The notes below the pieces were generated by a model, which searched no databases, had not been told where the DNA came from, and was given only the letters and a program-made list of their open reading frames with translations. Positions 1-64,000 of a stretch of 64,000 bases of DNA are shown one piece after another. Every line of letters starts with the position of its first letter. Within the stretch, counting starts at the first letter, position 1. The translations under genes and the position numbers were made by a program. The DNA lies in assembly GCF_009914755.1 (NCBI RefSeq), contig NC_060926.1. One strand, 5' to 3'. The stretch comes from the human T2T-CHM13v2.0 reference genome, Homo sapiens.

Positions 1-65
1 AGGAGATTAGCAGAAAATATACATAAAAAATCACATCAGTTGACATCCCTCTACTCTGTGACATT

Positions 66-557
66 GTGGTGGCGTCTAAGAAGGTCATCAGTGTTTCTCA
101 GTATCTGGCATTCCTGCCCCTATGTAATGTCCTTCGCTTGCATGTGGGCTAGACTTACAGCAGCCAGGAGGAAGTGTCACTTCCAAGATTAGGTTATAAA
201 AAGCCTGTGGCTCCTATCCTGGGCTTTCTCTCTCTCTCTCTCATCTGTCCTGGAAGAAAAGTAAATTGCCAGCTGTTGTGAGGATCCCTGCACCCACATG
301 TAAGATAATAAGGCATGCTAACAACCATGTAAGTGAGCTTGAAAGTGAATGGCATCCTACACACACAGCTGAACCTTCCAGTGAGACTGCAGGAATGATC
401 ACCAGTTTAACTCCAGCCTCACAAGAGATACTGAGCCACAGGCACCCAGCTAAGTTTTTCTGGGATTCCTGACCCATAAAAACTGAAATAACATGTTTCT
501 TATTCATAGCTGCCTAATTTGGGGATAATTTGTTATACAGGAACAGATAGCTAAATA
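66..557 (+). mobile_element. Old MaLR LTR (MLT1E/F-like), degenerate
   Basis: MLT1-type motifs ttccaagattaggttataaaa, ccagcctcacaagagatactgagcc and the 3' end ttggggataatttgttatacag...agctaaata; boundaries approximate. Confidence 0.55.
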
Positions 558-584
558 ACCACCTAAAATATAGAAAAGAATAGC

Positions 585-692
585 TTTCTCCGTCCTTCCC
601 TCCCTCTCTTCCTCCCTCCCTCCCTCCCTCCTTTCCTTCCTTCCTTCCTTCCCACCCTCCCTCCCTCCCTCCCTCCTCCCTTTCTTTCTTTT
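585..692. repeat. Polypyrimidine/polypurine (CCCT/CCTT)n low-complexity tract
   Basis: About 105 nt of almost pure C/T on the + strand. Confidence 0.9.
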
Positions 693-758
693 TGCCAAAA
701 AAGCAAAACCAACCAACAAACTAAAATCTAGACAGTCTTTCTTCTAAAAGCAAAGAAA

Positions 759-1057
759 GGCTGGGAGCGGTGGATCATGCCTGTAATCCCAGCACTTTTG
801 GAGGCAGAGGTGGGTGAATCACAAGGTCAGGAATTGGAGACCAGCCTGGCCAGTGTGGTGAAACCTCGTCTCTACTAAAAATACAACAATTAGCCAGTGT
901 GGTGGCGGGTGCCTGTAGTCCCAGCCACTCAGGAGCCTGAGGCAGGAGAATTGCTTGAACCCAGGAGGCAGAGGTGGCGGTGAGCTGAGATTGCCCCACT
1001 GTACTCCAGCCTGAGCAACAAAGCAAGACTCCATCTCAAACAAACAAACAGACAAAC
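759..1057 (+). mobile_element. AluS (Sg-like), full length, with a (CAAA)n tail
   Basis: ggctgggagcggtggatcatgcctgtaatccc...gactccatctc followed by the tail; flanked by aaaa(g/a)caaagaaa repeats. Confidence 0.92.
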
Positions 1058-1072
1058 AAAAACAAAGAAACT

Positions 1073-1428
<356 letters not shown>

Positions 1429-2707
1429 CTACTTCCAAAGAAAAGCCTGTAGCTCTCCATACTCTGTTTATTCTCAACCTGACAAGCAGTCCAGACTGGT
1501 GCTAAAGAACAGAAGATACACATCGAGATCCCTTTGGAGGTAGGTTGTTGAGGGAAAGAGATAAGGTCTGATAGAATTAAAACTGTGACTGGGAATTTAA
1601 AATGATGATATAATAAAGGCAAGAGATTCAATACAAGAAAAAATAAGTATGTTGAGTAGCTCATGGAAAAACAAAACTATAGAAAACAAATATGATTCAA
1701 ATATAACGCAAAATAAAATGTCCTGATTTCTGAGCAACTGATAAGTGCAAGGGAATCCACTTGACCTTGATCCTAGAGGTGGAAAAATTCTCCTTTGAGT
1801 AGTCCAGGTAATATGATATTTAACTCATAAAAAAAGAAAGGTAATCTTAACATATAACTGAGATCAGTATTGGATAATATTTACACAGTAATGGTAATCT
1901 AAATGGTCTTCATTGTTTTCCACTTTAGAATCCTCATAATCCAAATAAAATATGGGAGATTTAGTTGTGGTTGGTTGTCAGACAGAATGTTAAAGTTAAC
2001 ATCCCTGGAAATAAAATGAGATCATGAGATGAGGAAAAGAAGAGGGAAGCTAGAGGAATGGGGAGGAGCATAAAAAATATCTTTAGCTTACTAATGTGGA
2101 TACTTAAGAGATAAGAGATATTCTTGTAAATTAATGGAACAAGAAATTAGATGCAACTATATTACTTAAAGCAACAAAATTTATATATAATTTACATATA
2201 GTTTTATCTAATATATATCAAGTATTATATATATAATATTTTATACACATACAGACATAATTCACAGGAGAGAAAAAAGCAAAAGAAAGGATTAAAGCCT
2301 GAGCTAATCCTCAATTTTCATATCCAGGATTGTATAAGTATTGTATAAAAGGAATAAATAAACAAATGGAACATAAGCATATTATTTGGAGATATGGAGC
2401 TAATTACCAAAAAGAATTATTAAAAGACATTTACTCTGGGGAATAAGACTGGGAGTGATGAGGGGATAAATGTGGTATCGTTGCTTTTTTATATACCATC
2501 TTCTAAACTATATTGATTTGTTTTTATGTGCTTGCTTTATATTAATGAAAACAATGTATCAATTATTCCCACTTACATATGTACAACAAAGCAAAAAAGT
2601 GAATTCTGGGAGTAATCTGTTACTAGTTTCAGGAATAGTTTTAAAAAGGAAGGTATAACTGGTATTTGCAATTTGAGTTATCATCCATTTAAATATATTG
2701 TATTTTC

Positions 2708-2942
2708 TTTTTTTTTCTATTTCCTTTTGCTTTTTTTAAATTACACTTTAAGTTTTAGGGTACATGTGCACAATGTGCAGGTTTGTTACATATGTAAACA
2801 TGTGCCATGTTGGTGTGCTGCACCCATTAACTCGTCATTTACATTAGGTATATCTCCTAATGCTATCCCTCCTCCCTCCTGTATTGATAGGACGTATCTC
2901 AAAATAATAACAGCTATCTATGACAAACCCACAGCCAATATT
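2708..2942 (-). mobile_element. Short L1PA (approx. L1PA3-5) insertion with a 5' inversion
   Basis: Poly-T plus L1 3'UTR on the - strand (2708-2879) joined to a + strand ORF2 fragment (2881-2941, IDRTYLKIITAIYDKPTANI). 16-bp TSD aatatattgtattttc at 2692-2707 and 2943-2958. Confidence 0.9.
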
Positions 2943-4072
2943 AATATATTGTATTTTCAAATAAGCCACATAGCAAGAATAAATTCCTTTGACATTTCCT
3001 AGGCTTTATCAAGATCTGTCTGTTGTGAGGAATTCATTCCACTACCCAAACTTCATTTAAGTCTTTGCATCCAATTAGTGTTATCCCAACATGTCCCTCT
3101 AATCTCTTCTTTTGCTTCTCTAGTTCTTTGTACTTCATTCCCATTTTTATTTGCCTATAAAAAAATCATAGTTTTTACATGCTTAAACTCTGCAATGAGT
3201 GTCTTTTAAAAATGTTATACATTTTCCCTATTTCGATCTGGTTTTCTAGATGTCTAAATATCAACCTTATGCACAGCTTGTCTTGTAGCCCTGTCAAGAG
3301 TCACTGGTGCAAACTGGTTCTGTAATCATTAGGCTTCCCAGAGATTTTCGCCTGTTTCTTCCACTCCCCCTAACTGGCTGAAGACATCAAAAAATCAGAC
3401 AAACTGAAAATGTGAATTCTCGACTCTTTGAAACGGGCAAGCTACTTGCAAAATTGTGAAGTAAGTTTTAGCTATTTGTCTGTGGCTCACCACAGACAGC
3501 AAGGAAAAGGTAAACTCCTATGAAGACAATAAGAGATGATTTCCTGTAGAGAATTTAAAAACAATAACAAAGGTGACTGAAAGTCAGACTGCTTTTTATT
3601 ATTAGAGTGTGTCAACAAGTCTAAACAATGTCAGTGATAAAATATTCCTCTTGAGAGGGGACCATTAACAATGCCCCTCCTCCACCTTGGTACGGCACTA
3701 TAACCCAAAATGATGAGACTCTAGTAAACCTCTGGAACAGGGTTTTACACATGTTAATCTGTAACCTGGTAGGCAAAATTATGCCACTTTGGGCCCGTCT
3801 CTTTTCCTTTTAGGGACAACTACTGGTGCCTCCTTCCTAGTCTTATGAGAAGAATGTCAGTAGCATAAATTGAAATGGGAATTTTGCTTCCTGCATATCG
3901 CATCCACCCCTTTTTCTTAAATAAATATGCACATGCTTTTTAAAAAACCAAACAACTGTAATTTCAAAATGTCTTTATACTGCATAAGAAGGAAGTTAAT
4001 TCTTTTAACATCTTGTTATATATACCATCTTTATTCTCTGCAAATATTGATTAATCTAGGAAAATTCAGGAC

Positions 4073-4425
4073 TGATACGGTTTGGCTGTGTCCCCACCCA
4101 AATCTCATCTTGAATTGTAGTTCCCATAATCCCCATGTGCCACGGGAGGGACCCAGTGGGAGGTAACTGAATCAGGGAGGTGGTTTCCCCCATGCTATTC
4201 TCATGATGGTAAGTTCTCATGAGATAAGGGGCTTCCCCCTTCTCTCATTATTCTCCTTTCTGCCACCATGTGAAGAAGCATGTGTTTGCTTCCTCTTCTG
4301 CCATGATTGTAAGTTTCCTGAGGCCTCCCCAGCCCTGCAGAACTGTGAGCCAATTAAACCTCTTTCCTTATAAATTATCCAGTCTTGGGCCTGTCCTTAT
4401 AGCAGCGTGAGAATGGACTAATACA
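4073..4425 (+). mobile_element. THE1 (THE1C-like) solo LTR
   Basis: tgatacggtttggctgtgtccccacccaaatctcatcttgaa...gaatggactaataca; 5-bp TSD aggac at 4068-4072 and 4426-4430. Confidence 0.92.
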
Positions 4426-7204
4426 AGGACTGAGCAATACACAACATTTATCTTAGCATCATTTTATGCATTCTGTGTTCATTATTTATTCAAAAACCAC
4501 TTACTAAGTGTCCTTTTTGTATCAAACACTGCATTAGGTGCTGAGCATACACACATTAATAAGACAAAGGTCTTGACTTTAAGATGCTTGTCAAAAAAAA
4601 AACTTAAGGTTATAATCTCTAACAGGTAGATCATTATCTATCTATCTATTTAAATGAATCTCTATTCATCTATCTTTTCCAAAGTGCTATGAAAACAGGA
4701 AACAGGTTCTGCTTGGGGTTGTTCAGGAAATCATAAAGTGAAATGCAAAGTCTAAAATCTTCCTGTGCCATTAACACTAACAAAGCTTTAGTATTTTTCA
4801 AATGGAGAAGTGTATCATTAACTAGATCACAGGTACAGTCGCAAAACAAGAAAAGGAGGAAATAGGAACACTGCTGGCAGATGAGTCAGTATATCAGAAA
4901 GTGGGAAGTTGCATTTTGAGTTTAGGCAATGTGAACAGTTTACTAATAGCATACCAAATACAAATTTCAGACTAGATTCTTTATACATGTGTTTTTTTAC
5001 TTTTCTGAATCAAATTCCCAAACAATGTAGAATGCAAAGTTATATAAGATAATTGACAAAGTTACATAAGATAATTGAGCCATTAAATAAAAATGGAAAA
5101 CTCCAGTCACAAAAATGTCTGAAACTACAGTGAAAATTCTCTTTTTGGACAGTGGAAAGCCCTCAGTTCAGAACAGAACAAGTTGGGCACTTAACTTTCC
5201 TGCAGTGTCTTATCTTCTATCTTGTATTAGATTGCCATGTAGACCCTGTCAAGAAACATTACCAACTGCTAGTTAATGCTGTGCACGGAAAAGTCAGACT
5301 TGGTAATGTCACCACAGAATTTGAAAGGATATTAATGGGTCCTTTTCATTTCTGAAAAAATAGAGATTAGAACCAGAGAACTTCCCTTCAAGGACAATTT
5401 CTTTTGGAAGAAACTTATATTCCCTTTGGATCCATGAACACAAGTACCTACATCATTTTCTAGCTGTGGACTCACTCTTTCAAAACATACTCAGGGACAG
5501 CTGATGCAAAGGTAAGCTTGGAGGTGTAGAAAATATAAAAATCAGTTTTTCTCAAGTGTGTTCCAGGGCCAAATTTTTACTGCTGAATTTTAAATGCTGG
5601 TCTATGTTTAAGGAAGATCTTATAACAGCTAGCATAGCATGGCACAACACGTAGAGACTCCTCACTTGGTTCATTCTCCAATATTTTGGGGAATCTATAG
5701 TTGAATATATTTGTTACTTGGTCCTGGAGTAATGTGGGCCAAATGGAGAACCATTTCTCTTATTTGAGATTTGGGTCATCATGTGTGAATCTGTAGTGTC
5801 TAGAATAAGGCCTAGCATATGGAAGGAAGAATGAAAAAAAAGGGAGAAAGAAGAGAAGAAAAAAGGCAATAGCACAGTGGGGATGAGGATACTAAGGAAG
5901 AACAAATGAGCACCTGCTATGTGCCAGATGCTATGTCATGAGCTTTATTTGTGCAAGTTTATTTGATACTCTCAAAGAATGTGGCAAAACAAACATGATT
6001 TTAAAGTTCTCATTGTTATTGCTTCATACTTTACTCCATGTCGCAGTTAAACATTGAGGTTCACAATTATAACAGTCTTGGAGTTTTCTCAATAGCATAT
6101 AATTTATTCCATGTAAAGATGAAGATAAAAAAATGTAGCTTCCCCCATATGCCTCTAGGGTACTCTGTATGTCCTGCTGAAGTAGAAAAGTCCTAGAAGG
6201 GAGCTAAGGGGGCCGAGGCTACCAACTACTCTATTAAATCTACAGACTTGATGGTAATGTCTATTTTAGAAGAAGCTTTCCGCAAATGCAACTTAGATTT
6301 TAAAGACATCAGCAAGAGAATGTGGGTAATTCCAGAGTGAGGGTAGTGTCTAGCACATTGCCAACACTTAAGACGTGAAACACTTAAGAAGCATGTTTCC
6401 CCAATATGCTTGTTATTAAAAAGAGTCTAAAATATCTTTTCTCCTTTAAATTTGTCTCTGAGATTCAACTGTGTTAGTGATGCTGTTAATAATATACTCT
6501 AAATCTGTCATGTACAAAAGCTTTGCTATTGTTGATGTAGGGCACTTTATAATTTATGTATAGATTCACTAGTAATCTAAGGTGTGAGAAATGGTTCTTC
6601 AAAAAAATCCTGAATTGCTAGGTATTTATCCTCAAGAATAGCATAATAATACCTAGCAAAGTGTGCTACATATATTAGTTGCACATAAGATTTTGCAAAT
6701 TTGTAATTCTAAATGAAAATTTTGTGGATTTACAGGCAACATATAGCATGGTAAAAAAAATACACACGTACACACACTGCCTATTTTGTTTTGTTTTGTT
6801 AATTACCATTTGGAATGCTTACTGGATAAACCATTGGTTAACACAAGTGCTATTTGTCTGCTTGAGATTTCATATAAAGAGAATAGTGATAACAAGAATA
6901 CAGTGAAAGCTGTTTGGTAAATGCTGAATAAAGGCAGAGAAATTACCTGAGCCTTCTCCTGAGGTCCCAGCCTAATGGTGTTAATGTATTTTTTATTGCT
7001 GGAGAACTTTTCAGTGATACCAACAACAACAACAACAACAAAACTAACATAGGCTCTAGATGATAAAACATGTAAGAAATTAACATAGAGATTTAAAACT
7101 AATATTGACTTAGTTTTTTGAACAAGCTTAATGTTTACATATATCATGAAGGAGAATAGCAAGTATGGTTAACACACACATACACTTGTATACACAAAAT
7201 TATC

Positions 7205-7378
7205 TTTTTTGTTTTGAGACAGAGTGTCACTCTGTTGCCCAAGCTGGAGTGCAGTGGCATGATCTTGGCTCACTGCAACCTCCGCCTCCGCCCAGGTTAA
7301 GCAATCCTTCTGCCTCAGCCTCCCAAGTAGCTGGGACTACAGGCGCGTGCCACCATGCCCGGCTAATTTTTGTACTTT
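7205..7378 (-). mobile_element. Partial Alu (right arm plus linker)
   Basis: ttttgagacagagtgtcactctgttgccc...ggctaatttttgtac; left arm absent. Confidence 0.9.
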
Positions 7379-9167
7379 TCCTTCCTCCTTCCCCTCACAG
7401 ACAATGATTATTATATGTAAGAGATGAATAAATCAACAGGTGTAACACAAACGTAGGTATGTATTGAAAATCAGAAGTTCACAAAGTATTACAGAACAAT
7501 TTGTAGAGCTGATAAAAACTAAGACAATTAAACTAGGTTATATTCTTGCTACTTAGACAAGAACTAATTATTTAATAAAAAGATATTACTTTGTCCTACC
7601 ACTGAGACTAGACATTTTAGAGGAAGTGCCAACTTCACCAGTCCTGAGAAAATTCCCACTGAAATCACTGTCATGTATCGACTAGGTACACAGACTTCAT
7701 TCAATATCTCCAATGCTGATACAGAATATATCAAAAGAGATATCGAGAATCATGAGCCCAATCTAGTCTAACTCACAGCTGGAAGTACTTGAAGTTTTTC
7801 ATTCTCAAGTTGAAAAATTAGTATATAATGAATTCTTAAGCTCCTTAATCAAAATATGTTATCCAGGATAGATACAGAAATCATATTTGCAAGATTCAGT
7901 ATCACACCATGAATTACCTTCTGTGTGTGACAACTGGGGAACAGACACAAGAAACTTCCTGAGTGCTCAGTCAACAATAATTTGAAGTTGGTGAGGAAGT
8001 AGGGGAGGTTGCATAAAACAGCGCAAGTTATGGGAATCCTTGGACAGCTCTTCGTTGTCCAGGACTGTCCCAGCATTGCAGTGTGTGTAGTCCTCATGGA
8101 CCTCACGATAACTCTCTCTTTGTGTTATTACCTGCCCTCCACTGCCGCTTGCTTCCCATACATACATCCCTTAGGGGAATGGTGCTGCCTCATTCAACAG
8201 AGAATTCAGCTTGGTACATGCCACACAATTGATGTGCTGCTGAAGAAACATAAATTCACAGCTACTCTTCAAGGGCAGAGAAAATAGCTTTAAAGGTAAG
8301 AAAGATGCTTTAATTTACAGTGTGTACCTGAAGAATGCTTCTCAGACATGACTTTCAGATGTATGGTGCTCACCTGTGACAGGTACTTTGAACATTTCTT
8401 TATATTTTAAGATGAACATATGAAATTTCTATTTTTTATAGTTAAAAACTGGTGAAGTGGCCATCATTTCATATGGTTCCTATACTCTTGACTCCTATAA
8501 TCCTCACAATAAACTTATGAGGTAGGAAACTGAGGTCTAAGTAACTCACAGCTAGTACGTGGTAAACACAATGCTGGGATATAGGTGGGCATTTTGGCTT
8601 CTGGAGTCAACGCTCTTGACCACTATGCATAGTGCCCCAACATCCCACACAAGCTTTCAGACCTTAGACTCCCAGAACGCAGGGCCTCATCATCTGATCA
8701 TGTTAGGTGTCCAGCATGGAACCATATTTATAGGCAATGCCTAAATAGATACTATTAGAAGGAGTAATACATGATACAAAACTAAACTTCACTCATGACT
8801 CAAACACTTACTGTGTGACCTTCGACAAAGGGTTCCCATTTCTGAGGGCTAAACTTTTCAGTCTATCACATAGAATGTATATGGATGCATTAAGGAAGGG
8901 AACAATATGACTGTATTTGCATTTTCAAAAGGATAGTCTGACAGTTGGGTGGAGATCACAATGGAGGTGGTTAAGACTATGAGAAAGCAGGAGGTGATGA
9001 GATTCTGAATAAAGGCAATACGTAAGAGCAGAATATAGATCACCTCAATGTATCCTGAAAAAAAGTGGGCAGCATAGCCTTGGGTAAGTTAGCTTTTCTA
9101 TGCCTCAATTTCCTCCTTTTTGAGGAGGAATAATAATACCAAGTTGTACTTTTTGAGTTTCCATCTC

Positions 9168-9199
9168 TTCCTCAGACATATATATATATGTCTGAGGAA
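9168..9199. repeat. Perfect 32-bp palindrome centred on (AT)n
   Basis: TTCCTCAGACATATATATATATGTCTGAGGAA equals its own reverse complement (checked base by base). Confidence 0.97.
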
Positions 9200-9559
9200 C
9201 ACACATATATATATGTTCTGCAGGATATGATTACACTTCTGATTTAATTAGCAAAATATTTATTAGAAGCCAGAGGACCACAGAGGCCAGGTCCTTCTAG
9301 AGGTTAGGAGCAGGTAAAGTATATCTTGGTGTTGCTTTTGATCTTTTCTCTGGCTTCCAGTTTCCTAAGAAAGCTAATGCTGCCAGTGGCACTATCCATA
9401 CAGGGTGCAGTCCTTCTGGGTCTGAAGAAACGCCTGAAGATTAATATACCAAAGTTTTATGAAATTGATACCTACATCTCGAATACTTTATGCACATCCA
9501 TTCAAAAGAGATTTCCATTTCATGGTTCCCTTCCACACACAGGCATCCCCCTCTTCCTT

Positions 9560-9775
9560 CCTCTGTTTTTTTTTTCTTTTTTCCTGCAGCCTTTGACATC
9601 CCACACTATTCGTTTTCTTGTCTATTGCCCATCTTCTCCAACTAGAACTTAAGTTCGGTGCAGAAAAGTCTAATTTTGTTCAATGCTGTATTTCTACAGA
9701 CTAGAAAGGTAGTAGAAAGGTACCTGAGATATAGCAAGTGCTCATCAAACTTGGTTAAGTGAATGAATGAATGGG
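9560..9775 (+). mobile_element. L2 3' fragment
   Basis: L2-like end: tacctgagatatagcaagtgctcatcaaacttggttaagtgaatgaatgaatg; boundaries approximate. Confidence 0.6.
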
Positions 9776-12700
9776 TATATGAATATATTTATCTCAGACT
9801 AGCTTTGTGAGAAGACATCTCAAAACCAAGCTTGCATCTACCAATAGAGCATTTTGTCATCTAGTAAAACCTCCAGACCCCAAAGAAAATGCACCACGCA
9901 GAACTTAAAAAAAATCCTTTAAAATGCATTACTCTAGTACTTTTTCTTGCCAGTAATGAGAGGAGAAAAACAAAGTCTGAATAACTGTTGCTTACACGCA
10001 TTTAAAATTACAATACATTACACTCTTCTCACCAGGCACCATTAAGTTCAGGAGAACATGCCTTTGTATATATTTTAAAATACACATCAAAGTGTTTTTC
10101 TTTGAAATATGCACTAAAATTTGCTGTAAAAATGTACATTAATTTAAGTGAATTCAGAAGATTGATTGGACTAGGGAAAATAAATTAATTATTCATGTCA
10201 CCAGTATTTTTTAAATGCACAGTGGTTATCAGGAACATATATAATTATAAGTAATGCTATTATTTTTTAATAGCAAAGTTACAGCTAAGGTTAATTAATA
10301 TTTTTAATAAAAATAAAATTTTGTTCTTTGAAGTTGCAAAATGTATTTTGTTAGCTCTAAATATTTTTCAAGGAAATGTGTGTGAATTCTGCTTACATTT
10401 TTCAATCAAATAATATTCATTTTTCATGAGTACCTCCAAAGCCTCCAAGCAAGCAACAGAAGTGTCCAATATATTCAAACATTCTTTTCTTGCATAAACA
10501 TTAATTGGGTTCTTTTTCAGAAAACCCAACTGGGAATCAAATGCTACTGACTTTAATAGGATGTCTCATATGTGAAATGAATGTCTCTTACAATCTACCA
10601 ATGATATTTCTTGAACTCTCAATAGTTCCTTTCCTTGAGTAGGTTTGCTAACTCTACCCTGAAAAAATGCCTAACTGAAACCATGGAACTGCTCCAATAC
10701 ATTTCACTCATATTTACTGATTCTGTCTCACTTTATAATTTAATTTCTTCCCAAGAGTTGCAAACTATAGTCAAAAACCAGAATCTCTCAAAATTTTATT
10801 CTCTCTCTTTTCTCAACATTGTTGAAATAAGATGAAAAGAAAATAAAAAAGGTTATGGATTCTAAAAACCAGGCAAGGATACCACAGACAAATTTTGCTC
10901 TGAATATAAAGAACAGGACATAATATGTATTATTCTTATGAAGTATGCTTTTCTTGCAAAGGTAAATTTTGGATATGCTGTAAAAGTAGAGTATAATATA
11001 ATTTATAGACCAAATGGCATACTTTTGAGAGTCAAAAATATACTATTAATAATTACACTGAACATCAGGTATGCACAGGTACTATCCAGGCCAACTGGGC
11101 TGCATGGCCACATGATGGAAGACAGAGGTGAAATCTATGTTTTGGTAAATAATCATGAGAAGACCTAATTAAGAGCATCATCACTAGAATCAAAGAAATC
11201 TTAGAGCTGAGTACAACTTAAGAGTTTCCTAGTTCAACCTACTTATTTTACAGAGGCAGCAAGGCCAAAGTACAATGATGTGACCCAAGTTGTCCAAGTC
11301 ACATGACGAGATAGGTGGTTGTGTTGAAAGTGGAAACCAGGTCTCCTCATTCATCATGCTCTTTCCATTATACTACAATCTCTCTACAGTATGTATGTAT
11401 TCTCTATAGTATGTATGTAGCTTGTAAAATATTCTCGAAGGAAAGAACAAAAAGATCGTAAAATGTGCTATAAAGAACATTCCAGAAACGATGTCACAAG
11501 CTTGATCGTAAAAGAAACAGCACAGTTCAATTTTCCTTTCTTTGTGGACAGGCAAAGGAAGGAAGTGTTGTCCTCTTCATGTTGGCTTACATGTACTCAT
11601 CTCATAAGACATTGCAAGTTTAATTAGAAGAGGGGGAACATTTAGCAGCCAAAAAACTTGCATGATACTCCTGCCACATGCCAAGAAGCTCTCAGAATCT
11701 CAAAGAACTTTATACCACCAATAGTTTTTGTGAATATTTGCTTTCTGAGATTAGCCTTCTGGAAAGTTTCATAAAATGAGGAGGCCTTATGGAAACATTT
11801 AAAAATTAAATATTCCAAGTAAAATGAATTTTATAAATTTTATAAATTTTATGTAATCCACATAAAAAGTACTATCAATATTGTTATATTCACATTAAAA
11901 AGGAACAATTCGATCAGAAGTTTTGGTAAATGTCCCTATTATTTCTTGATATAAATCACATCTTCCTAAAGTAAACATTGGGCTGAAAATTGATTATCAT
12001 TCAAAGCAAAACTTCTTTTTTTTTTTTTTTTTTACTTTTAAAAGGATATTTACTTTAAGTAGGAATATAAACAGGACTTTATGGAGGATATTTTGATGAA
12101 CACTACTATATTCTCTGAGTCTGTGAAAACTGAAATACATTTCTTCCCTATTACTATCCCTGCAGGATGGCTGAACAAACCTCATCTCATCTATTTGAAA
12201 TGAGTCCAATTTAATTCTGCCTGACCAAAAATCTGTTTCCATAGTTTTAAAACATGCAATCACCCCAAGGTACATTGCCATTGTAGCTTAAGTGGCTCAG
12301 TGTTATCACTGAGAAAAATGCACTTTGATTGAGAAAACAGTCCAGTGTGGCTTTTGAAAAATGAAATGACCCTTTCTGATACACAATTTAGTAAGACAGT
12401 TGATAAAAGCAGGCGGATATGGCCACTATAGACAACATTTAAAGGAAGATGCTTCATCCAACCTGTAAAAATAGGTCAAAGTTTACAGTTTCGAAATTAA
12501 CATTAGAAATTTATCTCATATTTAAACTTCCTGGTTTAAATATTACTGTATTTAGAGGACAATTGAAAAGTCAATTACGAATTATGGAAAATTTTCAACA
12601 AATTATTCTGTCACTCAAATATAAATAAATTGCTTTCTTCCCTAATGTTTTTCCCCATACATACATGTGTTGTTATCTGTATTCATATATATATCTCACT

Positions 12701-15128
12701 ACTTAAGAGACTTTTAAAACCTATTAGCCCAACTTTAAAATACTGTTGCTACTACTGAATACTTGTAACATATTAAGTCAAATTCTTTAATTACTGTCAC
12801 TGGTTTATTACAAAGCTAACAATTTTAAATATCTATTTTTAAATGAACCTAATAATCTTTTATTTAAGTCAATATCTCCTCAAATGAACCAAGTATTCAC
12901 TAACTAATTAGATCATTTACATCTATAAACTGCTGCTGTCTTCAAACATGTAATAGCTTATAATAAAAGAGGCTCTTTTCATTGGCAATTAAGGAGCAGT
13001 TAACTCTTTACCTTCTGCATTTTAATATTATAAAATGCATAAATCTTTATTTCTGCATTTCTACGTATTTAGCTTTCAAATGAAACAGCTGTTTTGTACT
13101 TAAAAATAATATTTCTTAATATATGTTACTAATTGACAAAATACATAAAACCAATGCTGATAATATTTTCTTCTTTTGGGACACACCTGGTTTATATAGG
13201 AGATTTGGCAACTGTAATCTCATTAATGATAAAACAAGACTACTAAGAAAAATACCTGATTATTTCAAATTATATTCATAAAAGCATTCCTAACTCTGAA
13301 TGTCCTCTTGTGAATTATTTTAGATAAAGGAAAGTCTATCAATTTATTTGTTTCATTTTTCCTGTATCAGATTTACTGTAATAACTTGCTTATCAGTAAG
13401 TGAACCATAAATCTACAGCAGTAACAAATCATTAATGAAACATTAGCAAAGAATGTTAAATGGAGCTATTGGGCAAACATAAATCTTTCTAAAGTCACAA
13501 GTCTTTATCCAAGGAACTAAGTGCTATGATGTTATTGGCAACCTTATAAATCCTAACGAGAGAAAATCAACAAAAGGATCACATTGCAGGCAAACAGTCC
13601 TACTAAAATGTATATTCTTTGAGGGCAGGGGTTTCGTTTGCTGTTACCAATATATCCTCATGCCTAGAAAAGTATCTGGCACATGTAGACAGTGATCAAT
13701 AAATATATATTTGTGAACACCCTATAAGACATCCCATTTTATTTTGTAGCCACATGCAAATAGGAAACGAAAAGAAAAGAGAGAAAAATGAAAATAAGTG
13801 CACATGTAGGTACAATATATCCAACACTACATTTAATTTGCATTTTTTGTATTTTTTGCCCATCCCTCTTCTAGGACATTTTCTCTTCATCTATTCTGTT
13901 CCTCTCACCCTTTTCCATTCAAAGTAAAAATCAGAGTCAATTTTCTTCATTTTCTGGGAAACATGTTAATTCATATTTGGGGTGCTGATACAAACAGAAT
14001 TTGCCTTCTATTATTTTCCTTCCAAACTGGATGCAGGTCTGTTTCAAATGCAAGAAGTAAAAGCAAATTTAAATATAATTATCATTCTTGCTTCTTCAGA
14101 ATGCATTTTTCTGGAAAAGTAGGGATCGTGTATTTGGAAAAGCTTTAAATGGCACCTACTGAATATACTCACTATCAGTAAAACAGAACAAAACGGAACA
14201 ATTAATTTTGGACCAAGGATAATACACAATTCTGAAAAAATTAACAACTGGATACATACAAAGGCTGCAAATACCAACAGGAATCTAATGGCATTTGAAC
14301 AGCATCTAACAGCATTTCGAATAAGGTTTTTTTTTCCCTGTGTTCTTCACTGATGGAACACCAATATTCAAACCAGTGCCTGAAATGTAGTAGGCAATCA
14401 ATAATTATGTCCTGATTGAATTAACATACTTCCAAGTTGTGCAAATGCCACATTTAAAAATCATATTCTTCAAAAATTTTAGGCACAAGATTGAAATAAG
14501 CTAATTAGAGTTAATTGTAGGTGAGGGCAATTAATCACATACACAAAATACCTCATATTTTGGGTTTGTGTGCTCAGATAAACCAATAGAATGTTTTTTT
14601 ATTTTTAAATAAATAGTGAAAGAGTATACCCATCATTCACCAAGAAAGCCACATGGCTGGCTATCATTCAAAACTTTAAACTTCAAAATACTATAGAAGT
14701 ATTGTACTATTAAAATATCTCTTTTAAGATTAAATTTGCCTTGATTTTATTTTGAAGTGCTGAGCTTAAACAGACAAGGTTTTCAAATATTTCATTAACT
14801 TGTTCATTTAAACTAAAAAGTGAAAATCCTATGTAATTAGCAGACGATCTACTCAGCTTGGGCCAGAGGAGGGTTATGGAATCAAGACTATCATTTAGCA
14901 TCTAACAAACCAAAACAAAATCTTTTGTAAAAGTCCACAAACCTCTAATGAACAACATACACACATTTCATATTCAAACGGAATGCATTATGTTAAGCTA
15001 GTCTCAAAGGAAGCTGTAGTGCCTAAGATCAGAAAAATGTTCCAATTTAGAAAAGACACATATGCAGAAAAGCCCACTATCATAAATAATATAGGATGAA
15101 AATGAAGGAATAAAATCCACAGGCTCAC

Positions 15129-15448
15129 CTGGCTAATGGGTTCTTTTGTCGGGGGCTTTCCTCTTCTGGCTGTGCTAGTAGCCAGGGTCGTGGTAGTCTC
15201 CATAATTGATGTGGACATCTCTGATTGCATGGCAGTGGCTGTTGACTCAGTTGTCATAGAGGAAGGCACTTCACCAACCAGTCTCACATTTCCCACTATG
15301 GCGATGTTGGCATCGTTTTCGGCTGCCATATTCAGAACTTTCAAGCCATTGTAGTACAGCCCAGAGAGCTGGCCCTGGAAGGGCTGGCCCTGCTCTTTCC
15401 CGCCAATTATTATGGTTGCTTGGCTATTGAAGATTGTGAGCTGACGCC
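15129..15448 (-). CDS. NRXN1: NRXN1 coding exon, 320 nt, C-terminal part of LNS6 plus Ser/Thr-rich O-glycosylated stalk
   Basis: Acceptor ttttacag/GGCGT, donor CAG/gtgagc; phase 1 start, phase 0 end. Encodes (G)[16 protein letters not shown]...[49 protein letters not shown], within ORF 14988..15476. Confidence 0.97.
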
Positions 15449-16679
15449 CTGTAAAAATAATATTACATACATGCAAAAATGTTGATTGTGAACTCTATAT
15501 CTACAATGGATGATAAAACAGATCTTTTATGGGGTGAATAATGAGAGCAATAAACTATAAGAGAGGCATTTGACTCATAATTCATTGCTTATAAATGAGG
15601 TGTCCATGAAATGCATAATTATTGGCAAATACTTGTAAATTCTCAACTTATTATAAATGTAGTGCTTTTGCTAAAAGACCAATCAAAGATATATGTTACA
15701 AATCAGTTTTTAGTGGATCCCTTTTCCCTTTTACATCAAGATCTTATATTGTTGGTGTCTAAAGTCTAAATTGTTAAATTTTAAAAATGTAAGACAACAT
15801 TTCAAGTATTTGTCATTCTGAAATTACCACTGACAGAAACTAATACATAGCAGCTGAAATCTAATTTAAATTTTATGGTAAAAATTTCATAATTCACATA
15901 ATGTCCACATATATCTATATGTTATTCTTTAGTGCTGTTTATTTTTTGAAGGCAATTATTCATTGTTATTTGAATTATTCTATTTTTCCGGCAATCACAC
16001 TGAAAAGAAATTCATGGTTTACACTGAGCATGTCAGAGACAAAAAAATTCCAAAAATATTTTTCTGATTGGCTTTCAGCAAGTCTATCAAAACAAAACAA
16101 AATGAAAAAAAAAATAGCTTCAGATGTAAAAAGCGGCTTCAGGAATGATACACAAACCGATGGAGAAATTATGGCACATTTCCATCAAACAGCAATCCTT
16201 AATAACAGTACCATTATCATCAAATTGAGTATCCAGTTTTAGCAGATTGCTCTCTGCTCATAAAAGCATGCACACAACTTTAAGTTCAGTTTTAATATGG
16301 GCTTGTTCCCAAATCCTCTTAGAAGGTTGCAAATGTTAAAGGGACTTCATTATGACCGGCAATTCATATTGCCCACTATTTAAGATTCCTAGAGTTTAAA
16401 CAAAGAGTTTTTGTTTTTTTCAGGACCATAATAAAGATATCAGAACTACATATATTTTAGTTAATAATTTAGAGGCTGGAACATGTAATATAGTCTATGA
16501 ATGATTTATCATTTTGGGTTAATGCTTGCTGTGAGTACCCTCATAGATTGAGTTAGTGGATTATATTTAACAGTCCCTTTAACCTTAAGTTAACTGGGTA
16601 AGATTATTAAACAGCTGGTACGTCTAAAAATGTATAGAAATTATTATACAAGGTATGCAAATATTACTATCTACATTTT

Positions 16680-16811
16680 ACTGTTTTAAAGTTGTTTTTA
16701 ATTTAGTTTTACGGAAAATTTATTTTTTATGTTTATTAGTGTTACAATGAAGTACTACTTGGTTATGTTCAAATTATTTTTTTATTTGAAGTTTTAATCA
16801 ATGTTTTTTAC
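16680..16811 (-). promoter_or_regulatory. AU-rich UWAA cluster downstream of SS4: probable STAR-protein (SAM68/SLM1/SLM2) splicing response element
   Basis: The sense RNA after the donor is dense in UAAA/UUAA (gauuaaaac, caaauaaaaaauaau, cuaauaaacauaaaaaauaaau, guaaaacuaaauuaaaaac, uuuaaaac). KHDRBS proteins are established regulators of neurexin SS4 via such motifs. Confidence 0.7.
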
Positions 16812-16901
16812 CTTTGTCGAGTAGCCATTCATCAACTACTCGACCAAGTCGATATGGAATTCGCTGTCTAGCAATCGCCAGGCGCTCGTTATCATTGTTT
16901 C
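16812..16901 (-). CDS. NRXN1: NRXN1 alternatively spliced site 4 (SS4/AS4) cassette exon, 90 nt, 30-aa insert
   Basis: Acceptor ctttaaag/GAAAC, donor AAAG/gtaaaa; phase 1-1 symmetric. Manual translation gives (G)[29 protein letters not shown](G), the known SS4 insert that governs cerebellin versus neuroligin/LRRTM binding. Confidence 0.97.
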
Positions 16902-18834
16902 CTTTAAAGTTTAAAGAGACATTTCATTGGTTAAAATCTGTAAGGTCAAAGGTTAAAAGTTAATACTTAAAGATTGAGCTATACAGTTGCCACATGATTT
17001 TTTGAAATTTGGAATTTTAAAAAGTTCTACCTAGAACATTTCATGTTTCAGACTTGTCATTCATTCATTTATTTTATTTTAGCAAACAAAATTATTCCTA
17101 TGTTAATTGAAAATTAGAAATCTGCATTTGAGCTAGGTTATTAAACTTATGTTATAGACAGACCCGAACAACCAATTTAAACAGCATATAATAGCTTTAC
17201 AAAAAATGACCAATGACCTCAGGGTTTTGTCTTTTTGATGTTTCTTATTAACTAGTTAAACATGTTCAGGTGAAACAGGTTTAAGTTTTCAAAATACATT
17301 CAACCTCTTATTCCAGATTAATAATTTATGATCACCAAACTTAATACCATATTTGGCACACTGAAGCATCTACAATAGGCCTAGCATACTTTATTTCCTA
17401 GTCAGAAAACAGAAATTCTTATTCACCTCATTTAAGAAAACAACAAAGTCCAAATAGTTCTTGTGTATTTCACACAAATTGATTTATCAATCACTTGGAC
17501 ATCACAAGAGAATGCATCTTGCATCATCCAGATACGTTATTACAGGAAAAGGCTTTGACAAAAGTCACTTTATTTGAGTGTCCTTGAGTTTCATTTAAAG
17601 CTTAACATGTTGAAGCAAATAACATTTGAAAAAATAATTATATGTATGTTTTTATATAGTCAAATATCTGCTTTTTATTAAGTTATTCTTTAAAAGCATG
17701 ACAGCTTAAGGAACGAATATAAGCCACAAACAGTGGCCCCTATTCATAGATCTAACCTAAGTGAGAGCCCTGCTTCTTTGCATAAAAAATTATCTGCTAG
17801 AAACACTGTTTAAATTGACCTTGAATATTGCTTGCAAATAGATGAGTGTTTTCTTGATCTGTAGAGCACTTACGAAGAATCTGAGACACCATCTCGGTGT
17901 TGAGTTGTGTATAATGCAAGAAGAGATTTTCTATTCCATTAGAGTTAACTAACATGGAAATTTAAGCCAAGACATTTTGGCATTAGCTCAGATGAGGACT
18001 CAGAGGTGAAAGAAATGTTGAATGGTAGCACTATCTGCATAAAAAGACTGGAGTGTTTTGTTAGAGAAGATAAATGAATAGATTTACATTTTATTCCTCT
18101 GATTTACAATAATTTATAAGTGCTTTCTTTTGCTACTCTTATAATACATTATACTTACCACTAATAAGCCCAGCATAATACTGATTACACACTTTTGGAG
18201 AGAGAGAAAAGAACTATCTTTTAGACCTCATCAATTTGTCATCTGAATGTCTATATGACTGAAAATATTTCACACATTAATATTTAATTTAAAATGTAAA
18301 TATCAAAGTCAAGGCAAATATAAAGTTTAATGAAAACATTACTATGTATTTCTCTGTATTCTGTGATCACTAAAACATTGTAAAATAATATTTTATAATG
18401 TGGGAATATAGTTTTGTTAAACTAATAATTTTTTTAAAAGGACACAAATGGTACAAAATTCCAACCCTGTCTTCATTTTTTAAAAGTGTACAAAATTTGT
18501 GTTCTCTGTTGTGTGTTTGCATATATGCATATTTGGAAATTTTTTTTAATGTAATATTAGTTACTTTAGGACAGTGTGATTATTGATCAATTACATGTTT
18601 TTGGCTAATAAGTGATTTTATATAATAAGCATGTTTGACATGTGTAATTTGAAAAGCAATCACAAAATATTTTCAAAAATACATACCCTTTGCTCTATAG
18701 TCTTATTTGTCACTCAATACTCATACCAACTCACACTGGCATAACACTTCTGACAACTTTATGATTAGGTGGTTCCTCATGTTTTTCATGCTAGAGTCTT
18801 CCAATCATCAGGCATGACCCACATTCTCTCAGAC

Positions 18835-19525
18835 ACCATCCGAATCTAGGTCGCAAATCCCTCTTGCCCAATTACTACTACAGTCTATTGACAGACCTCT
18901 CTACATCTTCTCTGTGATTAATCACACCCATTTTCCATATAAGCCAATATCTAATCATGTCACTTGTCTAGTATAACCCTTCCCATTTCTCTTAGGATAA
19001 AATCTCAGACCCTTAGTGAAATTTGTAAGTACTTCCACAGTCTGGTCCCTTCCTACCTCCCTGTCCCCTCTCACGGCCATCACTGCCTCACTCTGCTCTT
19101 TTTATCCTTATGAGACTTCTTTCAATTCTTCCAAATCTTTTCTTTCTTCTCTCTGGGACTTTGCACATGTAGCTTCCTTTATGGAAAATACTCTCCCTTG
19201 TTCCCACCTCATCTCTATCTTTCATTAGCTAACCATTGCTAATTAATGGAATCTTCTTGGTAGGAACATTGCTTCCCCAGAAGGTATTCCCTGATGTCAA
19301 CAGGTTACATTAGGACACTTGACTATATTATTTGTAGCTCCTGAAACATGCCCTTTAGAAAGAAGCATTGAACCTGTAATGGCAAATTTGATAGTTTGCC
19401 TTCAAACTCTGAATATCCCTCCATGAGGCCAAGTACTATGCTACTATGTGCAGTATTTATTATTTCTTCAGTGCTTACTTGCACAATACCTATCACATAC
19501 AATCCTATGAATATCTGTAGAATGA
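18835..19525 (+). mobile_element. L2 fragment, degenerate
   Basis: Pyrimidine-rich L2-like motifs (tctaatcatgtcact, ggactttgcacatg, aaggtattccctga); boundaries approximate. Confidence 0.55.
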
Positions 19526-20477
19526 GGTAGTCAAGAAAACCTTGTTTTTAGTTCTGGTAGCTTCTGTTGCACTATTAACACATTCTTACAACCTAACAAC
19601 ATTAAAAAGAAAAAGAAAGCAAATACTAGCGTCCAGAGAATAAACCACTTGTAGCTAAGCCTCCCTTTGCACTTTCCAAAGGAAACACCATAAACCTCAC
19701 TTATAATTTTATTTTTTGATGAATTGTCACTGATTTGAACATCTCTACAATCAGTTCATTATTTGTTTAATAATAAATTCCCCATGTCACAAAATTGGTA
19801 AACATAGTTATTATTAGTAGGGAAAGGTTGGGGAAAAAAAGGTCTAAACAAGACAGGTAGAGAAAAATCAAAGCTTTATAGATTATTTTAATGACTTTTA
19901 AAAAGATCACATAAACACATAAATACATTCACACATACATACATAGAATTTGTCCTCAAACATTTGACTAGTACTAATAAAATAATTGTGTGATTGATAT
20001 AGTATGACAGTATGATGTAAGTCAACAGAAGCTTTGGAGATCCTTGCTGAGACTCAGCTAAAGCAAGAACATAAACACTGAATTCCCAATGATTAACAGA
20101 GGTCACCTAACAACAACAATAAAACAATTTAGAAAATCGAATAGGCAGTAGACACAAGTTATGAAAATATGTGATAATATATAAGAAAGGTAGCCACACA
20201 AGGGGGTCATATCTTCCTACTACCCCAGAATATCAGATGCCTACTAATTCAGTGAGCACTGTTTTAAACTGAAGAACTTTTTAATTACAGGACAGACTTT
20301 ATTCTTGTATGGGTAATGAATGGAAAATCAGATGGTGCTTATTCAATTCAATATATGCCTACTTTATTCTCTAAATTCTTTGTTCTCCTACTAGAATAAA
20401 AAACTAATGACTTTGTTCTCCTATTAGAATAAAAAACTAATGACTTTTCTGCTGCAAAATTATATGCAGATACATTG

Positions 20478-22780
20478 TGATATGGTTTAGCTGTGTCTCC
20501 ACCCAAATCTCATCTTGGATTGTCGCTCCCATAATCCCTACAAGTGGCAGGAGGGACCCAGTGGGATGTAATTGAATTATGGGGGTGGGTTTTTCCCATG
20601 CTGTTCTCATGAGAGTAAATAAGTCTCACAAGACCTGATGGTTTTATAAATGGCAGTTCCCCTGCAGATGGTCTCTTGCCTGTCACCAAGTAAGACATGA
20701 CTTTGCTCCTCCTTCACCTTCTGCCATGATTGTGAGGCCTCCCAACCATGTGGAATTGTGAGTCCATTAAACCTGTTTTTCTTTATAAATTACCCAGTCT
20801 TGGGTATTTCTTCACAGCAGTATGAAAATAGACTAATATAGTAAATTAGTACTGGTAAAGTGGAGTACTGTTATTAAGATACCTGAAAATGTGGAATTGA
20901 CTTTGGAACTGGGTAACAGGCAGAGGATGTAACAGTTTGGAGAGCTCAGACAAAGACAGGAAGATGTGGGATAATTTGGAGCTTCCTAGAGACTTGTTGA
21001 ATGATGTTGACCAAAAAGTCTAGGCTGAGGTGGTCTCAGATGGAGATGAGGAACTTATTGGGAACTGGAGCAAAGGAAATTATTGCTATGTTTTAGCAAA
21101 GAGACTGGCAGCATTTTATGCCTGCTCTACAGATCTGTGGAACATTGAACTTGAGAGAGATGATTTAGAGTATCTGGTGAAAGAAACTTCTAAGCAGCAA
21201 AGTGTTCAAGACGTGACTTGTGTGCTCTTAAAAGCATTCAGTTTTATTCATTTATAAAGATACAGTTTGGAATTGGAACTTATGTTTAAAATGGAAGCAG
21301 AGCATAAAAGTTCAGAAAATTTTCAGCCTGACAATGCAATAGAAAAGAAAAACCCTTGTCCTGAGGAGAAATTCAAGCCAGCTGAAGAAATTTGCATAGG
21401 TAATGAGGACCCAAAGGTTAACTGCCAGGACAACGAGGAAAATGTCTCCAGAGCATGTCAGACATCTTCACAACAGCACTTCCTATCACAAGCCAGGAGG
21501 CCTAGGAGGAAAAAATGTTTTTGTGGGCTGAGCCCTGGGTCTTGCTGTTTGTGCAGTCTCAGGACTCAGGTGTCTTGCATCCTAGCTGTGGCTAAAAGGG
21601 GCAAATGTACAGCTCAGGTCGTTGCTTCAGAGGGTGCAAGCCCCAAACCTTGGTGGCTTACATGTAGTGTTGAGCCCGTGGGTGCACAGAAGTCAAGTAT
21701 TGAGGTTTGGAAACCTCTACCTAGATTTCAGAGGATGTATGAAAACACCTGAATGTCCAGGCAGAGGTGTGCTGCAGGGACAGAACCCTCATGGAGAACT
21801 TCTGCTAGGGCAGTGCAGAAAGAAAATGTGAGTGGGAGCCCCCACACAGAGTCTCCACTGGGGCACTACCTAGTGGAGCTGTGAGAAGAGGGCCACTGTC
21901 CTCCAGACACCAGAATGGTAGATCCACTGACAGCTTCCACCATGCACCTGGAAAAGCCACAGACACTTAACATCAGCCCATGAAAGCAGCCAGGAGGGAA
22001 GCGGCTGTACCCTGCAAAGCCACAGAGGCAGAGCTGCCCAAGACCATGGGAACCTTCCTCTTACATCAGCATGACCTGGATGTAAAACATGGAGTCAAAG
22101 GAGATCATTTTGGAGCTTTAAGATTTGACTGCCCCACTGTATTTCAGATTTGCATGGGGCCTGTAGACCCTTCGTTTTGGCCAATTTCTCCCATTTGGAA
22201 CAGATATATTTACCCAATGCCTGCACCCCCACGGAATCTAGGAAGTACCCACCTTGCTTTTGATTTTATAGGCTCATAGGCAGAAAGGATTTGCCTTGTC
22301 TCAGATGAGACTTTGGACTGTGGACTTTTGAGTTAATGCTGAAATGAGTTAAGACTTTGGGGAACTGCTGGGAAGGCATAATTGATTTTGAAATGTGACG
22401 GCATGAGATTTGGGAGGGGCCAGGGATATGGTTTGGCTGTGTCCCCACCCAAATCTCATCTTGAATTCTAGCTCCCATAATCCCCATGTGTCATGGGAGA
22501 CACCCAGTGGGAGGTAATTGAATCATGGGGACAGGTTTTTCTCATGGTGTTCTCATATAGTGAATAAGTGTCATGAGACCTCATGGTTTTATAAAGGCAG
22601 TTCCCCTGCACATGCTCTCTTGCCTGCCACCATGTAAGACATGCCTTTGCTCCTCCTTCGTCTTTCTGACATGAATGTGAGGCCTCCCCAGCCATATGTA
22701 ACTGTGAATGCATTAAACCTCTTTTTCTTTATAAATCACCCAGTCTCTAGTATTTCTTCAAAGCAGTATGAAAATGGAAA
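20478..22780 (+). mobile_element. Full-length THE1D-like MaLR provirus (5' LTR 20478-20840, internal 20841-22424, 3' LTR 22425-22780)
   Basis: Two similar LTRs beginning (t)gatatggttt(a/g)gctgtgtc; internal region starts gtaaattagtac; polypurine tract gagatttgggaggggccaggg; 5-bp TSD cattg at 20473-20477 and 22781-22785. ORFs 21030-22279 are broken THE1-int ORF remnants. Confidence 0.93.
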
Positions 22781-24018
22781 CATTGTGAAGACACATCTAA
22801 ATAAAGTACAGCGACAATGTCTTTTTAATAGATGATTCCCCAAATCCTTCCACCATTAGGTATAAAATAGTTCAGAATGTTTAGGTTCTCCAGCGACTAG
22901 GCCTATATTTTTCCTTTACCTCATGATTTTCATAAAAATGTTGCATACTAAAAGGGGTAATGGAAGTATATTATTTTAAATAATTTCTCAAGATGTATTT
23001 TATTTCTTTACAAATTCATGGTGATATTTACTTGTAAAATATCATTCAGTAGCTTTGCATGATTTTGCTGATTATATTTAATACTGTCCATTGTTCAATA
23101 TACATCTAGACCTTACATGCAATATAAAGGATATAAACCATTTGATTGGGAAAGGTCAAAGGCAAAAATAATTTCCAATGACCTTTTCTTTTCTTTGGAA
23201 AGGTTCAGGATCTAATATCAAATATGCTGGGATATAGAAGCTTTACATACAGCATTTGTGAATGGTCAGTGTAAGCAGGCTTAAGCTGGTAGGTGAGATG
23301 AAAAACAAGTGGAATGTCCCTGAAAATTCAAATCAAAACAAAGTTGAATCTTTCGAAGAAGACATTTTTACCTTCAAGTATTCTAAATCAGAGGTAAGGA
23401 TAAAGCAATAAATGACCCACTTTTCAAAGATCTATACATTCCGGGCTATAAAAAGGGTCCAAAAGGAATTTCATCTCTTTCTAAAAGCATAAAACTCTAC
23501 TATAGCAACATGCTGAGCAAATAGGCTTGATTTATAAAAGCAGAGCCTTCTCATTGAATAGTTAAAAGATAACAATTTAGTCTCACACTTTTCCCATGAT
23601 AAAAGCAAGATAGGATTTTCCTTTGATTTCTTTTTCCTCCAGTTAATTTTGTGTGGTTTGATCTGTTGGTACCTTCACTGAAAATGTCAGTGACAACATA
23701 CATGCCTCTGCCGAAGTAATTTTCAAGCAATGAAACTGCATGTAAAATTTGGTTTTATTTTCCTTTGAATTTCAAAAAGAATTAAGTATTTTTGACAGGA
23801 GGAAAGACTCCCTTCCCCCCAATCCCTGTAGTAATGCCATTGCAACAAGGTACAATCTCTAATTGTAAGGTATTAAATGTCATTGTAAGGTATTAAATAT
23901 CATTAATACTTCAAACAAGTTTCCTGGGGTGAAGAATTCAAAGGAAAATCTGATGGCTTATATTTGGAATGTATACCCTCTATTTTGATTAAATCCCAGA
24001 TAATTTTATTTGCCTATT

Positions 24019-24367
24019 TGTATAGACTGAATGTTTGTATCTCCCAAAATTGATCTATTGAAAACTAATTCCAAATATGATAGTGTCAGGAGGTAAAGCC
24101 TTTGGGAGCTGATTAGGTCATGAGGAAAGAGCTCTCATGAATGGGATTAGTGCCCTTATAAAAGAGGCTCCAGAAAACTCCCTTCCCTCCTTCTGTGATA
24201 CGAGGATACAATGAAAAGATGGTCACCTGTGAAGAATGAAGCAAGCCCTCACTAGAAATGGAATCTTGTACTTCCTAGTCTTCCGAATTGAAAGAAATAA
24301 ACTTTTATTGTTTTTAAGCCACTCAGTTAATAATACTTTATTATCATTGCCCAAATGGACAAAAATA
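24019..24367 (+). mobile_element. MLT1A-like solo LTR
   Basis: tgtatagactgaatgtttgtatctcccaaaatt...gattaggtcatgagg...gaatgggattagtgcccttataaaagaggc...ccaaatggacaaaaata. Confidence 0.8.
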
Positions 24368-25403
24368 CCATGTAACAATATTTGGTCACATTTTAGTCTA
24401 TTTATTCTATATGAACAAGCAGACTTCCGGGAAATGAGAGTAATTACAAAGAATCAAGGTAAGTAGCACAAAGCAATAAAACTCAAATCCTTGACTTGGA
24501 GTTAAATTTCATGGTGTGACTCAGAGAACAAAGATAAATACAATTTTAATCATATTGTTATAACTATCGATCAGTAGAGACAAGCTATATGAACATCACT
24601 GATGTATAGTTTTTCTCCTTTCATTTTAGTTCTTCACTCTTGTGTAATTTCTCCTCAGAAATAAAAGTGTCAGCATTTGATATGACATATTAATATCTAT
24701 GGGGAAAAAGTAAAGAAAAACAATGCTATGAACCAAACATTTGCGCAGAATAATATGAAAATAAAAATAACAAGAACAAAAAGAGACTTGCTTCTTTGGA
24801 AGGCTTCTTATTTCTTGAGTTTTTAACATTGGGAAAAGAAACACAAAAGGATTCTGAAAGTCATCTATACCGCAAGAGAAGATTAGTAACCTGTGTACAG
24901 ACTGATTTTTAAATGAGAACAAGACATTTGGATATATCTAGGCCCAGAAGGCAAAGTAATAGTTTTGTAAACATACTCTGATTTTAAGTGCAGCATAATC
25001 ACATAATTTTCAACTGAATGCAATGTGTATTGTTGTCATATAGACCATGCAAATACCATAATGCCTCACTTGGCTGATAATGTTCCAAATAAATAGATTT
25101 TGAATATCGACACCTTTTGAGAAACAAACTTTTGAAAAATATAGCTATTCTAATAAAACATTTGTCTTATATATTACTTTATTTCCTATATCATTAAAAT
25201 GTAAAAGCCAAATACACATATATAATTGGCTCCAGCTTACTCCAGTTTCATCTTGAACTACTTTTCTCTGACTCTTTAAATTAGTCACTTTGTAATTTTT
25301 TCAATTCCTTTAGCTAAGCCAATCCACTTTGAACCCGACATTCTCCTTTGCATTGCGAATTTCTTGCATCCCTGTGTACTCAACATCTCTGCCCACCTCA
25401 ACA

Positions 25404-25404
<1 letters not shown>

Positions 25405-25451
<47 letters not shown>
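25405..25451. repeat. (AC)23 microsatellite, inside a probable L2 fragment (approx. 25240-25750)
   Basis: Uninterrupted AC run. Confidence 0.97.
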
Positions 25452-25452
<1 letters not shown>

Positions 25453-28400
25453 CTAAGGCTGGCTAAATTTTTTCTTTTTTAAATATCAGCTTATACATTT
25501 CTCAAGGAAGCATTCCCTGTGTCCCCTACTGCTCCACCAAATTATTCTACTTAATGAATTCTTCCACTATGCATTCTTAAAATACTTAGTAGCAATATCT
25601 ATAATCATGATCAAAGAAGTTCATGTAATTGACTCTAGATTCTAGATTCCTTGTGAGCAGGAACCATGTCTGTCTTGTTCAATGCTGTATGCCTTATGTA
25701 TAACACAATGGTGAGCACATGGTAATTGCTTGTTAAGTAATTTCTAAATGAAAACTGAACCCATACAGTTATGCAAAAAATACCACTTGAGGTAATTTTT
25801 TGCATGATAATATAGTGGTATTTCTTGTTCAAGATCCATAAGGCAGTGAGATTGTTAGTGTCCACTTACATATATGTATATATAGTCACAAACACCATTG
25901 GATTGTGAGAGGAATAGAACTTTGCAAAACGTTATAGTAAATTTTGCTTGGACGTCAGATTTCCTTTTTTCTTCTTGACCATTTAGTGTCCACTAATTAC
26001 ATATGTGTGCGTGTCTATTTAGTTTATTCAGTTTACCAGACACTAAACTAAATAGAGATAAAATATGTGTCTCTATATATAATATATATAATTACTGATT
26101 CATTATATATATAAAATGACTCAGTAACTCTGCTTATCTTTCATCAATTTTGAATTTGCCATTGTAGTACACAATAGGACAAATCTTTTAAATCTTATTT
26201 TTATGATTAATTACAAGTCAATGATTTATAGTCTGAGGTGAGCTCTACTGTGGTGCATACACATTAGCAGAAAAATTAATACCACGTGGGATCTTCTTTT
26301 TTTTTTTTCTAATTGTGTAGAGAGCTGATCATGACAATCTTTGATTTGGTCAGGGGGAAATTTCTGCAAGTGCTTCAATTCTCTAATGACTGTGTACAAG
26401 AAACAGTCTTGGACTCGATGAACCTTCAAAATATGTATCATCTCCAAGACTATATTTTCTAGATGAATTTTAGTGGTGAATTCTTTCAAATAAATTGAAA
26501 TGTTGATACTCTGGTTTCTCTTCACATCGTATTAATCTTTTACTAAATTGAATCTTTTACTAAACTGAAATGTTAACCCTCCAAGGAGCATTTACTTCCA
26601 AAGTTCATCAATAAATACATCAATGCCTTGTAAAGAAAGCAACATTCATTTAACCAAGGCAAAAATGATACAAAGTTGAAGCTTATAAAGTCAGGTAGTA
26701 GAAGTTATGGATCTTCTAGCCTTTGTAACATGAGGGCAGAGGGCTTCTAGAATTTGCCTGATTTGTGGCTGATAAAGAGCAGCGAGGGGCTTGGATTGTC
26801 TTCTGGACTTTTAAGACCTCACTGAATGATGAACACACACTACCAGAATCAAAGGATGGTTTTTGTCAGACAGCAGGACTAGACCAGACAGTAAAGCTAC
26901 AATTAAGTTTCATGCATGCTGGGAAATCCAGTTTTTCCGTATGAAAGTGGTCTGTAGGTAAAGAAACTGAAGAAAACAAAGGACCACCAGAAAATAAGAA
27001 AATAATGTATTGAGTAGCTTCATGTTTTATGCATTGTGTTACTTGCTTATTTAGGTTATCTTGTTTAATGCTGATATTGATCCCAGACCATAAGTACCTT
27101 TTATTTTACTGATGGAAAAACTGAGGCTCAAAGAGATGACATAAAACTAATGCTGCATCATACATCATAGAAAGAGGGACCATTTGAATCAAGATAAAGC
27201 TGACTCGAAAGTTGTTCCATGGAATAGTTATAAAGTAATATCTCTTAATACCGTGAGTCATAAGGGCCAACATCTTCTCCTTAATCCTTATAGCACTCTT
27301 TTGTATAATGTAAGATGTCATTAAGGCTTGTCTACAAAGTTTCTGTCTTCTAGATTCTGGGGTGAGATCGCCCTTATGGACACATGAAATCAGTAATCTT
27401 CCCTAAATCCTCAACGATTTATCAGGAGGATAATTTTATCATCTCCATTTTATAGATTAAGACAGTGAAGCAGAGGTAAGTAAAGTGATCAAAGACCTAT
27501 AACAGTGGAGATCCCAGTGAGAAGCAGTATTTTGTTTTTTTTCCTTTTATAATGATGCCTTGTATGCATAGCTACTGGAGGCATAAAATGTTCCAGACAT
27601 TCCTTGTCTTTACCTCTAACCTATAAGAAAAGCCACAAGCATAATAATCCACTAACTTCAGTGCTTTTTGGACGTTGAACCTCTCCAGAAACACGTTGGA
27701 AATGGAGAGAGGATCCTAGTTGTGACACAAAAGACCACTGTACTTCATTGACTTGTCAGAGAAAAAGAATATTGTAACATGTTACAGTAAATTTTGCTTG
27801 GACGTCACATTTCCTCTTTTCCTTCTTGCCTATTTCTTATCTCTGCGTTTCCTTTTACACAGCTCCAGAAACCCAGTGCTTTCATGCCACCTGTCAACAA
27901 CTCAAGGCGTATATTTACAACTGCGGTTCCTACACATATCTCATGTTCCAAAAATACTTCACCTTCCTTCTTCTCTAGTGCCAATAATTAAACCCTGGTT
28001 TCTTTAGTATAGCTCGGCTAGATGTTAGAAAAGCAATCGGACTCAATAAAGTCAATATATAAGCAGTGCCCATGTACTCTGAAATTATTGTACTCTGAAA
28101 GGCACACATCAATACATCACATGGATTCTATTGTTGAAGAGCTTACACGTTGTCTAGGGAGTCAAGGGGACAAATGAGGAAAGTTAAAAAATAAAAGATT
28201 TAAGTAAAAGTTCAAGATAATAGATAATGAGACATAAGTACGCAATTAACCACCATGTGAAGTGTAGTTGCCATAGAAGTTCAGAGAGAACAATGGATTA
28301 GAGCAAAGAAGGTGTGATGGAACACAAACGATTGCACCTAGATCACAATCAAAATGTCATTGAAATAATAATGAGCTAAAAATTTTTCATAATGTGAATA

Positions 28401-30349
28401 TTAATCCTCAAAAGGTTGACAATTGATCATTATCCTGAACTTCATAATGCTATTCACCCAACATCTATTTTTAAATAAATAGACTCTCCAATAAAACATA
28501 TTTAGTCTCAAAATATAATTACAAGTATGACCAATAATGGTTAAATATTCATGTCACGAACCATGAAAAAAAAGAAAAAACTCTCTTAAAACTACTAAGT
28601 AAAATGCACTGAAAATCGGCAAGAATTTGAGGGCAATGTGTAAAAGTGAAATATTTGTGTTAGGATGGAGAAATTAATGGTGACCTTTTTTCAAACTTCA
28701 ATTTTATATTATTGATACTGCATGTATGCACATTTCAACTTTGTTCCCACTGCTTCCTTAAACACATACACACACGCTCATTTCTCTAAATTAAATGCGA
28801 TATATTAATGTAATGCTACAGGAAGAGGGGGTGGTGCAACTCAAGAGTTCTGTCAGTCATTCTCACAGCTAGAAAGAGCACGCACAGCTCAAGTAGGGTG
28901 ATGCGCTGTTCGTGACTAATGCTTCAGATGACATCCCAGCTCCTTATGTGAAACAGCAGGCTTTTATATCCAGTTAAACAATATATTCATGTGAGACTGC
29001 TGTGATGTTGGGCGTAGAAGGCTGCAGGCTGTCTACTGCAGAGTTCAATGGTGCTTTGGGGAAGAAATTAGAATCTTAGTGCATGTCTAACTAGCTTAAG
29101 TAATTTCTTCCTTCACATCCCTCTCTTATGTGGATTTACATTAAGATATCTAAGTGTTTTACACAAAGATTTGTACAAGCACTTGTTCCCACTAGCTACT
29201 TACATTCAAAAATTTTGGTTTGGATATTGTTTCATCAGATTAATTTGAAATAAATACAGGTAACCTTGTGAATTTTGGATCTCATTGCCTGTGTGGAATG
29301 AACAGTGATTTAAATTTTCTTCCCTACACCTTTAAATGCTGTTTGTTTCCCATTGCAAAGGCACTGGAGTATCATATCAAAAACCAGCAGCAAGAAATGA
29401 AAAGCAGCAGGGACAAGCAGGTAACAAAATACAGAACTTACTCTGATAAATTAAAGGTCATACTCTGTTATCATGCATACTAAAGAGTTATTTTGTGCCA
29501 GTTGTGTAGCATTTAAGACAGAAGAATGGTTTAACAGCTACAAAAACAGGCAGAGCCATTGATAGACATCACTAAATACTGAGAATAAGAAAAATGAAAA
29601 GTAAGAGCAGCCCCACATTACCTTACAAATGGCATTTTGCCATTTTCCCAGATATGAGAATCTTGAGTACTTTCTAAATCATAATGTCATAACATTTAAA
29701 CCTATCCGCTCTAATAAAAACCTAAATATATATTTTTTCTAAAGTGTCTTTTCCCAGTTCTTGTTTTTTGAAAATTGGAAAATTATGTGGTTCAGCTGAA
29801 ATTTCTACACTCCATTATCAGTCTTGACTTTTAATCTAGTCTTCTTAATATTCAAATTGGTCCACGGAAAAAAAGATAGGTGAATGTTTCATACACAGTC
29901 TGATGTGGCCTATAAATGGAACTGCGAAAGTTCCCTATTCTCAAGTGGAAAAGAAAAGTCTGATTATTATGACATTCTGATCTTATTTTCAATGGACTTC
30001 AATCTCTCTCTTCCAGTTGTAACTGGAATGCAAGATTTTTTTTTCAATTAGAAAGATGAGGTTTGTCCATTGTATGCAAATAATTTAAGATTAAATGGTC
30101 TGGAATTGCAAAGGACCAAGAGTTGGATAAAGGTGCTGGATAATTGCTAGCCCCATTCAATTTTATAAAATGTAAAACCACTGAAGTAAAATAACCATTT
30201 TTTTCTTTTTGTAGATAAATTGAATACTATGGATATGAATTTAAATTCCTAAAATAACTTTCCCCAATACAAGTTAATTTTCTCTACCACCAATTATTTC
30301 TTAAAAGTAATTATCCTGTGGTCAGAATCACTGAGGAAAGAGAACCCTT

Positions 30350-30548
30350 GATGGTTAAGATAATGAGCTCTAATTCCTAGGTTCAAATCTTGGCTTCAAT
30401 ATTGACTAGCTGGATCAGTAGCATAACATCTTTTAACCTCAGTTTTCTCATCTGTAAAACAGATATTTGTAAGAATAGTATCCATAATATATGCCAATCT
30501 CTTAGCACAATGCCTGGCACATGGTAAGCACTCAGTAAATATTAGCCC
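30350..30548 (+). mobile_element. MIR
   Basis: Core cctcagttttctcatctgtaaaa and 3' end cttagcacaatgcctggcacatggtaagcactcagtaaatattagc. Confidence 0.75.
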
Positions 30549-31685
30549 TTATATTGTAGTCATGTCATTGTTTATTCTCTAGTATGATGTGCCTTACACA
30601 ATATATCTAAGAATGTGTACATCACAAAAAATATTTTTTTTACCCATCTGATCATAGAAAGTTGAAGTAAATGTGAAGAAGAGTGGAAAATAAATCTATT
30701 ATCTTTCCCAGAATGAGTAATGGCCAAAGAGTGAGCCTTATTATGAGTGATATCCCGAACGTAGGTGCTTTATCAAAATCACTGCACTTTCTCCCAAGCA
30801 ATGTCATCTTTATTCTCAGAGGTTTATGCATGCTACTTTTAAGTCAATGGGAACAACTGAAAAGAGGTCATTAGCTGGAAGAAACCACACAAAAAGAAAA
30901 AGCCAACAGCCCCTGCCCTGAGGGAAAACAGAATTCAGGGTACTACCATGTGTTCTGTGACAGCAGCATGGTGACAAAAGCTGTTCCCAGAATAAGAATA
31001 CTTTGGATAGCAATGAAGTCTTAAAATGACATTTTAATCCATATATTAATGCTTCAAAGGGATCCACTTCAACTAGAATGCCTTAACTCTTCTTTTTGCC
31101 CAATAATGCTCCTGGCAAAGAAGGGTCACAGAAACCATGAACAGGAGTGGATGCTGCTTGATCCATTTTCTGCAAAATGAGATTTGGGGACTGGATGGCT
31201 TCTAAGCTGACCCTCAATGCTAATGGCCCATGGTCCCAGGTATCAGATGGTGTTGTTGTAAAGACAAGCATTAGGCCACCTTGTTAAAACATGGTGATTG
31301 TGGATTTTCATGAGGAAATTAATTTTAGAGCCATTAAAAATAAAATACCATAAATGTTTTTTAACTCAGCAAATATCTTTTAAAAAGCAGTGAAATATTT
31401 GGCTTGACATGTTCTTTTCTTCATCTCTCTCTGTTTTTAAAACTAACTTATGGTGCCTTGACAATTTTATGAAGAATTTCAGTTGGCATCTGTGGAGATC
31501 TTTATAATTAAGCCATTACATTTTTCTGAAACGTTTCATGTTTTAAGCTTGTCTTCTTTCCTCTTTCTGCTATACAGACACACCCACCTCTTATCACTGA
31601 GACATTTCTCTGCATTCTTTCTACCCATTTACCACAGCATGTCATGGTTTTGACAGCCATCTTAAGAGGAGGAAGGCAGACATAG

Positions 31686-32013
<328 letters not shown>

Positions 32014-32352
32014 GAGATTTCAGTTTTATACAGAGTAGTTAAGACAATGAAGGACAAGGCATTATGATACTAGGAAATAGAGAAGTTTGTCTCCTCTTCA
32101 TTTGAAATTTTTAGCACTAAAGAGATTAGATCAGAAAAATTTAAGAAGAAATCTGAGGACTTCAAGTCAATGGCTGCTCTTTGCAAGCCCTTTTTGTCCA
32201 AAGTGTATCAAAATAAACCTTTTCTTGGATTGCTGAAACACCTGTGATCATGGGATCAGTACTTTTGGAGCTATTTCTGGTTCAAGAGACATTCTCATGA
32301 GAGTTCCTTTCCAATCAAATCTGTCAGGGGCTGACTTAAAAACCTGTAAGTG

Positions 32353-32692
<340 letters not shown>

Positions 32693-33170
32693 TCACCAAT
32701 TAAAACCCAGGCATCCTAAATAATGCAGTAGGTACAGAGGAGAAATAGTTCATTGCATAAAATATATCAGAATAAAACTATAAATTTCTCTACTTCCTTC
32801 AGTATTTCTTCTTAAACTTAAGCTACCTGTTATTTCTAGCGATCTCTAAATGCAGAACAGAATGAAGACAAGATAAAAACTACAAAGATATCCTATCAAA
32901 TTTGAGCTGATGCTCCATTACTAAGGACAATTGGAATTGATGCACACACATGTTCTTCTCCATCTTTTTTATAGCCCAATAGATCTATAGTTAGGCTGTG
33001 TCATATACAAGAAGAAGCCTGAACTAACTAGGCCGTATAACTCTGGCCTGATTAACACTTTATCTAATACTTTTTCTGAAGTCTTTTAATCTAAGTCTTG
33101 TTTTGACTTCATTGAAAATAAGCAGTTTGTTGGTAATCGCCACACAAGAACCCTACACATACTTAAAGAC

Positions 33171-33575
33171 TGTTATGAGCTCAATTGTTTATCCCCCAAA
33201 TTCATATGGTGAAGCCTTAACCCCTAAGACCTCAGAATGTGATGGTTTCTGGAAACAGAGACTTTAAGGAGGTGATTAAGTTAAAATGAGGCTGTTACGG
33301 TGGATCCTAATGCAATCTGACTGGTGTCCTTATAAGAGGAAGACTGGACACACAAAGAGACACAAGGGATGCACAGGCATAGAGGAAGGACTATGTGAAA
33401 ACCCAGCAAGAAGGTGGACATCTGCAAGCAAAGGAAACAGGCCTCAGAAGGAATCAAACCTGCTGACTACTTGATTTTGGACTTCCAGCCTCCAGAACTG
33501 TGAGAGAATAAATTTCTCTCATTTAAGCTACCACTCTGTGGTATTTTGCTATGGCAGTCCTAGCAAACTAATACA
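33171..33575 (+). mobile_element. MLT1B-like solo LTR
   Basis: tgttatgagctcaattgt...aagttaaaatgagg...ttttggacttccagcctccagaactgtgaga...cctagcaaactaataca. Confidence 0.85.
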
Positions 33576-36500
33576 GAGATAATTTAAACGTAGTTTGAAA
33601 TAATATATTGTTAGTTTATTCACAGATCTTTCATATTAAGATGTGATAGTATTTTGCTGCCAGTTGCTAAAATAGTCTAAAAGCGAGTATTCATGGATTT
33701 GCACACAGAATAAAGCTCTGTGTTAATGTCAAAATCATGTCCATTTTAATTATTAATTTTAGTTAAAATGTATTTTGTCCTGTTCTGGTTTTGCTGCAAA
33801 TTGTAATATTCTACATTACAGTCCTGGTAATTAGTACAGTTACCAAATAAACTCTATCCATGTACATTTTTTGCATGACTAAAACTATAAAATAATATTA
33901 TTTTCATCATGAAATATACATGATTATATGTAGTTCCATTAATGTATATAGAACAACTTTTCCAAAAGGAACTACTTAACCTCTCATACCATTAAATGAA
34001 TTTTCTTGAAGAAAACAAAGTATTTTCTACTACCATTTTCTTCACTTTGTGGCTCCTTATAACTTCCCTCCTTGTAACACCTGCTACGCGGATGACTGCA
34101 GCACTATTAAAAATTTACTGTCAGTGTTAGCTTTCCAAGTTATGGAAAAAGTCTCAGTGCAAAACAAACAATAAAAGCAACTCTGCATAAGACAAATCTT
34201 TACTTATGTTAATGATTACATGCGGTGACATTGTCTTATTTAAATATGCTTATATTTTCTTCAATTTGGAAACTACTGTGAGATCCCAAAAGATACACTG
34301 TGTCCACTTCAAAAACTCTAAAATTCTAAGTACCAAAGGACAAGCACATATTTATTCACACTAATTTTTATCCTTAGGAACTGCCTAAGAAATTTAAAAA
34401 AAAAAAAAAGAAAAAGTGATTTTGAGAGATTATAATTAGTTTTGTGAGGCTTGCTAAATAGTCATGGCAAAAAAAAAAAAAAAACAGCAACTTTCACTGT
34501 TAATTTGGAATGTTTATCTTCTACTCAAAACTGAACGAATGTCTTACATTGTTGTGCTTTTTCTTTGGTGCTTATCACTGAAGAAGAATGCCAATTCCAA
34601 GCCCAACTTGGACATATACCTCAGTAAAGCTGCCCTGCAGCAGGGCTGACCACCTCCACTGAAAATGCCTAGGCACAGTGAAGGCCCAGCAAGTGGATGA
34701 CGGCATCAGCTGGTCCTAAAACAAAAAGACTTGAGTACTATATGGATGTAATGACCTCAAGATCCCCTATATTTCCTAAGAAATTAGACATAGCTTCATC
34801 ATTTTCACCTATGAAGACAAACTTCAAAATATTTTTGGCCTGCTTTTTACTTAAAAAAATGCTTATGAAAAGGGAGTGGACAAACTTTGTCTATGCCTTT
34901 GTCTTCTGCTCTCTTTTGATGTTCCTGGAGCCTATACCCTTAGGAAGAACTTGATCTTGAATTACAATATCAGTGTCCTTCAAATTCCACTTCCCGTGTT
35001 ATAGTAAGCAATGCCTGGACTGTCATGTCACCTAGCTTAGCTCCAGACATTTGCAGACATTTATTCTGGCCCCTTTAGACTATTCCCTGCACTTTAGCCA
35101 GAAAAATTATTTGAAATCATGTGTTATCTGCAACAGACTATGTGTTCCAAGGGGGTAGTGACCATTCCTGCACTCCATGCTGTATCCCTAGCATAAGTCC
35201 AGACACATAGCCGGTCTTAAATAAATATTTCTGAATAAATTACTGAATTCACTGGGATTACCTCTCCTCAGTCTCTTCTGTCTTCCACTATCCTTTGTTC
35301 TAACATGGCTTATCAATCATAATTAACCTCTAGAATACTTATCAGGCCTCACTCATGCTTCCAGTTTCTTTTCCATGATCCAGACTTACTGAATTTGCCT
35401 TCTATTCCTTTCAAATCCTGCTTTTTGCTGGCGAAAATAGGTAGTCACAGTAGTGCTCACTTTTTTTAATGCAGTAGAAAAAGAGAAGCAATTTGACATT
35501 AATATTTAGATATGGAGTTAACTTCCTTCTTGAAACTTGACATAATGACTCTCTGCTAATCATTTGTAGAGATAGTCAACAATTCTAGTTTAGGTAGGAA
35601 AATTGAGAATAAAAAAAAAGCATAGGCCTGTTAATCTCTTTTTAGGAAGAGTTTGAGCATTCTGATTAGAAACAGATGTCATATAAGCTCTTACACATAA
35701 ATGAGTGCACTATTAGTTTGATATTTTATCGAGAAAGAAGCAACATGAAGAAAAATAGGCATATTTTATAGCAACTTGGTACTTAATAGAGTTTATGCCA
35801 AAGGAGGTCAGTGCAATGCATTTTCTTTTTTAGTTTTTGTTTGCACATTTTTTAAGGCCTGGAAAGTATGAGGGTATGAGTAGGATCCCAGCTGTGCCAA
35901 TTAATGACACATATAACCATAGATGCTTTATTTGGCTAGTCTTTAAAATAAACAAAAAAATTATAGGTTGCCAGATTTTTTGAGGAAGAAATTTTCTTTG
36001 ATGACTGAGCTAAGGGACCCCAACACAGTATATTATCAAGAGTACATCATTTTTAAAACATTTTATATTATCACTATAATTTAGGTAAAATTATAGTATA
36101 TTAGCACTAGATGATGTATTCTTCATCAAAAATGAAAAGTTTCCTTTTAGTAGCCATAGAAGGAAGAGTTCCCAATTTAAATCTCACGAAATCTTGCTTT
36201 CTTAAATATGTAAAATATAACACAAGATTTATGGAAAAAGGTAGTCAAGTCTATTTGATTTTTATGGAGGCTAGAACATTCCAGATTCAAATATCATGAA
36301 TAAACTCATAAACAAGTTACTATATCTTCTGTAAAATGGGGATAATTTATGAGGTTACTTTTAAGAATAATATGTAATGTCTGTAAAGTTGCTGGGAACA
36401 GTTTCTGGCACATATATATGATGGCTACTATTGTTTTTATAGATTACATAGAATCACAGATCCTTAGAAATAAAAACAACTTGAGCTAGAATCTGGTGTA

Positions 36501-38261
36501 ATTCCCATCCAATGCAGGATGATTTGATAATCTTGACAAATTGGTCTCTTGAGCTCTATAGAATTAGAACAGAGTCTAAAAGTTACCATAGCCCAGGAAG
36601 AGTTGAAGTACATTATCTTATAAAACTACTCTTGTTCATGCTATTTCCTTTCTAAAGTAAATGTAAAAAGTATGGAAAGAGCATCATCACAAATTGTGAA
36701 TACAATGGAGCTTCTCATTTTGGTTTGTTTTGGTTTGGCTATACATGAAATACCTTAATTCCATTCAGTCATTATGCTTAGTTTATCAAGTTAGTGGCCT
36801 TCTGGCATATTCAATACATACAACAGTAAAGTTCACAGTGTGAAACTTAAATGACAATACAATGAAAACACAAACAGATCTAATCCTAGATTTCCTATTG
36901 CAAGGGCAAGAAATTGAGAACACTGTAGTCAGGAAAATGTATATCAGGAAAATGAGATTTACAAACAATTTATATGTATAGAAACAAAACAATTAAAATC
37001 TGAAACAGACTCCAAAATGTAAAATATCTGACCTCACAGAAGGACTTTGAACCCTATTATACACCTTTCTTCATCCATGCAAATTCTATTTATTCTATTA
37101 GTCTACTTTGACGAGTCACTGAAGAATTGAGAGGCAGGAAAATATATGATGAAAGCAATTTTAAAAAGATAAACATCTTGGCTGCACACCAGATGGATTA
37201 AAATAATGGATACTGGGGAGGAATATTTATTGTTTATAGCTGATAACAGGAAAAGAGGCCCAATTGTGTAAAAAGCCTTAGATCATTAAAATAATGTCAG
37301 CCCAAGAATAAATGCCTCAACAGGAATAAACTGAACACCTTATCATAATCACTAACTTAGACTGAGTCTAGTTTCTCCAGGTAAAATTCAGGCAGTAGTC
37401 TCAGCTCTACCAGTAGGCACTGCATATTACAGGAGGTGACAAATGTTCCAGATTGCCTCAAATATCTTGGTTTGTTCCTATTATATAGGAGTAACTATCA
37501 ATAGTGCTTCTTTTTTTATCAGAATTGTGTCTGTTTGAATGATAATTTTTATGATCTTCTAATTATCGAATGCCACTGTGGAAATTTAAAAAAGAAAACT
37601 TTCCTGGATTGTTATAGCTTAAGCAAAAGGCTTGGGCAATCCCAACGTGCTTGGTGACAAAGGAAAAAAAAAAACAGCTCTACTTTCAGGAAATCTGGCT
37701 ATGTACGTGCACATGACTTGGAGACCCAAGCACAGACTGTATTTCAGCCTCGACTCATCCCCTCCGCTGGGACTCTGGGGCAGCACCCGAGCTGTCTAAC
37801 TCTACACAGTGCCCTGTCCACCAGCTAGCATGGTTTCTCTAATGTTCATTTACCAAATTTCAAATGAATTCCTTAGCACCCAGCCCACATTTTACTCTTC
37901 TGTGATATCAGCCTTGATTACTGAACACCATTCTGTTTTCTAAAATTGTACAGAACATATATTTTGTGCCACTCATTTGAACTATGTCTTTCTTAGTAAT
38001 GTCTTCATAGTGTTTTGCTTGGAGTGGGTTTGGGGACAGAAGCGGTACTGCACTTAATGTCTGCCAGGGTCAGGAGGAACAATCTTAAGTTTTTGGAAAG
38101 GTTTGTCTCCATTTATGTGAACTGAAGTCTGACAGCCAAGAGAAAATAAATTTGTTCCCAGAAAGAAATACAAACTAATACGGGGAGGTTAGTGACTATT
38201 GCAGTTGCAGGATTGCAAAACTAAACTATTTTGACTAATAATATAGTGGAATTAACTTTTA

Positions 38262-38495
38262 CTCAGCACTTACTACTTACCAGGTTTTTACCAATTTCTA
38301 ACTGTTTTGAAATTAATAACTCATTTAAACATCAAACAACCTTATGAGGTAAGTACTGTCATTGTCCCCACTTTTTAGATTAGGAAAATGAGATTAAAGA
38401 ACTTGGCAAAAAATTTCACATCTCATCAATGTTTGAACTAGGATTTGAACCCATGCAGTCTGGCTTTTGAATGTTCCCTCTGAACCTTCATGCTA
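38262..38495 (-). mobile_element. MIR
   Basis: aacaaccttatgaggtaagtactgtcattgtccccactttttagattaggaaaatgag...ggatttgaacccatgcagtctggc. Confidence 0.75.
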
Positions 38496-40254
38496 ACCTG
38501 CACACTTAACTTGCATTAAGTTTGTAGCATATGTCTGGTTTGATCATTTGATGTGTGGTATATATTCCTACAGCAATTTTAGTCATTAAGAGGAGTATTC
38601 AAGTTAGACTTGGCACTCACTTCTCCATCTAGACAAAGAATAACCAGCAGACAGGAAGAACACTATTATGAGAATGCTTCTAATCACAAAGGACCCCTAA
38701 ACAGCCCTTACAGATCTGAATAGAAGAAGTAATAACCACTGGTATCACAACCTTAGCACAACAAAGGTCTGAGCATCATCTGACCTGGTGAGGACCAACA
38801 ATAACATTTTATGAATTATTTTTTAGGGGAATTAAGAATTATTTATTAGGCAGCATTGCATAATCCTACAAAGCACTGGAGTAGGCTTTAGAACCTATGG
38901 TGTTGGCAAGTAAATGAATCTCCCTGTGTTTGCTCATTTATCACAAGGAGATACTGTAAGCTGTCTTATAAAGATTCTGTGAGTGTTAATGCAATAATGT
39001 TTGTAAATAAGGTATGTAAAATAATTAGCATATTGCCCCATATAGAGTGCCCACTACAGACTGCATGTCTAACTTATTGTTTCGGATACTAGCTCTTACA
39101 AATAGGCAGGAATTTCAAAAGGTTCTATGAATGTTTGGAATTTTGGATGAGTTCTGTTACCTCTTCACCCCAATGCTGGCGCAACATGAATTTCCTTTAT
39201 TGAATCAATTTGACAGATTTAACATTCTATTTGAACTCCATTTCCATAAAGCACAGGCCTCATCTAATTATCCCCAGGTCTGCCTTCTACTGTGATTGTG
39301 CTCATTCTGCCTTTCTTTTTTTACTAAAGCAAATCTTTTCATTTAAAAAAGCTTCCTTTTGCTTGTTTCGCCTCTAACCACAAAATGCACTCTCGTCCAA
39401 GTCCTCTGCCAACCTGAGCAATAAAAATAATAAATGAGACAACTGAAGACTCTACTTGGACCTTTAAAATGCTCCAGCGAAGGTGACCCTGAAAAATTAT
39501 TATGGCATGTTATCAATTAGGTGACACTATCAAGAAAAATGAAACCAAAATATTCCTTTATTCTGCCTGATTTTATATCTCATAAATCCTGCTAAAATAC
39601 TTCATTGGAAATGCATATGGTAATATCTAGACAGGCTTATGTTAGATATATTCTTTTTGGATTCTCAGTGGACATTTTACATATTAGGGCCACCAATATA
39701 GATAATATGCCCAAGATGACAAATTACTTCAATAATACTTAACATGAGGAAAGTCTGTCTCAACTTTGCGGGGAGGGGTAAACACAGCTGCTTTTTAACA
39801 CAGTTAAATTCATAAAGCTAAAAACAAAACAGACTTTAAAATGTTTAAAAGTCTGTCTTTGAGAAATATTCTACCCATGAGGCTAAATTTGACACAAAAT
39901 ATTCATCATCATAATTTAAATTTTAATATATGGCCTATTTAAAGGCTTCATACTTCAAAAGGTTTTTACATTTATTTTGTCATTCTGTCTTAATTAAGAA
40001 CCAACTCCAGTATTAGATTAAGTTACACCTTTGGATTGTTAGAAAAATTAGGTTGCTATTCTTCTGGAATAAATCTACTTTTCCAATAAACACATGAACA
40101 TGTCAAAATTTTTTTTAACAACAAATGCATTTGACTTACAATTACACAAAGGCATTATGTTTAATTATTTTTTTCTGAAATGTTATATAGAATTGAGTAA
40201 AAGGTATTTTTAGGTGGAAACCATTTCTAAACTCTTATTTCAAAAAAAAAAATC

Positions 40255-41130
40255 TTATAGAATGAGAGTTCCAAATACCTTTCATTCAGCTTTCCTCCTG
40301 TTAATAATTAAATAACCATTAGGCAGTTATCAAAACCAAGAAAGTAACACTGATAATAAACTGTTGACTAAAGTATACACTTTATTTTGTTTTACCAGTT
40401 TTCAACTAATGTCCTTTTTCTATTGCAGGATCTAACCCAGCTCCCACATTGCATTAAACTGCCATGTTTCCTTTGTCCCTTCAGATGTGTCTTTTTTTGT
40501 AATTCGTGTAGTTAACACTTTTGAAGAATACTGGCCATTTTGTAAAATGTCCCTCAATTTTGGTTTGTCGTAGTTAGATGGAACTTATGGATTTTTGTTG
40601 AGAATATGAATACCAAAGAAGTGAAGAGCCTTTCTTAGCATGAAGGTTCATGAAGTCAATATTTTTTATTACTGGTGACATTTAACTTGATCACTTAAGG
40701 TGATCTGCTGAGTTTTTCTGAAGAAAGTTACTACTTTTACTTGGAGGAAATATTTTTAGACTACATAAATTACTAATCTCTACTGAAAACTTTTTCGCAC
40801 TTATTTTGGTATCTATTAGGGAATCCCGACTTCAACAATTTTTACATTGGGATTCTAACGATGAATTCCTATTTCCATCATCCTTCTACATTATTAATTG
40901 TAATTTTTCTGTATGGGTGAGCTGTCTCTGCTTCCCTATTTATCTATCTGTATATCTTTCTTTCTATCTGTTCAGTTACTTGTTTATATCTCTATGGGTT
41001 CATAGATGTTTATTTTACTCTTTTGGTTATAATCAAATGACATATCTATTAGTTTTGTTGCTCAATTTGATCTAGTTCTGGCCCTTGGAAGTTTTTTCGG
41101 ATTAGCTCTTACGCTCCTTTGTCATGCTTC
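40255..41130 (-). mobile_element. Old L1M (L1MC-like) 3' region
   Basis: L1MC-like motifs actaatgtcctttttctattgcaggatc...ccacattgcatt and ggtgacatttaacttgatcact; boundaries approximate. Confidence 0.6.
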
Positions 41131-41135
41131 TCTCT

Positions 41136-41365
41136 CAGGGGTCAATAAAGTATGCCCTACAGGTAAAATGTGTCCACTACTATCTATCTAATATTGTAAA
41201 TAAAGATTTATTGGATCACAGCCACACCCATTCATTTTCCTATTAGCTATTGTTGCTTTTGAGCTATAATGGCAGAATTGAGTAATTGTGACCATGTGGT
41301 TCTCAAAGCCAAAGATATTTAATATTTGGCCTTCTATGATGAAAATTTCTTGATCTTTGCTCTAG
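41136..41365. mobile_element. MER58A-like hAT-Charlie DNA transposon relic
   Basis: caggggtcaataaagtatg...tgtaaataaagatttattggatcacagccacacccattcattt...tgatctttgctctag. Confidence 0.75.
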
Positions 41366-41742
41366 GCGAATTTTCTTTTTTTAAATTATGAACTTTGAAT
41401 AGTGCCCAAAATGTATTTAATTGTTATATCTGAGGTACTTTAGAATTCAGATTCTTGAATGTATATTTTTCCTATATTCTCCTAACTTCATTAGTTGTAA
41501 TAATTTTGATGCTAGACATTTATTATTTTGTTTGAAGAAAACAAAATGGATTATCAGTATTCTATTGAGTTTAAAATACTAAATCATACAGAATAAGAAA
41601 ATAATGGTGAGACAAAGTTGAAAAATTATCTAGTAAGAGGAGCGAAAGAGAAAAATTGTCCTCTTGCATGATATGTTTTAAAGTTTCCTAAATACATGCA
41701 AAGGCCTTTATTAACTTCTTCCCATAATAATGAACGGTAATA

Positions 41743-42322
41743 TGGTAGTCTCCTCTTATTCTACAGTTTCAGTTACCCACAGTCGAATGCAGTCTGAAAA
41801 TATTAAATGGAAAATTTTAGAAATAAGCAATTCATGCCATTTCAGTAAATGGCATGCAATTTAAATAATAAAGTTTTAAATTGCATGCCATTCTGAGTAG
41901 CAAGATAAAATCTCTGGCCATCCCACTCTGTCCCTCATGACACATGAATCATCCCGTTTTCTAGTGTATCCACATTATATAGTCGGTTAGTCACTTATAA
42001 GTAGCCACCTGGGTTATCAAATCAACAGATCACAAGAAGAAGGGTGAGTATAGTACAATAAGAAATTTTGGGACAAGGAGAGAGAGAGGAAGAGGCCACA
42101 TTCGCAGAACTTTTATTATGGCATATTGTTACGATTGTTCTATTTTATTACTAGTTATTGTCACTAATCTCTTATCATGTCTAATTTATACATTAAATTT
42201 TATCATAGGGATATATGTATAGGGAAACACATAGTATATATAGGTTTTGGTACTATCTGTGATTTCTGGCATCCAATGAGAGTCTTGGAATGTATTCCTC
42301 AATGGATACAGGGGGATTATTG
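41743..42322. mobile_element. MER44-like TcMar-Tigger DNA transposon relic
   Basis: Degenerate TIRs tggtagtctcctcttat / atacagggggattattg with flanking TA dinucleotides; internal gtttcagttacccacagtc. Confidence 0.75.
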
Positions 42323-43163
42323 TACTTTCCAGAGATGTTATATTGATAGCAATTTTTATCTTTATGATATTGGACACAGTTATTTCACCATCCCACTTCA
42401 CAATCATGAGATGATTCACTGAGAGACCTTTCCAAATGAAACTCTGAAACCATGCATTTTGGTTTTAAGGATATTCATTATGTAATGCCCCAATGTTATA
42501 ATTATATCAAGCATAGTATCAGTGCTTAAAATAAATTTATTAGAAGGATAATGGCATTCTTATGATCCTATTTTGGAGAACAATTGTTTTAAACTGGAAG
42601 TACAAAAGTTGGTCCTATTCTGTGAAAAAAAAATTATCTGAGCTAGTAAAGGCTACACCCAGAGGGCTATGTCAGTGGTTAGAAGGTTATTAGCAGGTTA
42701 GTAAAGGGCAGCCACATTTCATTGGAAGCATGTTTAATTAGGGGAGGAGGAGGTTTCTCCTCATATGTTCATTACACAGACTTTATTTTTTCCTCTAATA
42801 TCTCAATATCCTCAAAGATCACCTAGAGCAGAGGTTCTGAATTCTAGGTAAATGGGCCTAAGGATGCAACCCTTAAACATAACATACATAATTTTGTATA
42901 CAAATGTAGATAGATGTGTATTTTTCTAAAGATAGAATGTTCTACTTTATTGGATTCCTATGGAGGCAGAGATTCAAAGGAAGTTAAGAAAAACTGATCT
43001 AGATTAATGTCTAAAACTAAATACAGTTACCTAAGCTTTATACTCTACATAGGACCTTGACACCAGTGTATGATATTTTATCCTTTTTGATACTCTGCCT
43101 CCTCTTGACGGCACTTTCATTTGTTTATTAGAAGTTAAGTGACATTAAAACCAACTTATTCCT

Positions 43164-43528
<365 letters not shown>

Positions 43529-45293
43529 TCAAATAATGACATTAAAGCTGAGAAGGAACAAATCACATAGTACAGTTTTAAAAATTGTTCATCATACACC
43601 AAAATACTAGCTATTATGTATTATCATTATAAAAATATATAAATAAATATGTCTGTGCTATTTAATAAAAGCTCCTGAAGATATAAGAACTCAGAGTGTT
43701 TGAGAAAGTATTACGAGAAAGGCTTGTCATTGAGTTGGGAATGTGACTTCTTCTTCCATTAAAGTCAGCTATTTATAAACTATAAACTATATGATAAAAC
43801 AAAGATACTTTTAGGTAATAGTCAAATTATAAAAGCGACTGTTATAAAATATAAATATTAAAATCAACCAAATACTTGTAAATACCATCTGAAGTTTCCT
43901 AAAAACCTAATACTCTTTAATATGTCATTTTTTCCGGCCTTCAGTGCTTAGCTATTCCTATAACTTGTTTCCACCTCATTTCCTAAAAGCTAGATTTCTG
44001 CATTGTAGTGACAATTAATTTTTTATATCTGACATGATTAATTCATTTTTTGTAACCAGTAGTTAGATTCATTAACCTGATTACCCGTATCTTTGGTGAA
44101 AAGTCCTTCAAGACAATCTCAGCCAATATCTTTAGCCACACTTATTTAAAATCATGATAATGCTATTCTCTGTTTAACGTGACTACTTTTCAGGAGTGAG
44201 ACCAGTATAACCCTTCATTATGATAAGAACTTAAATTGCTAAACAAATTGTATGTTGGAAACAATAATGGCAGACAAGAAGTTAAAGGGGGAAATTTTAT
44301 GAAATTTTATGAAGGGCTGCTATTTGTATATTACAACATAAGATATACTTGGCAAAAGTTCTTAAACACAGTAATGATTAATAAACATTTCTCAATTTGA
44401 TTTGATGGGTTGGTTTCTAAGTAATTTGTTTTCAGAATCTGAGAACTTTTAAAAGTAAAAAGTTCATTAAAAACTCGCAAAACAGAATAAATTTTTATTG
44501 ATTAAATGTTTCAAAATATATTTAACTCATTTTTAAATAAGCTTAAGTTTAGCTTCAAATACGTAGGAAACTCATGAGTTGCTATCCTACTTTATTGAGC
44601 TCTTGTTTTCTGATAGTGATAATAAAGGCACCTATCCTCCCCACACAGTTGCAAAAAGGATTAACTTAAGTGAGAGACAAAAAAGTACTAGGAGAAATCG
44701 GGAAAGAAGAGGTTTGACTTACATGTCTCTATGTCATTCCCAATAGTATCCAAATAGCAGATACCCAACACGTATCTGAAGAAATTAATTTCTCAGATTA
44801 TTTCAATTTTGTCAGCAATAAACATTTAATAATGCATTTGTTTTGGGGGCAAAAAATCAGCATATTCTGAAAGCAGAAAAAAAGGGCCTGTTTGGGTTTC
44901 ACTGAGCTTTCAGAATTGCCTGGACAATTATCAAATTGGCCCTGCGATACTCTGTATGTTAGCTTCTACTACAAGAGAACTTTATGAAAGTCACTGATAG
45001 GTCTCATTGACAAGTTTCCTGGGATGGAACAAAGAACATTTCCATAACTACATAGCAATAATGGAACAAAAATGGCAACTTACAGACAAACTACAAGATT
45101 TCAATTTAAGGAATGAAGCAGTTAAGCCTAGTTGATATAATATCCTTTACTTCTGTTTTACCACAACTCTTAGAAAACATCTGCATTATCTGTTTGCCAA
45201 CCTGTGTAGTTTAAATGATGCCAAAACCCATCAAACCATCAGAGAATCTTGCTCTCTCTTTTAACAGAAAATAAAAAAATGCTAACATGGTTG

Positions 45294-46628
45294 TGTGTCC
45301 AGAATTGGTGGGTTCTTGGTCTCACTGACTTCAAGAATGAAGCCTCGGACCCTAGCGCTGAGTGTTATAGTTCTTAAAGGCAGTGTGGACCCAAAGAGTG
45401 AGCAGCAGCAAGATTTATTGCAAACAGCAAAAGAACAAGGCTTCCACAACACGCAAGACGACCCCAGCAGGTGGCCAGGGCTGGCTCGGGCAGCCTGCTT
45501 TTATTCTCTTATCTGGCCCCACCCACATCCTGCTGATCGGTCCATTTTACAGAGAGCCGATTGGTCTGTTTTTCAGAGAGCTGACTGGTCCGTTTTGAGA
45601 GGGTGCTGATTGGTACGTTTACAATCCCTGAGCTAGACACAAACGTTCTCCACCTCCCCACTAGATAAGCTAGATACAGAGTGCTGATTGGTGTATTTAC
45701 AAACCCTGAGCTAGATACAGAGTGCTGATTGGTGTATTCACAATCCCTTAGGTAGACATAAAGGTTCTCCAAGTCCGCACCAGATCAGCTAGACACAGAG
45801 CGCAGATTGGTGCATTTACAAACCTTGAGCTAGATAGAGTGCCGATTGGTGTATTCACAATCCCTTAGCTAGACATAAAGATTCTCCAAGTCCCCACCAG
45901 ATTAGTTAGATACAGAGTGCAGATTGGTGCATCCACAAACCCTGAGCTAGACACAAGGTGCTGATTGCTGTGTTTACAATCCCTTGGCTAGACATAAAGG
46001 TTCTCCAAGTCCCCACCAAACTCAGGAGCCCAGCTGGCTTCACCCAGCGTATCCCACACGGGGCGGCAGATGGAGCTGCCTGCCAGTCCGGCGCCATGCC
46101 CTTGCGCGGTGGATGAGACTGGGTGCCGCGGAGCAGGGGGCCGCACAGGAGCCCGTGGCGGGGGGACACTGGGGAGGGGAGGCTCAGGCATGGCGGACTG
46201 CAGGTTCCGAGCCCTGCCCCGCAGGGAGGCAGCTAAAGCCCAGTGAGAAATCGAGTGCAGTGCCGGTGGGCCGGCACTGATGGGGGACCCTGCGCACTCT
46301 CTGCATCTGCTGGCCCTGGTGCTAAGCCCATCACTGCCGGGGCCCACAGGGCCGGCCGGCCGCTGCAAGTGCAGGGCCCACCAAGCCCACGCTCACCAGG
46401 AACTCTAGGTGGCCTGCAAGCGCCGCACGCAGCCCCGGTTCCCGCCCGTGCCTCTCCCTCCACACCCCCCGCAGGCTGAGGGAACCGGCTCTGGCCTTGG
46501 CCATCCCAGGAAGGGGCTCCCACAGTGCAGTGGCAGGCTGAAGGGCTCCTCAAGCGTGGCTGAATGGGCGCCGAGGCCGAGGAGGCACCGAGAGCGAGGG
46601 AGGGCTGCTAGCACGCTGTCACCTTTTA
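45294..46628 (-). mobile_element. LTR12 (ERV9) solo LTR, 1335 bp, in the same orientation as NRXN1
   Basis: The minus strand begins taaaaggtgacagcgtgct and ends aacccaccaattctggacaca; 4-bp TSD gttg (45290-45293, 46629-46632). GC/CpG-rich 5' part; tandem CCAAT-containing repeats at about 45530-46020. Confidence 0.95.
45495..45930 (-). promoter_or_regulatory. LTR12 U3 promoter/enhancer motifs: seven CCAAT boxes, a GATA site and a TATA-like AATAAAAG
   Basis: Seven intact attgg on the + strand between 45560 and 45930; the minus strand reads ggggccAGATAAgagAATAAAAgcaggctgcccgagcc. Activity itself is not shown by the sequence. Confidence 0.7.
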
Positions 46629-48659
46629 GTTGCCTTACAGTAACTGTAAAAATTCTGATATTTAAAAAATCCAAGTCATTGATAAAGTAAGAACAAGTGA
46701 GAAGTCTGATAATATATCATTTCTTTCCATCTCCTTGGACACAATTTCTCAGAAGCTAAGCTTAGAATTTTAGGAAGACACATTCAATATACTACTTAAT
46801 AAAAAAGTTCATTATGTTTCATCATTTGGAATAACCTCAAATTCCCAGCAAAATTGAACACTGTGAAAAAAGATAATTAAACAGGAAAAGTCAGAGTTTT
46901 AGACACTTGATTAATTTACTCAGCTACTGTATTTGTGGCTTCAGATTTCTCAGAGTAAGATTTATTACAGAAAGTTAGTATTAGTAAACATTTAATGATT
47001 TCCAATGGAAACCAAACATTTATATATTGAAATAAATATTCATCTATGCATGTAAGTATATTTTGGCTAAAAACCACCAGAAAAAAAATGCTTTGACCTA
47101 GAAGTTTAAGGAGGGATGTTGATTTATTCAACAACTATTTATTAAGCACCTTCTGTGTGTCACACCCTGATTATTACGTCTTTTGTTAGACTCTACTCAA
47201 AATTGGTTATTTAAACAATAATTCAGATATTCCATATGGTTTATCAGTTTCCACAAGACTTATATTTTCACTATTTTACTTTTAGAGGAAGGAAAAAAAT
47301 TAGTCAAACATTTCCCATATCTATACATTTAATGAGAACATGGGCAAGTCTTCTTTTAACAAACTTTTTCTCCCAAATGATTCTTAAGTATTCTAATGTT
47401 CTAATGGTCCATAATAATTTACTTAATTTGCTAATAAAGTTTCTCTAGTAAAGTTAGAAAATAATTAGTGCTTACTAACGAGTATTATTGATTCAAAACT
47501 TTAGTGAAAACAAAATATGGTTATTATAAGATAAATTATAATTTATCATATAAATTATAAATAACTATGGTTATTATAAGAAAATTTTTTTTATGTGTTA
47601 CTATGTTTAAATACCCATAAGATAGTCTTGTGTGTATATGTGTTTGTGTGGGTCAGCAGAAATAGCAGACTGTGACATCGACTGATACAGTTAGGATCAA
47701 TCATGTAAGTAATAACATTTAGTTATGAAGAATAGGCTATGCTATGTTTAAAGATGCATCTAATGATCTTTGTATATTTTACTTTATGTTTCCCAGACTT
47801 TATAAAGGAAGGTGCATAGCTTGTAGACAGCAGTCCCCAAGTGTAGTTTTTACTCTGCCACTAACGAGCATTGTGATCTTGAGCAAACCAGTTGGTCTCT
47901 TCAAGGTTCCATTTTGTTGTTTGATAAATGAAGGACGTGGAATAGAAGAACGTTGAAGTTCCTTCCCTCCTTCAAATGTAATGATCATGTAAGGTAGATT
48001 GCTTTAATTACATGATACTTTGAAAAATTAAATTAAACAAATATTAAAAAATCATTAAATTAACCAACACTTCAGTACCAACCCTGCAATCTCTAAATAA
48101 TAGAGTGACTTAAATAAATAATAAATTACTGATGACTTGAATTAAAAATAAACTAATCTTAGATTAAGCTACACTAAAGGTTTGGAATTTAGGGTAATAA
48201 TATGACTTCCTGAGCCCTGAAATATTTTACCAGATTTCATGGATGAAAACAGAGTTAAGGTTTAGATCTAATACTCATAAGCTCTTCCAGACAAATTGCA
48301 TGATCACGAGAAAAGATTTACACCATCTCTATGGAGTCTTAGAGCATTTCTCTCTTTCTCTCAGATCCTCTTATCCCTAAAGGATCTCTTTATCTTACCA
48401 CTCCAGACCACCATTTTCTATTTTCCTTAAACTTAACAGTAATCAAACTCGGCATTTTGAAAGTTAATACATTTTATCTGACATGTTCAGGTTTTCTGGA
48501 TCCTCCTTATCTCCCAATCAGACTAATCTGTTGGCAAACATGAATAATAATGTCTTTGACTTCTTTGTTCCTTCCTACAACTGGTTTCCATTTCATTGGT
48601 ACCTAATGCTGTCTGGTGACACACAGCAGCATTAGAACATTGAATAATTGCTGGTTAAA

Positions 48660-48689
48660 AGAGAGAGAGGGGGAGAAGCAGAGAAGAAT

Positions 48690-48720
<31 letters not shown>
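48660..48720. repeat. (GA)n purine-rich microsatellite
   Basis: Interrupted GA run, longest pure part about 48690-48716. Confidence 0.9.
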
Positions 48721-48721
<1 letters not shown>

Positions 48722-51342
48722 CGAAAATGCGGGCATGTCTCTCCTTCTATTAAGTTGTTCATTAGCTTTTACAGTGTATTTTGCATTCATCTTGTTTATT
48801 TTCTCACATTCTACTTTAGTACTTTATCTTTTGATACCTGGATTGGTTAGTAGTTTCCTAAATAGTTTGTCTGTCTCTATCATTTCCTGCTAATCCTTCC
48901 TAAATGAATGCATGCTTGAAAAGACCTAAATCTAATTTGCTACTGATTTCACAATCTTACTGCACCACTCACTTCAAAATGGTCTCTTCTTCCTTGGAAC
49001 GAGTTTTCCTTTTATATCTTATTCAGAAATTAGCCAAATATGATATGATAACTCTAGCACTTTCTCACATTTTATATTTCTAATCTTGAACTTTTTTTTG
49101 CCTATCTCTGTAACCAGACTGTAAATTTAGTATGTTACTTTTATGTAGTATATATCCTTTAAATATTTGTTGATTTAATATGTTAACTTGAGTATAAAAC
49201 GAACATTTGACCTTGTGTAGAGTGTAAAAGAAATCTTTTGACACACTGTGATAGGAAAACAAATTCAAAAGTTTATTATCAAAGATAACTGTGATTTATC
49301 TGAAGCAATCTTTAGTCGGGGTAAGCAAGATGATGTTAGGCTTTGTGAATTAATGTTATGAGAAAGAAAGTCTATTTTTGTGGAGAGAGAAAATTTTCCC
49401 GCATAACTGTAATTAGGGACAAATCAGAGATTAATGATGCATTATATTCTAGAGCTTTAACTGATAAGCACCAAGAAATGGCTTTCTCAACTTTAAATGG
49501 TTTGTAAAATATTATCTCTGTACTTTGCTCTCTATATAGAAAATAATGGATACTAGGTCTTCTATTCAGAAAATTCAATATTTATTCTAAAATGTAAACT
49601 GTTGAGTTACAGGAAGATTTCATATACTCAAAAAGAGCATAAAATCTACCTCTACTAATTAGTTTCTCTATGAAAGCCTTCCAGGCAATTACAGGGCAGT
49701 ACCATTGGTCAATGCTTTGGTTGCTTTTCATTAAAGGTATAGTGTTGCTACCAGATGAATTGCTTCATATAAAAGTACTTACCACAAAGACCTATAATGG
49801 AGGTTAAGTGCTATACTAATTACTAATTTCAATCCTTATTACCTATATTTTGCAGTACAGGCACTTTAAAGGAACCATATATAGTCTGCTGGTTCCCGCT
49901 TCTCTGAGTATAAGACTTGGTGGTAAAAGCTCTAATTTAGCTGTTCTTCTAATAAAAATAACCCCAAAAATTAATAAAAAGAGCCATACCACAAACTGAC
50001 ATAAAATACATATACTAGACTTTGCTACTGAACTCGTATTTACAATCACCGTGTCACAAAAACTTTAATCAAGGTGACACACTCTTCAAAATTTGTATTC
50101 AGCCATTATGGCACCGTTGCAGATGAAGTTCCAAGAGAAAAAGGTATTTGAAATTTTCATGGCTTATTTCCTACCTCAGCATCACACTGAAATGAACACA
50201 GAGCAGATGATTAATAAAACATTTGATGACAATGGTGACTCCCCTGAGTTCTTTATATATTGATCATTAACTTTTTATATGTATATATTGAAATTCTTCA
50301 TATGTGCTTTATTTTCTTGAGGGCCGACTCTGTGTTTTACCTTGCGTATATCCTTCAGAATAATTGCAACTTTGCCCACTCTTGGTTTATTTATATTTTC
50401 TAAAATACATCTTGGTAAAAGGGCATTTAAAATCTCTGATTAAATGTTGAAAGTTGTATCTGAAATAACTATATGTAAAGATTTGCTTCTTATTACGATA
50501 CTGCTCATTTCTATTTTTAAACATCTTTTACATTGTGTTTCTTATTCTGAACAATTATTTAATTGGCAAATAAGGTACTATATGTGTTAAACAAATATTA
50601 ATCTAGAAAAATATGTACAAATATTTTTTTCAAATAATTAATAAGTACTGCCTCAATCTCAGCTACCAGATTCAAATTGGACATTAGTCTGCTACAAGAA
50701 CACAGGAACCATATCTTTTTTGAACTATATTCAGTACATGGCATCTGGTATGTGCACAGTCAAATAAAATATAGTAAAATTGGGGCATATAGACATTTTT
50801 GAAAACATAAAATATTTACTAAAATGCAATGATGTTTGGCTAATATATCCTATATTTATTTTCTATCATCTATGCTTGGGTAAAGCATCCTGTATTTCTC
50901 TTTTACAGATACATTATGCATATTAATAAAGTCCAAGTATAGATATTTTAACTTAGCTTAACCCAGAATTTCCCAAACTAATGGGACTTTCCCTTTCTCA
51001 CCATAAGTAGTAATAAGCTCTAGGTAAAGATACCAGTTTGGAAATTGCTGATTAAGTGTTAAAAGTTACTAAATAAAGACATTTTCAAGAATTAACTATG
51101 AACACAAAACCATGCCTCAAGAGGCAAATGCCACACTGCAATAGTAACAGGATTTATCATTTTGCACGTTCAGGTCCACTGTTCACAGCTGACAACATCC
51201 CATGAGCAAAGCCTAGACCTTACCCTACTATATATTTTCATGGCATCCAGTGTGATGACTTTCTCTCAGCAAATAGGCAGTGATTAATCCATATTTTAGG
51301 AAAATTACCAATACACCTTTCTGTTATTTTATTAAGGTTTTA

Positions 51343-51667
<325 letters not shown>

Positions 51668-53188
51668 GTTAAATTGATAAAGAATAAAAATTGAAATTGC
51701 ACATTTATACTAGGATTTCAGATAATGCAATAATCTGGGATTAGCAGGGGCTATGTAACATTGCATGCATATTAAGTTACTTGGCTTTCAAATCTTCCAT
51801 TACTTCACCTTATTGTATATGGTTCACATAATTGTAGTGTAAAATTGTGGTAATTCCCAAGACATCGATTCAGCAAATATTTACTGAATGCCTACTATTT
51901 GCCAGTATTATAACAGGCACTGGACATATTAATTTCCTTGCTTCCTAACTTTGTCATAGAGCAGTTTTTTTATTACATTTAATTCAGCAAATATTGGCAG
52001 AGTACTAGGCTTGTGGAATAGGTTTGAACTAGGGCTTGAAGATTTAGAATTCTATAAACCAGAAAAGGTCCAGAAGGGTATTATAGACATTTCATTCCAC
52101 AATTGTGAGTCAGTACTTGGGATATTTGATATCAATTGAATACATTGGTTATGTCATTAAATTACTTCTTTCAAGAACCAAATAAGTCTGATAGAAGAAT
52201 TTAAATATAAATTTTGATTATTATTTTTATTGGGTAAAATAGAAATGTATTTTTATACTTTTTCTTTATACTGTGTTATAAATTGTGTGCTTTGCAAAAA
52301 ACATAGTTATATCTAAAAGGGGAAGAGAGAAATGAGACTGATGCTTTTAGTAATAGAGACGATAATGATTGCAGTAAAATATCTTTATACTTTTAATTTA
52401 TATATTACTTAAAAAGCATATTTGTTTTAAAATTGAGGATATATACAACCACAAGTAACATTGTTTAAAATTTCTAATCTACCACCTTTGTTTCAATAAC
52501 ATAATATTGATAAAACTCATTCACAATAAACAAGATAATTTTTATTTTATCAATAACGGCTTGACATTTATTTTATAGACTTAAAATGAGTAGTGCTAGT
52601 GTCAAAGAATCCTCATGAAACTCTATGGTTATATGAAAGTGAAAACAAACTTCTTTTATGTACATGTTCTTATAACTGCTGATTTATGCTACTATTGTTT
52701 TCTCACTAGTTCTCTACTTATCTCACGGGATCCCTACACTTTAATGTGTTTCAGCTGTGCACTACCATCTGAGGAAGCGTTAGGTCTTATTTTCTCTCAG
52801 AAAAAAAAAGTGTTATAATATTCTTTCCCTTAGTTTTAAATTTTAACTTTTTTACTTTTGACAAAGCCTTTCCTTTGTTTAAATGCAAGGATCCAGTAAA
52901 AAGAGCTTTGATATGTTGTGCTTTTTATGTGTGCATTTTTCTGATTTCATTGATGTCCTGAATTTTGAAAACGATAATGTACACCTTCACGTTCTCCTAT
53001 AAAATGGCATTTGTACACTGTAGCAAGAACAGTTTAGGACAGCATTACATTCACATGACTCTAAAGTCCAATAAATAGTTGATGGTTTCTCAGAAAACCA
53101 CAATTTGGTGAAACGGATGCAAAACAGTGCTTTTTCTTCCAGTTTGTTTTTCATAAAATCTTCCCCCGATACATATTCACTTGCTTAC

Positions 53189-53360
53189 CTGCAGGGTAGC
53201 GCTCGATCACTGGCCAGCTGTCCACCTGCAACGTGGCATTGCCACCACTCCTCGTGAAACGAACTACATGGTATTTCCCATCATTAATGATTGCATTGGA
53301 TTCTTCAATGGCGATGTCATCTGTCCCAACATTAAACTTAACTCCAATTTTTCCCTGGTG
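53189..53360 (-). CDS. NRXN1: NRXN1 coding exon, 172 nt, part of the LNS6 (laminin-G) domain shared by alpha- and beta-neurexin-1
   Basis: Acceptor tctcttacag/CACCAG, donor GCAG/gtaagc; phase 0 start, phase 1 end. Encodes [57 protein letters not shown](G), including the NAT N-glycosylation sequon. Confidence 0.97.
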
Positions 53361-55198
53361 CTGTAAGAGAGGAGGGGAAAAAAGAGTTGAATTAAGTTGA
53401 CTAGTCACCATTTAATAAAGATTACATACAAGGTATTGTTTTAAAATGTGCTTTGGACAACAGCTGCTTTCCTCCAATTTTACTTCTGAAAAACTACATG
53501 TAGTAGAAGCAAGATTCTTGACATCTGGGTAAATTTAAGACATCTCTTTCATGGATAATTGATATTCCAAAAGGCACACTTTCAAGGGAATTGAGCCGCC
53601 TTCTTCCCAGAGGTTGTCACAGAGAAGGCGCACAGCTGCCTGCACAAAGGACATCCTTTTGTGTACTTTAACACAACCCCTTTAATCCACTCTCCCCATT
53701 TCACAAGAAAAACGGGGCTCCAAATTCTTACTTTTAATAACTGGTGAAATCAGAGCAATGATGTCTGTTTAGAGCCCATTGACAAATACTCACAATAGGG
53801 GAAATCATTCTAAAGGGTATGGGGCATTTAATGAGTGCAGTCCCTTAGTCAGTATTCACAAAACCATCAAATACTAACAGCTTGAAAGTTATTCAATGTT
53901 TTTATTTTATTGATGATGAAACATCAACATTTTATTGATGATAACACAGGAAGGTACAAGACTTGTTCAAGGACACATAATAGAGACGTACGAAAACTAA
54001 AATTCATTTCCCTTATTCTTAGATTATATCTAAGCTAAGTTGAAGCAAAGATACCGTTATCCAAAATGAACGCCCTCTTCACTTCTTCATATGCAAAGCC
54101 TCATTATGAATCATTCTAACTATAAAGTTGTTGCTGTTAACTTTAGAATTTCATAATATAAGGTGGCAAAGAGAAACATGTGCTATGTCCTCTGCCTCTG
54201 AGAAGCATTCTTTAACAGGACTGTCAACTCTACCATGAAATCAGTTGATTTCTAAAGCATGTGGATTTGTCCTTAATCAGTTGCACAGAATACCTGTGCT
54301 GTAGGCCCTTGTCAGAACACATAACCTCAAACTGTCTGTGGTTCACCCTTCTTCAAACCTCAGTTGAGAGAAATCACACGGAGGAAGAAGGGTTTAAAGT
54401 ACACACAGTCCATCCTTTCCTGTAGAAGTTTTAAATCAGAATGTTAGAAACCTGAAGATTTGGGCCACATTCTCTTGACTCTTTGTGGGGTTCTCATCAT
54501 TATTTGAACTAGGCAGCAGGAGTATGGAATCAGCTTACACTAAGAATCCTTACGGAAAATCTTTTTCAAAATTGTATTAATCAAAGGAAAATATTTGAGG
54601 ATGTTATTTTGCAGTATTGCTCATTATCTCCTTCATGTAGAGATCCTAAAGGTTTCTGTTGGTTTTCTTCCCCCTGGGTTCTTATTGTACATAAAGATCT
54701 CTTTCTTATAAGTTAGCATGCTTACAATTTTTTTTGGTTTGATTAGCTTTAGGCTTGACGGATGGTTTAACTTTTTTAAAAAATCACATTTTAACACTAT
54801 ATACATGTTTGTTAAATAAAGATAACTTATTATGTCTCTTAAATGAGATTCTTTAAAATTTTCCTGTAGAGTTATATCACATGTGTTAAAAATGTATGTA
54901 CTAAATTAATTACTGAAAATGAGCAAAAAGTAATTCTGTTAAAATAAGAAAATAATGCATGCTTACAAAAAGGTCTGAGCTAAAAAAAATCTTTAAAAAA
55001 ATCTCCATAAGTCTTTGAATAACGTTTGAATTTTCATTGGACTTTTGCTGTTTGTTTATTAGCTGAGTCAGTCTACACAATACTAAAATGCCTTACAATG
55101 ACATGTATTTAAAAGTAAGGGTCATGAGAAATATGGTGGAAAATAATAAGTCCAGGGGAAAATATATACTAAAGTCTCTGCAGCTATTAAAATTACCC

Positions 55199-55512
55199 AG
55201 CCAGAAGTGATGGCACACGTGTATAATCCCAGCAGTTTGGGAGGCCAAGGTGAAGAGGATTGTTCAAGCCCAGGAGTTGGAGACCAGCGTGGGAAACATA
55301 GCAAGATCTCGTCTTTACTATTAAAAAAAAAAAAAAAGAAAAAAAAAAAGAAAATCTGGGCATGGTGGCACACACCTGTATTCCCAACTACTCAGGAGGC
55401 TGAGGTGGGAAGATCACTTGAGCCCCGGAGGCTGAGGCTGCAGTGAGCCATGACTGTGCACTGAACTCCTGCCTGGTTGACAGCGTAAGACCCTGTCTCA
55501 AAATAAATAAAT
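55199..55512 (+). mobile_element. AluJ with an expanded middle A-rich linker
   Basis: Diverged Alu; about 30-nt A run at 55323-55353; TSD aaaattaccc on both sides. Confidence 0.9.
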
Positions 55513-55559
55513 ATTTTAAAAATTACCCTATCTACATGGACCCTGAGTTTCCTAACAAC

Positions 55560-55785
55560 CAAACACATACGTAGGGCTCTATACATTTTATAAATACTAA
55601 CTCTGGTATTCTTCATAACAGTTCCATGAGGGAGATGCTATTTTATCTTCATTTTACAGATGAGAAAATTAAGGCACAGGGTGATTAAGCAATTTGGCTA
55701 AGGTCACACAGCTGGAAAGAGAAAAGCTATGGTTCAGATCCACACAGTCAGGCTCCAGAGTCTGGTCCTTAATCATTACACCAGG
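55560..55785 (-). mobile_element. MIR
   Basis: cattttacagatgagaaaattaaggcacag...aaggtcacacagct...ggctccagagtc. Confidence 0.8.
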
Positions 55786-57630
55786 CTGAGTTTAGGACTG
55801 TTGTGCCATCCTATAGCTGTAGCTAGCAGATTTGGTAAATCTAGCTGTTTTTACTACCTGTTTTATCTCTCCTGCTAGAATAGCATCACTAAGGGGCCTT
55901 GTATTGTTCTTTGAAGTTAGTAGACATGTATCAATCAATGTATGTTTAAAATAATTTTGGAATAAATTGTAAGCAACTGATATGTGGATATAATAGAATA
56001 TTAAAATGATTCTTTTTGTTGCAGTTTCAGCTGAGATGTTAACATGATAACATAATAAGTCAAAAACACATTACTGTTTCCATCTTACAAAATGAAGTAT
56101 AAAGTTACTTAAGCCAGTCTTGCAAAGGAGAACACTGAGAACTGCTTTTAGGGTCCTGAATTAATTACCTACTTCTAGTCCATCAAAATGCAGAAAAAGG
56201 CAAGAGGAGACTGACAATTAGAAGAGGATTTTTGGAGACAGTTGAGATGTGATGTGATTTCCACATACTGCAGGGTGGAAGTCTGCTTTTCCCTATCTCA
56301 AGTGCAGGAGAAAGGGACATTAGTGGAACATCTAAGAAAATTTGATATGTGTCTTCTGGGACTTGGTGGGTGGCAGCGGTCAAGGTAGTGAGCAAACTAG
56401 TATTTGACTATAACTGAGAAATCTTCAAGGGAAGAGACTGTGGCTTGCTGATGCCCAGTGGCCAAGCAAAGAGATATTGATGTACCAGGAGCCACTTGTG
56501 CATTAGGGTTTGTTAGGACAAAGGACACTTGTGGACCCTAGGTTAGAGTCTGTGTAGAATTGTATTGTATCCTGTTTAGCAGGGTTACTAAAGGGATTGG
56601 GCTGAGTGGTGAAGAAAACTGAGAAAAGAAAAGAAAAAAAAAAAAAGAACTTGGAATTGCAGTGATAGATGACCAGATGGTGAGGTGGGAATCCTAAATG
56701 ACCATCTGAAGGAAGTGCATTTACTACCTCAATGGAATTGCAGGTAAATTCTAATAATGGGGTTAAGGTCTGTAAAGAACCAAATGCTTCCGAAAAGTGC
56801 CTCCTTAAGAACTTTAAGTATAGGCTAAGCTCAACTAGATGGCTACAATAATACTAGCCAAGTAAGGTCATTTCTGCCCTTTATGTCTTCTTTCTTCTGC
56901 TTCATCCCTGGAGGAATAAGAGAGGGAGAGGAATAGTGAAAGCCATGGAAACAATCGTGTTCCTCCCAGTGCAAGTGGGGGCTCCATTGTGGCTGAAGCA
57001 GGGATAATGAAGAGGCTTTAACTGACTTCTGCTATTACAGAGGAGTAAGCTGATTTTACTTTTTATGTCTAAAAGTGAACGGATGACCTTTTTACTATCC
57101 AAGAGGGAGCAAAGCACTGTTGAGACTCCCTGTGGACTTCCCTGGTGGTTAGAAAGAAATATTTTTACAGAACAAGTTTAATTCCTGTTACACCTTGGGA
57201 AGTACTTTCAACACAACAAGTACAGGAAGATATCTGTTACTCTAGGGTTGCCCATTGTTTTAGGGTCTCGTCTATTATAGACCTGGTTCTTATCCAGGAT
57301 ACACTGGAAAAAATTCTTGCAGTTTCCTACTTATTATGAAACTTATTATGGAAGTAGGCCATAAGAGCCTATTTTCATCAGAGTATTAATTATTAAGAAG
57401 GTCTAGATTCAGTGAATAGAAGCATTGCAATGTTAAAGGTGAAAAATGCACTAAACTCTGAAATAAGTCCCTTTAACTTAACCTTAAAACTTTCTGCAAT
57501 ATGAAATGCAAAATGCTCATTTTCTAGGTGCAGAAATCTCCAGATTTCATAGGATTTGGTTTTTTTGCAACACAATAAAATAAACAATTTAGAAACAATG
57601 AGCATCCGTGATGCTTGGAGAACATCCGAC

Positions 57631-57865
57631 TTTTTTTTTTTTAATTTTATATATATATTTTTTTATTATACTTTAATTTCTAGGGTACATGTGCACAACG
57701 TGCAGGTTTGTTACATATGTATACATGTGCCATGTTGGTGTGCTGCACCCATTAACTCGTCATTGACATTAGGTGTATCTCCTAACGCTATCCCTCCCCC
57801 CTCCCCCCACCCCACAACAGGCCCCGGTGTGTGATGTTCCCCTTCCTGTGTCCAAGTGTTCTCAT
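57631..57865 (-). mobile_element. L1PA (approx. L1PA4-5) 3' end, 5'-truncated
   Basis: Poly-T, then tctagggtacatgtgcacaacgtgcagg...ccctcccccctccccccaccccac...gtgttctcat; degenerate TSD cat(cc/tt)gactttt. Confidence 0.92.
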
Positions 57866-59507
57866 ATCATTTGACTTTTAAATGACGCCCATCTCTTCTT
57901 GGAGATGTTCAGTTGTTGCCTCAACTTCAAATGTCTTTGACATCTCATGGATTTAAACTCTAGAGTTAGCTAGAATGGAACTGAAGGCTATCAAAATAAG
58001 GGTTCAAACAACAGGCCCGACCCTAATTCAGACATTATCTACTTCACCCCAAGTTGCATCAGGCTTTGAAAAACAGTTTAATTATAAATGATCGCCAAAG
58101 AGTTTTCCCTGAAAACAATAAATTTAAAATACACATAAAGCACAAAATACTAATAACAAGCATATTTATAAGACCGGTATTTACTATTTAATTCAGAAAC
58201 TATAGATATTCTTACAACACAACCATCTCATGTTTATAGGATAGCAAGTCATTTAAATTATATAAGCAATAAAACGTGCTAAACTTTCTTGCCAATGCGT
58301 AATTACAATTTAAAAGAATTCATTTCAAACTCTTATTCTCTGGGATTAAATATGATTGTCTTGGCAAATTCTCATGAATATTGCATTAGCAAAACCAGAA
58401 GTCATTTCACTGGACATGTCTTTATCTCCCTGTACATGTCTTGATCTCCCTGTACTGTATATTCCTTGAAATAGATAACTGGCTCAAATCATAATTTCAA
58501 AAATCTCTTATAAGAATATCAGTAACGAGGCATTTATAATTTAATGAAGACTTTCCATGGATTCATTAAATAAACAGTGACAATGGTAATTATTGATTTT
58601 TTTACAAAAGCTCATTTCTGAATAAAGATTATATTATTAAACCAAGTTAAAGGGAAACATCATGAAATATGACACTGGGAAGGTCCCTGAAATTTCTAGC
58701 AAGTGGCACCATAGTTTAATGCACTGTCTAATTCCATATGAAATAACATATGCACTTGTAAGTTTTATGTTTTAACTAAGATTAAGATTTAATGGTGTAA
58801 TCAATATCTTGGGTATACTTCAAGCAAGATGTCTGCATGTTACAGATGCATATATAATATGTGCCTATGAAATGGATAAAGCAGAATACACGTAAGTAAA
58901 GATTTCGGTCTACATGTGGCATACAGACATGTTACATAAGATTTTAGTGCACTGTTTCCCCTCACCCCATTCTTGGATTGTTATATAGAAATGTTTGGCT
59001 CAACTATGCTCAGGAACAGAGACCAGTAACAAATAAAAATGTCTCTCTCTGTGTCTGTTTACTATACTCCTAGAGAGAAGGACCAAACATTGTGAGCAAG
59101 TGTGCAACTCAGGAGGGCATGTAGATTAGCAGGGAGCCCTGTTTACGTTCTGTAAACTTCTGTCATGCACCATAGTACAGTCCAGTACTCCAGGGCCCCA
59201 CTTTGGACAGAACTCAACAATGTCTTTAAATGCTCTCTCTATGCTTGTACTCATTTCAGAATACAGAAAGACTCCCATAGTCCAAATCTACATTGTTGAT
59301 TGAAACCAGAGTTGGGTGAATGGAATGTTTTGCTTCTCCAGAGACTAATCCTCACCAGGGAGCAAAGGTTTTAAGGCATGAAGGGGAGTCTGGAGCCTAT
59401 AGTCACAGTTGTTGGACTATGCAACACTGCAGACAGTATCAGAGAGCCATCTGTTATCTCACCTAAAAACAAACACACTCAGATAATTGCTAATTTAGCC
59501 CAAACAC

Positions 59508-59803
<296 letters not shown>

Positions 59804-61200
59804 ACCCAAATACATTTCTAAGTGAATTACTTAGAGGCCCTCTTGGCTGGTAGAGACTCTGTTTACCAATTTAGATGGCCTATAATGGTAAGAAGTGGTT
59901 TTAATCTAGTTGTTTTAACCTGGCACTGAGATATACATGCCATCCTCTAACCCCCAAAAAGCAACACCACCACATCAAAAACAAGAAGTTCCTGCTGCCC
60001 TGTCTCCTATTTTCTCCATTAAATAGCGTCTGTTTAAAATTCATTCAGGTAACTAATAAAAAGTATGTAATATGCACCCAGCATTTTCCTACTACTGGGA
60101 GGAGAATAAAAACAGGTAAAGTCTGTTTTCTGCTCCTGGGAAAACTTTCAATCAAATTGGGAAGGTAAATCGTGCATGCAAATACTCATACCCACAAAAG
60201 AGTTGAGGGAGTGGCGGGGAAAAGCACAGGTGCATTGGGGGAAGCATCTGAAGGATCTCTGGAAGCCTCAAACTGCCATGGGAGCAAACCAGCATTTGGA
60301 CAGCTCTAACACTACCAGCAGGTTCTAATGCAACTCCCAGGGACATAGAAGTTATGTTCTGTCTACCTTCTATCTCTCCTTTCAGGCCCCACATACCAGA
60401 CTACTCACTATGTGCCAGGTATTGAGCTCTATACAATGTATCTCATCTAAAACTCCCAGCAGACCTGAAAGGTAAGTGCCATTGTCTCTATCTCCTTGGA
60501 AACTTTAATCTTGCTGAAATCACACAGCCAATAATTATGGGTACTGAAATATGACCAATTTGGTGGGGCATTCTAAAACTGAATAATGTCAGTTGTGTCA
60601 GTGTTCCAGGAAAATGTCTTGAAACTAAGGCACCCTTAGAGGATGAGTCAAGAGGAGGGTTACTACAGGGTGCATGGTTTTGTTTTTGGTTTTAGTGTTT
60701 TTTTTTTTTTTTTTGGCTAGTTACATTTTGTAGCACTACACAATAAGGAATCAGAAGTGGGCAAGATATGTGGGCAATACCACCTCAGAAACATCTCATT
60801 TAGGAGTAATACATTTTTAAAAAACAGCCTTTTCATTTCCCCATCAAATCTTCATTAAGGATAGTGTATCTTTTCTAATATGTCTCCATCCTACAGGATG
60901 CTGTAGCTCCTTCAATGAGACTATATTCTGGCAGCGATATTAACTTCCTGGAGGCTTAAATTCATCTCTTGGTCCTAAGAATGTCTAATAAAATTTTCTA
61001 AGCCTGTGCCAGTCCTCCTCCACACACTGCCTTAGGTGTTAGTTTTTATATGCCCATTTCAACCCCTCAAACCTATTAAAAACAACTTTAGGGTAGGAAA
61101 AAAGCCTGGTGTATTCCTCATTGTATCCTTCACCACACTTCCCAGAATACCTTTCTTTACTTTTGCAAATTTCCAATATTCTTTCACATCAATTTTCTTT

Positions 61201-61333
61201 TTTTTTAATTGAGATATAATTCACATATCATAACATTTGCCCTTTTAAAGTATATGGTTCAGTGGTTTTAGTATATTCACAAGGTTGTGCAACCATCACC
61301 ATTATTTAATTTCAGAACATTTGCATCATGCTC
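61201..61333 (-). mobile_element. L1MB-like 3' end fragment
   Basis: aattgagatataattcacatatcata...gtatattcacaaggttgtgcaaccatcacc; direct repeat caattttcttt at 61190-61200 and 61334-61344. Confidence 0.8.
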
Positions 61334-64000
61334 CAATTTTCTTTTGATGAGATAATGCATACAAAATTCTTAGCACATTTAATGGCTACATAGTTCCTGT
61401 TAGCTATTAGCATTATTATTATTATTGCTACAATTATTGTTGTTATTCATCACTTTGAAAAACAATGTTTAGCTTCACCGTAGTTTGATGGAAGTTAATT
61501 AAAATATTGCTTCAATTATATAGACATTTCGGTTTTGCTAGAGGATACATTTTTAATGATTACAACTTGTGAAGCAGGGTATCTATTTTGTAAATGGGAA
61601 AGCTAAAGCTCAGAAAGGCTGAGACTTGGCCAAAGTCAGAGCATCTATCTATGACTTGGATCAAGAGAGGATATTCTAAAATCTACCTGTGCTCAACTGT
61701 AAGATAAGTGGTTCTCCCGTTGATTATGCTGAGGCAGAGCATGCTTGATTAGACAACATCCATGTCCCCTCCCATCTCAATATTATGGTTCTAGGGAAAT
61801 CCTAAATGTAAGGCAAAGCAGTTCTCACAGAAAAAATTTAGATATTACTAGTTGAGTTTTTTGAAACACATTGAAGGTGCCTAAGTTTGAATTTGAGTCT
61901 CTCTTAGATTTCCTTCAAAATTTAAAAAAATAGAAAAACTCTAAGATTTTATTGTGTTTTTAAATCAGAGATTCTCCAATTTAGGAGGAGAAAGAGGACT
62001 TTGCATTAGGTTGAAGTATCAGTAATCTGTGAAGCCTTTTGTGAACCATGTATGTTTCTTCCCAAGAAAGTATAATCTCTGATGGAAGCGCTTGCCATTA
62101 TTGGGAAGAGCCCCTGCCTTGTCAGGTATGTAGGATTTAGTGGTCGTAAAGTGAGAAAAAGGATGGACAGATCTTGAGCTCCAATGATAACATCAAAACA
62201 CTTCAGTGCTTCTATTTCCTCATTGTCTCTCCTTAGATGAAATTAAATAAAAAATCAAAACAATGTCAAGATGAATTTAGTCCACTAAGTGACTGGCTGC
62301 TGGATCTTTGAATGGGGTAATAATCTTGATATCGGTATTTTAAGATATTCTCAATTTTGTTTCACTAATAAAGCCAATACTGGATTATTCTTTACACAGT
62401 ATTTGAGAAGACATTCTCAAACCATTATGAAGTTCTCCAGTGTGGCCATGGGTACAGACATATCATCAAGCCTTTTCGTGATACTTCCCCCTTCCAAATA
62501 GCATACGTTTGCAGATATCACGATAGCTGTAGAATAAAATAAAGCTACCTTAGCCTCTTGTGAATCAGAGTCATCTCATTGAGATAATTAATTCTGTATC
62601 TCCATCCACTGAGACAACAACTACTATGAAGTTGAAATAGTTGCCTTTAAATGTGTCCTTATGTGTAAAGAATGTCTTTTATTATTTTTCTCCCTGAATA
62701 ATCAATGAGCAGAAATCAAATAGAACAAGAAAGAGGCATTGACTTGGTGGCCTATGTAACCTTCTTAATTTTTCACAGGTAATACTTTCCATTTGGATAG
62801 TTAGCCTAGTGGTCTGGCATCATAACAAATACTTTAGGTTGCTGTATGAAAATCTCAGCGTCACACTGAATTAAGTTAAGCCTTTTCCAAAGTGTAATGA
62901 GCTGATCAGATGTGTATTACTTGTTTTTGTTCATTTTTTTATATTTAAAAATTATTGTTGCTTTAAAGACCCTTGTTGGAATGTTAAATTACTTTTTCTT
63001 GTACAGTCACATTGTACAGTAATTCAGGAAACTATGGGCAATACATTGTGTTTCAGGTGCTGATTAAAAACACAATCTTTGTTTATTCTGCATCTGCCTG
63101 AATCCTTGTCTTTGGACCATTGCACTCTTTGATATTACCTCCACCAGGAACTGAACAGGAAAGGGGCATTCTATCAATTCTGCTAATTGTTGACATTTTT
63201 TATGTAAAAAGGTTTTCCTATAAAAGAGCTTTGGGATTATTTGTGGATTTCATTTACTTGTTATATCCCAGGATCATCATTTTCCAGGAGACCTGACTAT
63301 ATAATTACAATCTAACTCTAATGTTCCAAATTTCCATAGCACAAAGCCCAACATTTTTCAGACAAATAGACAGAACATCCTTGGATTGTAATTTTAGTCC
63401 TCTGCATGGCAAATGTAACCTTAGTAACTCGGTTATAGGTAAAACAAAATGAACCTTCGTATTTTAGAAAATCCTTAAAAGACGTGAAAACATATCAAGA
63501 GATTAATGTAATTATTTTCAGTGCTTCCATTGATATAAGCCATAAGCTACATACAGTAAACTGGGAATGGAAAGATCAGTTTGGAAGGAGCACTATTTTT
63601 TTAAATTCTATTTGTGAATCATGACTTGCAACCTAAAAACAAGAGTGAGGAAATGTTTTCAAGTGTGTTTGATGGACTGACTTCCTAATGATGCTATGTT
63701 AGTTTTCACAAGCCTCAAGAAGAGCCCTACCTTGAAATGCATCCCAAGAGAAAAGCTGACAGTGCTAACTTTTTTCTTTTCGTTTTCTCTTTCTTATTGA
63801 CTTCTAGTCCAGGACTAGCTGTCCGACATCCTTAGGAAAAAAATGTGTGTATATGGGCATAGAAATGCATTTACCAATGAATATTTTCTAAAGAATCAGC
63901 AAAACTCTGTTATCCCTGAAGTGGTAAGTAATAATTCCTACAGCCATCAAAAATAAATCTATGTTCATGTGTGTGATTGTGGCACAACAGAGGAGAATAT

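What the first reader, a model, noticed from the sequence alone, without database searches (positions are those of the whole stretch)
16812..16848. RNA stem-loop inside the NRXN1 SS4 exon that pairs the exonic side of its 5' splice site
Seen: the sense RNA reads CUUG-GUCGAGUAG-UUGAUGAAUGG-CUACUCGAC-AAAG/gu. GUCGAGUAG (16844-16836) pairs perfectly with CUACUCGAC (16824-16816). Three G-U wobbles extend the stem inward to leave a 5-nt loop. Outward, after one G.A mismatch, U-A, U-A and C-G pair the last three exon bases (-3 to -1). The donor is weak (AAG/guaaaa, no +5 G), so it depends on exactly these bases for U1 pairing. The arms use uncommon codons (CGA, GUA, CUA), which hints at constraint beyond the protein. 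Known precedent: splice-site-sequestering hairpins at MAPT exon 10 and SMN2 exon 7. Inference: a structural layer of control on SS4, next to the STAR-protein element. I am not aware of a description of it but cannot search.
Basis: partly seen in the sequence, partly recalled or inferred. Interest (0 to 1): 0.8.

Follow-up and report, generated by a model that had tools for sequence, protein, structure and literature searches.

The report
Conserved hairpin inside neurexin SS4 exon
The last third of the NRXN1 SS4 exon folds into a stable small RNA hairpin that NRXN2 keeps and NRXN3 echoes, but folding models show no sign that it hides the neighbouring weak splice site, so its role is still open.

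Summary
The stem is real. GUCGAGUAG (16844-16836) pairs perfectly with CUACUCGAC (16824-16816) on the NRXN1 sense strand. Two G-U pairs extend it to 11 bp (hairpin alone -14.4 kcal/mol). It is predicted at P 0.84-1.0 in 210-nt context and kept in 290-nt context.

It is rarer than chance: z -3.59, top 0.6% of GC-matched windows, and 0.07-0.2% of synonymous recodings.

Human NRXN2 keeps it, with one change (U-A to U-G). NRXN3 has different arms, yet forms a 7-bp hairpin around the same loop, shifted by 3 nt (2.6-5.4% of recodings).

There is no true covariation. The whole exon is under synonymous constraint, so the arms do not stand out within it.

The donor is weak in all three paralogs (U1 duplex about -6.7 against -11 kcal/mol for the flanking exons).

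Sequestration is not supported in silico. The stable stem ends at -5. The CUU/AAG extension has P 0.19-0.30 in NRXN1 and about 0.03 in NRXN2. Opening the donor costs 2.48 kcal/mol, below the window average of 3.69 and below both constitutive donors.

Nine literature searches found no description. No orthologue DNA was reachable. Verdict: a plausible but unproven structural element, a new member of a known kind.

The parts
16812..16901 (-). NRXN1 SS4 (AS4) alternative exon, 90 nt, phase 1. It encodes (G)[29 protein letters not shown].
   Evidence: matches the hub's annotation row. Codon identity to NRXN2 at identical degenerate residues is 19 of 27, against 41 of 110 in the flanking exons (Fisher p 0.0024).
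16834..16844 (-). 5' arm of the hairpin (exon positions 58-68). GUCGAGUAG is the Watson-Crick core (16844-16836), followed by UU that pair as U-G (16835-16834). It covers the codons GG[U] CGA GUA GUU.
   Evidence: pair probabilities 0.84-1.00. The 9-nt core is identical in NRXN2.
16827..16833 (-). Apical loop GAUGAAU (exon positions 69-75), from the Asp-Glu-Trp codons. It is purine-rich in all three paralogs: AGAUGAGUG in NRXN2 and AGGAGUGG in NRXN3.
16816..16826 (-). 3' arm (exon positions 76-86). GG (16826-16825) is followed by the CUACUCGAC core (16824-16816), which is the codons CUA CUC GAC. The last stem base is exon position -5.
   Evidence: NRXN2 has CUG for CUA, which turns U-A into U-G.
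16846..16848 (-).
   Evidence: Complementary in sequence. Predicted only at P 0.19-0.30 in NRXN1 and about 0.03 in NRXN2.
16806..16814 (-). SS4 5' splice site, -3..+6: AAG|GUAAAA. There is no +5 G and no +6 U.
   Evidence: 6 contiguous pairs to the U1 5' end, duplex -6.8 kcal/mol. NRXN2 (AAG|GUAAUU, -6.6) and NRXN3 (AAG|GUAACC, -6.5) are alike. Opening energy is 2.48 kcal/mol.
16612..16811 (-). A/U-rich start of the downstream intron with 14 UWAA motifs. This is the sequence type of the published SAM68/SLM2 response elements and is not part of the hairpin.
   Evidence: motif count. Passages of PMC5397175 and PMC4735526.

Best explanation
A local 10-11 bp hairpin occupies exon positions 58-86 of the NRXN1 and NRXN2 SS4 exons. 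NRXN3 has a 7-bp hairpin in a 3-nt-shifted register at 63-84.

I read it as a selected cis-acting RNA structure that belongs to the exon's own splicing code. It does not act as a mask of the 5' splice site. It would fold as soon as its 3' arm is transcribed, locking about 22 of the last 33 exon bases into a duplex. That leaves three things single-stranded: a purine-rich apical loop (GAU GAA, GAU GAG or GAG GAG, plus UGG), an A-rich 4-6 nt tail, and the weak donor.

My favoured sub-mechanism (about 0.2 on its own) is display of the purine-rich loop as an exonic enhancer about 18 nt upstream of a donor that needs help. The intronic STAR-protein sites would then repress the exon independently.

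Shown here: the stem, its stability and rarity, its retention or echo in the paralogs, the weak donors, and the unmasked donor in silico. Inferred: that the structure forms in the nucleus, that it is selected as a structure, and how it acts.
For: 1. Stability and rarity.
- z is -3.59, and 1 of 200 shuffles folds as well.
- The site is in the top 0.61% of 1,956 GC-matched windows.
- MFE p is 0.0105-0.0375 against 2,000 synonymous recodings per codon model.
- A stem at least as long over the same loop occurs in 0.0007-0.002 (NRXN1) and 0.002-0.004 (NRXN2) of 1,500 recodings per codon model.

2. Robustness. Pair probabilities are 0.84-1.00 in NRXN1 and 0.87-0.99 in NRXN2 in 210 nt. The stem is kept in 290 nt.

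3. NRXN2.
- Five of 6 arm codons are identical, and the sixth (CTA to CTG) keeps its pair as U-G.
- The background for identical codons is 41 of 110, so 5 or more of 6 has binomial p 0.030.
- NRXN2's flanking exons have GC3 of 135/154, yet six consecutive A/T-ending codons (CTT GGT CGA GTA GTA GAT) cover the 5' arm.
- The NRXN1/NRXN2 differences cluster upstream of the stem (R14-R18) and in the loop (V23, E25).

3b. NRXN3. It shares 14 of 29 residues with NRXN1 (48%) and has different arm residues (P22, Q28, E29). It still forms CCUGUAG/CUGCAGG around the same loop, with P of 0.98 or more. This occurs in 0.026-0.054 of 1,500 recodings per codon model.

4. The donor is equally weak in all three paralogs. 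Together with exon-wide synonymous constraint (19/27 against 41/110, Fisher p 0.0024), this fits an exon that depends on exonic signals.

5. The loop is purine-rich in all three.
Against: - There is no covariation. In the NRXN1 register, NRXN3 breaks 5 of 9 core pairs. On the 3-sequence alignment, 90 of 500 shuffles reach the observed percentage of paired cells.
- Codon geometry puts one protein-locked base in every pair, so compensatory synonymous change is nearly impossible.
- Within the exon the arms are no better conserved than the rest (hypergeometric p 0.41). The 5' third is 10 of 10 identical codons between NRXN1 and NRXN2, yet the two fold differently there. Primary-sequence constraint alone could therefore explain arm conservation.
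- The NRXN3 window is no more stable than its shuffles (z +0.63; 140 of 200 fold as well). Its MFE is ordinary among recodings (0.36-0.46). Four of its 7 pairs use sequence shared with NRXN2.
- The loop's purine content is dictated by the Asp/Glu codons.
- The NRXN1-specific changes that strengthen the stem (CTG to CTA, GTA to GTT) also follow the AT drift of its isochore.
- The NRXN3 test was defined after I had seen the hairpin.
- No orthologue DNA, probing data or mutagenesis were available.
Confidence: 0.4

Rival explanations
1. The hairpin is a by-product. The SS4 exon is constrained at the protein level and at synonymous sites by linear splicing signals (enhancers, silencers or protein-binding motifs such as the shared GUAG). 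The codons for G-R-V and L-L-D simply happen to be complementary. The hairpin may form but is not itself selected.
For: - Constraint is exon-wide and not specific to the arms (19/27 identical codons; arms against rest p 0.41).
- The most conserved block (exon positions 9-38, 10 of 10 identical codons) has no shared predicted structure.
- There is no covariation.
- The NRXN3 hairpin is weak (-8.9 kcal/mol; z +0.63).
- 49 loci in this one window fold at least as well. The first stage scanned very many windows, so a 1-4% event per exon is expected somewhere.
Against: - Location-specific rarity is 0.0007-0.004 in NRXN1 and NRXN2.
- NRXN3 replaced residues on both arms yet stays complementary around the same loop (0.026-0.054).
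- NRXN2 keeps GGT, the only Gly codon that pairs, although GGT is 1 of 16 Gly codons in its flanking exons.
Confidence: 0.4
2. The hairpin extends to the last exon bases, or to the GU, and competes with U1 snRNP for a weak donor. It would lower SS4 inclusion in the manner of SMN2 TSL2 or MAPT exon 10.
For: - CUU/AAG complementarity across one G.A mismatch is present in NRXN1 and NRXN2.
- The 61-nt MFE pairs ACUU with AGGU, that is -2..+2.
- Bases -2 and -1 are mostly paired in the NRXN1 210-nt ensemble (unpaired probability 0.06 and 0.03).
- The donor is weak. The stem ends only 4 nt from the junction, so steric hindrance is conceivable.
Against: - The extension has P 0.19-0.30 in NRXN1 and about 0.03 in NRXN2, and is absent in NRXN3. 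The donor's partners differ in each paralog: upstream intron, downstream intron, upstream intron.
- Donor accessibility equals that of synonymous recodings lacking the stem: 0.63 against 0.62-0.64 in NRXN1, and 0.57 against 0.56-0.58 in NRXN2.
- Opening energies of 2.48, 2.90 and 1.63 kcal/mol are below the window's mean of 3.69 and below both constitutive donors.
- STAR proteins have to be added to induce skipping in minigenes, and their element works from 112-241 nt away (passages of PMC5397175). This fits a default-included exon, though the baseline figures are in figures I could not see.
Confidence: 0.12
3. The hairpin acts on the mature SS4+ mRNA rather than on splicing. Examples would be slowing ribosomes, binding a factor, or interfering with exon-junction-complex loading. 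The canonical loading site about 24 nt upstream of the junction falls at exon position 67, inside the stem (that position is recalled knowledge).
For: The hairpin is wholly exonic, so it is retained in the mRNA. It is retained or echoed in all three paralogs.
Against: Nothing tested here points to this. A stem of -14 kcal/mol is easily unwound by ribosomes and spliceosomal helicases (general knowledge).
Confidence: 0.05

Closest known systems
SMN2 exon 7 terminal stem-loop 2 (TSL2); Singh et al. 2007, PMC1802598 (abstract and outline read)
   Same: Both are short hairpins at the 3' end of an alternative exon with a weak 5' splice site. The same tests apply: disruption and compensatory mutation, U1 recruitment and enzymatic probing.
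   Different: According to that abstract, TSL2 is formed by the sequence at the exon 7/intron 7 junction and reduces U1 snRNP recruitment. Here the stable stem ends at -5, and the modelled donor is not less accessible than background. No experiment exists for SS4.
MAPT exon 10 5' splice-site stem-loop
   Same: Both involve a neuronal alternative exon, a hairpin next to the donor, and a proposed balance between structure and U1 binding.
   Different: As I recall it, the MAPT stem spans the exon-intron junction and includes intronic donor positions. The SS4 core stem is wholly exonic and excludes -4..+6.
Fibronectin EDA exon enhancer-display hairpin
   Same: Both are exonic stem-loops whose apical loop carries a purine-rich element. 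The structure is proposed to present the element rather than to hide a splice site. This matches the anatomy here, with a GAR-GAR-UGG loop in all three paralogs.
   Different: No evidence exists that the SS4 loop is an enhancer or binds an SR protein. The loop's composition is fixed by the Asp/Glu codons.
SAM68/SLM2 (STAR protein) UWAA response elements of the neurexin AS4 exons; PMC5397175, PMC4735526, PMC3636136 (passages read)
   Same: They regulate the same exon. UWAA clusters begin right after the donor, with 14, 10 and 16 motifs in the first 200 intron nt of NRXN1, NRXN2 and NRXN3.
   Different: Those elements are intronic, single-stranded and A/U-rich. The NRXN1 and NRXN2 exons contain no UWAA motif. 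PMC4735526 states that natural Sam68 targets such as neurexin1 are not predicted to be structured around the binding sites. The hairpin is a separate feature. The word searches I ran in those three papers (secondary structure in all three; stem and exonic in PMC5397175 and PMC3636136) found no mention of it.

Membership tests
5' splice-site-sequestering hairpins (SMN2 TSL2 / MAPT exon 10 type) | The stem contains bases of the donor that pair with U1 (-3..+6) | tested here: not met
   The core stem covers exon positions 58-86 and ends at -5. The CUU/AAG extension has P 0.19-0.30 in NRXN1 and about 0.03 in NRXN2, and is absent in NRXN3.
5' splice-site-sequestering hairpins (SMN2 TSL2 / MAPT exon 10 type) | The structure makes the donor less accessible than it would otherwise be | tested here: not met
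   The unpaired probability of -3..+6 is 0.63 against 0.62-0.64 in 2,000 synonymous recodings per codon model. Opening energy is 2.48 kcal/mol against a mean of 3.69 at 250 random positions, 4.25 at 45 decoy sites, and 3.85 and 5.48 at the constitutive donors. This is a thermodynamic model only.
5' splice-site-sequestering hairpins (SMN2 TSL2 / MAPT exon 10 type) | Weak 5' splice site | tested here: met
   AAG|GUAAAA forms 6 contiguous pairs with U1, -6.8 kcal/mol, against -11.0 and -11.1 for the flanking exons. NRXN2 gives -6.6 and NRXN3 -6.5. The U1 5'-end motif was recalled.
5' splice-site-sequestering hairpins (SMN2 TSL2 / MAPT exon 10 type) | Destabilising mutations raise inclusion, strengthening ones lower it, compensatory ones restore it, and U1 recruitment changes | not testable with these tools
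   This needs minigenes and U1 binding assays.
Enhancer-display exonic hairpins (fibronectin EDA type) | A splicing enhancer sits in the apical loop of a stable exonic stem | tested here: inconclusive
   The loop is purine-rich in all three paralogs (GAUGAAU, AGAUGAGUG, AGGAGUGG). No enhancer assay or motif library was available, and the purines follow from the Asp/Glu codons.
Enhancer-display exonic hairpins (fibronectin EDA type) | The structure is conserved among homologues | tested here: inconclusive
   NRXN2 keeps 9 of 9 core pairs, one of them as U-G. NRXN3 breaks 5 of 9 in that register but forms a hairpin shifted by 3 nt over the same loop. The NRXN3 hairpin occurs in 0.026-0.054 of 1,500 recodings per codon model. 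No orthologues were reachable.
Evolutionarily supported RNA structure (covariation standard) | Compensatory changes on both sides of pairs beyond what shuffles give | tested here: not met
   On three sequences, 1 pair has a change on both sides, and 318 of 500 shuffles do as well. Power is very low, and codon geometry forbids most synonymous compensation.
Rfam families | A match to any of the 4,227 covariance models | tested here: not met
   There were 0 matches at E up to 1 in window 16500-17200, both strands.
STAR-protein (SAM68/SLM2) response element | A cluster of U(A/U)AA motifs in single-stranded RNA | tested here: not met
   The NRXN1 and NRXN2 exons have 0 UWAA motifs. The motifs lie in the intron, 14 in the first 200 nt. 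The hairpin is not part of that element.

The most novel reading that the evidence does not exclude
All three human neurexin SS4 exons carry a positionally conserved exonic hairpin a few bases upstream of an equally weak donor. It would be a third, structural layer of SS4 control, beside the splice sites and the STAR-protein sites. It would set the baseline inclusion of the exon and hence how strongly SLM2 or SAM68 can switch it. Like SMN2 TSL2, it would give a defined RNA target for oligonucleotides or small molecules that shift the SS4+/SS4- ratio.
Probability: 0.2. Interest if true: 0.7.

Novelty: new member of a known kind. Interest (0 to 1): 0.42.

Why it matters
SS4 is among the most studied alternative exons in neuroscience. 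Its inclusion decides which postsynaptic partners the neurexins bind. In the passages I read, its regulation is explained by intronic SAM68/SLM2 sites.

An exonic structure shared by the paralogs would add a cis element that nobody appears to have tested. It could help explain how an exon with a poor donor is included by default. It would also mean that some synonymous NRXN1 variants in these codons need not be neutral.

The element is small enough for decisive minigene and probing experiments. If it proves to be a by-product, it still illustrates that exon-wide synonymous constraint can mimic structural conservation.

Tried and rejected
- Orthologue DNA could not be reached. With the neighbouring 106-aa exon it found no relative in genome contigs: 141 pattern matches, none confirmed. 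R-scape-type evidence is therefore missing.
- A DNA search of the own genome found NRXN2 but not NRXN3. A protein search found NRXN3 at 48% identity.
- RNAalifold and pair counts on the three paralogs gave no covariation. NRXN3 does not fit the NRXN1 register.
- Sequestration tests were both negative: accessibility against recodings and opening energy against background.
- I considered an 'insulator' idea, that the hairpin keeps the donor free. I dropped it because recodings without the stem leave the donor equally accessible.
- Rfam gave no match.
- The + strand forms the same 9-bp core (-14.4 kcal/mol, z -3.12), as any inverted repeat must. Nothing is annotated there, and the G-U extensions exist only on the sense strand.
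- Iijima et al. 2011 (PMC3246220) is not held, so its minigene details were not seen. The supplements of PMC5397175 (species comparisons, primers) were not opened.
- The codon-usage table used for one of the two recoding nulls was recalled. The uniform null needs no table.

Full report
**What is there.** On the NRXN1 sense (-) strand the 90-nt SS4 exon runs from 16901 to 16812 and is followed by the donor AAG|GUAAAA. GUCGAGUAG (16844-16836) pairs with CUACUCGAC (16824-16816) in nine Watson-Crick pairs. The repeat finder reports the full 13-nt arms (16812-16824 and 16836-16848) as 92% complementary and 11 nt apart (I9). ViennaRNA adds two U-G pairs, giving an 11-bp stem with a 7-nt loop, GAUGAAU. 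The isolated hairpin is -14.4 kcal/mol. On the + strand the 9-bp core forms too, as any inverted repeat must. Nothing is annotated there.

**Is it more than chance?**
- A 61-nt window folds at -18.0 kcal/mol, against -8.81 +/- 2.56 for dinucleotide shuffles (z -3.59). One of 200 shuffles folds as well.
- The stem survives in 290 nt. In 210 nt its pair probabilities are 0.84-1.00.
- The 64-kb sense strand holds 19 distinct perfect hairpins of 9 bp or more with loops of 3-15 nt. Six have arm GC of 0.4 or more.
- The site is in the top 2.24% of 12,788 sliding windows and the top 0.61% of 1,956 GC-matched ones. Forty-nine loci are at least as stable.
- Holding the protein fixed and redrawing codons, the MFE is reached by 1.05% (uniform) to 3.75% (recalled human usage) of 2,000 recodings.
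- A stem of 11 bp or more over the same loop is reached by 0.07-0.2% of 1,500 recodings per codon model.

So the core hairpin is unusual. Given how many exons a genome-wide scan reads, though, it is not beyond the look-elsewhere effect.

**Paralogs.** The own assembly gave the NRXN2 exon (89% identical DNA) and the NRXN3 exon (48% identical protein).

*NRXN2.*
- It keeps the 5' arm unchanged. Its 3' arm has one change, CUA to CUG, which turns U-A into U-G.
- The stem is 10 bp, with P 0.87-0.99 and z -2.25.
- At identical, degenerate residues, NRXN1 and NRXN2 share 19 of 27 codons in SS4. In the two flanking constitutive exons they share 41 of 110 (Fisher p 0.0024).
- NRXN2's flanking exons have GC3 of 135/154, against 15/28 in its SS4 exon. 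Six consecutive A/T-ending codons (CTT GGT CGA GTA GTA GAT) cover the 5' arm.
- The eight changed codons are R14, I15, P16, Y17 and R18 (upstream of the stem), V23 and E25 (in the loop), and L27 (pair-preserving).
- That pattern fits a hairpin. However, the 5' third of the exon is 10 of 10 identical codons, although NRXN1 and NRXN2 are predicted to fold differently there.
- Within the exon the arms are not significantly better kept than the rest (hypergeometric p 0.41).

*NRXN3.*
- It has other residues in the arms (P22, Q28, E29). In the NRXN1 register it breaks 5 of 9 core pairs.
- It nevertheless forms CCUGUAG/CUGCAGG (exon positions 63-69 with 78-84, P of 0.98 or more) around the same Glu-Glu-Trp loop, shifted by 3 nt.
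- This happens in 2.6-5.4% of 1,500 recodings per codon model.
- The hairpin is weak (-8.9 kcal/mol). Its window is no more stable than shuffles (z +0.63).
- Four of its seven pairs use GUAG/CUGC sequence that it shares with NRXN2.

There is therefore no covariation in the strict sense (1 pair changed on both sides, and 318 of 500 shuffles do as well). Because each pair joins a wobble base to a protein-locked base, synonymous compensation is almost impossible in any case.

**The splice site.**
It forms six contiguous pairs with the (recalled) U1 5' end, -6.8 kcal/mol, against -11.0 and -11.1 for the flanking exons.
- NRXN2 (-6.6) and NRXN3 (-6.5) are the same.
- The stable stem stops at -5.
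- The proposed C-G, U-A, U-A pairs onto -3..-1 have P 0.19-0.30 in NRXN1 and about 0.03 in NRXN2, and do not exist in NRXN3.
- The donor's preferred partners differ in each paralog.
- The mean unpaired probability of -3..+6 is 0.63, against 0.62-0.64 in recodings that mostly lack the stem. NRXN2 gives 0.57 against 0.56-0.58.
- Opening -3..+6 costs 2.48 kcal/mol (2.90 in NRXN2, 1.63 in NRXN3).
- For comparison, 250 random positions in the window average 3.69 +/- 2.37 (66% at least as high), and 45 decoy G|GUAA sites average 4.25 (87% at least as high). The two constitutive donors cost 3.85 and 5.48.

In the model, then, the SS4 donor is if anything more open than average. The sequestration reading fails its two computable tests.

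**Surroundings.** The downstream intron starts with 14 UWAA motifs in 200 nt (10 in NRXN2, 16 in NRXN3). The NRXN1 and NRXN2 exons have none. Passages of PMC5397175 say the NRXN2 SLM2 element also works when moved 112-241 nt downstream or placed upstream. Passages of PMC4735526 say Sam68 target sites, neurexin1 included, are not predicted to be structured. The hairpin is thus a separate feature from the STAR element. Rfam has no match.

**How it most likely works.** I put about 0.4-0.45 on the hairpin being selected as a structure, and about 0.4 on it being a by-product of an exon constrained for protein and linear splicing signals.

If it is selected, the anatomy favours a role in exon definition over donor masking. 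The relevant features are a duplex over the arms, a purine-rich apical loop in all three paralogs, a free A-rich tail and a free weak donor. The closest analogue is an enhancer presented in a loop, as recalled for the fibronectin EDA exon. This also fits an exon that needs added STAR protein to be skipped in minigenes (passages). The baseline inclusion values are in figures I could not read.

An mRNA-level role is a minor option (0.05).

**Literature.** Nine searches were run.
- neurexin + SS4 + stem-loop: 0 papers.
- neurexin + AS4 + secondary structure + splice site: 4 papers.
- neurexin + splice site 4 + RNA secondary structure: 1 paper.
- Neurexin2 + AS4 + SLM2 + minigene: 6 papers.
- Nrxn1 + SS4 + RNA structure: 1 paper.
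- neurexin + hairpin + exon 20 + splicing: 9 papers hold the terms, 6 listed.
- synonymous constraint + neurexin: 0 papers.
- The TSL2 search.
- A 15-base string of the exon: 1 paper, a qPCR primer table.

I read passages only of PMC4735526, PMC10913846, PMC5397175, PMC12652946, PMC9978375, PMC3636136 and PMC13071346, and the abstract and outline of PMC1802598. None describes this hairpin. The other papers listed were seen only as listings. Subscription papers, Iijima 2011 included, and supplements were not seen.

**Verdict.** Its mechanism is not supported in silico. If real, this is a new member of a known kind. Interest is moderate until orthologue alignments, probing or minigenes decide.

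Noticed in passing
window 16864-16893 (- strand; exon positions 9-38): The 5' third of the SS4 exon (GAT AAC GAG CGC CTG GCG ATT GCT AGA CAG) is identical base for base in NRXN1 and NRXN2, 10 of 10 degenerate codons. NRXN2's flanking exons have GC3 of 0.88. The two paralogs are predicted to fold differently there. A linear signal such as an exonic enhancer seems likelier than structure.
   Followed up: partly
window 16902-16918 (- strand); L005 1482-1498; L002 1591-1607 (-): The last ~15 intron bases before the SS4 acceptor are nearly the same in NRXN1 and NRXN3 (TTTAAACTTTAAAG|G) and similar in NRXN2 (TCTAAACTTTTCCAAG|G). The polypyrimidine tract is purine-interrupted, with pyrimidine fraction 0.67-0.78. 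This may be a conserved branch-point or UWAA-type element very close to the 3' splice site.
   Followed up: no
window 16772-16801 and 17610-17639: There is a 30-nt, 70% complementary A/T-rich inverted repeat. One arm lies in the UWAA-rich intron just downstream of the donor, and the other about 710 nt upstream of the exon, so pairing would loop out the SS4 exon (I1). It is low-complexity and may be chance.
   Followed up: no
L002 1455-1500 (- strand), NRXN2 intron just after the SS4 donor: A run of (UUAA) repeats, AAUUAAUUAAUUAAUUAAUUAA, starts about 12 nt after the donor. It presumably corresponds to the published SLM2 response cluster of Neurexin2 (passages of PMC5397175).
   Followed up: partly
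window 41848-41892 and 9168-9199 (- strand): Two much longer perfect intronic hairpins were found: 18 bp with a 9-nt loop, and 14 bp with a 4-nt loop. The first lies inside a stretch that the hub lists as masked repeat (41761-41904).
   Followed up: no
window 46030-46600: The most stable 61-nt folds of the window (down to -37.3 kcal/mol, GC 0.67-0.77) cluster in the GC-rich stretch annotated as RefSeq enhancers at 46000-47026.
   Followed up: no
SS4 exons of the three paralogs (A1): Where NRXN3 is informative, all five NRXN1/NRXN2 codon differences (I15, P16, V23, E25, L27) have NRXN2 equal to NRXN3. The changes are therefore NRXN1-specific, and all go towards A or T, in line with its AT-rich surroundings (GC 0.29 within 500 nt either side).
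   Followed up: partly
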